NCBI GenBank assembly: GCA_002897895.1
Contig: BDSY01000041.1
Coordinates: 36,276-100,275, forward strand
DNA from: a bacterium BMS3Abin06
GTDB lineage: Bacteria; Nitrospirota; Thermodesulfovibrionia; UBA6902
Length of the DNA stretch: 64,000 bases
Direction: 5' to 3'
The translations under genes were made by a program, and so were the position numbers. Below, piece after piece: positions 1 to 64,000 of this stretch. Position 1 is the stretch's first letter. Every line of letters begins with the position of its first letter. The notes under the pieces were generated by a model. It did not search any database, had not been told where the DNA came from, and saw only the letters and a program-made list of their open reading frames with translations.

Positions 1-305
1 CTCTTATCGTGCTTGTTGATATGGAGATTGTTCAGGCATGGATAGCCATTATTATCATAGCGAGGGAGTTTATTGTAACAGGACTGAGGGTTGTCGCCCT
101 TACCATGGATATTATAATCCCTGCTGAAATGGGCGGCAAGCTGAAAGTAACCGCACAAATTTCGTCCATACTTGTTCTCTTTGTGGATAAGTCATTCATG
201 TTTGCCGATTTATACGCCATTGGAATTACACTGCTCTGGATAGCCATGATCCTCGGTATTGTATCGGGGATTCAGTATTTCATTTTATTCTGGAAACGTG
301 TATGA
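1..305 (+). CDS. pgsA: CDP-diacylglycerol--glycerol-3-phosphate 3-phosphatidyltransferase (5' end outside window)
   Basis: IIIAREFIVTGLR...GKLKV motifs typical of the PgsA C-terminal half; directly upstream of plsY. Confidence 0.85.
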   Translation, partial: LIVLVDMEIVQAWIAIIIIAREFIVTGLRVVALTMDIIIPAEMGGKLKVTAQISSILVLFVDKSFMFADLYAIGITLLWIAMILGIVSGIQYFILFWKRV

Positions 306-961
306 TAAGCGCCGCCCTTTCATTTAACTACTTCTTATATCTGATAATCCCTGCTGCCTTTTTATTGGGCTCTGTTCCTTTTGGGATACTTTTTACCCGA
401 AGCAGGGGAATAGACATAAGAAGCACAGGCAGTAAAAATATCGGGGCTACGAATGTTTTGAGAGCAGCTGGAAAAGCGCCGGCCCTCATGACCCTGGCCG
501 GTGATTTACTAAAGGGGGCCTTATCGGTCATGCTTTGCAGGGTCATAATAATGAATCTGAACCTCGGCGATCAACCCCCGGAATTTGCCGTCACAGTTGA
601 AGACCTCTGGATGGGAATTGCGGGACTGGCTGCTGTACTGGGGCACATGTTTTCAGTATTCCTTTCATTTAAGGGAGGAAAAGGGGTAGCTACAGGCTTT
701 GGTGTGTTATTGGTTTACAGTCCTTTGGTTGCAGGCATAATGCTTCTTGTCTGGCTTTCTGTTGCATTCATTTTCAGGTATTCCTCATTGGCGGCAATAA
801 TTGCGGTTGCTGCAATGCCGTTTATGTTGGCATTGTTTAAATCTTCAGCTATTAAAATTACATTTGGTATATTGCTTGCCGTTCTGATAATCTTTAAACA
901 CAGGGCCAATATCAGGAACATCATTGCAGGGACGGAGTCAGGGATTGGGAAGAATAATTAG
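302..961 (+). CDS. plsY: Glycerol-3-phosphate acyltransferase PlsY
   Basis: LLGSVPFG, GSKNIGATNVLR, GHMFSVFLSFKGGKGVAT, KHRANI motifs. Confidence 0.95.
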   Translation: MISAALSFNYFLYLIIPAAFLLGSVPFGILFTRSRGIDIRSTGSKNIGATNVLRAAGKAPALMTLAGDLLKGALSVMLCRVIIMNLNLGDQPPEFAVTVEDLWMGIAGLAAVLGHMFSVFLSFKGGKGVATGFGVLLVYSPLVAGIMLLVWLSVAFIFRYSSLAAIIAVAAMPFMLALFKSSAIKITFGILLAVLIIFKHRANIRNIIAGTESGIGKNN

Positions 962-993
962 GAATTAGGAATTAGGAATTAGGAATTACGAAT
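956..993. repeat. Heptamer tandem repeat (AATTAGG)n between plsY and queC
   Basis: aattaggaattaggaattaggaattaggaattacgaat read directly. Confidence 0.85.
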
Positions 994-1747
994 GTCATTT
1001 AAAGATATGAAACTTGCAGTAGTTCTTTTGAGCGGCGGTGTTGATTCCACAACTACGTTGGCTATAGCCAAAGCTGAAGGCCGTGAAATATATGCCCTGA
1101 GTTTTGCCTATGGACAGAGGCATAAGATAGAACTTGAATCAGCCCGCAGGATCGCAGAAAAATTCAATGTAAAAAAATATCGTGTTGTCAATTTCGATCT
1201 CAGGGACATAGGCGGTTCTGCGCTTACTTCTGATATGGAAGTGCCTAAATCCATGAAACGGGGAAGCGGAGAAACGGAGAGACGGAGAAATGAACATGTT
1301 ATCCCCGTGTCGGATAGCATCCCCGTTACATATGTTCCGGCCAGAAATACTATCTTCCTCTCCTTTGCCCTGGCATGGGCGGAAACACTTGAAGCTGAAG
1401 ATATTTTTATCGGGGCAAATGCCGTTGATTACAGCGGCTATCCTGATTGCAGGCCTGAATTTATCAAGGCTTTTGAAGATATGGCAAACCTGGCCACAAA
1501 AGCATCTGTTGAAGGAAAGGTTAAGTTCAAAATACAGGTTCCGTTAATAAAACTCACCAAAGCTGAAATAATCAAAAAAGGGACTGAACTTGGTGTTGAC
1601 TATTCCCTGACCTGGAGTTGTTACGACCCTGTTACAGAACAGAACAAAGAATCAGGACAATATAAGCCGTGCATGCGATGCGACAGTTGCCGGTTAAGGG
1701 CCAAAGGATTTAAGGAAGCAGGGGTAAAAGACCCTTTAATAACTTAA
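992..1747 (+). CDS. queC: 7-cyano-7-deazaguanine synthase QueC
   Basis: [29 protein letters not shown]...CMRCDSC zinc motif. Confidence 0.96.
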
Positions 1748-1880
1748 AGCAAATCATTTGCCTGCAGCCATCATCCAAGGCATCAAAACAGTAGTAATAA
1801 TCCCGCTCAACAGTCCCGGCTTCAGCCCGCTCTCCGGGAATGAAAGACTGATTGCTATCAGTAGCTGTTAATGTTAAAGG

Positions 1881-4800
1881 TTAACTCAAAAGAAAATTGA
1901 AATCGGATTTGGAAATTGAGAGGTTTTTTTTGCTTCCTTTTGTATCGTCCATAACAGCTTTGTAAAGGGCGAGCTTCTTTTTCTTCAGCTTCATCATCTT
2001 CTCTTCTATTGTGTGATGTGTGAGTATCCTCGTGACCGTTACCTTGTTTTTCTGGCCTATCCGGTGCGCCCTGTCGGATGCCTGGTTTTCTACTGCAGGG
2101 TTCCACCACGGGTCAAGGTGAAAGACATAGGATGCCTTTGTGAGGTTCAGTCCCTGTCCGCCTGCCTTGAGGCTCAGGAGGAATACGGCAGGGCCTTTTT
2201 CAGACTGGAATTTTTCGATGAGCTTTTTTCTCTTGCCCACAGGTGTAGAGCCGTCTAACCTGATGAAATCCATCCTGTTTTTTCCAAGGTCTTTTTCGAG
2301 TATATCCAGAAATGATGTGAACTGTGAAAATACAAGTGAGCTGTGGTCTTCGTCCTGAAGTTCTTTAAGCTGGGCAATAAGGAAATCAATCTTGGGCGAG
2401 GCTTCTTTTATGTCTCCGGATATCAGGGCCGGGGAGACGCATAACTGCCTGAGTTTTAAAATCGCCGTAAGGGCAATAATCTTTGCCTGTGCCGCTGTCT
2501 TGCTTTTGTAAGCATCGTCGATTTTTGATTTGACCTGCTCCACGGTCTTTTTGTAAAGGGCCTTCTGCTTTTCAGTCAGTTCAAGGTAGATATCGTTCTC
2601 TATCTTCGGGGGCAGCTCTTTTAATATCTTCTCCTTGGTCCTTCGAAGGACAAACGGTCTTGTCCTGTTAATTATCATGTCCAGGGCAGGTGAGGCATCC
2701 TGTTTTATCAGGGGTTTGAATTTCTCGTATTCACCTAACAGTCCGGGAAGGACAAGGTCAATGATCGAGTAGTATTCCCCGACGTGGTTTTCAAGCGGCG
2801 TGCCTGTCACTGCCATATTGAAATTGGCGCTGAGCTGCCTCACGGCCCCTGTTGTATCAGCGTATATGTTTTTTATTGCCTGGGCCTCGTCAAATATGAT
2901 TACATCAAAGCGGATATTTTTGAGCTTTTCAATGTCCCTGCGCACAAGGCCGTATGTTGTAAGCACGATATCATATCCTTCAAATGAGGTGTCCCGTTCT
3001 TTGCCTGTATAGAGATATATCTTCAGCCGCGGATAGAATCTGTTTATCTCGTTTTCCCAGTTAAAGAGGAGACTCGGCGGGACTACTATAAGGTGTGCAG
3101 ATGATTTTTCTTTGACGGGAAATTTAACCAGACCTTCCTTTATCCCGCCGAGCAGGGTAATTGCCTGGATAGTTTTTCCTAATCCCATGTCATCAGCGAG
3201 GCATGAGCCGAACCTGTTCTCGTAGAGAAATGAAAGCCAGTAGTAGCCCTCTTTCTGATACGGCCTGAGCTTTGCTTTCAGTTTTGAGGGCAGGGGGCGT
3301 GCATTGATTTTTTCAAAGCGGCCCAGGCGTTCCATTATCTCTTCATCTTCGGGAGGGAGCTTGACCTTAACCCCGCTGCGCCTGAGCTCTACCCAGTCCA
3401 GAATCTGAAGCCTCGGGACCCGTACTATCTCTTTTTCCCTTGCGCTGCTCTTTGACAGGTTTCCGTTTTGGTATATCGTTGAGATAATATTGAATATTCT
3501 CTGTGCATTGGTGTCCATTATCCGTATGGCGCCGTCCCTGTCCGCTACTGTTTTTTTCCTGAGCATCTCCATCCATTCTGCTTCGTCAACGAGTTTGCCG
3601 TCGCACCTGATCTGGGGTTTGATCTCAAACCAGTCTATCCCTGTTCTCCTGTTTGCATCAAAGGCAAAGTCCCACTTTGATTCGAGCACTCGCCGGCTAT
3701 TGAAGAATAACTCAATATTGTGCTCCCTGAATTTTTCATAAAGCAGCGGCAGTTTTTCATACAGGACTTGAGACGGTACCTGCATTTCATCGTGTTCGGA
3801 AATGCCTTTAAATATCTGCCAGCCGAAAATCTCATAGGGGATTTTGTAAAGCATGGCCTCTTTTTCTTTATCAACAGGAGATACAATCCAGTTTCCGTCA
3901 TGTAACTGCAATTGTTTTTCATTAGCCAGAAAGACCCCGAGGTAATCATTGAGGAATCTGCGGGCCTCACGTTTTATCGGGGCGCGTTTAAAGTCTCCTT
4001 GCGACAGAACATCCTTAATTGTCCTGATCGCGCCTGTTTTTGTATTGGCTGAGATCATCTCAAAGAATGCCCTGTACAGGAATGCCCTCCGTTTATTAGC
4101 CCTTAAGAAGCTGCTGAGTCTGTAATCTATTGACCTGAAGAAATCGAAGAGATTAAATGAAGGGGACTGTATTAAACCGTTGAGGCTGCATTCGGCCTTT
4201 ATTATAAAAAAATCACCTTTTTGTTTTGCCGGAGTGACGGTTGCCCGGTACGTATGTGTGGCTTCCGTTATTTTGCATTCACTGCCCTGCGTTCTCATGA
4301 TCAGGTCATCAGGTATCACTTTATCCGCAGGCGGTGAAGGAAAGATGATCTGGATTTTTTTAAACCTCCGTGCCGCTATCCTGAATGATTCCTTTGGCGC
4401 TTTCATAGTGAAATCATCGTCATAACCGGTGAAGTCCAGTAAGTTATTCCAAAGCCTCCAGCCAATGGTGTTTTTTAAATATCCTGTCTTTCCCGCGTCA
4501 AGAGCAATAATAAAATCATTTTCAATAAAAAAATTGCCGATCTCCCTGCCTTTGTCAATGCAGAGTTTTTGCACTATTACATGATTTTTCTTTGTATCTA
4601 TTTCTGTTTTGCATGAGTAAGACAGAGATTCATCAAATTCAAGTGCTTTCTCCCTGCCGCCGGTTTTAAGGATAACCGGATGTTTATTGCCGTATTCGCG
4701 GAGGTATCTTTTAAAGTAGTAAAGTGAATAAGAGGGCGCTGATACTAATGATTCAAGCTCCATGGGGGTGCCTTTTGCATAAGGACGTACTCTCCTGTTA

Positions 4801-5303
4801 TGGTTCATAACATATACTTCGGGACCTGAAGAATTCAGTTCGAGAGTGATGGAATATCCGGCGGACTCGGCTGATTTATCCGGTATCGGTGCTGCGGCAA
4901 CCGTGTTGAAGAAACGCGCGGATATGGAATTTCTGTACTCAAGATCCTGTGACGGATATCTGAAAGAGGCAGGCTGCAAGATGTTTTTTATCGTGATGAG
5001 CGTGCAGATAACATGCCTGCATTGAGTGTACGGCGTCCATGCAGGGCAGTTGCAGAATAGCGAAAGATAATTGCCGGTCTGAGAAATATCAACCGTATAA
5101 TGCCTGCCACCGCGTACTATGGCAGTGAGCGTAGAGAGATCATCATTCCATTTGAAGTCCAGCAGGCTCTTGGTTTTATAATAATCAAACCCTCGAAGCA
5201 CATACTCCTTTGGGGCCATGGAATAAATTGAATTGGCCTGAAAAGATTCAAGGGCATTAAACAGGTTTTTTTGATTAACGTCGATTATATTATCATTTAA
5301 CAT
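1881..5303 (-). CDS. SWIM zinc-finger / SNF2-family helicase
   Basis: N-terminal CNC..CRH SWIM motif; LADDMGLGKT, DEAQ, TGTPLEN, QASDRAHRIGQ helicase motifs. Confidence 0.92.
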   Translation of the reverse strand: MLNDNIIDVNQKNLFNALESFQANSIYSMAPKEYVLRGFDYYKTKSLLDFKWNDDLSTLTAIVRGGRHYTVDISQTGNYLSLFCNCPAWTPYTQCRHVICTLITIKNILQPASFRYPSQDLEYRNSISARFFNTVAAAPIPDKSAESAGYSITLELNSSGPEVYVMNHNRRVRPYAKGTPMELESLVSAPSYSLYYFKRYLREYGNKHPVILKTGGREKALEFDESLSYSCKTEIDTKKNHVIVQKLCIDKGREIGNFFIENDFIIALDAGKTGYLKNTIGWRLWNNLLDFTGYDDDFTMKAPKESFRIAARRFKKIQIIFPSPPADKVIPDDLIMRTQGSECKITEATHTYRATVTPAKQKGDFFIIKAECSLNGLIQSPSFNLFDFFRSIDYRLSSFLRANKRRAFLYRAFFEMISANTKTGAIRTIKDVLSQGDFKRAPIKREARRFLNDYLGVFLANEKQLQLHDGNWIVSPVDKEKEAMLYKIPYEIFGWQIFKGISEHDEMQVPSQVLYEKLPLLYEKFREHNIELFFNSRRVLESKWDFAFDANRRTGIDWFEIKPQIRCDGKLVDEAEWMEMLRKKTVADRDGAIRIMDTNAQRIFNIISTIYQNGNLSKSSAREKEIVRVPRLQILDWVELRRSGVKVKLPPEDEEIMERLGRFEKINARPLPSKLKAKLRPYQKEGYYWLSFLYENRFGSCLADDMGLGKTIQAITLLGGIKEGLVKFPVKEKSSAHLIVVPPSLLFNWENEINRFYPRLKIYLYTGKERDTSFEGYDIVLTTYGLVRRDIEKLKNIRFDVIIFDEAQAIKNIYADTTGAVRQLSANFNMAVTGTPLENHVGEYYSIIDLVLPGLLGEYEKFKPLIKQDASPALDMIINRTRPFVLRRTKEKILKELPPKIENDIYLELTEKQKALYKKTVEQVKSKIDDAYKSKTAAQAKIIALTAILKLRQLCVSPALISGDIKEASPKIDFLIAQLKELQDEDHSSLVFSQFTSFLDILEKDLGKNRMDFIRLDGSTPVGKRKKLIEKFQSEKGPAVFLLSLKAGGQGLNLTKASYVFHLDPWWNPAVENQASDRAHRIGQKNKVTVTRILTHHTIEEKMMKLKKKKLALYKAVMDDTKGSKKNLSISKSDFNFLLS

Positions 5304-5398
5304 AACTGATTCCTGTTGAGGAAATTCCAGGTTGTTACACTGGTACTAAATTACACCAGATACCCCCCGGAGTTCAAGTGCGTGGTCAACCGGACGGG

Positions 5399-5424
5399 CA
5401 GGGGCAATTCATAAATTGCCCCTG
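5399..5424. repeat. REP-like palindrome CAGGGGCAATT-CATA-AATTGCCCCTG
   Basis: Perfect 11-bp inverted repeat in the intergenic region. Confidence 0.55.
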
Positions 5425-5457
5425 AATCTTGCCGCAACATCGTTTTTCAGTGCGCAC

Positions 5458-5486
5458 TTGCGTACATGCATATTCTATGGTATTAA
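5458..5486 (+). promoter_or_regulatory. Putative sigma70 promoter for the selenoglutaredoxin
   Basis: TTGCGT-17 nt-TATTAA with TG extension, followed by AGGAGG RBS and ATG at 5508. Confidence 0.45.
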
Positions 5487-5507
5487 GTAATTAAAAGGAG
5501 GCGGCTC

Positions 5508-5744
5508 ATGAGTGATAAAAACATAGTTGTCTACAGCCAGCCGGGCTGAATTTTCTGCGAAAAAGTGAAAGAGTATCTTTCACAAAAAAAGGTTGAATTC
5601 ACTGAACGTGATGTCTCAAAAGATGCGGAAGCCGTAATTGACTTAAAGAATATGGGAGTTATGACTACACCGGTTACCGTAATTGAGGACCAGGTAGTGG
5701 TCGGCTTTGACCGGCAGAAAATTGAACAACTGCTGGGTATCTGA
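5508..5744 (+). CDS. Selenocysteine-containing glutaredoxin/NrdH-like redoxin (UxxC), 78 aa
   Basis: Manual translation MSDKNIVVYSQPG-U(TGA 5547-5549)-IFCEKVKEYLSQKKVEFTERDVSKD...MGVMTTPVTVIEDQVVVGFDRQKIEQLLGI; strong RBS; SECIS-like hairpin downstream. Confidence 0.88.
5565..5583 (+). promoter_or_regulatory. Bacterial SECIS-like hairpin of the glutaredoxin
   Basis: GTGAAAGA-GTA-TCTTTCAC perfect 8-bp stem; loop starts with G about 23 nt after the UGA. Confidence 0.7.
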
Positions 5745-5772
5745 ATATTTGCTATTGAAGCAGGTTCAGAGG

Positions 5773-5976
5773 TTATCCGGCTATCCTGTAACCGGCGTTC
5801 CTGACGGCATCTGTAATTGTATCCGTATCTGTCTTTGACTCGTCATAAACAACCTTTGCAGTACCTACCGCAACTTCCGAGGCGCTTACTCCTTCAACGC
5901 CCTCAATGGCCTTTTTGACACTCATTACACAATGCCCGCAGCTCATGCCGTCTATTTTCAATGTGATTTCAGACAT
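5773..5976 (-). CDS. copZ: Copper chaperone CopZ (HMA domain)
   Basis: GMSCGHC motif; divergent from copA; ATG at 5976 preceded by GGAGG. Confidence 0.92.
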   Translation of the reverse strand: MSEITLKIDGMSCGHCVMSVKKAIEGVEGVSASEVAVGTAKVVYDESKTDTDTITDAVRNAGYRIAG

Positions 5977-6177
5977 TTCATCCCTCCATGATTGATTCAA
6001 TAACCGATTGTTTTCTTAATCCAAAATTTACAACTAAATTGTGAAGAAAATATGAAAGAAAAATTTGTAATACCTATTTTTAACGGGTTTGATGATATAA
6101 TTTTTATGGAGAGAACAAATCATCTTTTCCCCCGGACGAATACAGAGGGATAGAAAGGCTTTAAAGGAAGGAGCATC

Positions 6178-8850
6178 ATGGTTAAAGATCCGGTTTGCGG
6201 TATGGAGATTGAAGAGAAAAGCGCCGCAGGGATGTCTGAATATAAAGGCAGGATTTATTATTTTTGCGCAAAACCCTGCAAGGAAGATTTCGATAAAGAC
6301 CCTGATAGATTTGTAAAAGACGGGGCAGGAGAAGCATGTCCCCTGCCGGAACTGTCAAAAGAAGAGGTTATACAGCCGGATGAAAGATCAACCGGGTCCA
6401 AAAGGATAGACATCCCCATAACCGGCATGACCTGTGCGTCGTGCGCATCCAGAATTCAGAATGTGCTTTCAAGACTTAATGGAGTAGAAAGCGCTGCGGT
6501 AAATTTTGCTGCTGAAAGGGCAACAGTGTTTTACAATCCATCGCAAGCTTCGGTTGATGATTTTATAAGCACGATCAAGGACCAGGGATATGGAGTTTCA
6601 GCCTCAAGGGTTACCATTCCGATAAAAGGTATGTCTTGCGCTTCATGTGTAAAAAAAGTACAGGATTCTCTCCTCTCATTAAACGGCGTTTTTTCAGCCA
6701 GAGTAAATCCGGCAACGGAAAAAGCAACTGTTGAATACTCAACTGCACAGGTTGGGATGAGGGATTTTAAAAAGGCCATCAGGGATACAGGTTATGACAT
6801 CGTGGAGATTGAAGAGGGGGAGGACATAGTTGAGAAAGAAAAAAGAGAGAGGGAGAAGGAGTATAAGAAACTAAAAACCAGGGTCATCGCCGGAGCCGCA
6901 CTTACTCTCCCGATATTCCTTCTTGTATTCTGGGAAAGAGCAGGGCTGTCCGCAATTGTAGACATACCTCAACAAACAGGCTTTCTGCTTCAATTTATAA
7001 TCCAGACGCCTGTCCAGTTCTGGGTGGGCCGGCAGTTCTATACAGGCGCTATAGCCGCTGCACGCCACAGAACTACAAATATGAATACCCTGATAGCCGT
7101 GGGAACATCGGCTGCGTATGTTTACAGCGTGACAGCGACTTTTTTCCCCTCTGTGTTTGAGATAGAGGGTTATGCAGCTCACGTGTATTTTGATACGGCT
7201 GCAACGATTATTGTGCTTATCCTGCTCGGAAGGCTGTTTGAGGCGCGGGCAAAAGGCAAGACTTCCGAGGCAATAAAAAAACTTATGGGCCTTCAGCCCA
7301 GAACAGCGAGAGTTGTCAGAGACGGCCGGGAACAGGATATACCGATAGAAGAAGTAGAAACAGGGGATATTATTATTGTCAGGCCGGGTGAGAAGATTCC
7401 GGTAGACGGAATCATAAGAGAGGGATATTCATCAGTTGATGAGTCCATGATTTCAGGTGAATCCATACCTGTTGAAAAAAAAGCCGGTGATGAGGTAATC
7501 GGGGCTACTATAAATAAAACAGGCTCATTTAAATTTGAGGCAACCAAGGTCGGCAGGGACACCATGCTGTCTCAAATTATCAGCATGGTTCAGGAGGCGC
7601 AGGGTTCCAGGCCGCCGATAGCCAGGCTTGCGGATAAAATAGCGTCGATTTTTGTTCCGGCAGTAATCGGCATTGCTTCAATAACTTTTATAATATGGTT
7701 TTTCTTTGGGCCTGAGCCGGCATTAACCTATGCGCTATTAAATTTTATAGCTGTTATGATCATAGCCTGTCCGTGCGCACTTGGCCTTGCTACACCAACA
7801 TCGATAATGGTAGGAACGGGTAAAGGCGCTGAAAACGGCATATTGATACGTGGCGCAGAGGCGCTTGAAACAGCGCATAAAATAAATACTATTGTCTTTG
7901 ATAAGACCGGCACATTGACAAAGGGGGAGCCGGTGGTTACGGACGTAATTGTGAGTCAAAAGTCAGGAGTCAGGAGTCGGGAAATATTATTTTACGCGGC
8001 CTCTGCTGAAAAGGGTTCCGAGCATCCTCTTGGAGAGGCTATAGTAAATAAAGCAAAAGAAAAAAATATCGATCTGAAAGACCCGTCTGTTTTCCAGGCT
8101 GTTCCAGGTCACGGGATTAAAGCAAAAGTTGATAGTAAAAATGTACTTCTCGGGAATGCGGATTTTATTGAAGATGAAAAAATAAATATTGATGATCTCA
8201 AAAGTAAGTCTGAAGAACTTTCCGGTGAAGGGAAAACACCTGTGTATATTGCAGTGGACGGAATTGCGATCGGGATAGTAGCTGTTGCCGATACATTAAA
8301 AGATAATTCTGTTGCAGCGATAAAGGCGCTTCGTAAACTCGGCGTTGAAACTGTAATGATCACGGGTGACAACAAAAGGACTGCTATGGCTATTGCAAAG
8401 CAGGTCGGGATAGACAGGGTTTTGGCAGGGGTATTGCCCCCGGACAAGGCAAAAGAAGTTAAGAAGCTCCAATCGGAAAACAAGGTTGTCGGCATGGTTG
8501 GCGACGGCATCAATGACGCGCCCGCGCTTGCGCAGGCGGATGTGGGCATAGCAATTGGAACAGGCGCCGACGTTGCAATGGAGGCATCCGATATTACTTT
8601 AATAGGCGGTGACCTGAAGGGGGTTGTTGCATCAATAGCCCTTTCAAAGGCAACGATCAGAAACATCAAGCAAAATCTTTTCTGGGCCTTTGCTTACAAT
8701 ACAGTATTAATTCCTGTTGCAGCAGGTATTCTCTTCCCCTTCTTCGGAATACTCCTGAATCCGATGTTTGCAGCGGCGGCAATGGGGATGTCTTCGGTTA
8801 CAGTGGTGACAAATGCGTTGAGATTGAGGAAGTTTAAATTCAGTATTTGA
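6178..8850 (+). CDS. copA: Cu(I)-translocating P1B-type ATPase with N-terminal YHS and two HMA domains
   Basis: DPVCGM (YHS), 2x GMx[27 protein letters not shown]/MxxSS motifs. Confidence 0.95.
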
Positions 8851-8863
8851 AGAATGTTTTAAA

Positions 8864-9010
8864 TAGAGTCTGTGTATAAACTGCTGTTTTTTATTTTCGT
8901 CATGCCCGAAGTCTGTAATCGGGCATCCAGAACTCACTGAAAAGACTGGATTCCCGCTCAACAGAATGCGGGAATGACGGCTCAATTGTTATGTTTATAC
9001 ACAGGCTTTA
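8864..9010. mobile_element. MITE-like palindromic element, family A copy 1
   Basis: Terminal inverted repeats TAGAGTCTGTGTATAAAC / GTTTATACACAGGCTTTA with internal hairpins; related copy at 59365-59510. Confidence 0.75.
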
Positions 9011-10378
9011 TTTAAGACTCAATATTTTCCGGGTAGAAGCGATCTCACTGACCTTTGCTTCCGGTAGACCCAACTGCTTTGCAAATGAGCCCGGATAACG
9101 AAGATAATACAAGCCGGCGGTTAACTCCAGGCTGCCTTTTGCATTTTCCGGGACTTTAAAGCGATAAGTTTCTTTTCTAATTTCCGAGGCATTCAGCCGG
9201 TTATCAAATATGATTTTAAACGCATCGTAGGAGAAAAGAGTCTGCTCCCCGTTTTTGTCCAGACAAACAGCCCGATATATACGGCTACCTTTCAGGATGC
9301 CCTTTGCTAAAATTTGATCATCAAATTTTCCTTTGCCGCTTACATCATACATATCTGTTTTCATATCGGAGCCGGCTGGAATAGAGATAACATTATCTCC
9401 AACAGAGGCATTGAGATCAAGAAACAATAGCCTGAGTTCTGCGCTGCCTGAGGGCATTTTATGCCCTGTCCTTGAGTTATCAACAAAGACATCTATCATT
9501 ATCTCATCACCGGGCGATGCAGTAGTCTTATCGATTTCCATGGTCAATGTTAATGCCCCGGTAACCTCTGATTCAGAGTGTGCCCCAGGAAACCTGTGAG
9601 TGTAAAGTTTTGCCCTGTATGGTGCATAGCCCGGCCTCATCTGTGCTGCTTTGCCTGATTCATATATAGGCAGTCCTCCAGCCAGAAATCCCAGAATGTT
9701 CATATGGCAGTCCTGGCACTGAATACCCTCTTTAGCGTAGCTACTGTTTCTCCATTCTGTAAATGTTGAAATTATTTCAAGACCGTGATGGTTGGTGCGG
9801 TTGTGGCATATAGCACAAAATTCACTTTTTGTTTGAAGTTCGGAGTATACATGGTGCCAATTTGTCTCATGTTTGAAAGGCCCTAATTTCCGGTAGCCCG
9901 GCGTCGAGATGTAATTTGCGTTTCCCGGACTTTTTCCTTTATATCCGCTGATAGTGTGGCAAAAATCGCAGATAACTCCGGACATGTCCGGATCAACCTC
10001 TTCTTTTGAGACTATGTATCTCTGTTTTTTTGCGTAAGTAACAGGGGCATGGCAGGCTATACAGGCCTTTGCCTCTTCAGCAAGGCCGTCTTTGGCAAGA
10101 TCGGGCAGTAGTTTTTTGAAGTACGCAGCCTGGAAAACAGGATTCTCAAAGGAGTTTGCATGCATGGACTCCAAGTGTTGATAAAAGATTTTATCATGGC
10201 AGCCCTGGCATAAAGATGACGGCCAATATTCACCGGGCCCGGGCATGCCGGATTTCGGAGGCATGGCCTGGGGAGCTTTTGCAGATTGCGCAGAGACAAA
10301 GGCTGAAATAACAGATAGAAACATGGTCACTGTAATTGCCGTCAAAGCGTATTTTATGTTTGATTTGTAATTCATCAT
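9008..10378 (-). CDS. Periplasmic pentaheme c-type cytochrome (c554/c552-like)
   Basis: Signal peptide; five CxxCH motifs (CQGCH, CIACH, CDFCH, CAICH, CQDCH); the ORF-track start lies inside the upstream MITE. Confidence 0.85.
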   Translation of the reverse strand: MMNYKSNIKYALTAITVTMFLSVISAFVSAQSAKAPQAMPPKSGMPGPGEYWPSSLCQGCHDKIFYQHLESMHANSFENPVFQAAYFKKLLPDLAKDGLAEEAKACIACHAPVTYAKKQRYIVSKEEVDPDMSGVICDFCHTISGYKGKSPGNANYISTPGYRKLGPFKHETNWHHVYSELQTKSEFCAICHNRTNHHGLEIISTFTEWRNSSYAKEGIQCQDCHMNILGFLAGGLPIYESGKAAQMRPGYAPYRAKLYTHRFPGAHSESEVTGALTLTMEIDKTTASPGDEIMIDVFVDNSRTGHKMPSGSAELRLLFLDLNASVGDNVISIPAGSDMKTDMYDVSGKGKFDDQILAKGILKGSRIYRAVCLDKNGEQTLFSYDAFKIIFDNRLNASEIRKETYRFKVPENAKGSLELTAGLYYLRYPGSFAKQLGLPEAKVSEIASTRKILSLK

Positions 10379-10390
10379 AAATTCTAATAT

Positions 10391-10537
10391 ATGAGGCTCT
10401 TGCAAAAGTCTTGTTTTGTCATTCCCGAGGTAGTAATCGGGAATCCGGTTTATTTAAAAAACAAAGACTTCTGGATACCCGTTTTCACGGGTATGACGGC
10501 ACAAGTTATTTTGCAGGGACTTTTGCAAGAGCCCCAT
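10391..10537. mobile_element. MITE-like element, family B copy 1
   Basis: TIRs GAGGCTCTTGCAAAAGTC / GACTTTTGCAAGAGCCCC; near-identical inverted copy at 15984-16130. Confidence 0.8.
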
Positions 10538-10705
10538 AAATATTATATAACACTTTTAAGGCCTCCGTAGTCTTTGAAAAAGTTCCGAATTGATTTGATG
10601 TTGGGTGCATCGGGAAAAAACTAATTTACAATCCCCATAGAAAGAGTTATATTATCACATTCAAGCACAGCGGTTTCGTTCAATCTGTGAAGAAAGGACA
10701 TATCA

Positions 10706-10963
10706 GTGTCAACAATTAATGAACATAGATTGTTTGAAGTGCTCGCAAAAGATGTAAATCTTAGATTTATAGAACCGCATATATATTCAATTTTCCACAA
10801 TGGTGAAAACCCGAACTTCTTTGATAAGATGGCTCGTTTCTACGACATAGTGATATGCAACCCATTATACAACCGTCTCATGTGGGGATATTCAGTGAAA
10901 AACTATACCACATTGGTTCAAGACGCCCTCACAACAAAGCAGTGCTGTGACGAACCAGACTGA
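10706..10963 (+). pseudogene. Probable truncated gene (N-terminal part of a methyltransferase-like protein)
   Basis: RBS plus GTG; FDKMARFYDIVICNPLYNRLMWG resembles the lead-in of class I SAM methyltransferases, but the ORF ends before any SAM motif. Confidence 0.35.
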
Positions 10964-10971
10964 CCTTTTCA

Positions 10972-11044
10972 GGGAGTGTCTTTATCAGGCATGGAGGGAA
11001 GCATGACTGGTATTAAAATCCAAAAACAAAAGTTTCTTAACCAG
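10972..11044 (+). pseudogene. HicA-family toxin remnant
   Basis: Translates GSVFIRHGGKHDWY*NPKTKVS*P, the HicA RHGGKHDW(Y/F)xNP signature with two TAA stops. Confidence 0.65.
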
Positions 11045-11053
11045 GTTATAAAA

Positions 11054-11779
11054 ATGAAAAGCACAAAAAAAGATACAAAAGAATGGTTTAAAGAGTGGGC
11101 GAATGAATACGATGATACTCTCGGCAAAATTAAAAGGCATCATCATTTACTCAACCTTGTTGTTAAATTATCTAATGTTAAAAAAAATCAAAAGGTGCTT
11201 GATGTCGGCTGTGGCACAGGTCTTTTGTCTTTGAAATTTCTTGAAAAAGCGGACTGTTTCATTACGGGGATAGACAGTTCATTGGAAATGCTTTCATTAT
11301 TCATTGAAAAAATAAACAAGCTTTCTCTTTCTGACAGGATTGTTTATAAACTTGAAGACGCAGGGTCCCTTAATTTCAAAAAAAATTCATTTGATATAGT
11401 TGCTTCGACAGTAACATTGCATCATCTAAAGAATAAATATTCCACAATAAAAAAGATTCATAATATTTTAAAACCTGGAGGAAGGTTTGTTTTAGGTGAC
11501 ATTGATATGGATACTACCGGCAGGATAACAGATCCAAAACGGTTATTGAGAATGCTTGAATGGTTAAAAGAAGAGTTTGCCCTTGCTTTAAATGAAGGTG
11601 GAGTAGAAGCATTCAGCCGGATGTATGATAATGGGAAAAAGCATATTTTAAATGATGGTGAATATTGTATCGGTTTTAAACAGTGGAAAGAATTATGCAA
11701 AAGAACTGAATTCAGAAAGGTCACAGTTAAATCTTTACCTGACTTTAAATGGTTTAAAGTGCTGGTTGCCATTAAATAA
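11054..11779 (+). CDS. Class I SAM-dependent methyltransferase
   Basis: VLDVGCGTG, FDIVASTVTLHH, LKPGGRF motifs; start reassigned to ATG 11054 because the upstream part is the HicA remnant. Confidence 0.88.
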   Translation: MKSTKKDTKEWFKEWANEYDDTLGKIKRHHHLLNLVVKLSNVKKNQKVLDVGCGTGLLSLKFLEKADCFITGIDSSLEMLSLFIEKINKLSLSDRIVYKLEDAGSLNFKKNSFDIVASTVTLHHLKNKYSTIKKIHNILKPGGRFVLGDIDMDTTGRITDPKRLLRMLEWLKEEFALALNEGGVEAFSRMYDNGKKHILNDGEYCIGFKQWKELCKRTEFRKVTVKSLPDFKWFKVLVAIK

Positions 11780-11954
11780 AAAAACTTTATGATTTCGGCT
11801 TGTCCGAACACTCCGGGCATGGCAGCAAAAAGACATTGTGCCTGATCCACTGAAAAGATTTCTTCCTGAGTTCAGCAAAGATTTCATCCGGCGAGGTTTC
11901 TTTTGACAAATCCCTGGAAATGATATATATCGCATATTTTTTTAGAATCTTTTT

Positions 11955-11982
11955 TAAACCTTTTTCTTTTTTTTGTGTCTAA
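11955..11982 (+). promoter_or_regulatory. Putative ECF-type autoregulatory promoter
   Basis: TAAAC-N16-TGTCTAA ending 8 nt before the sigma ATG; no SD visible. Confidence 0.35.
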
Positions 11983-11990
11983 ATAAGTAA

Positions 11991-12536
11991 ATGAAAGAAG
12001 ACCTGAACCTGATTGAAAAATATCTCGCAGGCAATGAAGAGGCGGTCGAGATGCTTGTAATGAAATATCAGAAGATGATCTATGCCCTTGCCTGCAGAAT
12101 GGTCAATGACATGGAAGAGGCAAAGGATATTACACAGAAAACATTCATTCAGGCGATAAAAAGCATTAAGGGGTTCAAAAAAAAGGCTTCTTTTAAGACA
12201 TGGCTGTACAGGATAGCAGTAAATACAAGTCTGAATCACATGAGAAAAGACGGGCATAAAGAGATAGAGCTTGATGAATCAGCTATCGGGAATCAGTCCG
12301 GTGCACTGTCTTTAATGATTAAGCGGGAAAGGGAAAATCTTATTAAAAAGAGGTTGGATGAACTTCCGAAACAGCAGAGACTCGCCATTATTCTTAGAAC
12401 CTATGAGGGGCTAAGTTGTTGTGAAACTTCACAAATAATGGGATGTTCCGAGGGCGCTGTAAAGGCGCATTATCATTTTGGTGTGAAAAAATTAAAGGAA
12501 ATTTTAGAGGGGAGAAGATATGACATACACTCATGA
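11991..12536 (+). CDS. ECF RNA polymerase sigma factor
   Basis: AKDITQKTF, FKTWLYRIAVN (region 2); region 4 HTH SEGAVKAHYH. Confidence 0.92.
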   Translation: MKEDLNLIEKYLAGNEEAVEMLVMKYQKMIYALACRMVNDMEEAKDITQKTFIQAIKSIKGFKKKASFKTWLYRIAVNTSLNHMRKDGHKEIELDESAIGNQSGALSLMIKRERENLIKKRLDELPKQQRLAIILRTYEGLSCCETSQIMGCSEGAVKAHYHFGVKKLKEILEGRRYDIHS

Positions 12537-13098
12537 CAGGATAAAAGAAATGCTCCCGGACTATGTAAATGGCCTTGTTTCGGAAAAGGCAGGGAAAGAT
12601 ATAGAAACGCATTTAAAAGAGTGTTCCGGTTGTGCAGGGGAAGTCTCTTTTATTTCAGAGCTTATAAAAGTGGAAGTGCCTGATCCGGGAGAGCTTTACT
12701 GGAAGACTCTGCCTCAAAAGATGCGGGCGATTTCTACTCAGAGGGATGAAAAGAGGTTTTCTTTCAGCTCGTTATTAAGGCCGGCCCCTGTCTTTGCAAC
12801 GACCTTATTAATTGCAATCGTTATTATATCTTCCGTTTACATAATAAATACAAAATCGAACGGGATTGACTTTTTGTTCGAGGACCCACTGGCTTTTCAG
12901 GCCATTGATATAAACGGTATTTCCGAAGAGGATTTGTCAGCCGCTATTGGAGAAACTATTAAAGAAAATACAACCGAAATATTTTACACGGAAGATTTCA
13001 GTCCACATTCCTATTTCATGGAATTTGCTTCCCTGAACTCATGGGAGCTGGAAGGCATCTATGAGGTATTAAAGGGAGAACAACAAACAGGAGGTTAA
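12520..13098 (+). CDS. Zinc-binding (zf-HC2) transmembrane anti-sigma factor
   Basis: HLKECSGC motif, one TM helix, overlaps the sigma gene. Confidence 0.85.
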   Translation: MTYTHDRIKEMLPDYVNGLVSEKAGKDIETHLKECSGCAGEVSFISELIKVEVPDPGELYWKTLPQKMRAISTQRDEKRFSFSSLLRPAPVFATTLLIAIVIISSVYIINTKSNGIDFLFEDPLAFQAIDINGISEEDLSAAIGETIKENTTEIFYTEDFSPHSYFMEFASLNSWELEGIYEVLKGEQQTGG

Positions 13099-13100
13099 AA

Positions 13101-13667
13101 ATGAAAAAAAACATAATTAAAATTTTGCTGATATTCTTTCTGGCGCTCGGCTTTAGCGCTGACGGCATGGCATCGCCTGACAGGGACGACCATAACAGGC
13201 CGCCCTCAAAGGAGCAGATGGAGAGGGTCAGGAAGAGGATAGAGACCATGAGGATGTGGAAGCTCACTAAAGCCCTTGACCTTGATGAAAAGACCGCTGC
13301 CCGGCTTTTCCCGTTACTCAATAAGTATGACAAGAAGAGGGCTGAGATTGAGAGGGATATTAAAGATAATATGATGGATCTCAGAGAAGCACTGGAAGAT
13401 GAAAAAGAAAGTAAACTGAGAGACCTCATTGAAAGGCTTGAGAAGAGCCACAAGGCGCTTCAGAGTTTAAATGACGAGGAAAGAACGGAATTGAAGCAGA
13501 TCCTTACAGTCAGGCAGCAGGCAAAGTACCTCATCTTCCTGCAGGAGTTCAACAGGGAGATCAGGCATATAATTGCAGAGGCAAGGAAGAAACGGCCTGG
13601 GAGGTTTAGAAAGGAGAGACAGGAGCGAGATTTTCCTGATCACCCGTTCCCTCCCGAGGAACGATGA
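13101..13667 (+). CDS. Periplasmic helical Spy/CpxP-like protein
   Basis: Signal peptide, LDLDEK...ILTVRQQAK (LTxxQ-like) pattern; usual third gene of such ECF operons. Confidence 0.65.
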   Translation: MKKNIIKILLIFFLALGFSADGMASPDRDDHNRPPSKEQMERVRKRIETMRMWKLTKALDLDEKTAARLFPLLNKYDKKRAEIERDIKDNMMDLREALEDEKESKLRDLIERLEKSHKALQSLNDEERTELKQILTVRQQAKYLIFLQEFNREIRHIIAEARKKRPGRFRKERQERDFPDHPFPPEER

Positions 13668-13721
13668 GATATAAAACAACAGAAGGAATCCCCTGTCATA
13701 ATCGTATTGAGAAAGAGTTAT

Positions 13722-15212
13722 ATGTTTAATGTAATGAGAATGACCGTTGTTTTGTTTCTCTTTTTATTGACCGCATGCGGTGGAAGTCAGAGTGGAGGTG
13801 AGAGTGGTGATACGAGTGCAACTACAACTTCAACTGGAGGCAGTCTGACAACACTGGAGTACGAGGATTCGCCGTTCGGCTTTCATCCTGCTTTAGTCAA
13901 CAGGTTCGGTTACAGTGATAATGGTTATGTAGATGCCCGGAAGATTGGTGTCAGGTGGAACAGGCCGAGTCTTTATACCTTCTGGTTTAAGGTGCAACCG
14001 GATATTAATGACCCTGCTTATCACTGGGAAGAATATGATACTCTTTACGGAAATGTTCCTGAAGGGATAAACATACTTGCAAATATTGCAACGCAGCCGC
14101 GAAGTTATGATGCAGGTTATGAAATTCCGGGTAGTTATTTGCCTGTTGATGAGGGTAAATACACTGCCTTTGTCAAAGCCACGGTAGAACGCTATGACGG
14201 TGACGGTATCGGTGAAGAAGATTTCAACGGTGGTGTTTTCCCCAACCCCATTAAATACTGGCAGGTGGATAATGAACCGAATGCATTAACAAAAACAGGT
14301 TATGCAGGGTTGCAGCAGATAACATATATGGCTATCAAAGAGGCATGTTCAGATTGTCAGGTTCTCATAGGCGGGGCAACCGGGTTTCCTGATAATTTTG
14401 CAGACAATTTTTCAGTGTATGCTCAAATTCTATCTGATCTGAACGGTCAGTATGTTGATATATTCGATTTTCACTGGTACGGGTTTGCTGACGGGGATTA
14501 TCACGAAAGTAAGGATGCGTGTGACCTTGTGAGGTCGAAACTGAATGAATATGGTTTTGGGAATATCCCTGTATGGATAACCGAGATGGGCAGTCATAGC
14601 GGCACAATAACCTGGGAAGACCCCTATAATGGTTTATATCAAACCGAAGCCCAGCAGGCAGAAGACTATTTAAAGCGTTTTATCTATCCTCTGTCTTTCG
14701 GGGTTAAAAAAATCTTCCCCGCCTTTGGATTAATTGAAGGGTTTAAACAGAATAATGGATATTTTGACCACACCGGTCTGCTATATGACGGGGAAGACCC
14801 TGATGTTGGTGATGATAAGGGCCTGGGTATTAAGAAACTCGGCTACTACAGTTACAAACTGATGACGGAAAAACTCGAAGGTTCTGATTGGGATAAGATC
14901 CGGACAATACAGGAATCCGGCAATGTTCATATCTATAAATTTACCAAAGACAATAATTCCATTTATGTTGCCTGGTGGGATTATTTTGATGAGGCGGGTT
15001 ATCAAGAAGGCGATACAAAGACAATTGCTTTTGATATTGATTTTACAGGTGATGCCTTGATTACCGATGCTGTTCCCAATGCTGTTTCAGGAGCGGTTTT
15101 AGATGAGAATAACTATCCGGATTTCTTTGAAACAGAAACCAAATCAGTAACTAACGGCCAGGTAACTATAACCCTTGGTGAAAATCCTGTGTTTGTGGAA
15201 GCAGCACAGTGA
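13722..15212 (+). CDS. Lipoprotein glycoside hydrolase, clan GH-A-like
   Basis: LTAC lipobox, Ser/Thr linker, WQVDNEP acid/base and WITEMG nucleophile motifs. Confidence 0.7.
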   Translation: MFNVMRMTVVLFLFLLTACGGSQSGGESGDTSATTTSTGGSLTTLEYEDSPFGFHPALVNRFGYSDNGYVDARKIGVRWNRPSLYTFWFKVQPDINDPAYHWEEYDTLYGNVPEGINILANIATQPRSYDAGYEIPGSYLPVDEGKYTAFVKATVERYDGDGIGEEDFNGGVFPNPIKYWQVDNEPNALTKTGYAGLQQITYMAIKEACSDCQVLIGGATGFPDNFADNFSVYAQILSDLNGQYVDIFDFHWYGFADGDYHESKDACDLVRSKLNEYGFGNIPVWITEMGSHSGTITWEDPYNGLYQTEAQQAEDYLKRFIYPLSFGVKKIFPAFGLIEGFKQNNGYFDHTGLLYDGEDPDVGDDKGLGIKKLGYYSYKLMTEKLEGSDWDKIRTIQESGNVHIYKFTKDNNSIYVAWWDYFDEAGYQEGDTKTIAFDIDFTGDALITDAVPNAVSGAVLDENNYPDFFETETKSVTNGQVTITLGENPVFVEAAQ

Positions 15213-15487
15213 AACTCAATAAGGAGAAGACACCTCAACTTTAGAAGTCAGAATAACTATGCAAGATGCTCAAGAGTTGAAGCAGCCACTTTCCCTTTGA
15301 GTGCAAAAAATTTCATAAATTGTCCCCGGCAAGTATAAACTACCGGAAAACGGCAAACAGAAATACCCACCCTAAAGAGCAAAACCGCAGGAATAACCGG
15401 TTATTTTGAGGATGTTGTGATTGAGGAGCAGCCGAAGACGACCCGAAGATGAGATGTGAGAATGGCATTTTATTTTTGGGCGGGCCC

Positions 15488-15709
15488 TTAGGCTGCAATT
15501 AATTCTAATTTCTCTTTTGTCTCAGCAGGAAGGCGTATAGGTGCAAAATAATCTGAAGGATACAAATAATCTTCCCCGGATTCATCTATAACTCGTATCT
15601 GATGATGTTTTTCTGCTGCCTTATCCACTAATACTTCATATATCTTCTTAGTCTCTAATGATGCTTTATATCCACGATTGTTTACACAAACCATAAAATG
15701 TTTTTTCAT
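15488..15709 (-). CDS. Small conserved hypothetical protein (downstream gene of a TA-like pair)
   Basis: RBS GGAGAG; RVIDESGEDYLYP motif recalled from small two-gene modules. Confidence 0.65.
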   Translation of the reverse strand: MKKHFMVCVNNRGYKASLETKKIYEVLVDKAAEKHHQIRVIDESGEDYLYPSDYFAPIRLPAETKEKLELIAA

Positions 15710-15792
15710 AAGCTCTCCTTCAAATTCTTAATTCCATGTCTAACAGCAATTCTTTCTACTTCCCTTATTTTTCCGACTACCTTGAAGTACAT
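15706..15792 (-). pseudogene. Truncated upstream partner gene, 28 aa
   Basis: MYFKVVGKIREVERIAVRHGIKNLKESL* with ATGA overlap onto the 15709 start. Confidence 0.45.
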
Positions 15793-15983
15793 ATTTAATT
15801 TTAACAGATTTCATAAGAATATCATAAATACAGGACAATTCACTATGGAGCAAATTATTTATAGCTGCTATCCCGGTTCTCTACAGGTCCCTAATGCCTG
15901 TTCAATATCCTGCTTATGCTCATTCTTTCCTTTCTAAACCCTGACAGTTGGTCTGCCAAAAATTTCATAAATTCCTTTACATC

Positions 15984-16130
15984 GTGAGGCTCTTGCAAAA
16001 GTCCCTGCAAAAAGACCTGTGCCGTCATACCCGTGGAAACGGGTATCCAGAAGTCTTTGTTTTTTAAAGAAACTGGATTCCCGATTACTAACTCGGGAAT
16101 GACAAAACAAGACTTTTGCAAGAGCCTCAT
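15984..16130. mobile_element. MITE-like element, family B copy 2 (inverted)
   Basis: Near-identical reverse complement of 10391-10537. Confidence 0.8.
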
Positions 16131-16850
16131 CGTAAGAAAACAATAATTGTATCTCTTTACTGCGAGTAAACCCCTGAAATTTTCCGATCCAATTTTTCAA
16201 CGTATAATGCTCTTGAATTAAACAGTAAGGGTAACTGCTCAGGTCTCCCTCTTTGGCAAAGAGGGGATAAAGAAAATATACCGGAGTAGATACCATTAGC
16301 TTAAAAATACACCGGAGAATTTCCTTGCTGCTGCATAGAAAAAAATACGTTACCGAATTTATGAACCGGGGTCCTTAGGTGAATAATGTCTTACTTTTAT
16401 TTCAGCTTTAAGATTATCACAAGCCGTATTCCAGCCTGATGCTTTTTTACCAGAAGCGCATCAAAACGAGTCTTTATGTCTGGTGGAATATTCATGAATG
16501 GTATTATCCAACATGATAGATAACATTACAAATATGGTGTTATCCAGCATGTCTTGGGATTTCTACTAATAAAATCCCAAAAAAAAATAGCAATATAAAT
16601 TGTAAGTTACAATGCTGATCTGGTATTATCTGAAAAATCACATACGCACGTTAGATGATAACTAAGGAGACACATGAGAACACCAAGAGTCAATGATAGT
16701 ATTCCAGTTTTTATTATGACTGAGTTTAGAAATCTGATTAATGACGGATGCATCTGTTAAGCTCTTTGATAAGACTATTGAAGAAATGGTTGAACACTTT
16801 GATGCAAAAAGATTATTCAAAATTAAAGATAAAAAAATAATGAATATTTA

Positions 16851-16964
16851 ACCAAACAAGGGTATGCGTGCCAGCAGTCCTCTTTTTGGTTTTGGATGGT
16901 TTTATGTTTGCAAACATCTTTTTGCATTTCAAAATCCTTTCGGGCACGCAACCCTTAGTTCGGC
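16851..16964 (+). mobile_element. Integron attC-like recombination site
   Basis: ACCAAAC-AAGGGT-ATGCGTGCC ... GGCACGCA-ACCCTT-A-GTTCGGC: imperfect palindrome with AAC/GTT cores and unpaired bases; starts right after a TAA and is followed by RBS+ATG. Confidence 0.6.
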
Positions 16965-16983
16965 GATACATCAAAAAAGGAGA

Positions 16984-17361
16984 ATGATGAGAAAGATAAT
17001 TATTCTATTAATAGCTATTTCGACTATTTCGATTTATCAAGCTTATGCTAATGACAGAGACCTTGATAAGCAACTTAGAAACAAATGGAATTTAATGATT
17101 ACATATTTAAAGGAAGGCAATAAAGAGAAAGCATTAGAACTAATAGATCCCTTCACAAGGAAAGACTATGCAGTAATGTTTGAAGCACTAAAAGACCAAA
17201 TGCCACAAATAGTTTCTACTCCAGTTGATTTTAAGCTTATAGAAATTCGGGATAATTTTGCAAAATACGAATTAATAACTAAAGAAAAGGGGATTCTATA
17301 TTCATATGAGGTGATATTTTTTGAAAGAATAAAAGGACAATGGTTTATTTCAGAATTTTAG
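16984..17361 (+). CDS. Exported hypothetical protein (putative gene cassette)
   Basis: AAGGAG RBS, signal peptide MMRKIIILLIAIS...AYA, AT-rich; begins 20 nt after the attC-like site. Confidence 0.7.
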   Translation: MMRKIIILLIAISTISIYQAYANDRDLDKQLRNKWNLMITYLKEGNKEKALELIDPFTRKDYAVMFEALKDQMPQIVSTPVDFKLIEIRDNFAKYELITKEKGILYSYEVIFFERIKGQWFISEF

Positions 17362-17518
17362 CAATGTTTTTAATTTAATGTATCAACTCCGTGCACAATG
17401 AACGAGTGCCACCTCTCTCCATTCTTCAGGCAATGTAAATATCTGGGAGTTGAAGAAAAAAACATTGTAAAATCTCTAGGATGAAGACCTACTATTAAAA
17501 ACTAAAAAGTGAAGAACT

Positions 17519-17663
17519 CGACAGTACCGAGTTCTGTCATTCCGGCTTGTCCGGAATCTATAACCCTTTGATTTTCCCGGATTCCCGACAAGCGGGAATG
17601 ACAACTGCGTGGTCATGACGTTTTCTTTAGAATCAACATCTTAAAAGAGAACTCGGTACTCTT
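17519..17663. mobile_element. MITE-like element, family C, with 12-bp flanking direct repeats
   Basis: Subterminal inverted repeats AGTACCGAGTTCT / AGAACTCGGTACT; AAGTGAAGAACT at 17507-17518 and 17664-17675. Confidence 0.7.
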
Positions 17664-17882
17664 AAGTGAAGAACTTGAAGACAATTTAAAAGATATTTTT
17701 CAGGAAATTACCAGCGGAAATATTCCTTGTGTGCGTAAAGTCGCAGAACTCCAGGTCTCTTGAAAAGAAATATCCCACAATAAAAAAGATTCATATTTTT
17801 AAAAAAGCATTTATAAGTGCCGACAATAAAGGACGAGGGGAGGGCACCTCCTGTTAGTTTTACTTTAAAGAAAAAAACAACT

Positions 17883-18143
17883 TTATAATTTAGGCTTGTC
17901 CGAACACTCCGGCCAGGGTCTGCCTGTCTTTGCTCCTCTGAAGACATAAAGAACACATCTATCAACATGACAGCCAAGTTTTTCTTGCAGTCTTCGATAA
18001 AGATCTTCAGGGTCGGCGTTGATTGCTTCCTCTGGCGTGCGGATGCCGATAAGATACAATTTTTTGGCAATAGCGGGTCCAACATTGGTTAAGCTTTGAA
18101 GATTTTTTAATATAGCTTTTTTTGATTGTTCAGACATTTTCAT
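17883..18143 (-). CDS. Helix-hairpin-helix protein (Cdd1/TfoX-C-like)
   Basis: LTNVGPAIAKKLYLIGI HhH, DPEDLY...DRCVLYVFR; GGAGG RBS. Confidence 0.7.
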   Translation of the reverse strand: MKMSEQSKKAILKNLQSLTNVGPAIAKKLYLIGIRTPEEAINADPEDLYRRLQEKLGCHVDRCVLYVFRGAKTGRPWPECSDKPKL

Positions 18144-18226
18144 TCAAAGATAGTCCTCCCTTAGACGTTCCATGTCAGCAAAAGGACATTGTGCCTGATC
18201 CACAGCATGATGTTAATTACAGCCCA

Positions 18227-18979
18227 TCAGGCTACAAGTCTGGCAATGTCTCTGTAAGTTACAAACACTGTGAGGATAATAAACAGCAGTATTCCAACTA
18301 CACTCACCGTTTGGTGAATCTTCAGACTCAGAGGTTTTCGCCTTAACGCCTCAATGAGAAGCATGAATAAATGTCCGCCGTCAAGGGCGGGCAGGGGAAG
18401 GAGATTAATAATGCCCAGACTGATACTTAAAAAACCGCTAAAGTATAGCAGGCTTATAAAACCTTTGCCCGCTGCCTTGCCCGCTAATGAAGCAATCCCT
18501 AAAGGCCCTGCCAATCCTTCAGCAGTACCATTGCCTGAAAAAAGGTCAAAGAAAAATCCTGCTGTGCCGGCAAATACTTCCCATACAGTATTAGCGCTCA
18601 TTGATATGGATTCGCTCAGGGGATAATGTTTTCCGAAAACAAATACCAATATAAAAATCAAAAAGGCAAATAATATGTTAAACACAGACCCTGCCGACAT
18701 TATCAGCGCACGATTGAAATATGAAGTATTAAACAAGTCAACTGACTCTCCTGCACCTTCCTTTGAAAAGCTCACAAAGCCGCCGAGCGGAAGCAGCCGG
18801 AGGGTAAACTCTGTTTCTTTATGCCGGAAGAGTGTAATTATTTTCGGGCTGAAAGGGAAGCCGATAGAAAATTCATACGCTTTTACTCCTGCCTTTCTCG
18901 CAGCAATAAAGTGGCCGAATTCATGAACCAGTACAATAATGGTGAAAGCAAAAATAAACGCAAATAAAGAAACCATCAT
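18227..18979 (-). CDS. rseP: Site-2 protease, M50 family (RseP-like, no PDZ)
   Basis: HEFGH zinc motif and NLLPLPALDGG. Confidence 0.85.
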   Translation of the reverse strand: MMVSLFAFIFAFTIIVLVHEFGHFIAARKAGVKAYEFSIGFPFSPKIITLFRHKETEFTLRLLPLGGFVSFSKEGAGESVDLFNTSYFNRALIMSAGSVFNILFAFLIFILVFVFGKHYPLSESISMSANTVWEVFAGTAGFFFDLFSGNGTAEGLAGPLGIASLAGKAAGKGFISLLYFSGFLSISLGIINLLPLPALDGGHLFMLLIEALRRKPLSLKIHQTVSVVGILLFIILTVFVTYRDIARLVA

Positions 18980-19089
18980 ATATATCCTCCATTAAATGAA
19001 TTATTTTTTTAAATGTTCTCTACGTGGCCCCTAATGCCTGTTCAATATCCGATAAAAGATCCGCACTGTCTTCAATTATTGCTGAAGAA

Positions 19090-20331
19090 TCAGCTATTCC
19101 GGAGAAAAGCTTCGAATTCACTTCTGAACTTCTTGACCATTGTCTCAATGGGCATGGCAGCGGCATATCCAAATGCACATATAGTAGAGCCTTTTATGTA
19201 ACGGCATAATCGCAGGATCTGCTCAATATCTTTTTCAGTTCCGCTTCCCGTGACTATCCTCTCAATTAAGAATTTAATCATATTTGTCCCCTCACGGCAG
19301 GGTGCGCATTGGCCGCAGGATTCATGAGCATAGAATTTTGCCGTCTTTTGCGCAATAAGGGGAATGGAGGTATCTTCATCTAAAACAATAATACCCCCTG
19401 AGCCAAGCATGGTACCAACGGAATGAAGGGACTGGAAATCCATATCAACATCTATCTCATCATGTTTAAGGATTGGAGAGGAAAGCCCCCCCGGTATGAC
19501 CGCCTTCAGACGCTTTCCGTCTTTTATACCACCGGCAGCTTCATAAATTAGTTTTTTCAGAGACGTTCCCATTGGATACTCATAAAGTCCGGGGTTGTTG
19601 ACATGCCCGCTGATCCCGAAGAGTTTTGTGCCTCCCCTTCCAAGTTTCCCGATGGCCTTGAATGCCTCAGGGCCGTTTTCAATAATAAAAGGAATAAATG
19701 AAAGGGTTGTAACATTATGGATTACAGTTGATTCGCCGTAAAGTCCTGCTGCTGCCGGAAACGGCGGCTTCAATCTCGGACGACCGGCTTTGCCTTCGAG
19801 CGATTCTATAAGGGCGGTCTCTTCACCGCATACATAAGCTCCTGCACCCCTGAATACATCTATGAAAAAAGAAAAACCGGAATCCATGATGTTATTTCCA
19901 AGAAAGCCTTTTGCCTGGGCCTCTTCAATTGCCTTCACGAGCGCCTTTGCCATCCGCAGGTATTCGCCCCGGATATAGATAAAGCCGTGATGTGCTCCGG
20001 TTGCACAGGCGGCAATGGTCATCCCCTCGATCAGGAGATGAGGATCAGATTCCATAATATATCTGTCCTTGAACGTGCCCGGTTCTCCTTCATCTGCATT
20101 GCAGATGAGATAGACTGTCTTTTTCCTGTATTTTGTCAGTAACTTCCACTTTGCAGCGGCAGGGAATCCCGCGCCTCCTCTTCCCCTGAGTCCCGACTCT
20201 TCAACTATTGAAGTGATCTCTTCCGGAGACAATGAAAGGGCCTTCTTAAGCGCTGCATATCCTCCGCGACCTGAATATATCTCTATTGATTGCGAATCCG
20301 GGATCTCTTTATTTTTCAGCAGGATTTTCAT
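19090..20331 (-). CDS. nuoF: NuoF-like FMN/NADH-binding subunit of the formate dehydrogenase complex
   Basis: GRGGAGFP, NADEGEPGTFKDR, GAYVCGEETAL, SCGQCAPCREG; no extra ferredoxin domains. Confidence 0.9.
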   Translation of the reverse strand: MKILLKNKEIPDSQSIEIYSGRGGYAALKKALSLSPEEITSIVEESGLRGRGGAGFPAAAKWKLLTKYRKKTVYLICNADEGEPGTFKDRYIMESDPHLLIEGMTIAACATGAHHGFIYIRGEYLRMAKALVKAIEEAQAKGFLGNNIMDSGFSFFIDVFRGAGAYVCGEETALIESLEGKAGRPRLKPPFPAAAGLYGESTVIHNVTTLSFIPFIIENGPEAFKAIGKLGRGGTKLFGISGHVNNPGLYEYPMGTSLKKLIYEAAGGIKDGKRLKAVIPGGLSSPILKHDEIDVDMDFQSLHSVGTMLGSGGIIVLDEDTSIPLIAQKTAKFYAHESCGQCAPCREGTNMIKFLIERIVTGSGTEKDIEQILRLCRYIKGSTICAFGYAAAMPIETMVKKFRSEFEAFLRNS

Positions 20332-20797
20332 ATTCCCTTATTGAGTCGATTATCTCATCTGCTTTATTAAAATCCAGATTTTCGTAATGATCCGCATTAA
20401 TCATCATTGCCGGTGCATACCCGCATGCCCCGAGACATTCTACAGCCTCTAAGCTGAATAAGCCGTCCGGGGTTGATTCCCCCTCTCTGATACCGAGTTT
20501 TTTTGATATATAATCAAAGAGCGTCTCCTTTTCAATTAATGAGCATGAGACATTTGTGCAGACCTGAATATGATATTTGCCTCCTGGCTTTAAGTTCAGC
20601 ATTGAGTAAAAACTTGCAGTACTGAATATCCGCGCTTCCGGAAGATTTAATATTTCAGACAGATCCTCCATGTCGCTCCCGGAAATATAACCGTTTTCCT
20701 TTTGGATCAGACAAAGGGACGGCACAAGGGCAGAGTCTCTGCATGGAAACTTTTTCATAAACCCCGCAATGGTTATTCTTGTATCTTTGTCAATCAT
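20309..20797 (-). CDS. nuoE: NuoE-like [2Fe-2S] subunit
   Basis: CTNVSC...CLGAC; ATG 20797 overlaps the fdhA stop (ATGA). Confidence 0.9.
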   Translation of the reverse strand: MIDKDTRITIAGFMKKFPCRDSALVPSLCLIQKENGYISGSDMEDLSEILNLPEARIFSTASFYSMLNLKPGGKYHIQVCTNVSCSLIEKETLFDYISKKLGIREGESTPDGLFSLEAVECLGACGYAPAMMINADHYENLDFNKADEIIDSIREYENPAEK

Positions 20798-23484
20798 GCC
20801 TTCTCCAGACGTATGGCGCATGCCTTATATTCCGCTGTGCCTGCAACAGGGTCAAAGGCATTATTGGTAATAACATTTGCGCAGGCCTCATGAAAATGAA
20901 AAGTCATAAAACAGACTCCCGAAGGCACTCGGTCGGTTACCCATACCCTGACTTTTACCTTGCCTCTGCGTGAGACAGCCATTACATAATCTCTGTCTTT
21001 AACATCAAGTTTCCCGGCGTCTTCCGGATTTATTTCCATTAATTCTTCGGGATGTATTTCATCAAATCCCGCGCATCTTCTTGTCTGTGTTCCGGTGTGG
21101 TACTGCCAGAGACGTCTTCCGGTAGTAAGCACAAACGGGTATTCTTCATCAGGACACTCAGCAGCCGGTTTCCACTCTGCAGGATAAAATCTGGCCCGGC
21201 CTTTTGGGAATGATCCATTTTTGTAAAGGTATTTTGTTCCGGTATGTTCAATGTCCGGGCACGGCCACTGAATGCCTTCATGTTCAATTCTTTCATAGGT
21301 TATTCCGGAAACAGAAGGGGTTAATTGACGGATTTCTTCCCATATCTGCTCTGCTGATCCGTATCCCATATCGCAGCCCATCCGTCCGGCAATCTCACCC
21401 GTAATCCACCAGTCGTCCTTTGCCATCCCCGGTGGCTCCACGGCCTTTCTTACTCGCTGTATACGTCTTTCAGTGTTCGTAAATGTCCCTTCTGTTTCAG
21501 CATAGCATGCAGCAGGCAAAACAACATCTGCGTATTCTGTGGTTTCATTCATGAAAATATCCTGCACTATAAGCAGATCAACATTCTCCAGTGCCTTGAT
21601 AGTGTGTGCCTGATTCGGTTCAGACATCACGACATTTTCACCTGCCAGGTAGAGTGCCTTTACATCACCGCAATGGATACCGTCGAACATGGCGGGTATC
21701 TTTGTGCCCTCTGAATCCGGCAGGGATTTTACTCCCCAGGCCTCTATAAATTTTTTTATTATTTCAGGATCAGCCGCCTTTTGATAGCCGGTGTAGACAT
21801 CGGGCAAAACCCCCATATCGCAGGCGCCCTGAACATTGTTCTGTCCTCTCAATGGATTCACACCCCCGCTTTCGATCCCCACATTGCCGAGAAGCATCTG
21901 CAGGTTGGCACAGGTTCTGACATTATCAGTGCCGGTGATGTGCTCTGTAATCCCAAGAGTATAGAAGAGTGCGACTTTTTCAGCTTTGCCGAGGATACTG
22001 GCAAGCTCCCTGATCTCATCTGTTGTGAGTCCGCATATCCCGGAGGCATATTCAGGGGAATATCCGCTTACAGTTTCTTTTAATTGATCGAATCCATCAG
22101 TATATTTATCAACAAACTCTCTGTCATACCATTCATTTTTAATGATCTCATGCATAACTGCATTAAGGAGCGCTATATCAGAGCCGACCCTGTGCTGAAA
22201 ATGTCTCGCCGCCCATCGTGTGAGCTCTATTTTTCTTGGATCTATTACTATAAGCCGGCTTCCTTTTTTCACCGCCCTTTTCATGAAGTAGGAAATTACA
22301 GGATGGGACTCTGATGTATTGGAACCGATCACAACGATAACCGGCACATTTTCAATTTCACGGATGGAATTTGTCATTGCTCCTGCACCGAGCGTGGAAG
22401 CCAGACCGGCTACCGTGGGGGCATGTCAGGTTCGTGCACAGTGGTCAACATTATTTGTGCCGATAACTGCGCGCATGAATTTCATCATTACGTAGTTGCT
22501 CTCGTTTGTAGACCTTGCGCACCCGATTCCTACTATGGCATCAGGGCCGTGGGCTTTTTTTATTTCCAGGAGTTTCCCTGCGGTAAAATCCAAAGCCTCT
22601 TCCCAGCTTACTTCTTCCAGTTTTCCGTTCTTTCTCAAAAGAGGCGATTTCAGGCGGTCCGATGAATGGACAAAATCATATCCGAATCTGCCCTTGATGC
22701 AGAGCGCGCCGTAATTCGGCTCCACATCTTCAACCCCGCTTACCTTTATAATCTCATTCTCCTTTACATGGAGGTTTATCTGGCATCCGACTCCGCAGTA
22801 CGGACAGGTAGTTCTGCTTTTTTCTGTTTCCCATGCCCTGGCTTTTCCAACGGCCTTTTTTTCAATCAGCGCCCCGGTCGGGCAGAGCTGTACGCATTCA
22901 CCGCATACTGCACAGGAGGATTTGCCCATTGGTTTGTTTGTATCACAGATGACCGTCATTTTACTTCCCCGGAAACCCATATCAAGCACTTCATTAACCG
23001 TAATATCATTGCATCCGGTAATGCATCTGTAGCACTGGATGCATTTATTCATGTCCCTGATTATCATGGGGCTTGATGTATCAACAGGCATATCTTTTTC
23101 TACAACCGGGAAACCGGATTTTTCTATTCCGAGATAATACGCAACCTCCTGGAGCTCACAGACGCCGTTTGCCTCGCATGAAATGCAGTTGTGTTTTCCA
23201 TTTGAGAGGTATAGTTCAACAATCATCTTCCTGGTCTCGGCAATTCTCTTTGTATTCGTATGTATTACCATGCCGTCTTTTGCCTCAAGAGAACATGAGA
23301 CCTGCAGTCCAGGCATATGCTCAACTTCAACAACACAAATTCTGCACTTGCCTGCCTGTCCGGTTTTTGGATGGTAACAAAGGGTGGGGATATAAATTCC
23401 GTTCTGCCTTGCTGCATTCAGTATGGAATTTCCTTTTACAGCCTGAACGGGTTTGCCGTCAATGTGAAGGGATATCTTTTCCAA
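20794..23484 (-). CDS. fdhA: Selenocysteine-containing formate dehydrogenase alpha subunit (about 896 aa)
   Basis: The two track ORFs join in frame across TGA 22426-22428: DHCART-U-HAPTVAGL; NuoG-like N-terminal Fe-S domains; CPYCGVGC; PLRGQNNVQG. Confidence 0.95.
22395..22425 (-). promoter_or_regulatory. SECIS element of fdhA
   Basis: After UGA: CATGCCCCCACGGTAGCCGGTCTGGCTTCC, similar in layout to the E. coli fdhF SECIS (stem with GGTCT apex). Confidence 0.75.
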
Positions 23485-23503
23485 AATTTTGACAGATTAA
23501 CGA

Positions 23504-24445
23504 TTAAGGATCGGATCTTACTTTCCTGAAGTATTCAATAGTCTTTTTAAGCCCGTCCTCAAGTCTAACCTTAGGATTCCACTTGAGAGCCTTTTTGGCA
23601 AGAGTGATTTTAGGTTGACGCTGAGTAGGGTCATCATGCGGCAAGGGTTTGAAAATGATCCTGGATTTTGACCCGGTTAATTCAATAACCTTGTGGGCAA
23701 GTTCAAGAATTGTAAATTCCACCGGGTTGCCGAGATTTACCGGACCTGTAACATCATCCGGTGAGTTCATAAGTTTTACAAACCCGTCGATCAGGTCATC
23801 AACATAACAAAAGCTCCGTGTCTGTTTTCCTTTACCGTATACTGTAATGGGTTTTCCTTTCAGGGCCTGCATGATGAAGTTGCTCACCACACGGCCGTCA
23901 TCCGGATGCATCCTCGGGCCATAGGTGTTAAATATCCTTGCGACTTTTATTTTGAGATTATGCTGGCGATTGTAATCAAAGAAGAGAGTTTCGGCACACC
24001 GTTTCCCTTCATCATAGCATGAGCGGAAACCAATAGGATTTACATTACCCCAGTATGATTCCGGCTGAGGATGAATCCGGGGGTCTCCGTAAACCTCGGA
24101 AGTTGATGCCTGAAAAATTTTAGCCTTTACCCTCTTGGCAAGCCCGAGCATATTGATAGCGCCATTGACGGATGTCTTGGTTGTCTGAACCGGATCAAAC
24201 TGATAATGAATAGGTGAAGCCGGGCATGCGAGATTGTAAATCTCATCAACTTCAACATAAAGAGGAAAACAGATATCATGTCTGATAATTTCAAACAAAG
24301 GGTTTTTGAGATAGTTGACAATGTTAGACCGGCTGCCTGTATAAAAATTATCAACGCACAAAACTTCATGACCTTCATTCAACAATTTTTCACATAGATG
24401 TGATCCGAGAAAACCTGCACCACCTGTAATAAGTATTCTTTTCAT
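23504..24445 (-). CDS. UDP-glucuronate decarboxylase (UDP-xylose synthase family)
   Basis: [39 protein letters not shown]. Confidence 0.93.
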
Positions 24446-24525
24446 ATTGTCATCACCTCAGAAAATAGATTGTCTTCTAATATACACAAAATGAACAAAT
24501 TAGTTCATTATCTTTTTACATGGTC

Positions 24526-24661
24526 AGTAATTCCCGGTAAAAACCGGTGCAAGATTGCTTCATCGCTGAAGCTCTTCGCAATGACATCGCGAAAACCTTT
24601 TCTGTTATTGCGAGCGGAGAGAAGCAATCTCAATGCGTTACAAATTCACCGAAAATTGCCG
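24526..24661. repeat. Palindromic element, family D copy 1
   Basis: GATTGCTTC...CGCAATGAC / TTGCGAGCGGAG.GAAGCAATCTC with AATTCCCGGT termini; near-identical to 53100-53232. Confidence 0.8.
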
Positions 24662-24744
24662 GGTTTATTGCGGCTCCCCCGGACATCGGCAGGTTTAATT
24701 GAGGAATAAGCTCAAGACTTAATTTCATTCATCCGATATAAAGG

Positions 24745-25197
24745 TTGATGGATACTAATGGCCGCGGCAGAAGAAGACACAGACGGGTAACATTTGTCTA
24801 TCCCGTTGAATTCAGGATACTCTTGCCGGATTTTGAGAACAGGTCTTTCAGGGGGTTGTTTTCGCTTATATCATTGAGCGGAGCCTTGTTTCAGTTTAAA
24901 GATAAATACGGACTGATAGAAGCGGCTAAAGTTATTAATTCCCGCGTAAAACTCAAAATTGCACTGCCCCAGGGGGAGCAAATCTTCCTCTTTGCGAGGA
25001 TACGATCTGTGAGAAGAGCGGATTCAAAACACGACTTATCTTTCATGTTCGGGGTTGAATTCGAAGACCTGGCTGAATGGCAACTGGGAATAATCGAGAG
25101 TATCATCAGTTTGAGAAACAGGGATCAAAAAATGATGTGGAATCTCTGGGACGGCTACGCAGGGCAAGGTAAGAGGCAGGGAGAGCATGGAAGATGA
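24745..25197 (+). CDS. PilZ-domain protein
   Basis: RRRHRR motif, ISLSGA, FGVEF. Confidence 0.75.
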   Translation: MMDTNGRGRRRHRRVTFVYPVEFRILLPDFENRSFRGLFSLISLSGALFQFKDKYGLIEAAKVINSRVKLKIALPQGEQIFLFARIRSVRRADSKHDLSFMFGVEFEDLAEWQLGIIESIISLRNRDQKMMWNLWDGYAGQGKRQGEHGR

Positions 25198-26098
25198 ACT
25201 GAAAAAAAGGCTCTGGGCAATAGGCGGCGGCAAAGGGGGTGTCGGTAAAAGTATTACCACCGTGATGCTGGGCGCGATGCTGGCAAGGCTCGGGAAAAAG
25301 GTGCTTCTGGTAGATGCGGACCTCGGCGGCAGCAATTTGCATACATTTCTGGGGATCAGGTATCCTGCACATACACTCGCGGATTTTATTCACCGGAAGG
25401 TGGAAGACATAGATCACGTTATTATGGATACCCGGATTAAGAATTTAACACTTATCTGCGGCGCTGATGATATCCTTGGCCTGGCTAACCCCAAGTATAC
25501 CCAAAAAATGCGAATATTTAATCAATTAAAAAAAATAAAGGCTGATATGATCCTGCTTGATCTTGGCGCCGGGACATCTTTTACAACAATAGACTTCTTC
25601 CTTTATGCCCCAAATAAGATTATTGTCCTTTCTCCTGTTATTACTTCCCTGCAGAATGCCTACGGATTTATCAAGAGCAGCCTCTACCGCGGGATAAACA
25701 GGCTCTTCAGCAATGACCCGCAGTGCCTTGATCTTGTCAATAGAGGAATGGGTTTAGTTGAAGTTGACAGGATTGAATCTATAGATGAGTTGAAGAGCGC
25801 TGTCAGGTCCATAGGAGAAGAACAGCATAATAAACTCTCCGGATACCTTGATGAATTCAGGGTAAATCTTATCGTTAATAATGTAAAAAATGGCAATGAA
25901 ACCAATATTGGCTGCATCCTTCAGAGTGTTGCCAATAATTACCTCAGCCTGAATCCCGGGTATCTGGGACATATAAATTTCGACCCCATGCTGGATAAGC
26001 ATATCAACGAAATGTCGGCCTTTTCGAGCAATTGTGGTACCGGCATATCCGGCAGCTGCATCTACGACATAGCAAACAAGATCATAAAGCAGACCTGA
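25187..26098 (+). CDS. FlhG/MinD/ParA-family ATPase
   Basis: GGKGGVGKS deviant Walker A, DADLGGSNLH, DLGAG. Confidence 0.88.
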   Translation: MEDELKKRLWAIGGGKGGVGKSITTVMLGAMLARLGKKVLLVDADLGGSNLHTFLGIRYPAHTLADFIHRKVEDIDHVIMDTRIKNLTLICGADDILGLANPKYTQKMRIFNQLKKIKADMILLDLGAGTSFTTIDFFLYAPNKIIVLSPVITSLQNAYGFIKSSLYRGINRLFSNDPQCLDLVNRGMGLVEVDRIESIDELKSAVRSIGEEQHNKLSGYLDEFRVNLIVNNVKNGNETNIGCILQSVANNYLSLNPGYLGHINFDPMLDKHINEMSAFSSNCGTGISGSCIYDIANKIIKQT

Positions 26099-26159
26099 GA
26101 ATGCCCGGCTTGTCAGCCGGATTATCTGTGAGTAAACCCGGTCGGGTTGTCAGGAATAA

Positions 26160-27806
26160 CTATGCTGGGATGCTGTTTACGCGCTCATCATTCTTCAATG
26201 TTCCATCCGGATGATCTTCAGCGGTTTTACTTACTTTAAATCCTTTTGTGGAGTTCTTTAGCTCAGTTGCTACAATGGCAAGGTTTTGAATTTCATTAAA
26301 CACATCCTTTGACATCTTCTGCATATTGTTTGATATATCTGCTGTGCGATCTATGTTCCCTGCCACTTCACCTGCTGCTGCCGACTGCTCATCAACCGCT
26401 GTGGCAATCCGGGTTATCTGGTCACGAGCCCTTGCCACCGATTCTACAATGGATTGCAGGGAATTCCCGAGGTCCCTGATATATTCCGTTGCCTTTGTAA
26501 CCTCTTCTGATGCCTCCCCCATGGACCTGGTTGTCTGCTCGGATTCTTTCTGCACTACCCCGATTTTTTCTGATATCTCTGCGGTTGCCTTTATGGTGCT
26601 CTCTGCAAGTTTTTTCACTTCATCGGCAACAACTGCAAAACCCCTTCCCTGTTCGCCGGCCCTTGCAGCCTCAATAGCCGCATTAAGGGCAAGAAGGTTT
26701 GTCTGGTCTGCTATGCTGCTTATTACCGTTACTATCTCCCCTATTTCGAGTACGCTTTTATTCAGTTTTTCTATCTCTGCAGCAAGTTCTACGGTAGATG
26801 TGTAAACACGCTCCACTGTCTCTACAGTTCCGAGGGCCGCTTCTTTGCCTTTCTCAGCAGTATGAATTGCCTCAGAAGACGTGTCTGCCGCCACTAATGC
26901 ATTTTGCGCAATCTCTGTAATTGTCTGGCTCAGTTCCTCTGTGGCGGCGGCAGCCTGTGTTGTCTGATCATGCTGCTCCCGGGCCCCATTTGATGTCTGC
27001 TCCGCCCTCTCCTGCAAGATATCCACAGCAGATACAACTCTGGCAGATGATGCGAGTATGCGGTTTATTATATCACTGAAAGACTGAACCATTAAATTGA
27101 AGTTCCGGGCAATATCTCCTATTTCATTGTTTGCCCTGTAATCAACGCTTACTCCCAAATCTCCTTTGCCTACAGCGACTATCCTGCCCGATATGTTTTC
27201 AATAGGGCGTATTATTAATTTAAACAGCGCAACTCCCGCAAGGATCAGTATAACGACCGTAACTGAAGTTGAAACAATTATAAAAACACCTGTCCTCTTA
27301 AGAAATGCGCTGCGCTCTTCATTAACGCCGTCCAGGTTTTCCTGGTATATATTTGCCAGCCCCCCGATGAGCGGTTCGATGGAATCCGCAGCGACGCTGA
27401 AATTGTCCACATAATATTCCTGCTTTGATTCCGGATTCCCTATTTTGACAAGCTCATTGGCGCTCCGGAAGAGCTCCTGATTTTTACGGACGAGCGCTTC
27501 GACTATTACCTTCTCTTCAGCATCCATAGGCTTATGGCTCTCAAGGTATTTTGCCAGAGAGGATTTTTTGTGATCGAGCTCCCCTTCAAACGGCCAGTCC
27601 TCAATCACATAATCAGTCATCATATTCATCCAGGGAATAAGCTCCAGATAGCTTCGCATAAGATGATTCTTCATCTCCAACAAATGGTTTCCTCTCTCTT
27701 CCAGGGTCTTCAGTTTACCTGACATCAGGACAATATTCAGAACCATAACAACACTTATGGATACTATTGCCGTTATGCCAATGCTCACGGACTTTTTTAA
27801 GCTCAT
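26160..27806 (-). CDS. Methyl-accepting chemotaxis protein
   Basis: Two TM helices, [37 protein letters not shown]. Confidence 0.95.
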
Positions 27807-27933
27807 ATTTTTTTCTCCTAACACTATATATACAGGACAATTATTGTGTGGAGAGCGCATAATCCACTCGGCATTGAAGTCAGTCTCTCACTTATGATGT
27901 ACACTTATTTGTGTTTTTTGTATTTGAAGTCCA

Positions 27934-28326
27934 TTAAGGTACTTTTACCTGAAACTCCATCCTGGTCAAAGACTTACCGGGTCTTTTTATGCTGACGGCA
28001 ACATTCCAGGGGCCGGACATTGAGAGGTTAATCTTTGCCTTATAACCTTCTCCGTCAAATTTCGCTCTGGCCTTGTATAACATGGGGGGCATATTTCCCA
28101 TGGGAGGCATTGAGTAATCGACCTTGATTTTTGCTTTTGTTACCGGAATCCCTTCTGAATCGGCGAGTACGATCTTCAAATTGTTTTCACCTGTCAGCGG
28201 CGGGTCATTCTCCATTAAAACCCTGATTTTGAGATCATCTGCATCTTTAACAATCTCATGTTGTGATGCCTGCAATGTCCCTGTCAGGAGAATTACCCCA
28301 AACAATAAAAGTAAAACCTTTTTCAT
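27934..28326 (-). CDS. YtkA/FixH-like exported protein
   Basis: Signal peptide, YSMPPMGNMPPM, LSMSGPW motif; AGGAG RBS. Confidence 0.75.
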   Translation of the reverse strand: MKKVLLLLFGVILLTGTLQASQHEIVKDADDLKIRVLMENDPPLTGENNLKIVLADSEGIPVTKAKIKVDYSMPPMGNMPPMLYKARAKFDGEGYKAKINLSMSGPWNVAVSIKRPGKSLTRMEFQVKVP

Positions 28327-28441
28327 AATCTCCTCCTATCTGTTAGTTGTAACATTTTTATTGATATGCCATGACGTATTTGTCGGCTGAATCAATGAAA
28401 AACTTTAGGGGAGGGTATGCCTGATAGTACTTTTGAATGCC

Positions 28442-28609
28442 TTAGTTGTCTTCCGCTCTTTCGTAATATTCCTGCGGAGAATGCGGGTAAGGCTCATGAA
28501 GGGTAAAATACTCCTCGTATTCCATGGAGTATGTATTGAGTTCAGTAGTAGAATTGACCCCGATTTTTTTTAATTGTGCTAATATCTCTTTTTTTGTCAG
28601 GGTAGCCAT
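28442..28609 (-). CDS. Small hypothetical protein, 55 aa (not in ORF track)
   Basis: MATLTKKEILAQLKKIGVNSTTELNTYSMEYEEYF...AEDN*; open frame in a long intergenic gap, no clear RBS. Confidence 0.35.
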   Translation of the reverse strand: MATLTKKEILAQLKKIGVNSTTELNTYSMEYEEYFTLHEPYPHSPQEYYERAEDN

Positions 28610-28828
28610 CTTTACATCATTTTCATAAAAATGCTCTTAACGGAAAGAGTTTTTCCATGAGATATTTTAATGTTTTCTTTGTAATTTCAATAATCTACGG
28701 ACTCAATAAAGGATTGAACCTGACCGGTAGACCAATACAAAACGATATATATTTACACAGGATCAGCAGGATGTCAAGTATTATTATCTAATTATTAGTT
28801 TAATTTATAATATATTAAATTATTCTCA

Positions 28829-29542
28829 TTACGCATCAGCCCGGGCAGGAGAAAAAAAGAGATTTTTAAAAATCGCGCGTATTATCCTGTAACCCACCAC
28901 TGCAATGCCTTTTATATTTCCCGTAATTTTAGACTTGCCTGTTCCGGCGCGGTAATTCACCGGAACCTCTGTAATCCTGTACCCGCTTCTGACTGCCTTG
29001 ACCTGCATCTCAATTGTCCAGCCCAGGTTGTCATTCATGTCCAGTTCCAGCAATTTAGCAAATTTGATAGCCCTGAAAGGACCGACATCCGTATATTTAA
29101 ATCCGTAAAAGAGTCTTATCAATACAGTTGCCAGAAGATTCCCGAAACGTACCGGGACTCTTAAGGCCCCTTCCTCAATCTTACCCATAATCCTCGATCC
29201 GCATACAAGATCGTAATCATCTCTCACCACAGGCTCAACAAGCTTGATTATCTCATCAGGGTGGTCGCTGTAATTCCCATCTAAAAACACCACAATATCA
29301 GGATTCTTTGTTTTAAGGTATTCAATCCCTCTCAGACAGGGGTATCCATAACCCCTCCGGGATTCAAATAAGAGGGTTGCCCCCCGTTCTTTCGCAATTT
29401 CAGGTGTTTTGTCACTGCTGCCGTTGTCTATTACCACAACCTCATCCACCAGATCACCCGGAATATCATTCAGAACAGCAGGAAGGGTTTTTTCTTCATT
29501 TAGCGCAGGAATTATTACAGCTATTTTTTTGTTGGATAGCAA
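28829..29542 (-). CDS. GT2 glycosyltransferase (DPM1-like, polyprenol-phosphate sugar synthase)
   Basis: IIPALNEE, DNGSSD, GYGYPC, FLDGN, GPFRAI. Confidence 0.88.
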   Translation of the reverse strand: MLSNKKIAVIIPALNEEKTLPAVLNDIPGDLVDEVVVIDNGSSDKTPEIAKERGATLLFESRRGYGYPCLRGIEYLKTKNPDIVVFLDGNYSDHPDEIIKLVEPVVRDDYDLVCGSRIMGKIEEGALRVPVRFGNLLATVLIRLFYGFKYTDVGPFRAIKFAKLLELDMNDNLGWTIEMQVKAVRSGYRITEVPVNYRAGTGKSKITGNIKGIAVVGYRIIRAIFKNLFFSPARADA

Positions 29543-29544
29543 TC

Positions 29545-30663
29545 TTATTTGTCCTCTTTTATTTTTAAAAGTTCCGTCCAGTTTTTTACATTAAAGACTA
29601 TATTGCATGCCTGGGCGCATTCAAAGGTACAGGAACATCTGAGGGCAATTTCTTTACGAAACCGGTCTGCTTTTCCGCTTCTGCAAATATCGACCAGTCT
29701 TTTCTCTGAATCCCCAATAAATCCGATTACCGCTTTATCCTTTACCTTGGACATTTCGCAGCCTACAACTGTACCATCAGGAAAGACTTCGACAAGCCTT
29801 CCTCCGGCAAGACAGGGATTATTGTAATAATCCCCATCCAGCTTTCTTAATACGTTCTTATAAAGAACACGGAAAATATTGCCTTTCAGATAGGTAGTAT
29901 TTGTTTTTCTGTCCTTTGTCAATTGTTTTTCAGCCAGTTTTCTGTAGTTGTCAACAAGGGACTGAATCGGCTTGCTTCCATTATTAACATCCCTTGGAAA
30001 AATTATTTCATGGAACTCAACCGGCCAACCTGTTGTTTCATCTAAAAATTTCTCTAATATATCAGCATTTTCCTGCAGCACAAGAGACTGTATTCTTATC
30101 CTTAAATTAGGGAAATTGCCCTTGAGCAGGTTCAATCCGGCAATTGTCTTACATGCCGCATCTGATGCGCCTTTTTTATTCCTCAGTCTGTCATGAATTC
30201 CTGAAGGCCCGTCAAGTGATATAGCTATTGTAAGATTAATATTTGATAATGCGGTCAGAATTTTCTCAACAACTCCCAGGATTTTTTCAGTACAATAACC
30301 ATTTGTATTAATGCTGATATCAGGGACCCCGGATGTTTCGGCAATTGCTATAACTAATTCATCAAGGTCATCCCGCATAAAAGGCTCACCGCCGGTAATT
30401 GTTACGTGCATTAGTGCCCGGGCGCCTTTAAGGGCGTTTGCCCATTGACCGGGAGAGAGTTCTTCCTTCTGCCGCATCTTTTGTGCAGCCTCGCAACAGA
30501 AACTGCAGCTCATGTTGCATTGTCCGGTGACAAAGGCTATCAGATAGTTCGGCATATCTCCACGGATAAACGCTCCTGCCAGGCGTGTGTACATTGTTGT
30601 GAATTGTATAACTCGTGATTTATAGAGTCCAAGTTCCTGCATAATTAATTCCTGACCGTTCAC
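29545..30663 (-). CDS. Radical SAM protein with C-terminal auxiliary-cluster cysteines
   Basis: CNMSCSFC, TGGEPF, CLAG...GCE...CSCTFEC. Confidence 0.85.
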   Translation of the reverse strand: MNGQELIMQELGLYKSRVIQFTTMYTRLAGAFIRGDMPNYLIAFVTGQCNMSCSFCCEAAQKMRQKEELSPGQWANALKGARALMHVTITGGEPFMRDDLDELVIAIAETSGVPDISINTNGYCTEKILGVVEKILTALSNINLTIAISLDGPSGIHDRLRNKKGASDAACKTIAGLNLLKGNFPNLRIRIQSLVLQENADILEKFLDETTGWPVEFHEIIFPRDVNNGSKPIQSLVDNYRKLAEKQLTKDRKTNTTYLKGNIFRVLYKNVLRKLDGDYYNNPCLAGGRLVEVFPDGTVVGCEMSKVKDKAVIGFIGDSEKRLVDICRSGKADRFRKEIALRCSCTFECAQACNIVFNVKNWTELLKIKEDK

Positions 30664-30793
30664 GGTTTCTCTCTTTTAAACTTTACGATTTTGCCCTTTT
30701 ACACCTGATTAGTTATGGTAATTATAACAATTATGAGAGATGAAAAAGAATAGCGGCTATTCCCCTCCTGTTTCAAACAGGAGAGCAGGGTAA

Positions 30794-33172
30794 TTACCTT
30801 CTGATTGTGACGGATATCAGGCCAACCGAATAAATAACCGCGGCTGTTAAAAATACTGCGGAAAATCCCGAGAGCATGGCAAAGGGAACAGAAGATGATG
30901 CGCCTAAAACCGATGCCACACTGTTAATCCCCATTGCAACAGGGACAAAATTCATATCCCTCTTGCCGAGCATCTGTAATCCCTTAGGAAAGGGTATGCC
31001 CATTGCAAACCCTAATGGTGACAGAAACAATCCTATGACTGTCATCCTGGCCCACGTATTCCGCGGAAGCAATATGCTGAATATATCCTCCATATAAAAC
31101 AGGTATAACAGAATCATAATTACCACGGCAACCATGCTTGCAGCAATCAGTTTAAAATCATCCTGTTTGAAAAATCCTGAGGCCAGGCTCCCTAATCCTG
31201 AAGACAGGAGGATAGAGAATACAACAGCAATAAACGAATATGTCGGATGGCCGAGAAAAAGCACGGATTTCTGAATCAGCCCGATCTCAACGAACATAAA
31301 CCCGATGCCTAAGCTCAGAAAATAAATTACATAGTTGAAATTATATCTTATCCTTGTATGTTTCCGCCGTAGCAGGTATACGGGTAAAAAAATCAATAAT
31401 ATTGAAAATATAAATATCTGTACCACTGTCTTGAAGAGATTGTATATTACTGAATTCCTGTATTTTAAGATATTTTCAGGTTTTTCATATTGAAAAAAGA
31501 AAGGCTTATTATCTGTCAGCGGCGCAATATTAGAGGGAAAAGCCGATACATATTCCGCCTCTTTATATGACCTTACGGAATTCATAAAGGCCGTAAATGA
31601 ATTTTCTTTGTTCCAGTCCGGCAGGGGCAGGTACAGTATTTCAGCCCTGTCTATTGCCGCATACCCGACTATATCGTTTACAGGGATCCTGATGTTATCC
31701 GCCAGGGAGTCGATTCTCTTTACAATCCTTTCAATGGATCGTATCTCATCAAAGCTGAACGGCTCATTTTTTATCAATACATTTACACAGATCGCCTGTT
31801 TCACAACTATAAAATTCTTATAAGGGTCGGAAATGCCCATCTCCCTCATTGCTGCAACTACTGTAGAAACTATGAGCATAGGTTCCCGGGGACCGAATCG
31901 TATTATGGAAAATATCCCGCCGTCCTTTAAGGAAGCAAGGTAATCCTTAAATGCCTGCGTAGTATAAAGATAGTTCTCGGAGACCGCCAGGGCGCCTGAT
32001 GTTAAATTGGAGGTGTCCGTGTCAGCCCCTGCTATCTGTATAACATCGTATTTATTATTATCCGCTCTGACAAAATATCTGCCGTCCATATTGACAATCG
32101 ATACATTCTCTTTGCCGTAAGGGTCTCCCACAAAATCCCTGAATGTCTCTTTTATGATTTTAACCGTTGTCCTGTTTATCTCCACACCGGTTATTTCTTT
32201 ACTGTTGAAATACAATGCCCTCAGGATATCAGGCCCTCCGCCGAGGCCGATCACTAATGTATCAGGGTCTTTGCGCAGCTGATAGACTAAGCTGAAGATA
32301 CTGCCGTTAAAGAAATTTGTATAATCATACCTGTCTTCTCTCACATTCAGCAGTACAGAGCCTGCATCGCCATCCTGGAACATCTCTTTTATGGGTACCG
32401 GATCCGGTAAAAACATATATGAAAAATCCTTGCCGAAAGTATACACCTCAATCCTGCCTAACGGGTCCCACATGGAAAATTCCCTTGTTGCCCCGGCCAC
32501 ACTTGCAACCCTTGCGAGTCCGCCGTGCGGCTTGGATTTAAAATTAAACAGCACATCTGCGTATTGAATGCCTGCAAGAAGGAATATGGTATAGGCTATT
32601 GTGGCAACAACAGCCTTTTTTGATATATCAAAAACATAGAAGAGGGCGCCGAGAGCGCCCATGAGAGAAATTACTACAATCAGCTTCTCTGCGCCAAGGG
32701 GGCGCAATGCAAGAAGCGGGATAAGGCAGCCTATTCCCGAGCCTATCAGGTTAACGGAATAGAGCTTCGGTACGTCCTTAACATGTTTTTTAAATATAAA
32801 TGTGAGCGCTGCCCCGAAAAAGATGTAAGGTATGCTGAAAATTATAGAGAAGAGCCATAATCTCGGAAAATTATAATCCTGGTTTATCTGTTCAAAGTAA
32901 GCGGCGAATATTATATGCGTAACCAGCACACTAACGGAAAAACCGAGGAATAGATATGCCGGCAGCCTCTCTTCTTTTATTTTATTAATCCCGGAGACAA
33001 GGGCAACACTTATGCTTCCTATGCCGATACCGAGGAGCGCCATGCTTATCACGATGTGAGCGAGTGAGCGCAGCAGGCTGTATGCAAAGATACGGAGCTG
33101 AAGGACTTCCAGTGTCAGAGTGGCAACGGAAAAAATAAAGATCGCAAAATATAGCCGGAATTTATTATTCAT
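30794..33172 (-). CDS. Membrane protein with central spermidine-synthase-like SAM-binding domain
   Basis: Multiple TM helices on both sides of LVIGLGGG/GVEIN/DGR/YDVI; start reassigned to ATG 33172 because the track N-terminus runs through a repeat. Confidence 0.8.
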   Translation of the reverse strand: MNNKFRLYFAIFIFSVATLTLEVLQLRIFAYSLLRSLAHIVISMALLGIGIGSISVALVSGINKIKEERLPAYLFLGFSVSVLVTHIIFAAYFEQINQDYNFPRLWLFSIIFSIPYIFFGAALTFIFKKHVKDVPKLYSVNLIGSGIGCLIPLLALRPLGAEKLIVVISLMGALGALFYVFDISKKAVVATIAYTIFLLAGIQYADVLFNFKSKPHGGLARVASVAGATREFSMWDPLGRIEVYTFGKDFSYMFLPDPVPIKEMFQDGDAGSVLLNVREDRYDYTNFFNGSIFSLVYQLRKDPDTLVIGLGGGPDILRALYFNSKEITGVEINRTTVKIIKETFRDFVGDPYGKENVSIVNMDGRYFVRADNNKYDVIQIAGADTDTSNLTSGALAVSENYLYTTQAFKDYLASLKDGGIFSIIRFGPREPMLIVSTVVAAMREMGISDPYKNFIVVKQAICVNVLIKNEPFSFDEIRSIERIVKRIDSLADNIRIPVNDIVGYAAIDRAEILYLPLPDWNKENSFTAFMNSVRSYKEAEYVSAFPSNIAPLTDNKPFFFQYEKPENILKYRNSVIYNLFKTVVQIFIFSILLIFLPVYLLRRKHTRIRYNFNYVIYFLSLGIGFMFVEIGLIQKSVLFLGHPTYSFIAVVFSILLSSGLGSLASGFFKQDDFKLIAASMVAVVIMILLYLFYMEDIFSILLPRNTWARMTVIGLFLSPLGFAMGIPFPKGLQMLGKRDMNFVPVAMGINSVASVLGASSSVPFAMLSGFSAVFLTAAVIYSVGLISVTIRR

Positions 33173-33269
33173 CGGGGTATATATAGTACCTGATAACAGC
33201 CGGATTTTGCAAAAAAAAGACCTCTCTGCAAGCAAGTACAGGCAGCATTCAGTGCGAATTTCCAAAGCC

Positions 33270-33303
33270 TTGAGATTGCTTCGCTTCGCTCGCAATGACA
33301 TAA
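33270..33303. repeat. Partial family D palindrome
   Basis: GAGATTGCTTCGCTTCGCTCGCAATGAC matches the family D arm. Confidence 0.65.
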
Positions 33304-33406
33304 AAAGAAAATTGTTCCGGGAGGAAGAGTTAACCCTCAACCCTCTGATTTCAGGGTTATGGAAGATTTTTGCTTAAATGATATAAAATAAACAGCAGAT
33401 AAACCC

Positions 33407-34834
33407 ATGAAAGTTACTCTAATCAGCCCACCATGGGCACTCAGCGAACAGTACGGCCTTACACTCCCGGAGGTAGGGAGCATTGAAGAACCTCTCGGTC
33501 TGGCCTACATAGCCGCGGTACTGGAAAAAAAAGGACATCAATGCAGGATCATAGACGGTTTTGGCGAACAGATGGACCAGAACCGGTTCAGAGAAGTAAT
33601 CAGCAGTGATGACAGCGACCTGTATGGAGTGAGTGCAAGTACTCCGATGATCAAAAGGACGACGGAAGCGGTTAAGATAATCAACGAAGTAAAGCCGGAT
33701 ACTGCTGTAATGATAGGCGGTCCTCATGTCGGAGCAATGTTGAAAGTGGAGAGGCACGAAGAACTCTTTAAGGCAGGGGGGAGGATTGATTATGCAATTT
33801 ACGGAGAAGGCGAACTTACGGTAGCGGAACTGGTAGAAAAGCTGGAAAGCGGACGGCCTGCGGCTGATATTGACGGGACCATTGTCAATGAAGGCGGCAG
33901 GATAACGGTCAACAAACCGCGGGAGGTGATCGATGACCTGGATTCAATTCCATTTCCGGCAAGGCATCTTTTGCCCAAAGGCGTATACAGGCCGAGCCTC
34001 TCCAGGTACCGGCGATTACCTGTAAGGAGCATAATAATCTCCAGGGGCTGTCCTTATAAATGCATATATTGCAGCAACAGATATGTCTTCGGGCCGAGGA
34101 TAAGGTCCAGAAAACCGGAATATATTGTAGATGAGATACAGTCACTTGTAGAGAACTTCGGAGTACGGGAGGTTAGATTCTGGGATGATACTTTTACACT
34201 TAATAAACGTCTTGTCCTGGAATTATGCAGGGAGATAGTTGACCGGAAAATAGATGTTCTATGGACATGCTTTGGAAGGCTTGATAATGTTGACCCCGAG
34301 ATGCTGGAAGCTATGAAGAAAGCAGGATGCTGGCAGATAGACTATGGGGTCGAGTCGGGAAACGACAGGGTATTGAAGAGCATCAAAAAAGGTTTTACCA
34401 CCAAACAGGCCCTTGATGGCTTCAGGCTGACAAGGAAGCATGGTATTTTTGCGAGGTCGAATTTCATCCTCGGGCTGCCGGAGGACACTCTGGAGACAAT
34501 AGAAGAGACAATAGACTTTGCCTTAGCCTGCGATGCGAACATAGCCGGGTTCTATCTTCCCCAGGCATATCCCGGGACCGAATTATATGACATAGCAATA
34601 AAGGAAAATGCGCTTACAACAGATGACTGGTCAAAATACATAGTTGTAGGAGATGAACCAAGCTATTTAAATCCAAGAATCGGGAGCATAAAAAAACTCA
34701 AAGAGCTTCAGAGAAAAGCGTACAGGAGATACTATATGAGGCCGAAAGTCATTGTACGCGCCATGCTTGGCATACGCTCCTTTTCAGACTTATCGCGATA
34801 CATCAGGGGTTTTTTCGCTGCAATCAGGTTATGA
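33407..34834 (+). CDS. Cobalamin-binding radical SAM protein
   Basis: EPLGLAYIAA, GGPHV, GEGE, SRGCPYKCIYC, GVESG. Confidence 0.9.
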   Translation: MKVTLISPPWALSEQYGLTLPEVGSIEEPLGLAYIAAVLEKKGHQCRIIDGFGEQMDQNRFREVISSDDSDLYGVSASTPMIKRTTEAVKIINEVKPDTAVMIGGPHVGAMLKVERHEELFKAGGRIDYAIYGEGELTVAELVEKLESGRPAADIDGTIVNEGGRITVNKPREVIDDLDSIPFPARHLLPKGVYRPSLSRYRRLPVRSIIISRGCPYKCIYCSNRYVFGPRIRSRKPEYIVDEIQSLVENFGVREVRFWDDTFTLNKRLVLELCREIVDRKIDVLWTCFGRLDNVDPEMLEAMKKAGCWQIDYGVESGNDRVLKSIKKGFTTKQALDGFRLTRKHGIFARSNFILGLPEDTLETIEETIDFALACDANIAGFYLPQAYPGTELYDIAIKENALTTDDWSKYIVVGDEPSYLNPRIGSIKKLKELQRKAYRRYYMRPKVIVRAMLGIRSFSDLSRYIRGFFAAIRL

Positions 34835-34975
34835 AATTTACCAGGAACTCTTTCCACCATTTCACCTCATTTTCTATAAACAATGCCCTTTCAGGCACGG
34901 AAAAATATATTACGGCCAGCAGCAATATAACAGCAATATACAAAATAAAAAGCAGGTCTTTTTTACTTTCCTCTT

Positions 34976-36997
34976 TCATCCCTCATCCTTTTGCCTTCCG
35001 CCTTCATAAAACCTCACTATCTTATAATTTTCATCCGCATATACAATCCTGAATTTCTCCGTGATATTGCCCATCCAGCGAAGGGAATAAAAAATCTTTC
35101 TCTCTTTTTCAATCCATTTATCTTCAATTGAGCCCTTTTTTATTAATATATGGGTTGCATGAATATTTTCAAGTTTTTTCAGCCATTCCCTGTAAGTGTC
35201 CGACTTGATGTAGACCACCTTATTGGAAAATTCCCTGTTCCAGAGGGGAGCGGTAAAAAACGGCATAGAGGGGTCCAGTTCAAGACTTTCAAAAGTATAT
35301 GCAAGTGTATCGCCTCGTGATATATTATTTTGCAGCCATGTCCAGTAACCGTATTCGCTCCGAACTTTTATATCTATATTGAAAGGCTTATGGCGAGACA
35401 ATGTGCGTTCAGCGGCAGGCAGGAGAAGAAATTCCCTGACCTTCCCAGGCATAATACATGGTGAATTTGCAGTCAGAAATGTGTATCCCGCAAGCAGCAG
35501 GGCAATAATTTTTAATACATTTTCTCGTTTATTGAAATAATCAAATGCGAGTCCGAAAGAGAGGGCGCCTGTTCCTGTAATAAAGATCACATACCTTGTT
35601 AACCAGCTTCTCGGCTGCACAATGAATGCGGCAATAAGCACTAAACTTACAAAGAGGAAGTTCTGCTTTTTCTTTGCTGCGGCATAAAAAAGTGAAAATA
35701 TAATAGAGGGCAGAAAAAGTATCAGCCAGACCGGCCCGAATCCGCTCAGCCTTGAATCATACATGTAATACCCGACCCTCTCCAGCCATACATGGAAAAG
35801 CCTTGCGAAGTAGCCTGAATTGCGAATAACCTCGGGGACCGGCTCAGGCCAGTCTTTCATCAGGCCTTTGAAGAGAGTAATATTGAAAATAGAGACATCC
35901 ACGTAATATACAGGGTTGCCGTAAAGTATCCAGTTTCTTATATACCAGTATCCTCCAATCAAGAAAACCGGGGCTATGAAATATATCAGATATACCTTCA
36001 GCCTCTCTCCTTTTTTCCTCGATATATTGTTTAACGGCTTAAAATGTTTTATGTATTCCCGGATTAAAATTGCGCCGAGCATTACAACAATATACAGGGG
36101 GCCCATGGGTTTTGAGCCTAATAAAATCCCTGCTGCCAGTCCTGAGAGGAGAAGCGGGGTGTTACTGTCTTTCAGGCGTAATGCACCGGCTTTATCAGCG
36201 GCATAATTTTCCGGATCATCATACAAGAGAAAATTCAGAGCCATAAGGAACAGCATGGATACTGCCCCGTCAACATAATTTATTGTTGACTGCAAAATCA
36301 GCACGGGTGTAAAGAAAAACAGCAAAGAAGAATAGATTGCGTATTTTTCCCTGATTTTCAGTTTAACGGCCATACTGTATACAGTAACAACCCCTGCAAG
36401 CGTAAAAAACAACTGGCCCAAATCCACTATGACATCGCTTTTCAAAAATATGATGTTCCAGAGGAAAAACAGGTCTATGTTTATAGGGAATGCATTAATA
36501 TATTGCTGGACAAAGGAAGGCGTCGGGTTTGTCCGTATTGCACCGCTTTGCAATATCTGGCCTACAATCGGGAGGTGGTAATTGAGTGCGTCCCAGGAAT
36601 ATGACGGGAAAAGATATCCTGTAAGTATCAGCCAGCAAACCGATATAAAGAAGAGACTGAAAATACATAATAATACCCTGTCTCCCCTGATTATTCCAAA
36701 AATCCGGGCAGACTCATTCTTAATCTCATCGAAAATACCTCTGCTTCCACCTGACAGCAATGCAGGAATCAGCAGACCTGAAGATATGGAAATATTAAGC
36801 AGGAAAAGGGGGAGGGGATAGAGTTTTTCAAACACCACCCCCAGCAGCATCTCTGTTGCTATTATCTGTGTTAAACCTGCAATGAAAGTCCCTGTTAACC
36901 TGTCGGAAAATATCAGAACGTTTTTTTTTCTGAAAAGGATGATATACCATGCGGAAAACAGGAGAAGGTTGATTGATATATATGCCGTAATTTCCAA
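34976..36997 (-). CDS. Polytopic membrane protein, GT-C-fold glycosyltransferase-like
   Basis: About 13 TM segments, WDALNYHLP loop, WYIRNWILYGNP motif. Confidence 0.7.
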   Translation of the reverse strand: MEITAYISINLLLFSAWYIILFRKKNVLIFSDRLTGTFIAGLTQIIATEMLLGVVFEKLYPLPLFLLNISISSGLLIPALLSGGSRGIFDEIKNESARIFGIIRGDRVLLCIFSLFFISVCWLILTGYLFPSYSWDALNYHLPIVGQILQSGAIRTNPTPSFVQQYINAFPINIDLFFLWNIIFLKSDVIVDLGQLFFTLAGVVTVYSMAVKLKIREKYAIYSSLLFFFTPVLILQSTINYVDGAVSMLFLMALNFLLYDDPENYAADKAGALRLKDSNTPLLLSGLAAGILLGSKPMGPLYIVVMLGAILIREYIKHFKPLNNISRKKGERLKVYLIYFIAPVFLIGGYWYIRNWILYGNPVYYVDVSIFNITLFKGLMKDWPEPVPEVIRNSGYFARLFHVWLERVGYYMYDSRLSGFGPVWLILFLPSIIFSLFYAAAKKKQNFLFVSLVLIAAFIVQPRSWLTRYVIFITGTGALSFGLAFDYFNKRENVLKIIALLLAGYTFLTANSPCIMPGKVREFLLLPAAERTLSRHKPFNIDIKVRSEYGYWTWLQNNISRGDTLAYTFESLELDPSMPFFTAPLWNREFSNKVVYIKSDTYREWLKKLENIHATHILIKKGSIEDKWIEKERKIFYSLRWMGNITEKFRIVYADENYKIVRFYEGGRQKDEG

Positions 36998-37611
36998 TTA
37001 ATCGAGGCAGTTCCGGAATCTCCTGAAACTGCAGTCCGTCATTTCATGATAGAGTTTAAATTGTTCTTCAGCCCTCTCTTTCATCCCCATCTTTTCATAA
37101 ACCTTGCCTGTATCCCATAAAGCATATTTATGTGAGGGGTCTATCTCAAGAGCTTTTTTATATTCCGATAATGCCTTTTCATAATAACCCTTTTCTTTGT
37201 AAATAAAGCCGAGGTCGTAATGCGCAAATGCATTGTCCGGATTTATTTTTAATGCCTTTTGATACTGCGCCATTGCCCTGTTATAATCTTTTTTTTCTCT
37301 GTATATATAGCCTAAATCATAGTTTGCATGAGGATGGTCGGGAAAAATATCCAGTAATTTTACATATACGTCTTCAGCTTTGTCAAAATCCCCCCTCTCC
37401 TTATACATCAGACCGAGCTGATAATAAGCATATGCATTTTCAGGATCATGTTTTACGGCTTCTGAAAATTTTTCAATAGCCCTGTCCTGCGCCCCGAGTG
37501 TCTGATAAAGGAGAGCCGTTAAGGTATACCTGTTAGTGAAGACATAAAGCGATAAAACTATTAAGAGAGAAACTGTTGACAGCAGGAATAAGTTTTTTTT
37601 TTAAGGTTCAT
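36998..37611 (-). CDS. Membrane-anchored TPR protein, frameshifted at an A10 tract
   Basis: TPR repeats; frame open upstream of track start 37408 to 37600 (TM segment plus first TPR); the nearby ATG at 37611 is one base out of frame across A10 (37593-37602). Confidence 0.7.
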
Positions 37612-37627
37612 TCTTGCATAAAAGATA

Positions 37628-37754
37628 AACTACTCAGGTTCAAAGTGACAAAGGCACATAGGCACAAAGTTTAAAAGAAATACAAGGAAAGTTTTTATCC
37701 TTTTTTTGCTTTGTCCCTTTGATACTTTGTGCCTATGTGCCTGTCTGAGTAGTT
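37628..37754. repeat. Palindromic element with octamer arms
   Basis: AACTACTCAG/CTGAGTAGTT termini; GGCACATAGGCACAAAG versus CTTTGTGCCTATGTGCC. Confidence 0.75.
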
Positions 37755-37756
37755 AC

Positions 37757-37797
37757 AAAAGGCGCTTTCTTATCTATATTCATTAAGAAAGCGCCTT
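37757..37797 (-). terminator. Intrinsic terminator after the beta-barrel gene
   Basis: GGCGCTTTCTT...AAGAAAGCGCC stem followed by TTTT on the minus strand. Confidence 0.6.
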
Positions 37798-37828
37798 CCG
37801 GTTTCCAAGTTTAACAATGCTTATTCGA

Positions 37829-38806
37829 TTAATGCATATAGACAAGAGTCATGCTGAAAGTCTTACCAAGGGCGCCGTCTCTGGTTCTAAGGTCGCCGAT
37901 ACCTACCAGATCCGTGCTGTATGAAGCTACTGTCTGTATTTTGCTTGTAATACTGTAAGCCAGGGCAAGACCTGCGCTCAGGTTGTTCTGTTCGAGGTTT
38001 AAAGAGTCTTTTATGACAAGTACATCATCATATTTGTCCTTGTTGCCATACGGAATGAATAACTGCTCCATCTCCTGGGAAACTTTCGCATTTCCTATTG
38101 CCTGGTTATAGTTGAGATTGCACCTTACCGAGAGCTTCGGGGTAGCTGCATAACCTCCGTTTATGGAAAACAGGAACTGGTCGGATGGTTTGAAGGTAGC
38201 GGCACCGAGCTGGTCATTTTCAAACCTGTACTTATAGCCTGTGCTCAAAACCGCATAGCCCTTTGCGAATCCTTTACCGATCAGAAGATTTACTGATGTA
38301 TCATACTGTCCCTCTCCCAGGCTCTGGTAAGTTGTAGGGCTTTTGTAGTCATATGCTTCAGGGACTTTTACGTCAACCTGGACAGACATTAATGCCCCTC
38401 CGCCTATATTATCACTGATCTTCTGTCTTAAGCCGAGGATTATATCTCCTATGCCGCTCGGGCCGGATTCACCCGCATACTTCAGGTTATCATTGGACCT
38501 GACCCAGTCCCATCCGCCGGAGGCAATAGCCGTGAGTTGATTCGTAATTCCATATTCCCCGTAATATGATACCTTGGTTGATACAAACTTTGCTGAATCA
38601 ATTCTGTGTATCCCGCTGTTTAAACTGGTAACCTGTTTGTTACTGTCACGTTGTATTGTCGAGGTTTTCTGTTTGGTTTCATAATAACTTAAAGTCAATT
38701 GATTATAAGAATGGCCCTTGGCCTGTGTCCATGCCGCAAAAGCTCCATTTGAAATGAAAATACATGCTGCCGCTACTAATAAACTTATCACCATTTTCTT
38801 TCTCAT
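37829..38806 (-). CDS. Exported protein, probable outer-membrane beta-barrel
   Basis: Signal peptide AFA-AWTQAKG, YGEYGIT, alternating beta-strand pattern. Confidence 0.65.
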   Translation of the reverse strand: MRKKMVISLLVAAACIFISNGAFAAWTQAKGHSYNQLTLSYYETKQKTSTIQRDSNKQVTSLNSGIHRIDSAKFVSTKVSYYGEYGITNQLTAIASGGWDWVRSNDNLKYAGESGPSGIGDIILGLRQKISDNIGGGALMSVQVDVKVPEAYDYKSPTTYQSLGEGQYDTSVNLLIGKGFAKGYAVLSTGYKYRFENDQLGAATFKPSDQFLFSINGGYAATPKLSVRCNLNYNQAIGNAKVSQEMEQLFIPYGNKDKYDDVLVIKDSLNLEQNNLSAGLALAYSITSKIQTVASYSTDLVGIGDLRTRDGALGKTFSMTLVYMH

Positions 38807-38882
38807 AGCATTACTCCTTTTTGTTATTTTGGATTTAAATTATTTAAAAAATAATTTTCTCAACCCTGCATTTTTTTCGTCT

Positions 38883-40403
38883 CTATGCAGCTATTACGTC
38901 CTGAGTATTTCTCTTAGATAACAAGTGGCGTGCCAATCGGTTCGACGCTATGCCACTCAATACTACTTGAAAAATCGATAAAAAAGCAACATAAAAATAT
39001 CCCACCTGGAACATCATGAGAAACGGGATTGATATATAGATTTTATTTACATATGCAAAATATACATTAAATGTAAAATAAATTCCGAGGAGCAGCTCTA
39101 TTACTACCACAAAATTTATCTCCCCCCTGTATTTCTTACCAAGCCATCTGTCTCTTTTCTTTTCTATGCTGAATTTCGGGGTACGCTTGAATTCAGTCTT
39201 TTTATTGAAAACCGCTTCTAATACCGCCTTTGAATTATTAACCGAAAGCCCTATTCCAAGAGACATTAACATGGGTAAATAAAGCAATCTTGACTTCCAG
39301 TCCTTATACGCCTCTTTCTGTGAGCATGTATAAAAAAACGAGATGCCGACTGTTGCAACCAGCAGGAACGGCACGTCGGTCACTATCATCTGAAACCACC
39401 CGATATTGATCCTTGCAACCATGGACGGGTAAATCAGGACTGACAAAAGGAGCATGAGCAGGTATGACATATTGTTCGTCAGATGAAAAAATGCCTCTAC
39501 TTTGACCTTTAACGGAAGCTTGCTTCTTAAAATCTGCGGAAGAAGTTTTTTCGCTGTCTGTATTGAGCCTTTTGCCCATCTGTGCTGCTGACTCTTAAAA
39601 CCGTTAATCTCAACGGGAATTTCAGAGGGAGAGAGTTCATCTTTAAGAAATATGAATTTCCATCCCTTCAGTTGAGCCCTGTAACTCAGGTCCAAGTCCT
39701 CTGTGAGCGTGTCATTCTGCCATCCGCCGGCTTTTATTATCGCCTCTTTTCTCCATATGCCTGCTGTGCCGTTAAAATTAAAAAACCTCCCTGACCAGTT
39801 CCTTGCCGTGTGCTCGATCACAAAATGGCCGTCAAGCATAATAGCCTGTATCTTTGTCAGGAATGAATATGACCTGTTCAGATAAGTCCATCTTGTTTGA
39901 ACCATGCCTACGGAGCTATCGGAAAAATAATGGATCGTCTTTTGCAGGATATCTCTTTGAGGGACAAAATCTGCATCGAAAACAGATATGAACTCACCTT
40001 TGGCGGATTTAAGTCCATTTGAGAGGGCGCCGCCTTTAAAGCCCTCCCGGTTAACACGATGAATATATTGTACATCAAATCCTTTTTCCTTAAGCTCCTT
40101 CACACATTCCAGGGCTACAACCGTTGTTTCATCCGTGGAATCATCAAGTACCTGTATATCAAGAAGCTCTCTGGGATAATCAACATCACAAGACGATGTA
40201 ATTAAGCGCCTTGCTACATACATCTCATTATAAATGGGGAGCTGTATTGTGACGCGGGGCAATTTGCTTAATTTCTTCTTAAGCACCGGCTTATCTTTTT
40301 GATGTCTGTAATAAAGATAAACCATATAATACCGGTGAGAGGCATATATAAAGACTGTGATCAAAATAAAAAAATATACTACCAGAAATAAATAAAGCAG
40401 CAT
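38883..40403 (-). CDS. GT2 glycosyltransferase, cellulose-synthase-like
   Basis: QLPIYNE, DDSTD, FDADF, TEDLD, QQHRW; TM helices. Confidence 0.9.
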   Translation of the reverse strand: MLLYLFLVVYFFILITVFIYASHRYYMVYLYYRHQKDKPVLKKKLSKLPRVTIQLPIYNEMYVARRLITSSCDVDYPRELLDIQVLDDSTDETTVVALECVKELKEKGFDVQYIHRVNREGFKGGALSNGLKSAKGEFISVFDADFVPQRDILQKTIHYFSDSSVGMVQTRWTYLNRSYSFLTKIQAIMLDGHFVIEHTARNWSGRFFNFNGTAGIWRKEAIIKAGGWQNDTLTEDLDLSYRAQLKGWKFIFLKDELSPSEIPVEINGFKSQQHRWAKGSIQTAKKLLPQILRSKLPLKVKVEAFFHLTNNMSYLLMLLLSVLIYPSMVARINIGWFQMIVTDVPFLLVATVGISFFYTCSQKEAYKDWKSRLLYLPMLMSLGIGLSVNNSKAVLEAVFNKKTEFKRTPKFSIEKKRDRWLGKKYRGEINFVVVIELLLGIYFTFNVYFAYVNKIYISIPFLMMFQVGYFYVAFLSIFQVVLSGIASNRLARHLLSKRNTQDVIAA

Positions 40404-40662
40404 ACGTAATTATCCTTATTTTAAAATAGAAAAAGCAAGAAACAGAAATTTTGTGTTGGAATTATAACATACTGATAGTTATTGACACAATTAGAAAATT
40501 TTATAGGTCAATTATGGGTAGTAAAAGACTTCCTGTTCCAATCTGATTCACTATTCCGGAGCATCGAATCAGATCTGTTTTAATGATAAATTATCCATGC
40601 TGCTTTCAGCAGCAGAAATAAATTATCTTGATTTTAGCATTGAATGATAATATAGTTTAATT

Positions 40663-40992
40663 ATGGATCGATCAGAAAATGATTCCAACATTGAATCCCG
40701 TCTCAGCTGGACAATAGTACTAAAGGCGCTGGCTGATGAAAATCGACTGCAGATTATCCATGAACTCCTGAGAGAGGAGGCGTCCGTACAGGATTTATCA
40801 AATAGCCTTGACATTAAGACATACAATATTTCAAAACACCTGAAAATATTGGAGACGAGCGGATTGGTCAGGAAAAGGAAAGTCGGTGTTCACAGAATCT
40901 ACCACATAACTGAAAAGTTAAGGTCCCGTATAACGGATGATAATCAGGTGCTGGATTTAGGCTGCTGCAAGTTTATATTCGGCAACCCCTGA
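40663..40992 (+). CDS. ArsR/SmtB-family regulator with C-terminal CC
   Basis: LKALADENRLQII, ISKHLKILETSGLV; LDLGCC tail. Confidence 0.88.
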   Translation: MDRSENDSNIESRLSWTIVLKALADENRLQIIHELLREEASVQDLSNSLDIKTYNISKHLKILETSGLVRKRKVGVHRIYHITEKLRSRITDDNQVLDLGCCKFIFGNP

Positions 40993-41062
40993 AATATAAA
41001 GCCCTCCGAACAGGAATTCAAGCAATCACTCTGTTTGTTTATCTGCCCGTACGACAGAAGTC

Positions 41063-41419
41063 TCATTCATTTTCTAAAGGAAGGTTAAGCGCTGTCCACT
41101 CATCTATTCCGCCCTCATATACCTTGACATTTGGAATATTGAGAAGTTTTAATCCAAGGGCAGCCTTCTTTGATGCAATGCAGTCTTTATGTTTGCAGTA
41201 GATAATGATTTCGTCAAATTCAGCCAGCTCGCTTCTTCTATCAACAACCTCCGGATACGGAACGGTTTTGGCTCCCTTAATCTTGTATTTGTTTCCATCA
41301 TACTTTGCTACTGTATCAACAATTACAAAATCAGAAGCGGATTTTTCATTAATTCGCCTCAAGAGTTCATCCTTATCTATACACTCTATGGACATATTAA
41401 AATTAATTTGATATGGCAT
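41063..41419 (-). CDS. Single-domain rhodanese (sulfurtransferase)
   Basis: IKGAKTVP, IIIYC active loop, VYEGGIDEW; GGAGG RBS. Confidence 0.85.
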   Translation of the reverse strand: MPYQINFNMSIECIDKDELLRRINEKSASDFVIVDTVAKYDGNKYKIKGAKTVPYPEVVDRRSELAEFDEIIIYCKHKDCIASKKAALGLKLLNIPNVKVYEGGIDEWTALNLPLENE

Positions 41420-41546
41420 TTTTCTCCTCCGTTAGTATTTGTTCAAAATAACATTTAATAAAAGATCAAGTCAATTTTATGCTTTTGAAAATATTCTTAC
41501 TGCTTAATCTGTTTATTTTATGATAACCATTCGGTTAAATTAAATT

Positions 41547-44500
41547 ATGGCGAAACATACAAAAAAATATGCGATGTTGATAAACCTTGAGAGGTGTGCC
41601 GGCTGTTTTGCCTGTCAGATAACCTGTAAAGCGGAATATAATATTCCCTTTGGAACTTTCCGGTGTAAAGTTGAAACATACCGGTCAGGCAGCTATCCGG
41701 AGATTGGCAAGTTTTTCCTGCCGCGCCTCTGCAATCACTGTGGCACGGCCCCCTGCATTGAAGCATGTGAAGAAAAGGCCTTGTTTAAAAATCAGGACGG
41801 CGTTGTCTTACTAAACAGCAACAAGTGCATCGGCTGTGGGATGTGCTTCGAAAAATGCCCCTATGATGCTATTGATCTGAATCCGGCCACCGGGCAGGCT
41901 GAAAAATGTGATTTTTGTTATGAAGGGCAGGTTATGAAAGGTCGTCCTCCGGTATGTGTGCAAAGTTGCATGGGCAAGGCAATTCTATTCGGCGACACAA
42001 ATGATAAAAACAGTGATATCTCAGTTGCACTCGGAAATCATAATATCAAGGCGCTTAAACCGGAACTTGCGACAAAACCTTCGGTTTTCTATGTGTTCAG
42101 GGGTGATACCGGTAATGCACCGCTGAAAGACCATAAAATAACTATCAGACATTCCATTACCCAAAAAGTCCGGGAAGAGCCTGAAAACCGGACAAATTTA
42201 GTATACACATCAGATGCCATGTGTCCGTCTGAATGCGGCATTTCAGTGCTTGTTGAAGATGGTGTTGCAAAGAAAATCTACGGAAATCCTCATACTTTGA
42301 TTAATAACGGAACTCTGTGCGCCAAAGGCGCATCAGGTCTTCAGCTCACTTATTCCCCTCACAGAATAAAAACCCCCCTGATAAGAACGGGCCGGCGGGG
42401 TGAAGAAAAATGGAAGGAGATTTCATGGGATGAAGCCATTGACTATATTGCTAAAAAATTAATTGAGATAAAAGAGAAATACGGGCCGGAATCAGTCTTT
42501 TTAGACTGCGGAGATGTTACTGACAGAGAGGCATATTACCGCCTCTTCCATGCATTCGGCACTCCCAATACATTCAACCACGGAAGCATTTGTGACCCTA
42601 ACCGCAGATGGGGACAGGGAATAATGATGGGTGACGAAAGGCCTCTGCCTGATATTCAAAGGCCGGTTCTCATGAGAAACAGTGAAGGTGCATTGCATCT
42701 TAAAAAAAATCATGATATCAAGCTTCTCCTGAATATCGGCGCAAATCCGCTTGTTGCTACAAGATTCAACTACATGTCAAACGGCATTCCCTCAGCCAGA
42801 GAAGAAAACGGCTGCACTTACATTGTTATAGACCCGGCCTATACCAATTCTGCCTCGCACGCCGACATATGGCTTCCGATAATACCCGGAACAGATGCAG
42901 CCCTGCTTGCAGCCATGCTGCATTATATTATCGGGAATGACTCCCCGGTTAATTCTTCGAAAAAATATATAGACCATGCTTTCCTTAAAAAATACACAAT
43001 GGGCTGGCAGGAATTTAAAGAATCATTTCTCGCACAAGCCGATAAAAAAGATCCCTCAAACGGTTTACAATTTTTTTCAATTGAATGGGCGGAGAACAAA
43101 ACAGGGATCACTGCCAATGAAATCAAAAAAATCTCACACTTGTTCGGTATTACAAAACCTGCGGCAATTGAAATCGGCATGCATGGTACATCTCACCATA
43201 CAAACGGAGATGTGACATCAATCCTCATGACAGCCCTTTGCCTTATAACCGGAAATGCAGACATTCCCGGCGGTCTTGTATTCATAGATTCCCAGAAGGC
43301 CAAAAAAGGCAATAGAACCGTTGGAAAAGAATTCCTGGATAAAGTTGTCACAAGGAAAATAAACGGCAGTCCTGTTTCAGGCAAGCTGTCGGAACTTCAC
43401 AAAGACCTCTACGGTGACTATCCGGCCGCATGGAAAGGAGTGCTGGCCGACCTTCCGGTAAAAATCAGGAAAGGAATAAATTTAAAATACGGTTCCTTTC
43501 AGGATTACAGCTATCCCATAAAGGCCTTTATAACAAGGGCTGGCAATCCGGTCATGACTGCCGGCAATACAGCGGAATGGAAAGATGCATTGACCTCCAG
43601 AGATGAAACCGGCGAATACCTGCTTGAACTGATGGTATTTATAGACACACATATAACTGAAAGCGGCAAATACGCTGATATCGTGCTGCCCGAGGCAGGT
43701 TTTCTTGAGCGGATGGGAGTAAGCGATGTCTATACCATGAGTCCTGAAATATCAATCAGGGACCAGGTAATAAAACCGCTTTATGAATCCAGGACGCCTT
43801 TTCAGTTCATGATTACCATGTCTGATTCGCTAATAAAGAACGGGGACCCAGATATTAAGGCCGAAGATTTTAAAATTAAATACAAAAGCGAAGAGGCATT
43901 TATAAACGAGATATTAAGTGAAGCTCCGGGATTTTATAATATCGGAGCCCCACTGCCTTATCCTGATCTTCCGGAGGGATCTCTGATAGCAGGAGTGCCG
44001 GATAATCCAGGGGCTGTGTGGGGAAACAAAACAATAAAAACCGGAGAGCTTTTAACTGTCGACTGGCTCAGAAAACACAATGGAGTTGCAGTATGGCCTG
44101 CAAGTTATCACAGGTATAAAAAATCAGACGGCTCTCCTTCGGGAATATATCCGAAGACTGCGTCAAAAAAATTTGAATTCAAATTCAGTTTCCTCGAAAA
44201 TATTAACAAAACATTCGGGACAGATTTTCCCACTACCTTTTACTGGTCCGAGTGTAAATGGAATCCGGGAAATCCTTTATATAAAAATATCAACACGGAA
44301 TATCCTTTTCAATTGATAAGCGGCAGGGTTCATCATGCAATGACAATGACAGCGGTCTGTCCATATCTTGCTGAAACAGACACTGAGTGCATGCAACCGG
44401 TCAACAACGATTTTCATTACAAAATGCCGGAACTTGAGAACATCCCGAATAAATACGGCCTTCAGGACAATAAAGATAATTTCTTCAAACAAGGCAGTTT

Positions 44501-44819
44501 GTCAATTCCTGTTTTTGCTTTTAATACAAAAGACGGGAAGAGGTTAGATCTGAAAACCGGCAACATTGTTTCTCTCGAAAATCCGTTTAAAAAACGGATC
44601 ACCGGAAAAGTTTTTTTAACGGACGAGATAATGCCGGGGGTAATTAAAACAGCCTTTGGGCCAGGAGGCCGGAAGGCTTCCGGAACAGGCTTTATGAATC
44701 ATACCTTTAACTACACGCCGAATATCAATGAACTTCACGACCCGGAAAACATATCGCCTTTTACCGGGATGCCCGCGTTTGGAGATATAATGGTCAAAGT
44801 TATTAAAGAAAGGAATTGA
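41547..44819 (+). CDS. Fusion of a 4x[4Fe-4S] (TtrB/PsrB/NrfC-type) domain and a Mo/W-bisPGD oxidoreductase catalytic domain
   Basis: N-terminal CAGCFAC..C, CNHC..PC..C, CIGCGMC..CP, KCDFC..C..C; then DAMCPSEC...LCAKG, RIKTPL, ISWDEA, HGSIC, ADIVLP, ISGR. Confidence 0.88.
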   Translation: MAKHTKKYAMLINLERCAGCFACQITCKAEYNIPFGTFRCKVETYRSGSYPEIGKFFLPRLCNHCGTAPCIEACEEKALFKNQDGVVLLNSNKCIGCGMCFEKCPYDAIDLNPATGQAEKCDFCYEGQVMKGRPPVCVQSCMGKAILFGDTNDKNSDISVALGNHNIKALKPELATKPSVFYVFRGDTGNAPLKDHKITIRHSITQKVREEPENRTNLVYTSDAMCPSECGISVLVEDGVAKKIYGNPHTLINNGTLCAKGASGLQLTYSPHRIKTPLIRTGRRGEEKWKEISWDEAIDYIAKKLIEIKEKYGPESVFLDCGDVTDREAYYRLFHAFGTPNTFNHGSICDPNRRWGQGIMMGDERPLPDIQRPVLMRNSEGALHLKKNHDIKLLLNIGANPLVATRFNYMSNGIPSAREENGCTYIVIDPAYTNSASHADIWLPIIPGTDAALLAAMLHYIIGNDSPVNSSKKYIDHAFLKKYTMGWQEFKESFLAQADKKDPSNGLQFFSIEWAENKTGITANEIKKISHLFGITKPAAIEIGMHGTSHHTNGDVTSILMTALCLITGNADIPGGLVFIDSQKAKKGNRTVGKEFLDKVVTRKINGSPVSGKLSELHKDLYGDYPAAWKGVLADLPVKIRKGINLKYGSFQDYSYPIKAFITRAGNPVMTAGNTAEWKDALTSRDETGEYLLELMVFIDTHITESGKYADIVLPEAGFLERMGVSDVYTMSPEISIRDQVIKPLYESRTPFQFMITMSDSLIKNGDPDIKAEDFKIKYKSEEAFINEILSEAPGFYNIGAPLPYPDLPEGSLIAGVPDNPGAVWGNKTIKTGELLTVDWLRKHNGVAVWPASYHRYKKSDGSPSGIYPKTASKKFEFKFSFLENINKTFGTDFPTTFYWSECKWNPGNPLYKNINTEYPFQLISGRVHHAMTMTAVCPYLAETDTECMQPVNNDFHYKMPELENIPNKYGLQDNKDNFFKQGSLSIPVFAFNTKDGKRLDLKTGNIVSLENPFKKRITGKVFLTDEIMPGVIKTAFGPGGRKASGTGFMNHTFNYTPNINELHDPENISPFTGMPAFGDIMVKVIKERN

Positions 44820-44963
44820 TCCCTGTTCAAATCAGCCGTTTGACGGCAGCATACTATTCAACCCTTGAAAAAACTTGATTTTATTGCTAAATTAACCTTC
44901 ACACGAATTACAATTCGTGTAATAGCTCAAATTTATCTTCTTTTTTGCATATGGTCATAAACT

Positions 44964-46031
44964 ATGTCTGAACTTGAGAAACTGAGAAAAAAAATAGACG
45001 AACTCGACCTTAAGATTCTTGAATTATTAAATAAGAGAACAGAGGTCGTTCTTGACGTCGGAAAGACAAAGCAGGATAAGCATTTAAAAGTTTACTCACC
45101 TGAAAGGGAGCGGGCAATACTGAAGAGATTAAAAGAGAAAAATATTGGCCCTTTCCCCACTGAAACCCTCCGGTTAATCTATGAAGAAATACTTTCGGCA
45201 TCTCTTGCTTTGCAGCAGCCTTTAAAAGTCTCATACCTTGGCCCGTCCGCAACATTTACTCATCTTGCGGCAAAGAGGCAGTTCGGGTCTTCTGCGGATT
45301 ACATACCTGAAAGTACAATAAAAGAGGTATTCGACTCAGTCTCCAGAGATAAGGCCCGGTACGGAGTAGTTCCTATCGAGAACTCAACCGAAGGCGTAGT
45401 CAATTATACACTTGATATGTTCGTGGATTCGGATTTGAAAATCGCATTTGAGATAATGCTCCCTATATCACATAACCTGCTCTCAAAGACAGGCAAAAAA
45501 GCGGACATCAAAAAAATTTATTCCCACTCACAGGCAAGGGCCCAGTGCAGGGGCTGGCTTGAAAGTAATTTCCCGGGGATACCCGTCATCGAAGAGTTAA
45601 GCACTGCTGCGGCTGCCAAACGTGTCTCAAAAGACACTTCTGCTGCAGCGGTTGCGAGCGAACTTGCCGCTTCCGAATATAATCTGCAATTTGTTGAAAA
45701 GGGCATTGAGGATAATAAAACCAATTTCACCCGCTTTCTTGTGATTGCAAAAGAGTCATTGGGTAAAACAGGGAAAGACAAGACCTCCATTATGTTTTCA
45801 GTAAAAGACAAACCGGGTGCACTCTATCTGATATTGAGGCCCTTTGCGAGGCACAGGATAAACCTGACAAAGATCGAATCAAGGCCGTCAAAGAGAAAGG
45901 CCTGGGAATACTTCTTTTTTGTAGATCTGGAGGGCCATATAGACGACAAAGGAGTCAGGAAGGCAATTAACAGTGTAAAAAAGGAATGCCTCTTTTTCAA
46001 GGTATTAGGATCCTACCCCTCGGCTGAATAA
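44964..46031 (+). CDS. pheA: Chorismate mutase / prephenate dehydratase
   Basis: LRKKIDELD, PIENSTEG, NFTRF, LTKIESRP. Confidence 0.95.
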   Translation: MSELEKLRKKIDELDLKILELLNKRTEVVLDVGKTKQDKHLKVYSPERERAILKRLKEKNIGPFPTETLRLIYEEILSASLALQQPLKVSYLGPSATFTHLAAKRQFGSSADYIPESTIKEVFDSVSRDKARYGVVPIENSTEGVVNYTLDMFVDSDLKIAFEIMLPISHNLLSKTGKKADIKKIYSHSQARAQCRGWLESNFPGIPVIEELSTAAAAKRVSKDTSAAAVASELAASEYNLQFVEKGIEDNKTNFTRFLVIAKESLGKTGKDKTSIMFSVKDKPGALYLILRPFARHRINLTKIESRPSKRKAWEYFFFVDLEGHIDDKGVRKAINSVKKECLFFKVLGSYPSAE

Positions 46032-46038
46032 GAAAGTA

Positions 46039-46120
46039 TCGTAATCCGTGTCCGTTATTCGTTATCCGTAATTAGCTGATACATATCTAATCACATACGG
46101 ACACGAATTACGGTCACGAA
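46039..46120. repeat. Inverted 6-7-mer tandem repeat arms between pheA and hisC
   Basis: (TCCGTTA/TCCGTG)n followed by (TACGGACACGAATTACGG). Confidence 0.65.
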
Positions 46121-46129
46121 CAACAAACC

Positions 46130-47224
46130 ATGATACAAGCTTCTGAACATATCAAAAGCATTAAGCCCTATGTGGCGGGTAAACCGATTGAAGAACTCGT
46201 GAGGGAACTGGGGATTGCTCACCCGGTGAAGCTCGCCTCAAATGAAAATCCTGTTGGCCCGTCGCCTCTTGCGGTCAGTGCGCTGCGCAAAGGTATGGGC
46301 GACTTAAACAGGTATCCTGATGGAAGCTGCCACTACCTCGGCAGCGCATTATCCGGCAAATTGCAAATCAGACCTGACGGGATATTGTTCGGAAACGGCT
46401 CCAATGAAATTATCGAGCTGGCAGTCAGGACATTTCTCAATCCGGGCGATGAGGCGATAATGGCGCATCCTTCTTTTGTCGTCTATTCAACCATTGTACA
46501 GGCAGTAAAAGGTAAAAGCATAATTGTCCCGCTTAAAGACCGGCGGCATGACCTTGATGCAATGGCATCGGAGATAACTGCAAAGACAAAGATTATCTTT
46601 ATCGCAAACCCCAATAATCCCACAGGCACAATAAATACAAAAACCGACATGGATTCCTTTATGAAAAAAGTTCCGGAAGATGTGCTGGTTATCGTTGATG
46701 AGGCATATTTTGAATATGCTGTTTCGCCGGATTACGCAGACAGTATTAAATATTTTAGACGGGGAAGAGATATATTAATTCTCAGAACTTTCTCTAAAAT
46801 ATATGGTCTCGCAGGACTCAGGATAGGATACGGAATTGCAAAGAAAGAGCTGATAACAGAGATGAACAAAGTCCGCCAGCCATTCAATGTAAACTCCCTT
46901 GCCCAGAAAGCCGCACTCGCAGCGCTTGATGATGAAAAACACCTTGAGAGGTCTAAGAAAATAAATGAGAGAGGCAAGAAATATCTTTATAAAGAATTCA
47001 GGTCATTGAATATAAATTATGTGCCGACCGAGGCAAATTTCATATACATAACTTTTAAAAATGATGCAGCCGCTCAACTGTACAATGACCTTCTGAAAGA
47101 GGGTGTTATTGCGAGACCGATGGGCCCCCGTGCAATGCGCGTGACCATCGGGCTGCCGGGGGAGAATAAAAAACTGATAGAAGCATTGAGAAAGATTTTG
47201 AATAGGGAGAATTTTATTATTTAA
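46130..47224 (+). CDS. hisC: Histidinol-phosphate/aromatic aminotransferase
   Basis: KLASNEN, NPNNPTG, DEAY, RTFSKIYGLAGLRIGY. Confidence 0.93.
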   Translation: MIQASEHIKSIKPYVAGKPIEELVRELGIAHPVKLASNENPVGPSPLAVSALRKGMGDLNRYPDGSCHYLGSALSGKLQIRPDGILFGNGSNEIIELAVRTFLNPGDEAIMAHPSFVVYSTIVQAVKGKSIIVPLKDRRHDLDAMASEITAKTKIIFIANPNNPTGTINTKTDMDSFMKKVPEDVLVIVDEAYFEYAVSPDYADSIKYFRRGRDILILRTFSKIYGLAGLRIGYGIAKKELITEMNKVRQPFNVNSLAQKAALAALDDEKHLERSKKINERGKKYLYKEFRSLNINYVPTEANFIYITFKNDAAAQLYNDLLKEGVIARPMGPRAMRVTIGLPGENKKLIEALRKILNRENFII

Positions 47225-47297
47225 TTCATTATAATTAATATTCGCTGAAATCTTGTAATTTAGATTTTTAAATATAGAATTTCTGGAGGAGTTATTT

Positions 47298-48323
47298 ATG
47301 GATATTATAGTATTGAGGCCGGGAGCAACTGCAAAAGAACTCCGCTACATAGTCAAAAAACTTGAAAATAAGGGTTTCAAGGCCAATATCTCAAAAGGAA
47401 CCGAAAGGACGGTCATTGGGGTAATCGGCGACACTTCAAAGATTACCGAGGATGAAAGCAATGCATTTGCTTCAATGGCGGGCGTTGAAGAAATCCACAG
47501 GATTATCCAGCCCTTCAAGCTTGCAAGCAGGGATTTTAAATCCGGGGATACGACTATCAGAATCGGTAAACATACTATCGGGGGCAAAAGGATTCATGTC
47601 ACGGCCGGACCATGCGCTGTTGAAAACCTGCCCACATTACTGAATATAGCCATGGAAGTTAAAAAAGCCGGGGCAACATTTATAAGGGGTGGAGCATTTA
47701 AACCCAGGACTTCACCTTACAGTTTTCAGGGCCTTGGAGAAGAAGGACTGAAATTTCTTGCAGAAGCACGAGAGAAAACCGGGATGCCTGTTGTGACGGA
47801 ACTTATGGATCCGAGGGACATAGATGTTATTCTTAAATATGCCGATGTTATTCAGATAGGCACAAGAAACATGCAGAATTTCAGGCTTCTCAGTGAAGTC
47901 GGCTCTCATGACAAGCCGATAGTTTTAAAGAGGGGATTGTCCGCAACGATAAAAGATCTCCTCATGGCTGCCGAATATATCATGGCGCAGGGAAACAACA
48001 AGGTCATACTCTGCGAAAGAGGGATCAGGACATTTGAGACAGCTACGAGAAACACGCTTGATTTGAACGCTATCCCTGTTTTAAAAAAGCTTTCCCATCT
48101 CCCTGTTGTAGTTGACCCGAGCCACGGCGCAGGCAAATGGGACCTCGTTGCCCCTATGGCCAAGGCTGCAATTGCCGCAGGCGCCGACGGATTAATGATT
48201 GAAGTCCATCCAAAACCCGAAGAGGCATTGTCGGATGGGGAACAATCTCTAAAACCGGATAAATTCAAGACACTTATGAAAGAACTTAAGGCCGTAGCTA
48301 AAGCAGTGGGAAGGACATTGTAG
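47298..48323 (+). CDS. aroF: DAHP synthase, class I-beta
   Basis: [28 protein letters not shown]. Confidence 0.95.
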
Positions 48324-48342
48324 AATAAAGCCACGGATTACT

Positions 48343-48526
48343 CTGAATTTTGAATTCAGGAGTCAGAATTCAGGAGTCAGGAGTCAGAATGAAAAAAGAA
48401 AAAGATAGACAGCGGCGCTTAACTTCTCAGTTAAGGCGGGCTGTTGTTTCCATAACTGCGAATATAAGCATTAGAGGCATATTCCAAAGCAATTCCGGAT
48501 TCCGGCTCCTGACCCCTTTTTTTTAA
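48343..48526 (+). pseudogene. Collapsed four-helix-bundle (23S rRNA IVP-like) gene between inverted heptamer arms
   Basis: LTSQLRRAVVSITANI at 48419-48466, with LEAYSKAI in another frame just after; (CAGGAGT/CAGAATT)n upstream and ATTCCGG ATTCCGG CTCCTG downstream. Confidence 0.65.
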
Positions 48527-49381
48527 TGGACAGATACAATATGGATTTTACGAACATAGCGATTATCGGTGTCGGCCTTATGGGCAGTTCATTTGCCCTT
48601 GCACTCAGAAAGAACGGGTATAAAGGCAAAATAACCGGTATCGGAAGAAGAGAAAAAAATTTAATAAAGGCAAAAGACCTCGGAATAATAGATGATTACT
48701 CAACAGTACACGCAGAGGGAGTAAAAAATGCCGACCTGATCCTGCTCGCTTCCTCTGTAGGACAGTTTGAACAAATTGCAAAAAATATCAGGAACAATAT
48801 AAAAAACGGGGCAATAGTAACAGACGTAGGAAGTGTCAAGGCAGGGATTATCAGAAAACTCGAGCCCCTTATGCATGAAGGCGTTAGTTTTGTCGGCTGC
48901 CACCCGATTGCAGGCAAAGAATGTTCGGGCATGGATGCCGCAACAGCCGATCTTTTTAATAATGCAAAGTGTATAATCACCCCCACTTCAAACACAAACA
49001 AGGAAGCCCTGGACAGGGTTATTGATATCTGGGGCCGGATTGGAAGCAAGATAATATTAATGAGTCCTGAAGAACATGACCTTGTTTTCGCAGCAGTAAG
49101 CCACCTCCCGCATGTGGTTGCCTATGCACTGGTTAATTCTATCCTGAATGTTGATAAAGATATTCTCCATTACGGCGGCAGAGGGCTCAAGGATATGACA
49201 AGAATCGCCCTGAGTCCTACGGAGCTCTGGCGGGACATATGCACCAATAACAGGAATGATATTCTCAAGACACTAAAGAGATTTTCATCTTCTATTTCAA
49301 AGATGATAAAACTCTTTGAAAATTCAGACTGGACAGGTCTGGAGAAAGAATTCCTGAGGGCTAAAGAGGCAAGAAAGCTCA

Positions 49382-49395
<14 letters not shown>
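48526..49395 (+). CDS. tyrA: Prephenate dehydrogenase
   Basis: GVGLMG, DVGSVK, HPIAG, HD..FAAVSHLPH. Confidence 0.93.
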
Positions 49396-50719
<1,324 letters not shown>

Positions 50720-50735
50720 ACAATCTATAAAATCT

Positions 50736-51776
50736 TCACTTCCGGATTGATCCTTCAGAGCCGAGTAAAACAGCAATCCAGCGGGTCTCTTCATTGCTGT
50801 CCAGCGCAATCTTTACGGCCATAGTTAAAGGCACTGAGAGGAGCATCCCTACAGGACCCAGGACCCAGCCCCAGAAAACCAGCGAGAGAAACACAACCAG
50901 TGTTGATAATCCAAGCCCTCTTCCCATGATCTTAGGTTCAATTATGCTTCCTATTATGATATTTACCACAGCATATCCAAGTCCTGTTAGCAACGCCGGG
51001 CCGGACCCAAGCTGTATTAATGCCAGAAGTATAGCCGGAACTGCTGCAATGACCGGGCCGATGTTCGGCACATAATTAAGTAAAAAGGCCAGCAGCCCCC
51101 AGAGTAAAGGATGATTGACGCCAAGAAACATTAACCAGACTGCAATGGCAATTCCCGTTGCCAGGCTTGTCAATGTCTTGATCACCATATAGCGATTGAT
51201 GTTCTTTATGAAACTGTTAAAATTGCTGAACGATGCATCCGGCTTATCCGATGCAGCGCGCAATTTGTTGGGGAAGCCCGATGCCTCCAGCAGAATGAAG
51301 ATAACTGTAAGCAATATCATGAATGAATTGGTGAGCACACTGCCCAGTCTGGTGAGCAGGCTTGCAACAAGTTTCATGGCAAAACCGGGGTTCAATGTCT
51401 TAATCACCCCTTCTTTGTAAATATCTACACCCATACCTTCCAGCCACTCCAGGAGCCCTGACATTTTTTCCTGGAGGCTCTCCTGGTAAGAAGGCAGGGC
51501 CTGCGAAAAGTCATTCAGGGATGTGCCGACCAATGTCATTATGGATAGACCGATCACAATAGCCCCTGATACTACTATTATCATGGAGAGAACTGCGGGA
51601 ACCTTTTTCCTCTGCAGCCAGAATAACGGCGGTGCGCAAATGACTGCAATAAATACTGCTATTAAAAATGGAACCAGAATGGATTCTGCGGCCTGTATCC
51701 CTGCGATCACAACAACGAATGCAGCCGCAGTCACGAGGAATCCCGGCCCTGCCGATAGTTCAGCAATTTTTTTCAT
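50736..51776 (-). CDS. AI-2E family transporter
   Basis: Hydrophobic; LNYVPNIG, IEPKIMG, GPVGMLLSVPLT. Confidence 0.9.
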   Translation of the reverse strand: MKKIAELSAGPGFLVTAAAFVVVIAGIQAAESILVPFLIAVFIAVICAPPLFWLQRKKVPAVLSMIIVVSGAIVIGLSIMTLVGTSLNDFSQALPSYQESLQEKMSGLLEWLEGMGVDIYKEGVIKTLNPGFAMKLVASLLTRLGSVLTNSFMILLTVIFILLEASGFPNKLRAASDKPDASFSNFNSFIKNINRYMVIKTLTSLATGIAIAVWLMFLGVNHPLLWGLLAFLLNYVPNIGPVIAAVPAILLALIQLGSGPALLTGLGYAVVNIIIGSIIEPKIMGRGLGLSTLVVFLSLVFWGWVLGPVGMLLSVPLTMAVKIALDSNEETRWIAVLLGSEGSIRK

Positions 51777-51805
51777 AAGGTTTTGTAAAATCGCTTAACT
51801 CAGGT

Positions 51806-53020
51806 TTACTCAAAATTCTTATGATACTCTTTAACTTTTTTAGCGAAATCCCCGCCGAATTCATAGCACTTTGACTCATCATCCATTGACGGTCTGTAAA
51901 GCACCTCGACACCGGGCTCAAGGACTTCCAGTTTCATCCTTTTAAATTCTTCATAAGCTTCTTTAACTGCGCCGCCGCCCCATCCGTAACTGCCGAATGC
52001 CCCCATTATCCTGTTCTTAGGGCGTAAGCCCCTGAGGTGAGTTAAAAATTCTGCCACTGAAGGAAATAATATATTATTAAGAGTAGGGCTTCCAATAAGA
52101 CATCCCCTTGATTTCCAGAATTCTTTTATTGCCGCACTCATCGGTGTTGAACGAAGCTTTATCACCTTGCAATCAAGGCCCTCGTCTTTTATCCCCTGCA
52201 TTATCGGAATTGTCATACGTTCCGTACTGTTCCACATGGTATCGTAAATTAACGATATGCTCAGGTTTGCCTTTCCATCAGCCATATCGAGATATTTCTG
52301 CATTATGCTTCCCGGGTCTTTTCTCCATATTATTCCATGGTCAGGCGCAATCATGTCTATTTCAAGTCCAAGCTTCTGCACCTCTGACAGCTTTGATTTG
52401 ATAAGCTGTCCGAATGGCATAAGAATGTTTGCATAGTAGTCGATTATGGAATCTTCCAGCTCACAGAGCGAAGCATTCTCAATAAATTCATCATCAAACC
52501 TTGCAGAGGTTGCAAGATGCTGTCCGAATGCATCCTGTGAAATAAGGAGTTTTGCCTCATTAACATAGGTCATCATTGAATCGGGCCAGTGGAGCATCGG
52601 GGTTTCAAGAAATGTAAGGGTATATTTACCCGTATTGATTGTATCTCCTGTCTTAACGATCCTGAAATTCCATTTTGATGTATCAAAATGCCGGTCAAGT
52701 CCTTTTTTGCCTTTGGAGGTTATATAAATAGTTGCGTCCGGAGCAAGCGACATAATCCTGTCGACACTGCTTGCATGGTCCGGTTCGATATGGTTGATGA
52801 TCAGATTTACGATCTTCGACGGATCGGTCAGGCTCATGATATTTTTTAAGGTATGACGTACAAAGTCATGTTTGACCGTATCGACAAGGGTTATCTGCTC
52901 ATCCATTATAAGATAGTTGTTGTATGTGGTCCCGTTCGGAGTTACATATCCGTGGAAATCCCTTACTGCCCAGTCAATTGCACCTACCAGATATATATCA
53001 GGTTTTATTTCTACTTTCAC
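51806..53020 (-). CDS. fprA: Flavodiiron protein (class A)
   Basis: GTTYNNY, HIEPDH, HWPD, DAFG, PDHG, flavodoxin domain GSYGWGG. Confidence 0.93.
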   Translation of the reverse strand: MKVEIKPDIYLVGAIDWAVRDFHGYVTPNGTTYNNYLIMDEQITLVDTVKHDFVRHTLKNIMSLTDPSKIVNLIINHIEPDHASSVDRIMSLAPDATIYITSKGKKGLDRHFDTSKWNFRIVKTGDTINTGKYTLTFLETPMLHWPDSMMTYVNEAKLLISQDAFGQHLATSARFDDEFIENASLCELEDSIIDYYANILMPFGQLIKSKLSEVQKLGLEIDMIAPDHGIIWRKDPGSIMQKYLDMADGKANLSISLIYDTMWNSTERMTIPIMQGIKDEGLDCKVIKLRSTPMSAAIKEFWKSRGCLIGSPTLNNILFPSVAEFLTHLRGLRPKNRIMGAFGSYGWGGGAVKEAYEEFKRMKLEVLEPGVEVLYRPSMDDESKCYEFGGDFAKKVKEYHKNFE

Positions 53021-53099
53021 GTTTACCTCCCGTACATAAAATTATTAGAATTTTACCAGTTAAAAATAATACTTGCAACAGAAAGTGAATATACTCTAT

Positions 53100-53232
53100 C
53101 AATTCCCGGTGAACCCGGATGCAAGATTGCTTCGTCGCTGAAGCTCCTCGCAATGACATCGCGAAAATCTTTTTTGTCATTGCGAGCGGAGCGAAGCAAT
53201 CTCAATGCGTTACAAATTTACCGAGAATTGCT
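53100..53232. repeat. Palindromic element, family D copy 2
   Basis: Near-identical to 24526-24661. Confidence 0.8.
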
Positions 53233-53356
53233 GGGGATGCCCTGATTATTTTAGTTTCAAATTCTTACAGCGGCAGGTAATAGTTTAGCACACCCCTTTT
53301 CTAAAAGTTGAAATAATCTGACTTTCCCGTTTTAATTTTTGTATTATAATCATACT

Positions 53357-53641
53357 ATGGAAAAGGGCAGGGTGCATTTAATAATATCCGGTTTTGTGCA
53401 GGGAGTCTTTTATCGCGCCGCTACGCGTGATACGGCCATGAGACTCGGTTTAAAGGGATGGGTCAGGAACCTGCCTGACGGTAATGTTGAAGCTGTTTTT
53501 GAAGGCCCGGTTGAAAAATTGAAACAAGCCGTAGCGTGGTGTCATCAGGGCCCTCCCGGTGCAAGAGTTACAAAAATTGATGAAAAATGGGATGAGTACA
53601 CCGGAGAATTCGATGGTTTTGATGTAAGGTATGGCTGGTAA
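53357..53641 (+). CDS. acyP: Acylphosphatase
   Basis: VQGVFYR, GWVRNLPDG, GPPGARV. Confidence 0.93.
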   Translation: MEKGRVHLIISGFVQGVFYRAATRDTAMRLGLKGWVRNLPDGNVEAVFEGPVEKLKQAVAWCHQGPPGARVTKIDEKWDEYTGEFDGFDVRYGW

Positions 53642-53781
53642 ATTACTTTAATAAATGATATGTATCTATCTGAATTATTATAATAATTACCCCGTTTGTG
53701 TTTTAATTTAATCCATTATCAAAAACTGTGATTTTAATTAATTTTATTGACATTGCCCTGTTTACGAGTAAATAATAACAG

Positions 53782-54741
53782 ATGCTTCAGACAGAGCAGG
53801 GAACACTCAATTCGGATCACGGAATAAATAGAGATTCAGCCCTTGCCTTATCTCATCGTAAAGGCGCTGAAATGTATGACCTCTTTGCATTAGCGAACAG
53901 AGTGAGGGAGAAGTTCCGGGGCAACAGCGTTGATCTATGTTCGATAATCAATGCCAAATCAGGCGCATGCCCTGAAGACTGCTCTTTTTGTGCACAGTCC
54001 GCACATAATAAAACAGATACAAATGTATATCCATTGTTAAGTAAAGAAAAAATCCTGGACGCTGCGGTTTCAGCAAAAAAAAATGGAGTTAAGCGCTTTT
54101 GCATAGTCACAAGCGGTAAAAAACCTTCCGGTAAAGAACTGGATGAAATATGTAATTTTATCTCTGAAATAAGAGACCTGGGGCTTTTGCCCTGCGCCAC
54201 TCTGGGCATGCTTGATACCGGACAGCTAAGGCAACTGAAAGATGCCGGCCTTAACAGATACCATCACAACCTTGAGACTTCAGAGCATTTTTTCAGTGAA
54301 ATCTGCACTACTCATACATACAGAGATAAAATCAAAACTATCGAAGCCGCCAAGTCGCTTGAACTGTCCATATGCAGCGGGGGAATATTCGGATTAGGGG
54401 AATCCTGGGAAGACCGCATTGATATGGCCTTTGCCTTAAAAGAAACAGGAGTTGACTCTGTCCCTCTTAATTTCTTTACTCCAATAAAAGGTACATTGTT
54501 TGGAAACCGGGAGCTCTTAAATCCCATAGAGGCTTTGAAGATTATAGCCCTTTACAGACTTGTTCTACCCGAATGCGAGGTCAGGGTCTGCGGTGGAAGA
54601 CCGGTGACTCTCCGGGACCTTCATTCTCATATTTTCCAGGCAGGGGCTGATGGGCTGTTAATCGGCAACTATCTTACAACAGACGGGAGAGATCCGGAGG
54701 ATGACCTGCAGATGATTAAAGATTTGGGGCTTGAGATATAA
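53782..54741 (+). CDS. bioB: Biotin synthase
   Basis: CPEDCSFCAQS, YHHNLET, ICSGGIFGLGE, GNYLTT. Confidence 0.95.
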   Translation: MLQTEQGTLNSDHGINRDSALALSHRKGAEMYDLFALANRVREKFRGNSVDLCSIINAKSGACPEDCSFCAQSAHNKTDTNVYPLLSKEKILDAAVSAKKNGVKRFCIVTSGKKPSGKELDEICNFISEIRDLGLLPCATLGMLDTGQLRQLKDAGLNRYHHNLETSEHFFSEICTTHTYRDKIKTIEAAKSLELSICSGGIFGLGESWEDRIDMAFALKETGVDSVPLNFFTPIKGTLFGNRELLNPIEALKIIALYRLVLPECEVRVCGGRPVTLRDLHSHIFQAGADGLLIGNYLTTDGRDPEDDLQMIKDLGLEI

Positions 54742-55541
54742 TGTCCCGGTTCCGGTATTACAGCATAAGGATGAGATCGGCAAAAAGCGGGGTTCATGTA
54801 TCCGGCGCCGAAGGCATTTATGATAAAAATGATATCTTTAATATAGTTAAAGAGTATACTCAGAGGGCCCTGATTCATGAAAAGGGCAGGGCGGATGAAA
54901 TACGCCTTACAGTAGAGGAATTAAAGGAAAAGCCAAAAAAGATATCTTCACTTCCGCTTTGCACCCTGAATACGAAAAATTCCGAGGCCGCAAAAAAGGC
55001 CGCCCTGAAAATCCTCTCATCCACAGGCATAACCGGGAGGGCCATAGAGGAGGCGTTTAAGGCCCTTGAAGTCGGCATTGCAATGAGGGGGGCGATGTTA
55101 ATGGACATAGAAGGTGTCAGGCTTGAGCCTGATCTTTTGCGCGGTGTCAGAGTAACACGAATGGGGATAGCCAAAAAGGCGGCAACAGACCTTTCGAGGA
55201 AACTGGGGCGACTCGGCCTTAATAATAATACTGTCAAAGAGGCCCTTATCCTGGCCGGCAAGGTTCATAAGTATCGCATGGTTTTGGGAGAACTCTGCAT
55301 ATCTGATGACCCGAATTACACAACAGGGTATGTAGCTACACGTGCTCACGGTTACGTCCGGCTTCCCCGCATCAAAAAAAGGGGGATACCGTATGGGGGC
55401 AGGGCTTTTTTTATTACAGGCGGAGAGGTAAAAGAACTTATTAAATATCTCCAGAGGACACCTGTTTTAATTAATAATATTAAGCCCTGCAAGGGTATAG
55501 TGACTTTAAAGGAAATCCTTGAACGCAAGCCTCGTCGTTAA
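54741..55541 (+). CDS. bioW: 6-carboxyhexanoate--CoA ligase
   Basis: YSIRMRS..HVSGAE, RGVRV, ELCISDDPNYTTGY, GGRAFF. Confidence 0.92.
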   Translation: MSRFRYYSIRMRSAKSGVHVSGAEGIYDKNDIFNIVKEYTQRALIHEKGRADEIRLTVEELKEKPKKISSLPLCTLNTKNSEAAKKAALKILSSTGITGRAIEEAFKALEVGIAMRGAMLMDIEGVRLEPDLLRGVRVTRMGIAKKAATDLSRKLGRLGLNNNTVKEALILAGKVHKYRMVLGELCISDDPNYTTGYVATRAHGYVRLPRIKKRGIPYGGRAFFITGGEVKELIKYLQRTPVLINNIKPCKGIVTLKEILERKPRR

Positions 55542-56067
55542 TTTTAAAAAACTGAAGCATTATCCGGTAACAATAATTGTTCTCTTTATTTTTTTTATTC
55601 TGAACAATTCAGTGCAAGCTGAAAATTTTCTTTCAACCAATATTCAGGCCGATTATATGCTTCTTGAAAAATCCTCAAAACGTCTGACCTTATTTTCTGA
55701 TGAAAAGGTTTTAAAAAGTTACAGGGTCGCTCTCGGCCGGAATCCGGAAGGACCAAAACTTGTAAAAGGCGACAAGCGGACCCCCGAAGGCCGCTATATT
55801 ATCGACTCCCGCAATCCTGACAGCAAGTATCATTTGTCATTACATATTTCTTATCCAAATGAGATCGACCGCGAAATAGCCGGTATCGCAGGGGTGTCAT
55901 CCGGCGGGAACATAATGATTCACGGGATTGGAGATGAATATGCCTGGATGGGTAAATTCCACGCGGTGTTAAACTGGACCGATGGATGTATTGCCGTAAC
56001 AAATGAGGAAATTGAAGAAATCTGGCGGCTTGTGCCGGACGGCACAGCAATAGAAATCCGCCCTTAG
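55519..56067 (+). CDS. L,D-transpeptidase family protein
   Basis: GDKRTPEG, SLHISYPN, IMIHG...WTDGCIA. Confidence 0.88.
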   Translation: MNASLVVNFKKLKHYPVTIIVLFIFFILNNSVQAENFLSTNIQADYMLLEKSSKRLTLFSDEKVLKSYRVALGRNPEGPKLVKGDKRTPEGRYIIDSRNPDSKYHLSLHISYPNEIDREIAGIAGVSSGGNIMIHGIGDEYAWMGKFHAVLNWTDGCIAVTNEEIEEIWRLVPDGTAIEIRP

Positions 56068-56329
56068 TCCCCGGTCTGAAAACAGGGCTGCATTTTATAT
56101 TGAACCCTTAATACAGGCCATTCTTTGGCAAAATAAAGTGCATGAAGATTTTTAAAAATTAACAAATTAATTATTGACTTTTGATACAAAAGATGCCATT
56201 ATACTTGGGAAGTTTTAGAAGTTTTTGTAAGCAGTGCAGAGTGGCCGCAAAGACTTTTAGCTTTGCGGCTTTTTTTAATAGAGCAAGGTCATTTTAGACT
56301 TTAGTATTTTATCAAGGAGGTAAAAGGTT

Positions 56330-56530
56330 TTGGCTGAAGGAAAAGTAAAATGGTTCAATGAATCCAAAGGATACGGCTTTATCACTTCAGAAGACGGCAA
56401 AGATGTGTTTGTTCACTATTCTTCAATCCAGGGCAATGGATTTAAGACCCTTACCGAAGGTGATGCAGTCAGCTTTGATATTGAACAAGGCCCGAAAGGC
56501 CCGAAAGCGATTAATGTTGTTAAAGTTTAA
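56330..56530 (+). CDS. cspA: Cold-shock protein
   Basis: [19 protein letters not shown]; AGGAGG RBS, TTG start. Confidence 0.95.
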
Positions 56531-56553
56531 TTGCCGTTTTTAAAGATTTAAAT

Positions 56554-56585
56554 AAAAATCCCTCTGCTTTGTCAGAGGGATTTTT
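56554..56585 (+). terminator. Intrinsic terminator after cspA
   Basis: AAAAATCCCTCTG-CTTTGT-CAGAGGGATTTTT. Confidence 0.85.
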
Positions 56586-56641
56586 ATCAGGATAAATAAC
56601 CTCTATTCTCCTTGACAGCAGTAAAGTGTGCATTGTATATC

Positions 56642-56670
56642 TTGACAAAGATTCGAATTTTCTTTAACAT
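56642..56670 (+). promoter_or_regulatory. Sigma70 promoter upstream of tRNA-Val/thrS
   Basis: TTGACA-17 nt-TAACAT. Confidence 0.55.
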
Positions 56671-56710
56671 TTTCAATGTCATAAAATATTTTTTTGAAAT
56701 TGATTTATCA

Positions 56711-56785
56711 AGGCGCGTAGCTCAGGGGGAGAGCGCTTCCCTGACACGGAAGAGGTCGGCGGTTCGATACCGCCCGTGCCTACCA
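56711..56785 (+). tRNA. tRNA-Val(GAC)
   Basis: Cloverleaf: AGGCGCG/CGTGCCT acceptor, CTTCC-CTGACAC-GGAAG anticodon arm, GGTTCGA T-loop, encoded CCA. Confidence 0.95.
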
Positions 56786-56891
56786 TTAAGTGCGTCAGGA
56801 ATTATGTAGTTTATCGTTTGGAAATAAGGCTAAATTATTTTCTTAACTCTTAACTCTTAACTCCAAACTCTATAAACAGGGAGGTATCAGT

Positions 56892-58634
56892 ATTAAAGAA
56901 TCATCTGAAAACGATAAAGAATTTCTTGAAATCTATCGTCACAGCACCTCCCATATCATGGCTCATGCAGTTAAAGAGCTTTTCCCCAACACAAGGCTTG
57001 CCATTGGTCCTGCTATTGCCGACGGGTTTTATTATGACCTGGATTGCGATCAGAGTATCACCCTGGACGACCTGCCGAAAATCGAAAAGAAAATGAAAGA
57101 AATTATAAAGGCCAAAAGGCTGTTTGTGAGGAAAGAACTTTCCCGGGATGAAGCTATAAAGTTTTTTCAGGAAATGGGCGAAATTTATAAAGTAGCACTC
57201 TTGAACGAGATAGAAGATGAAACAGTGACTGTCTATGAAGAGGGCGATTTCACGGACCTCTGCCGCGGCCCGCACCTTGAATCTACCGGAAAGGTCAAGG
57301 CATTCAAACTCCTGTCTGTGGCAGGAGCCTACTGGAGAGGGGATGAAAAGAACAAGATGCTTCAGCGCATTTACGGCACTGCATTCCCGACAAAGGAGGC
57401 GCTGAAAAAGCATCTTGATTTTCTGGAGGAAGTAAAGAAAAGAGACCACAGGCGTCTGGGAAAAGAACTTGATCTTTTCAGTTTAAATGAAGAGATCGGC
57501 CCCGGACTCGTGCTGTGGCATCCGCGCGGCGCAGCAATCAGAAGGGTAATAGAAAATTTCTGGCTTGATGAACATTTTAAGGCCGGTTACCAGATACTCT
57601 ACACCCCTCATATGGCAAAACTGGATCTGTGGAAAAAAACAGGGCACCTGGATTTCTATAAAGAAAATATGTATTCGCCCATGGAAATAGAAGGGCTCGA
57701 ATATGAAATAAAACCCATGAACTGCCCGTTTCATGTATCCATTTTCAAAAGCCGTCTGAGAAGTTACAGGGAATTGCCCGTACGCTTTGCTGAACTGGGA
57801 ACTGTTTACAGGTATGAACGTTCCGGCGTTCTTCACGGTTTGATGAGAGTAAGGGGTTTTACGCAGGATGACGCTCATATTTTTTGCAGGGAAGACCAGA
57901 TTGAAGATGAAGTTTTAAGGGTGCTGGACTTCACCCTGTTTATTCTGAAGACATTCGGCTTTGATGAATACGATATATACCTCTCAACAAGGCCGGATAA
58001 ATACGTAGGAACCGAAGAGGGCTGGAAAAAGGCAACGGATGCATTGGAAAAAGCGCTGTCGCACAAAGCCCTGAAATATGAAATTGACCCCGGCGAGGGT
58101 GTATTCTATGGACCGAAGATCGATATCAAGGTAAGGGATTCCCTTGGTCGTCAGTGGCAGTGCAGCACAATACAGGTGGATTTTAATATTCCGGACAGGC
58201 TGGACATTAAATACAGGGGGGCGGACAGCCGGGACTACAGGCCCATAATGATACACCGCGCACTTATGGGATCCTTAGAGAGATTCTTCGGCGTATTAAC
58301 AGAACACTATGCCGGCGCTTTCCCGCTCTGGCTCGCTCCGGTGCAGGTTTCGGTATTGAGCATTGCTGAAAGACATGCAGATTATTGTAAAGGAATATCA
58401 GATGCCCTTCTTAAAGAAGGGATAAGGGCTGATATAGATGCGGACAATGAAAAAATCGGCTATAAAATAAGGAAAGCCGCTATGTTAAAAACACCCTATA
58501 TGTGTATAATAGGTGACAAAGAAACGGAAAATAATACCGTAAATATCAGGAAGAGGAATGGAGAAAGCATCGCGGAAATGACTATTGAAGAACTGATAGT
58601 TTTTCTCAAAGATGAGATTATAAATAGGAGGTAG
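56892..58634 (+). CDS. thrS: Threonine--tRNA ligase (no TGS domain; non-canonical ATT start)
   Basis: The conserved YRHSTSH lies upstream of the track ATG; GGAGG sits 7 nt before ATT 56892; DLCRGPH, KPMNCP, FYGPKID. Confidence 0.95.
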
Positions 58635-58636
58635 TT

Positions 58637-59134
58637 ATAAGTAAAGGGTTAAGAATAAACAGGTGGATCAGGGCAAAAGAAGTAAGAGTAATAGACGACG
58701 ACGGTAAACAGTTAGGCATTATGGAGTTGTTTAGTGCCAGGAAGCTTGCTGTAGATAAGGACCTGGATCTTGTTGAGGTGGCTCCCGATGCGCGGCCCCC
58801 TGTCTGCAAGGTAATGGATTACGGCAAATACCGTTACCAGCAGGCAAAAAAACATTCAGCAAAGCATAAAACAATAACAGTAAAAGAGGTGAAAGTACGG
58901 CCTCAGATTAATGAACACGATTTACTTTTTAAAATGAAAAATGCCAGAAAATTTCTGGAACACGGGCATAAAGTAAAGATAACGATGTTCTTCAGGGGAA
59001 GAGAGATAGTTCATAAATCACTTGGCCAGAAGGTGTTGGACCGGGTTGTTAAGGACCTGTCGGAAACTGCAAACGTCGAACAGTTTCCGAGAATGGAAGG
59101 CAACCGCATGATAATGGTTCTTGCACCAAAATAA
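58637..59134 (+). CDS. infC: Translation initiation factor IF-3 (ATA start)
   Basis: GGAGG RBS then ATA-SKGLRINRWIRAKEVRVID, in frame with the track ORF; PPVCKVMDYGKY. Confidence 0.95.
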   Translation: MSKGLRINRWIRAKEVRVIDDDGKQLGIMELFSARKLAVDKDLDLVEVAPDARPPVCKVMDYGKYRYQQAKKHSAKHKTITVKEVKVRPQINEHDLLFKMKNARKFLEHGHKVKITMFFRGREIVHKSLGQKVLDRVVKDLSETANVEQFPRMEGNRMIMVLAPK

Positions 59135-59172
59135 GCGGGAAATGAGTTATACGGGAGGAGGAATAAATTAAA

Positions 59173-59367
59173 ATGCCGAAGTTAAAAACACATAGAGGCG
59201 CTGCAAAGAGGTTTAAAAAAACCGGAACAGGGAAGTTTAAGAGAAACAAGGCTTACATGAGCCATCTCCTGACCCATAAGTCATCGAAGAGAACAAAGCT
59301 GCTCAGGAAAAGTGGATTGGTTGATAAAACAAATGTAGACAGTGTCAGAAAAATGCTCCCTAATTAG
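59173..59367 (+). CDS. rpmI: 50S ribosomal protein L35
   Basis: [21 protein letters not shown]. Confidence 0.97.
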
Positions 59368-59510
59368 AGCCTGTTTATAAATTGCCGTTTTTTGTTTTTG
59401 TCATACCCGAAGTCTTTAATCGGGTATCCAGAAGTCTTTAAAAAACTGGATTCCCGCCCAACAGACCGCGGGAATGACCGCTCATTTCTTGAGTTTATGG
59501 ACAGACTCTG
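59365..59510. mobile_element. MITE-like element, family A copy 2, between rpmI and rplT
   Basis: TAGAGCCTGTTTATAAA / TTTATGGACAGACTCT termini; internal similarity to 8864-9010. Confidence 0.75.
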
Positions 59511-59632
59511 ATTAAACCATAATCTGTAACTATCTGCACGGATTTTGCAATCTTCCGGATATTCCAAAAACTATAAATATACTGTATAATTACTATTTGT
59601 TTAACACGAATAATCTCAGGAGGTAAATATAA

Positions 59633-59992
59633 ATGCCGAGAGCAAGAGGTGGATTCAAGACCAGGAGAAGAAGGAAAAAAATCCTTAAGATGGCAAAGGG
59701 CTACTATAGCGCCAGAAGCCGTCTTTATAAAGTTGCAGCACAAGCTGTTGACAGGGCCCTGTTAAATGCCTACAGGGACAGAAGGGCTAAAAAGAGAGAA
59801 TTCAGGTCACTCTGGATTATCAGGATCAATGCTGCAGTAAGGGCATTGGGCATGACATACAGCCAGTTCATGAATAAACTCAAAAACATGAATATTCAAT
59901 TGAACAGAAAAGCGCTGGCCGATCTTGCATTCAATGATCCAAAGGCTTTTGATAACCTCGTCGAAATGGTCAAAAAAGGGAATGCTCAATGA
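59633..59992 (+). CDS. rplT: 50S ribosomal protein L20
   Basis: [27 protein letters not shown]. Confidence 0.97.
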
Positions 59993-60998
59993 CATTGAAT
60001 CCATAAAGAACCTCGCCCGGGATGAAATCAGCAATGCCCGGTGCCTCCAGGATATATATGACCTCAAAGTAAAATACTTAGGCAAAAAAGGGTTGCTTAC
60101 CGGAAAGTTAAAATCCCTGGGCTCCATTCCCAGGGAGGAGAGACCCGCGTTCGGCCGCATCCTGAATGAATCCAAGAATTTTATTGAATCACTGCTCAGG
60201 AAGCAGGAAGATATATTCAAGTCCTCTGAATTAGACAAATCCCTCCGTACCGAACAAATTGACGTAACAGTGCCGGGATGTTTTATCCCGACCGGACACC
60301 TGCATCCCATAACTCAGGTTCTTGATGAAATAAGCGGTATATTCATTTCCCTGGGTTTTACTGTTGAAGAAGGACCTGAAGTGGAACTCGATTATTATAA
60401 CTTTGAGGCCCTGAATTTCCCGAAGGATCATCCTGCAAGGGATATGCAGGATACCTTTTTCATCAGTGACGATGTAGTCCTGAGAACTCATACATCATCC
60501 GTTCAGGTCCGGGTTATGGAGAAAAGTTCGCCTCCGCTTCGGGTCATTGCTCCGGGCAAGGTATACAGGTGCGATGCGGATGTCAGTCATATCCCGATGT
60601 TTCATCAACTGGAGGGATTTATGGTTGACAGACATATTCACTTCAGCGACCTCAAGGGTGTTCTGGAACTGTTCATTCACAGGGTCTTCGGCCGGGATAC
60701 ATCCCTCAGGTTCAGACCGAGCTTTTTCCCTTTTACCGAGCCAAGCGCTGAGATTGATATTTCCTGTGTCATATGTAATGGCTCCGGGTGCAACGTGTGC
60801 GGGGGCACCGGATGGATAGAGATTCTCGGCGCCGGCATGATTAACCCCCGGGTATATGAAAAGGCAGGATATGATCCGGAACTTTATACTGGTTTTGCTT
60901 TCGGACTCGGGATAGAACGTGTGGCAATGCTCAAATACGGCATCGATGATATAAGACTCTTCCCTGAGAACGATAAACGTTTTCTTGAACAATTTTGA
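59982..60998 (+). CDS. pheS: Phenylalanine--tRNA ligase alpha subunit
   Basis: [33 protein letters not shown]. Confidence 0.96.
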
Positions 60999-61002
60999 TA
61001 AA

Positions 61003-61069
61003 GCTGTCAGCAGTCAGCTTTTAGCCGTCAGTCTTTGAAAAGAGCTGAACGCTGACTGCTGATAGCTGA
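61003..61069. repeat. Inverted heptamer repeat arms between pheS and pheT
   Basis: GCTGTCA GCAGTCA GCTTTTA GCCGTCA ... GCTGAAC GCTGACT GCTGATA GCTGA. Confidence 0.75.
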
Positions 61070-61084
61070 GTGCTATTTTTAACA

Positions 61085-63139
61085 ATGAAAGCATCTTACA
61101 TTTGGCTTAAAGAATTTGTCGATTTTAACCTGTTGCCTGAAGAACTGTCTCATACATTGACAATGGCCGGCCTTGAGGTTGAAGCAATTGAAGAAGTCGA
61201 AGAAGATACTATATTTGATATCGGTATTACACCCAACAGGCCTGACTGTTTAAGTATCAGGGGGATCGCCCGTGAAATATCAGCTGTTCTGGAAATTCCA
61301 TCCAAAGATATCTCAGCAGGAGTTGAGAAGGAGGAAGGCGAGGGGCCTGTTGTTGAGATTGAAAATTCCGGGCTCTGTCCGCGTTATTCCTCAAGGATCA
61401 TAACAGGCGTAAAATCCGGGCCTTCTCCTGAATGGCTCTCAAAACGACTTGAATCCTGCGGCATCAGGGCAACATCCAATATTGTAGATATCACCAATTA
61501 CGTCCTGCTCGAACTCGGTCAGCCCATGCATGCCTTTGACCTCGACAAGCTTTCAGGAAAGAAGATAGTGGTCAGGCAGGCGGGAGCCGTGAACAAATTC
61601 AGGACACTTGATGACGAAGAGAGAGATTTGTCTAAAGAGACGCTGCTGATATGGGATGCAGAAAAGCCTGTTGCAATTGCAGGTGTTATGGGGGGCCGGA
61701 ATACCGAGGTTTCTGAATCAACACTCAATATACTGCTTGAAAGCGCTTATTTTAACCCCTCTTCAGTCAGAAGAACATCCAGGTCACTTAACCTTTCCAC
61801 AGAATCATCATACAGATTTGAAAGAGGGGTTGATATTGAGGCTGTAACTCTTGCGCTTGACAGGGCAGCGCAGATGATTGCGGAGATAGCAGGCGGCCGG
61901 GTCACAAAAATTACCGACAAGTATCCCGGGCCCTTTGAGCCGAAAAAGATAAGTGTTTCATTTAAAAAAATCTGCTCTGTTATCGGGGTCGATATAAGTG
62001 AGTCTTTTGTCGAAAAGAGATTGCGCAATCTCGGATTCCGGGTCGAAAGGGAAGGGGAGGGCATTGTTGCGATTCCGCCGGCATACAGAAATGATGTTGA
62101 AAGGGATGTTGACATCATTGAAGAAGTGGCCAGGCTTTACGGATACGATAATATACCTTCTACTATGCCCTTTATGCAAATGAGCTCTCCACCTGAGCAT
62201 AAGAGACAGGAACTTGTTAAAATCCTGAAAAACTCCATGACTAAGTCAGGCTTTTCAGAAGTGATCAACTTCAGTTTCCTGAATCCTGATGCACTCGAAA
62301 AATTGAATTTGCCCTCCGAAGACAGAAGAAGGAATCTCGTCTATATTAAAAATCCTCTGAGAAAAGAGGAGTCGGCAATGAGAACGACACTTATACCTTC
62401 CTTGTTGAATAACGTCAGCATGAATCTGAAACGCGGGGAAAAAATGCTTCGTTTTTTCGAGGTGTCGCGTGTATTTCTGTCTTCGGGTCAAAAACTTCCT
62501 GACGAGATTACCCAGCTTGCAGCTATTTACCATAAAGATATGAGCGTTTCAATCTGGCAGGATAAACATGACGGATTCTACAATTTAAAGGGCGCCCTGG
62601 AGAATCTCTTTATGGAGTTGAAAATAAAAGAGTATTCTTTTGAGCGGGATACATCATCAGTTGAACCGTATCTCCATCCGGGCAAATCATGCTCGATTAC
62701 TATTAACAGCCAAAAAGCAGGTTCACTCGGTACACTGCATCCGGGTGTTGCCGATGCATTCGACATTAAGGGGAATGTAATTTTACTTGAAATCCATGAT
62801 ATAGAAAAAATCCAAATGGCCCTACCTGGCAAAACAACTTATGTTTCTTTACCTATGTATCCCTATGTTGAAAGAGATATAGCCATAATAGTATCAAAAG
62901 ATATAACAGTTGAACAGGCAAAAAAGATCATCCAGGGTATTGATTCAGATATAATTGAATCAATTACATTGTTCGACATATACACAGGAAAACCCATCCC
63001 GGATGACAAAAAGAGCCTTGCCTTTTCCATCCGTTACAGGTCTGCTGAGAAAACCCTTACTGACAGTGAAGTAGATGCTGTTCACTCAAGGATATTAAAA
63101 AGGCTCGAAGCTCAACTTAAGGCAGAGCTGCGAAGCTGA
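61085..63139 (+). CDS. pheT: Phenylalanine--tRNA ligase beta subunit (lacks B2 domain)
   Basis: ITPNRPDCLS, GQPMHAFD, RFERGVD, DIIEEVARLYGY, C-terminal FDX-ACB. Confidence 0.95.
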   Translation: MKASYIWLKEFVDFNLLPEELSHTLTMAGLEVEAIEEVEEDTIFDIGITPNRPDCLSIRGIAREISAVLEIPSKDISAGVEKEEGEGPVVEIENSGLCPRYSSRIITGVKSGPSPEWLSKRLESCGIRATSNIVDITNYVLLELGQPMHAFDLDKLSGKKIVVRQAGAVNKFRTLDDEERDLSKETLLIWDAEKPVAIAGVMGGRNTEVSESTLNILLESAYFNPSSVRRTSRSLNLSTESSYRFERGVDIEAVTLALDRAAQMIAEIAGGRVTKITDKYPGPFEPKKISVSFKKICSVIGVDISESFVEKRLRNLGFRVEREGEGIVAIPPAYRNDVERDVDIIEEVARLYGYDNIPSTMPFMQMSSPPEHKRQELVKILKNSMTKSGFSEVINFSFLNPDALEKLNLPSEDRRRNLVYIKNPLRKEESAMRTTLIPSLLNNVSMNLKRGEKMLRFFEVSRVFLSSGQKLPDEITQLAAIYHKDMSVSIWQDKHDGFYNLKGALENLFMELKIKEYSFERDTSSVEPYLHPGKSCSITINSQKAGSLGTLHPGVADAFDIKGNVILLEIHDIEKIQMALPGKTTYVSLPMYPYVERDIAIIVSKDITVEQAKKIIQGIDSDIIESITLFDIYTGKPIPDDKKSLAFSIRYRSAEKTLTDSEVDAVHSRILKRLEAQLKAELRS

Positions 63140-63165
63140 AAAAAATAAATCCGGCAGATTCAGTA

Positions 63166-64000
63166 ATGAACCTCTCAAAGAAAATCCTTTCAGACCCGGT
63201 AAATAACCGGGTCTTCTCAAATTTCAGAAAGGACATATTCCTTGTCGGCGGGTATTTACGCGATCTGCTTCGTGGACATATCAGCAAAGATAAGGATTTT
63301 GCCCTGAAAGGTGATATCAGGCAAATTGCCCTTGATGCTGCAAAAAAATTTAAGGGGACCTTCATTGAATTAAAGAAAAACCGGACCTGCCGGGTAGCAA
63401 TACGAAGCGGAGAGTTTATAGATTTTACATTCCTTGAAAATAACATCCTGGAAGACCTGCAAAAGCGCGATTTCACAGTTAATGCAATGGCGTGGTCCCC
63501 GGAGACTGGGCTCATTGATCCACTGAAAGGCGAATCAGACCTGAAGAACAGGACAATTAAGGTAGTTAACCCGGATAATCTCGTTGATGATCCCTTAAGG
63601 GTGCTCAGGGCCTATAGATTAGCGGCACAACTTGGATTTTCTATTGATAACAAGACAAGGTTATTCTTAAGAAAATACGCTGAATTAATAGTGAATGTCG
63701 CACCTGAAAGAATAACTGAAGAATTATTCAAGCTTCTCAATAACGAACAAGCTGCTTATTTGCTTCCTCTGTGCCATAAAGATAAAGTTCTCAATAAGGT
63801 TTTAGGGGTTAAGCATTTGAAATTTAATAATAATATTGATTTAATCAGAAAATTCGACCGGCTGATAATAAAATTTAAAAAAGAGAAAAAGAGAAAAATA
63901 CTGCATCTTTTAAAAGAAAATGTGAGTCAGGGATTGATTAGAGCAGGATTTATCAGATTGGCGATATTATTGATTAATGCCCGGTATATTGACAAAGACC
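63166..64000 (+). CDS. CCA-adding enzyme / poly(A) polymerase family nucleotidyltransferase (runs off window)
   Basis: Manual translation: FLVGGYLRDLL...KDKDF, DLQKRDFTVNAMA, DDPLRVLRAYR. Confidence 0.85.
   Translation, partial: MNLSKKILSDPVNNRVFSNFRKDIFLVGGYLRDLLRGHISKDKDFALKGDIRQIALDAAKKFKGTFIELKKNRTCRVAIRSGEFIDFTFLENNILEDLQKRDFTVNAMAWSPETGLIDPLKGESDLKNRTIKVVNPDNLVDDPLRVLRAYRLAAQLGFSIDNKTRLFLRKYAELIVNVAPERITEELFKLLNNEQAAYLLPLCHKDKVLNKVLGVKHLKFNNNIDLIRKFDRLIIKFKKEKKRKILHLLKENVSQGLIRAGFIRLAILLINARYIDKD

Follow-up and report, generated by a model that had tools for sequence, protein, structure and literature searches.

The window, that is, the whole 64,000-nucleotide stretch analysed, encodes a 1090-aa protein in which an iron-sulfur subunit precedes a molybdenum or tungsten catalytic subunit, raising the question of which reaction this protein catalyses, where in the cell, and with which partners. 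The initial annotation proposed a soluble cytoplasmic oxidoreductase for polysulfide/thiosulfate (or Se/As oxyanions) that is fed by the adjacent rhodanese and controlled by a persulfide- or metalloid-sensing ArsR. Our own reading, to which we give roughly an even chance as a whole, is that of a self-contained cytoplasmic Mo/W-bisPGD oxidoreductase from a previously uncharacterised clade of the MopB superfamily, tied to an importer and switched by ArsR. The features of the locus are collected in Table 1.

Table 1. Features of the enzyme locus (positions in the window)
Feature	Position	Strand	Basis
Sigma-70-like promoter 5' of arsR, TTGATT-17-TATAGT	40628..40656	+	consensus scan, 9/12 matches
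arsR, ArsR/SmtB-family regulator, 109 aa	40663..40992	+	HTH_5 41.7 bits; NF033788 73.8 bits, cut-off 55
Rhodanese, single-domain, 118 aa, loop YC(75)KHKDC(80)	41063..41419	-	PF00581 42.5 bits
Divergent intergenic region, rhodanese/enzyme gene	41420..41546	.	sequence read
Enzyme gene, B-A fusion	41547-44819	+	ORF, 1090 aa
B domain, residues 1-200, four [4Fe-4S] motifs, PsrB/NrfC/TtrB-like	41547..42146	+	2vpw_B match, HMMs, 16 Cys
Linker, residues 204-214	42156..42188	+	sole model segment with pLDDT <50 (AlphaFold2)
A domain, residues 216-1090 (~875 aa) plus stop codon; predicted Mo/W-bisPGD catalytic, Psr/Phs/Arr-like	42192..44819	+	PF04879, PF00384, PF01568
FS0 cluster motif D223-x2-C226-x3-C230...C258, Asp replacing first Cys	42213..42320	+	alignment to PsrA
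H345-G-S-I-C349-D350-P-N-R353-R354, motif around the presumed Mo/W ligand Cys	42579..42608	+	alignment with PsrA, ArrA
10-bp palindromic hairpin, enzyme gene/pheA gap	44899..44922	.	promoter-like site at 44865-44893

The fusion itself was borne out by Pfam matches (Fer4_11, residues 56-150; Molybdop_Fe4S4, 224-270; Molybdopterin, 273-753; Molydop_binding, 993-1079) and by alignment, which delineate a 16-Cys four-cluster domain, a linker, and a Mo/W-bisPGD domain. No upstream extension of the ORF is possible, since the ORF scan already takes the earliest start codon that follows a stop. The 16 cysteines of the B domain form four motifs (C17/20/23/27, C62/65/70/74, C94/97/100/104, and C121/124/137/141), and all of them are invariant across the 41 aligned family members. 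Thermus PsrB (2vpw_B) aligns with this domain end to end (137 bits, residues 7-183), and the TtrB (171.7 bits) and NrfC (139 bits) HMMs match it with scores below their cut-offs. In the AlphaFold2 model (mean pLDDT 93.2, pTM 0.93), the B and A domains are docked, with pLDDT mostly 91-96 in the B domain, and only the short linker is disordered.

The catalytic domain keeps the Cys metal ligand and the D/C-x2-C-x3-C...C proximal cluster motif. The resemblance of HGSIC to the Cys region of Psr and Arr enzymes, noted initially, holds in the alignment: HGSIC(349)D lines up with the Cys stretches of PsrA ('SLCTAPRE') and ArrA ('HSSVCAEAHK'), the aligned Cys of which we take to be Mo ligands. All 41 family and all 14 sister sequences (see below) have H345, C349, and D350, and 40 of the 41 family members have R353. 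The initial annotation did not mention the Asp that replaces the first Cys of the catalytic-subunit [4Fe-4S] motif; this position is Asp in 39/41 family and 11/14 sister sequences, and Cys in the remainder.

Orthologs with 63-89% identity are encoded in 37 of 41 related genomes, and the fusion is therefore not an assembly artefact, a possibility considered at the outset, but a real, strongly conserved gene of one order of sulfur-cycling Nitrospirota. Among 251 genomes sampled across the phylum, the fused form was found in 4, all of the window's own order, and a form with a Tat signal, at 49-50% identity, in 9 others; in this sample, the fusion is confined to one order of Thermodesulfovibrionia. 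Nor does the enzyme qualify for any curated family. The best curated HMM, PhsA, scored 252 bits (cut-off 694), ArrA 155 (cut-off 1600), and NasC 121 (cut-off 1100). In a PDB search with the A domain, PsrA (129.8 bits) and ArrA (127.4 bits) were equally close; Foldseek ranked ArrA first (E 6e-44; PsrA, 5e-40), at about 20% identity, with acetylene hydratase and the methionine sulfoxide reductase MtsZ also among the top structural matches. The enzyme is nearly as close to acetylene hydratase as to PsrA and ArrA; it is assigned to the Psr/Phs/Arr branch of the MopB (DMSO-reductase) superfamily, outside every curated family. A tree computed from 67 A domains pairs the fused group (41 rows, support 96) with a Tat group (14 rows, support 100) as its sister, and the clade uniting both has support of 100. 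This tree was built without named reference enzymes, so that placement relative to PsrA, PhsA, SrrA, TtrA, ArrA, and the published MolyA orthogroup comes from HMM and PDB scores only.

Several lines of evidence place the enzyme in the cytoplasm, as initially suggested. Its N-terminus (MAKHTKKYAMLINLERCAGC) lacks a twin-arginine motif, and the protein lacks a hydrophobic segment, with no 19-residue window reaching a Kyte-Doolittle value of 1.6 (maximum 1.44). No NrfD gene is present on the enzyme contig; the sole PF03916 match of the 2.98-Mb assembly is on contig C93. In several genera, the enzyme continues, in the same polypeptide, from the final end of an ABC importer permease, which faces the cytoplasm. 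According to the positive-inside rule, the Lys/Arg-rich side of a membrane protein is cytoplasmic, and such a location fits the 14 Lys/Arg that protein P0108 carries in the linker C-terminal to its fifth hydrophobic segment. The prediction of a soluble-type enzyme that stays inside the cell is well supported.

Compared with PsrABC of Thermus thermophilus (PDB 2VPW), the B domain matches PsrB over its whole length, the A domain resembles PsrA (Foldseek TM 0.79 on the target), Cys occupies the PsrA ligand position, and the cluster chain is the same. Unlike PsrABC, the enzyme is one B-A polypeptide without a Tat leader or a PsrC/NrfD partner, its A domain is about 140 residues longer, Asp stands for the first proximal-cluster Cys, and identity is about 21%, with PhsA/Psr HMM scores far below cut-off. 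ArrAB is a soluble enzyme of A and B subunits without a membrane subunit. The ArrAB of Shewanella sp. ANA-3 (PDB 6CZ7), the best Foldseek match, accordingly resembles our enzyme in this respect, and in H-x-S-x-C at the ligand Cys, but ArrA is periplasmic and Tat-exported, and its 'RGRY' position reads GDVTD in the enzyme. ActB of alternative complex III, like the enzyme, unites a MopB-like fold with a four-cluster, PsrB-like ferredoxin domain in one polypeptide, and the B domain has matches to the ActB-type chains 6f0k_B and 6btm_B. Whereas ActB is reported to have lost both the Mo/W cofactor and three clusters (PMC10100899), the enzyme keeps all cofactor-binding features.

The sister clade (46-49% identity) consists of Tat-exported, unfused proteins that share the GDVTDR and HG[SA]ICD motifs with the fused enzyme. 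In all five sister loci, the order is B, Tat-signal A, and Nitrate_red_del chaperone, with no anchor; this chaperone was found at none of the 21 loci of the fused form. By architecture, the sister loci have the make-up of the MOLY cluster (MolyA, MolyB, and the TorD/DmsD-like MolyC), which has been proposed without enzymology to function in sulfur disproportionation (PMC9676032, PMC12998232). The window's enzyme differs from MOLY in being fused and in lacking a signal peptide and an adjacent chaperone; because the fused enzyme lacks a signal peptide, it would work on the other side of the membrane. The clade may have originated from a MOLY-like, Tat-exported, anchor-less ancestor comprising B, A, and the chaperone, already with B preceding A; the Tat leader and the chaperone would then have been lost, followed by fusion of B to A.

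Both neighbors on the upstream side had been expected to be conserved across genomes. This holds for ArsR, which, with its Cys-Cys pair, neighbors the enzyme gene in 12 of 21 loci (11 of the 20 related loci and the window). The vicinal pair C101-C102, the only cysteines of the protein, lies within LDLGCCKF; LDLGCC, kept in 12/12 aligned copies, is present as described but is not terminal, being followed by seven residues, KFIFGNP. In five loci, including L025, L030, L031, and L037, arsR lies directly upstream of the enzyme gene on the same strand, and in L027 a single strand carries arsR, the ATPase, two permeases, and the enzyme, in this order. The arrangement TTGATTTT...TATAnT recurs 5' of arsR in several relatives, as judged by eye. 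Words resembling GATAAATTATC occur twice in the window, at 40585 and 40617, and are not conserved in relatives.

The rhodanese is indeed divergent from the enzyme and located beside ArsR but occurs in only 7 of 21 loci (6 of the 20 related loci and the window), all in family f1. In all seven cases it is directly upstream of the enzyme operon and divergent, with the loop YCK[HE][KR][DST]C kept, and it appears to have been inserted, on the opposite strand, between the arsR and enzyme genes. The genes that follow it on its own strand are amylase/isoamylase-type in L022, L024, and L034, and AmiA-like in L035. The contention that the enzyme is fed by the rhodanese is weak because of this distribution in one family and because of these own-strand partners. 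The window's rhodanese is a lineage-specific accessory rather than a core part, and it may act in sulfur relay or cofactor maturation. The intergenic region between the rhodanese and enzyme genes contains one weak inverted repeat (41431-41448/41483-41500, 78% complementary), and no conserved operator was found in it. The broader proposal of a sulfane sulfur-dependent polysulfide/thiosulfate reductase with a persulfide-sensing ArsR also draws on PhsA as the best curated HMM, the Cys ligand, the presence of Dsr in the host (dsrA, 537 bits vs. a cut-off of 393), and the architecture shared by the sister clade and MOLY. Nonetheless, the PhsA score is far below cut-off, with ArrA equally close in the PDB search, and the link to an importer (see below) and the permease fusions are left unexplained, so that we regard this proposal as unlikely.

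A polar-amino-acid-type (PAAT, HisQM/GlnPQ-type) ABC importer, a partner absent from the initial annotation, adjoins or is fused to the enzyme in 16 of 37 genomes. In 13 of these, the component next to or fused with the enzyme is the permease ortholog (family f3, 5/5; f5, 2/7; f1, 6), and beyond those the binding protein is adjacent in two genomes and the ATPase in one. Permease and enzyme form one open frame in three genomes (G018, G021, and G022), which, with G017, also carry a second, free-standing permease copy. Among the best 120 database clusters, 13 consist of 1359-1369-aa proteins with a BPD_transp_1 permease in front. The permease was detected in 33 of 37 enzyme-bearing genomes, with no match in the other four (78-95% complete); neither the permease nor the binding protein was found in any of four enzyme-less genomes. 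This co-occurrence is confounded by descent, as the four enzyme-less genomes represent four other families. In the genome that holds the window, contig C107 encodes the ATPase together with two permeases, the sole PAAT-type permease pair found there, and contig C56 encodes the binding protein, so that the enzyme-importer link here is by homology to other genomes only. The steadiest gene partners of the enzyme are the ArsR-type regulator and the ABC importer, not the rhodanese.

The importer could serve housekeeping amino-acid uptake, its adjacency being historical: its GlnQ score is 334 bits against a cut-off of 379, and the binding protein resembles a generic Gln/Arg binder (best solved relative AncQR, 119 bits). 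Extended to the entire locus, this argument treats the ABC, ArsR, and rhodanese genes as old gene order and assigns the enzyme either an unrelated substrate (for instance an S- or N-oxide, of which free methionine sulfoxide entering via a glutamine-type importer would be one) or a non-redox reaction; the top structural matches to MtsZ and acetylene hydratase speak for this reading. Synteny with the pheA operon, surely not functional, is equally frequent (9/20 loci). We nevertheless give this explanation a small chance, given that in-frame permease-enzyme fusions, found in at least three genera and in 13 of the 120 clusters listed, are hard to keep without functional compatibility, and that enzyme-importer adjacency persists in three families although the flanks otherwise differ. 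S-oxide reductases have a Ser ligand, in contrast to the invariant Cys of the enzyme.

The importer's binding-protein gene in the window's own genome precedes a radical SAM gene of the ArsS type (TIGR04167, 394 bits, cut-off 300) and, further on, a SAM methyltransferase with weak ArsM-like matches (74 bits) and a second ArsS-like gene. The binding protein adjoins ArsS in 11 genomes, and in G010 and G015 both permeases lie between them. With these predicted functions, the vicinal Cys pair of the ArsR-family regulator, and ArrA as the top Foldseek match sharing the H-x-S-x-C stretch, the enzyme might be a cytoplasmic reductase of arsenate or pentavalent organo-arsenicals, or a selenium enzyme, working with the importer, the ArsS/ArsM-like genes, and an As(III)-type ArsR. 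However, ArsS-like genes are present in only 20 of 41 relatives and are sparse (1/5 in f3 and 1/7 in f5) in the families with the strongest enzyme-importer adjacency; the ArrA HMM score is a small fraction of its cut-off; and the ArrA stretch 'LLRGRYSH', which presumably binds arsenate, reads 'LDCGDVTD' in the enzyme. Across the order, nearly all members have the enzyme in highly conserved form, which is not typical of a detoxification trait, and an arsenic or selenium enzyme of this kind appears improbable.

In cyanobacterial nitrate assimilation (nrtABCD and narB), ABC importer genes adjoin the gene for a cytoplasmic MopB reductase, the substrate of which is the imported anion. By analogy, this may be the nearest known logic for an importer combined with a cytoplasmic molybdoenzyme, although the transporter there is NrtA-type rather than HisQM/GlnPQ-type, and NarB lacks both the four-cluster domain and a permease fusion. 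For the importer-linked oxidoreductase that we favor, electrons from a cytoplasmic or membrane-associated donor would enter via the four B-domain clusters and cross the proximal cluster to the Mo/W centre, where a small anionic chalcogen or metalloid substrate would be reduced, or the reverse reaction would proceed, within the cell. The polar-amino-acid-type importer would either supply this substrate or be linked to it metabolically, and the upstream ArsR, sensing the substrate or a thiol-reactive product through its invariant C-terminal Cys-Cys, would turn the operon on. As to the class of substrate, a sulfane/thiosulfonate-type sulfur compound, inorganic or amino-acid-carried, is a credible candidate at somewhat less than an even chance, a substrate of some other kind carries the same weight, and an arsenic or selenium compound has a low probability.

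As originally described, pheA is the next gene downstream of the enzyme; its product matches prephenate dehydratase (300 bits vs. a cut-off of 219) and contains a chorismate mutase domain. The hairpin and the promoter-like site in the preceding gap suggest that pheA is a separate transcription unit.

The enzyme gene encodes a fused protein (P0001) in which a PsrB/NrfC-like B domain, carrying four [4Fe-4S] clusters, precedes a Mo/W-bisPGD catalytic A domain. This composition of a single ORF, proposed in the initial annotation, is borne out by the ORF listing and by Pfam, which places the three catalytic domains in the order expected of the MopB/DMSO-reductase superfamily. Residues 1-183 align end to end with Thermus thermophilus PsrB (2vpw_B, 137 bits), and the rest of the protein matches PsrA (2vpw_A, 129.8 bits) and ArrA (6cz7_A, 127.4 bits) almost equally. 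The absence of a Tat leader and of a nearby NrfD/PsrC anchor gene, both noted in that annotation, was confirmed. The N-terminus, MAKHTKKYAMLINLERCAGC, contains no twin-arginine motif and leads directly into the first cluster motif; the ORF opens at the first start codon past an upstream stop, which leaves no room for a longer N-terminus. There is no NrfD-family gene near the enzyme gene, the sole match in the 2.98-Mb assembly lying on another contig (C93). Gene neighborhoods were compared in 20 related loci from 20 genomes (21 with the window), covering about 7 kb of each flank unless the contig ended sooner, and none of the 20 includes an annotated NrfD gene.

Features of the window and of related loci (positions are those of the window unless a contig or locus is named; G000 is the window's own genome, G035 a related genome; C, contigs; L, loci)
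Feature	Position	Strand	Size, score or composition
Enzyme ORF	41547-44819	+	1090 residues
Fer4_11, four-cluster ferredoxin domain	residues 56-150		Pfam
Molybdop_Fe4S4 (PF04879)	residues 224-270		43 bits, above Pfam cut-off
Molybdopterin (PF00384)	residues 273-753		117.8 bits, above Pfam cut-off
Molydop_binding (PF01568)	residues 993-1079		29.5 bits, above Pfam cut-off
ArsR	40663-40992	+	NF033788 73.8 bits vs cut-off 55; HTH_5 41.7 bits
Rhodanese	41063-41419	-	PF00581 42.5 bits vs cut-off 22.2
Near-palindromic words	40585-40627		GATAAATTATC and AATAAATTATC, 32 bp apart, just upstream of arsR promoter-like site; not kept in relatives
Further MopB catalytic gene	21349-22917 (G000:C41:57624-59192)	-	PhsA model 204 bits
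Further MopB gene, own genome	G000:C87:39561-41603	+	1141-aa open frame; PhsA model 262 bits
Separate B and A genes, own genome, C11	L072 5600-9764	-	B with Tat leader SISRRDIIK; 839-aa Tat-A with LTRRNFMKF; same frame
Nitrate_red_del chaperone after C11 pair	C11:27621-27998		
Cluster with binding protein and ArsS, own genome, C56	L071 1167-10583	-	one strand
B-A-like open frame beside ortholog fragment	G035:C36:2-2555	-	43-54% identity
FdhD/NarQ-family gene, divergent from winged-helix gene and NusG paralog	L023 1380-3847; L039 10720-12738		

The enzyme falls outside every curated NCBIfam family against which it was scored. It reached 252.3 bits against a cut-off of 694 for PhsA/PsrA thiosulfate/polysulfide reductase (NF012032), 211 against 778 for DmsA/YnfE, 155 against 1600 for the ArrA arsenate respiratory reductase (NF041714) and, with the tetrathionate reductase models NF011567 and NF011569, 110 against 1750 for TtrA and, for the B domain, 171.7 against 416 for TtrB. 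It has neither the Tat leader on A nor the NrfD/PsrC subunit in the operon that characterize PhsA/PsrA. Fused and signal-less, it also departs from the MOLY cluster (MolyA, MolyB and the TorD/DmsD-like MolyC), which combines a separate signal-peptide A subunit, a separate B subunit and an adjacent TorD/DmsD-type chaperone. The sequences of the sister clade described below and five other near relatives reach none of the NCBIfam curated cut-offs either.

Residue conservation was read from an alignment of 41 family members and 14 sister sequences. All 16 B-domain cysteines are invariant in the family (41/41); C226, C230, C258, H345, C349 and D350 are invariant in both groups (41/41 and 14/14), and R353 is kept in 40 of the 41 family members. 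As had been suggested from the HGSIC motif, its cysteine, C349, occupies the ligand position of the PsrA/ArrA type: it aligns with the Cys of PsrA and ArrA that we take to be a metal ligand, and is itself the predicted protein ligand of the metal, at the conserved position where MopB enzymes have Cys, Sec, Ser or Asp. The first proximal-cluster ligand is Asp in 39/41 family and 11/14 sister sequences and Cys in the remainder, a peculiarity common to the two clades. The AlphaFold2 model built with the family alignment has a mean pLDDT of 93.2 and a pTM of 0.93, with only the linker (residues 204-214) below pLDDT 50. The model matched 199 PDB chains at E <= 0.001, the top Foldseek ranks being ArrA (E 6e-44), PsrA (5e-40) and acetylene hydratase (6.5e-38), all at about 20% identity. 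Identity with ArrA itself, the top structural match, is ruled out: an invariant-looking 'GDVTDRE' stands in the fused family where ArrA has 'LLRGRYSH', and the family is therefore not an ArrA.

A word-indexed protein search yielded at least 120 clusters at 62-100% identity among the matches listed, nearly all of them 1050-1160 aa long and derived from Nitrospirota or Thermodesulfovibrionia metagenome-assembled genomes. Among 41 related genomes, 36 contain an enzyme match at 63% identity or more, and a contig-end fragment in G035 (64%) brings the count to 37; G025, G027, G039 and G040 (94-100% complete) lack the ortholog and contain only distant paralogs. Because these genomes and the listed clusters have a match, the uninterrupted fusion is carried by many independent assemblies, and the search for it in other genomes thus showed it to be real and conserved. 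Of 251 genomes sampled evenly across the phylum, only four, all of the window's own order, contain the fused form, and nine genomes of other families have an A-domain-only relative at 49-50% identity. By name, the hosts are uncultured Nitrospirae or Thermodesulfovibrionia, and their samples are of marine, groundwater and vent origin; dsrA is present above cut-off in the host genome. The 12 sequencing runs listed as containing this DNA include no RNA run. No description of the fused form or of the permease fusion (see below) was found in the literature searched, which consisted of main texts and included few subscription journals.

In an exhaustive HMMER scan of 1.84 billion representatives, the family is a single 50%-identity representative (P0112), and the next full-length relative is P0124 (48%), an A subunit of 948 aa that carries a canonical Tat leader (MQISRRLFLQ...) and lacks a B domain. 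The P0124 family is widespread by its source names, which include Nitrospirota, Thermodesulfobacteriota, Desulfobulbaceae, Gamma- and Betaproteobacteria, Deferribacterales, Peptococcaceae, Neomoorella humiferrea and Desulfitobacterium hafniense DCB-2. A maximum-likelihood tree, midpoint-rooted for drawing only, was built from 67 A domains, all of them database proteins rather than named reference enzymes. The 41 fused sequences group together (support 96), as do the 14 Tat sequences (support 100), and the two groups are joined in a clade with support 100. Five unfused proteins adjoin this clade; the one whose N-terminus was read, P0126, lacks a Tat leader.

The sister loci of five genomes of the same class all encode, in this order, a B subunit (221-227 aa), a Tat-exported A subunit and a Nitrate_red_del-type chaperone, and none of the five includes a membrane subunit. 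The signal-peptide A, the separate B and the adjacent chaperone of the MOLY cluster are thus all found in 5/5 sister loci, and the two have the same make-up, the likeness being one of gene make-up alone. On the strength of comparative genomics and expression data, the MOLY cluster has been put forward as a candidate for a role in sulfur disproportionation (PMC9676032, PMC12998232). The Nitrate_red_del-type chaperone was found near the fused form in none of the 21 loci. Since the sister operon already places B before A, we infer that the simplest history is a loss of the Tat leader and the chaperone, followed by fusion of B to A.

The permease-fused protein P0108 bears on the location of the enzyme. 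It has five hydrophobic stretches, with a loop of the ETALASG...ILP type, which presumably contacts the cytoplasmic ATPase, between the third and the fourth, and the linker after the fifth stretch contains 14 Lys/Arg. No 19-residue window reaches the membrane-helix threshold in the B-A part of P0108 or in the window's protein. This topology, together with the lack of a hydrophobic B-A window, the missing Tat leader and the cofactor load, argues for a cytoplasmic enzyme; in the permease-fused forms, it would be held at the membrane beside the transporter. The protein is thus very probably a cytoplasmic, single-chain B-A Mo/W enzyme and the representative of a new clade whose sister is a Tat-exported, MOLY-like enzyme.

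Parts of an ABC importer flank the enzyme gene in 9 of the 20 related loci. L023, L027, L029 and L038 have an ATPase and two BPD_transp_1 permeases immediately upstream of it, L030 has the ATPase downstream, and L026 and L040 have an SBP_bac_3 binding protein immediately upstream; in L033 and L034 an in-frame fusion joins the second permease to the enzyme, producing proteins of 1363-1364 aa. These parts were checked with Pfam for members from L027, L034 and L040 and assigned by clustering elsewhere. Permease-enzyme fusions of 1359-1369 aa make up 13 of the 120 clusters among the matches listed. By combined coordinates, the permease ortholog is adjacent or fused to the enzyme in 13 of the 37 enzyme-bearing genomes (G004, G017, G018, G021, G022, G024, G026, G029, G031, G033, G035, G037 and G038), that is, 5/5 genomes of family f3, 2/7 of family f5 and six of family f1. 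With the binding protein adjacent in G030 and G036 and the ATPase in G015, 16/37 genomes have some ABC part next to or fused with the enzyme. In the window's own genome, none of the parts adjoins the enzyme gene: contig C107 carries the ATPase and two permeases, and C56 the binding protein.

Of the 37 enzyme-bearing genomes, 33 yielded the permease ortholog, the exceptions being G001, G003, G009 and G011 (78-95% complete), and neither the permease nor the binding protein was found in the four genomes without the enzyme; this co-occurrence is confounded by descent because those four represent four other families. The importer is of the polar-amino-acid (PAAT) type, a type for His, Glu, Gln, Arg or opines, its permeases scoring 64.1 and 67.6 bits with TIGR01726 (cut-off 42.2) and containing an HEQRo domain above cut-off. 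The ATPase is GlnQ-like (334 bits, below the equivalog cut-off of 379), and the binding protein, with an SBP_bac_3 score of 119 bits, has generic Gln/Arg binders as its closest solved relatives. A cystine-type importer was considered because the cystine permease model is the best match of both permeases; these matches are weak (112 and 130 bits, cut-off 300) and the binding protein is nearest to generic Gln/Arg binders, leaving nothing beyond speculation. A functional tie between the enzyme and a PAAT-type importer is moderately supported.

The other recurrent partner is ArsR, present in 11 of the 20 related loci (12/21 with the window). In L025, L030, L031 and L037 it immediately precedes the enzyme gene on the same strand, and the gene order in L027 is arsR, ATPase, permease, permease, enzyme. 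By its NF033788 score and winged helix, the window's protein is an ArsR/SmtB metalloregulator. It had been described as ending in LDLGCC; the motif is there and is kept in all 12 copies, although seven residues follow it. The vicinal C101-C102 of this motif are the only cysteines of the protein; As(III)-sensing ArsR have three Cys, and the BigR/SqrR persulfide sensors two distant ones. Scores with the BigR HMM (40.7 bits) and the Rv2640c family (38.9 bits) are below the cut-off of 155 in both cases. Control of the enzyme gene by ArsR is supported to a moderate degree. As for an operator, GATAAnTTATC, with two copies upstream of arsR, was rejected: the window contains three copies against 3.9 expected by chance, and in 11 relatives neither arsR nor the enzyme gene has kept the word upstream.

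The rhodanese divergent from the enzyme gene, with ArsR beside it, is located as initially described, and the active-site-loop Cys predicted for it (C75) is kept in 7/7 copies, as is the loop YCK[HE][KR][DST]C. Of the proposed rhodanese/ArsR synteny, however, the ArsR part stood and the rhodanese part did not: the rhodanese is present in 6/20 related loci (7/21 with the window), all of family f1. Where present, it is always the immediate upstream neighbor of the enzyme operon, is transcribed divergently from it and separates arsR from the enzyme gene. In L022, L024 and L034 amylase/isoamylase-type genes follow it on its own strand, and in L035 an AmiA-like gene does. It looks like a part of an inserted opposite-strand cassette, and the proposal that the rhodanese feeds the enzyme is weakened accordingly. 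On the other side, pheA follows the enzyme gene as had been stated (prephenate dehydratase at 300 bits, cut-off 219, and also a chorismate mutase domain), and then hisC, the genes for a DAHP synthase and a prephenate dehydrogenase, and aroA. The pheA operon follows the enzyme in 9/20 loci, and we treat this adjacency as plain synteny.

In the working model, the enzyme would reduce a small sulfur or metalloid compound inside the cell, with electrons entering through the B domain. The substrate would be imported by the PAAT-type importer, or would depend on an imported compound, and the Cys pair of ArsR might sense the substrate or a thiol-reactive product. A rhodanese-fed polysulfide reductase is a special case of this model, of which the rhodanese leg is weak. 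Psr, Phs, Ttr and Arr are textbook periplasmic, Tat-exported, quinol-linked respiratory enzymes. In the fused clade, tight and near-universal in one order of Dsr-bearing Nitrospirota, such machinery would have been moved into the cytoplasm, its electron-transfer and catalytic subunits welded together and repeatedly tied to an ABC importer; the clade therefore suggests that sulfur or metalloid metabolism includes an intracellular step not yet described. The host organisms, few of which have been cultured, are common inhabitants of sediments, aquifers and vents. The enzyme provides a testable relative of the uncharacterized MOLY enzymes, which are discussed as markers of sulfur disproportionation, and as a B-A construct that is naturally a single chain it might be simpler to express than multi-subunit enzymes.

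A more specific version, which we consider unlikely, has the importer passing its cargo straight to a reductase of the Psr/Arr type that is tethered to the permease or fused with it, the cargo being an amino-acid-borne sulfane or thiosulfonate compound (such as cysteine polysulfide or S-sulfocysteine) or an organo-arsenical made or used by the neighboring ArsS/ArsM-like genes. If true, it would amount to an intracellular route of sulfur or metalloid reduction in Dsr-bearing Nitrospirota for compounds that other bacteria handle in the periplasm, and the triple fusion of permease, ferredoxin and molybdoenzyme would constitute a novel enzyme architecture. The one-strand cluster on own-genome contig C56 includes the PAAT binding-protein gene, preceded by a histidine kinase and an NtrC-type regulator and followed by an ArsS-type radical SAM gene (TIGR04167, 394 bits against a cut-off of 300), a 378-aa ORF without an NCBIfam hit, a SAM methyltransferase gene and a second ArsS-like gene (241 bits, below cut-off). 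The methyltransferase is weakly ArsM-like (DVU_1556 family, 104 bits against 155; arsenite methyltransferase, 74 bits). By gene content, the cluster possibly represents an organo-arsenical or organo-selenium pathway in an anaerobe.

ArsS-like genes occur in 20/41 relatives (f1, 16/24; f3, 1/5; f5, 1/7). The binding protein adjoins ArsS in G000, G002, G003, G004, G005, G012, G013, G018, G019 (a fragment), G022 and G023; in G010 and G015 two permease genes stand between the binding protein and ArsS; and in G016 the binding-protein and ArsS genes are 1.7 kb apart. This repeated adjacency keeps the arsenic/selenium reading alive; ArsS is rarest exactly where the adjacency of enzyme and importer is strongest.

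Other molybdoenzyme genes were found in the window and elsewhere. The additional MopB catalytic gene of the window contains one in-frame TGA within the PhsA-model match and probably encodes a selenocysteine-containing enzyme of the formate dehydrogenase type; a further MopB gene is on own-genome contig C87. A second fused paralog on contig C11 was ruled out, as translation yielded separate Tat-B and Tat-A genes with stops between them. Followed by the only Nitrate_red_del chaperone of the own genome, the C11 genes appear to form a second, anchor-less MOLY-like cluster in the same organism, a predicted classical periplasmic pair. The B-A-like open frame of G035 is possibly a divergent fused paralog. 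In two family-f5 genomes (L023 and L039), FdhD-family, winged-helix and NusG-paralog genes precede the ABC-enzyme operon. FdhD sulfurates the bis-PGD cofactor of formate dehydrogenases, and by analogy the FdhD-family gene near the operon may mature the fused enzyme.
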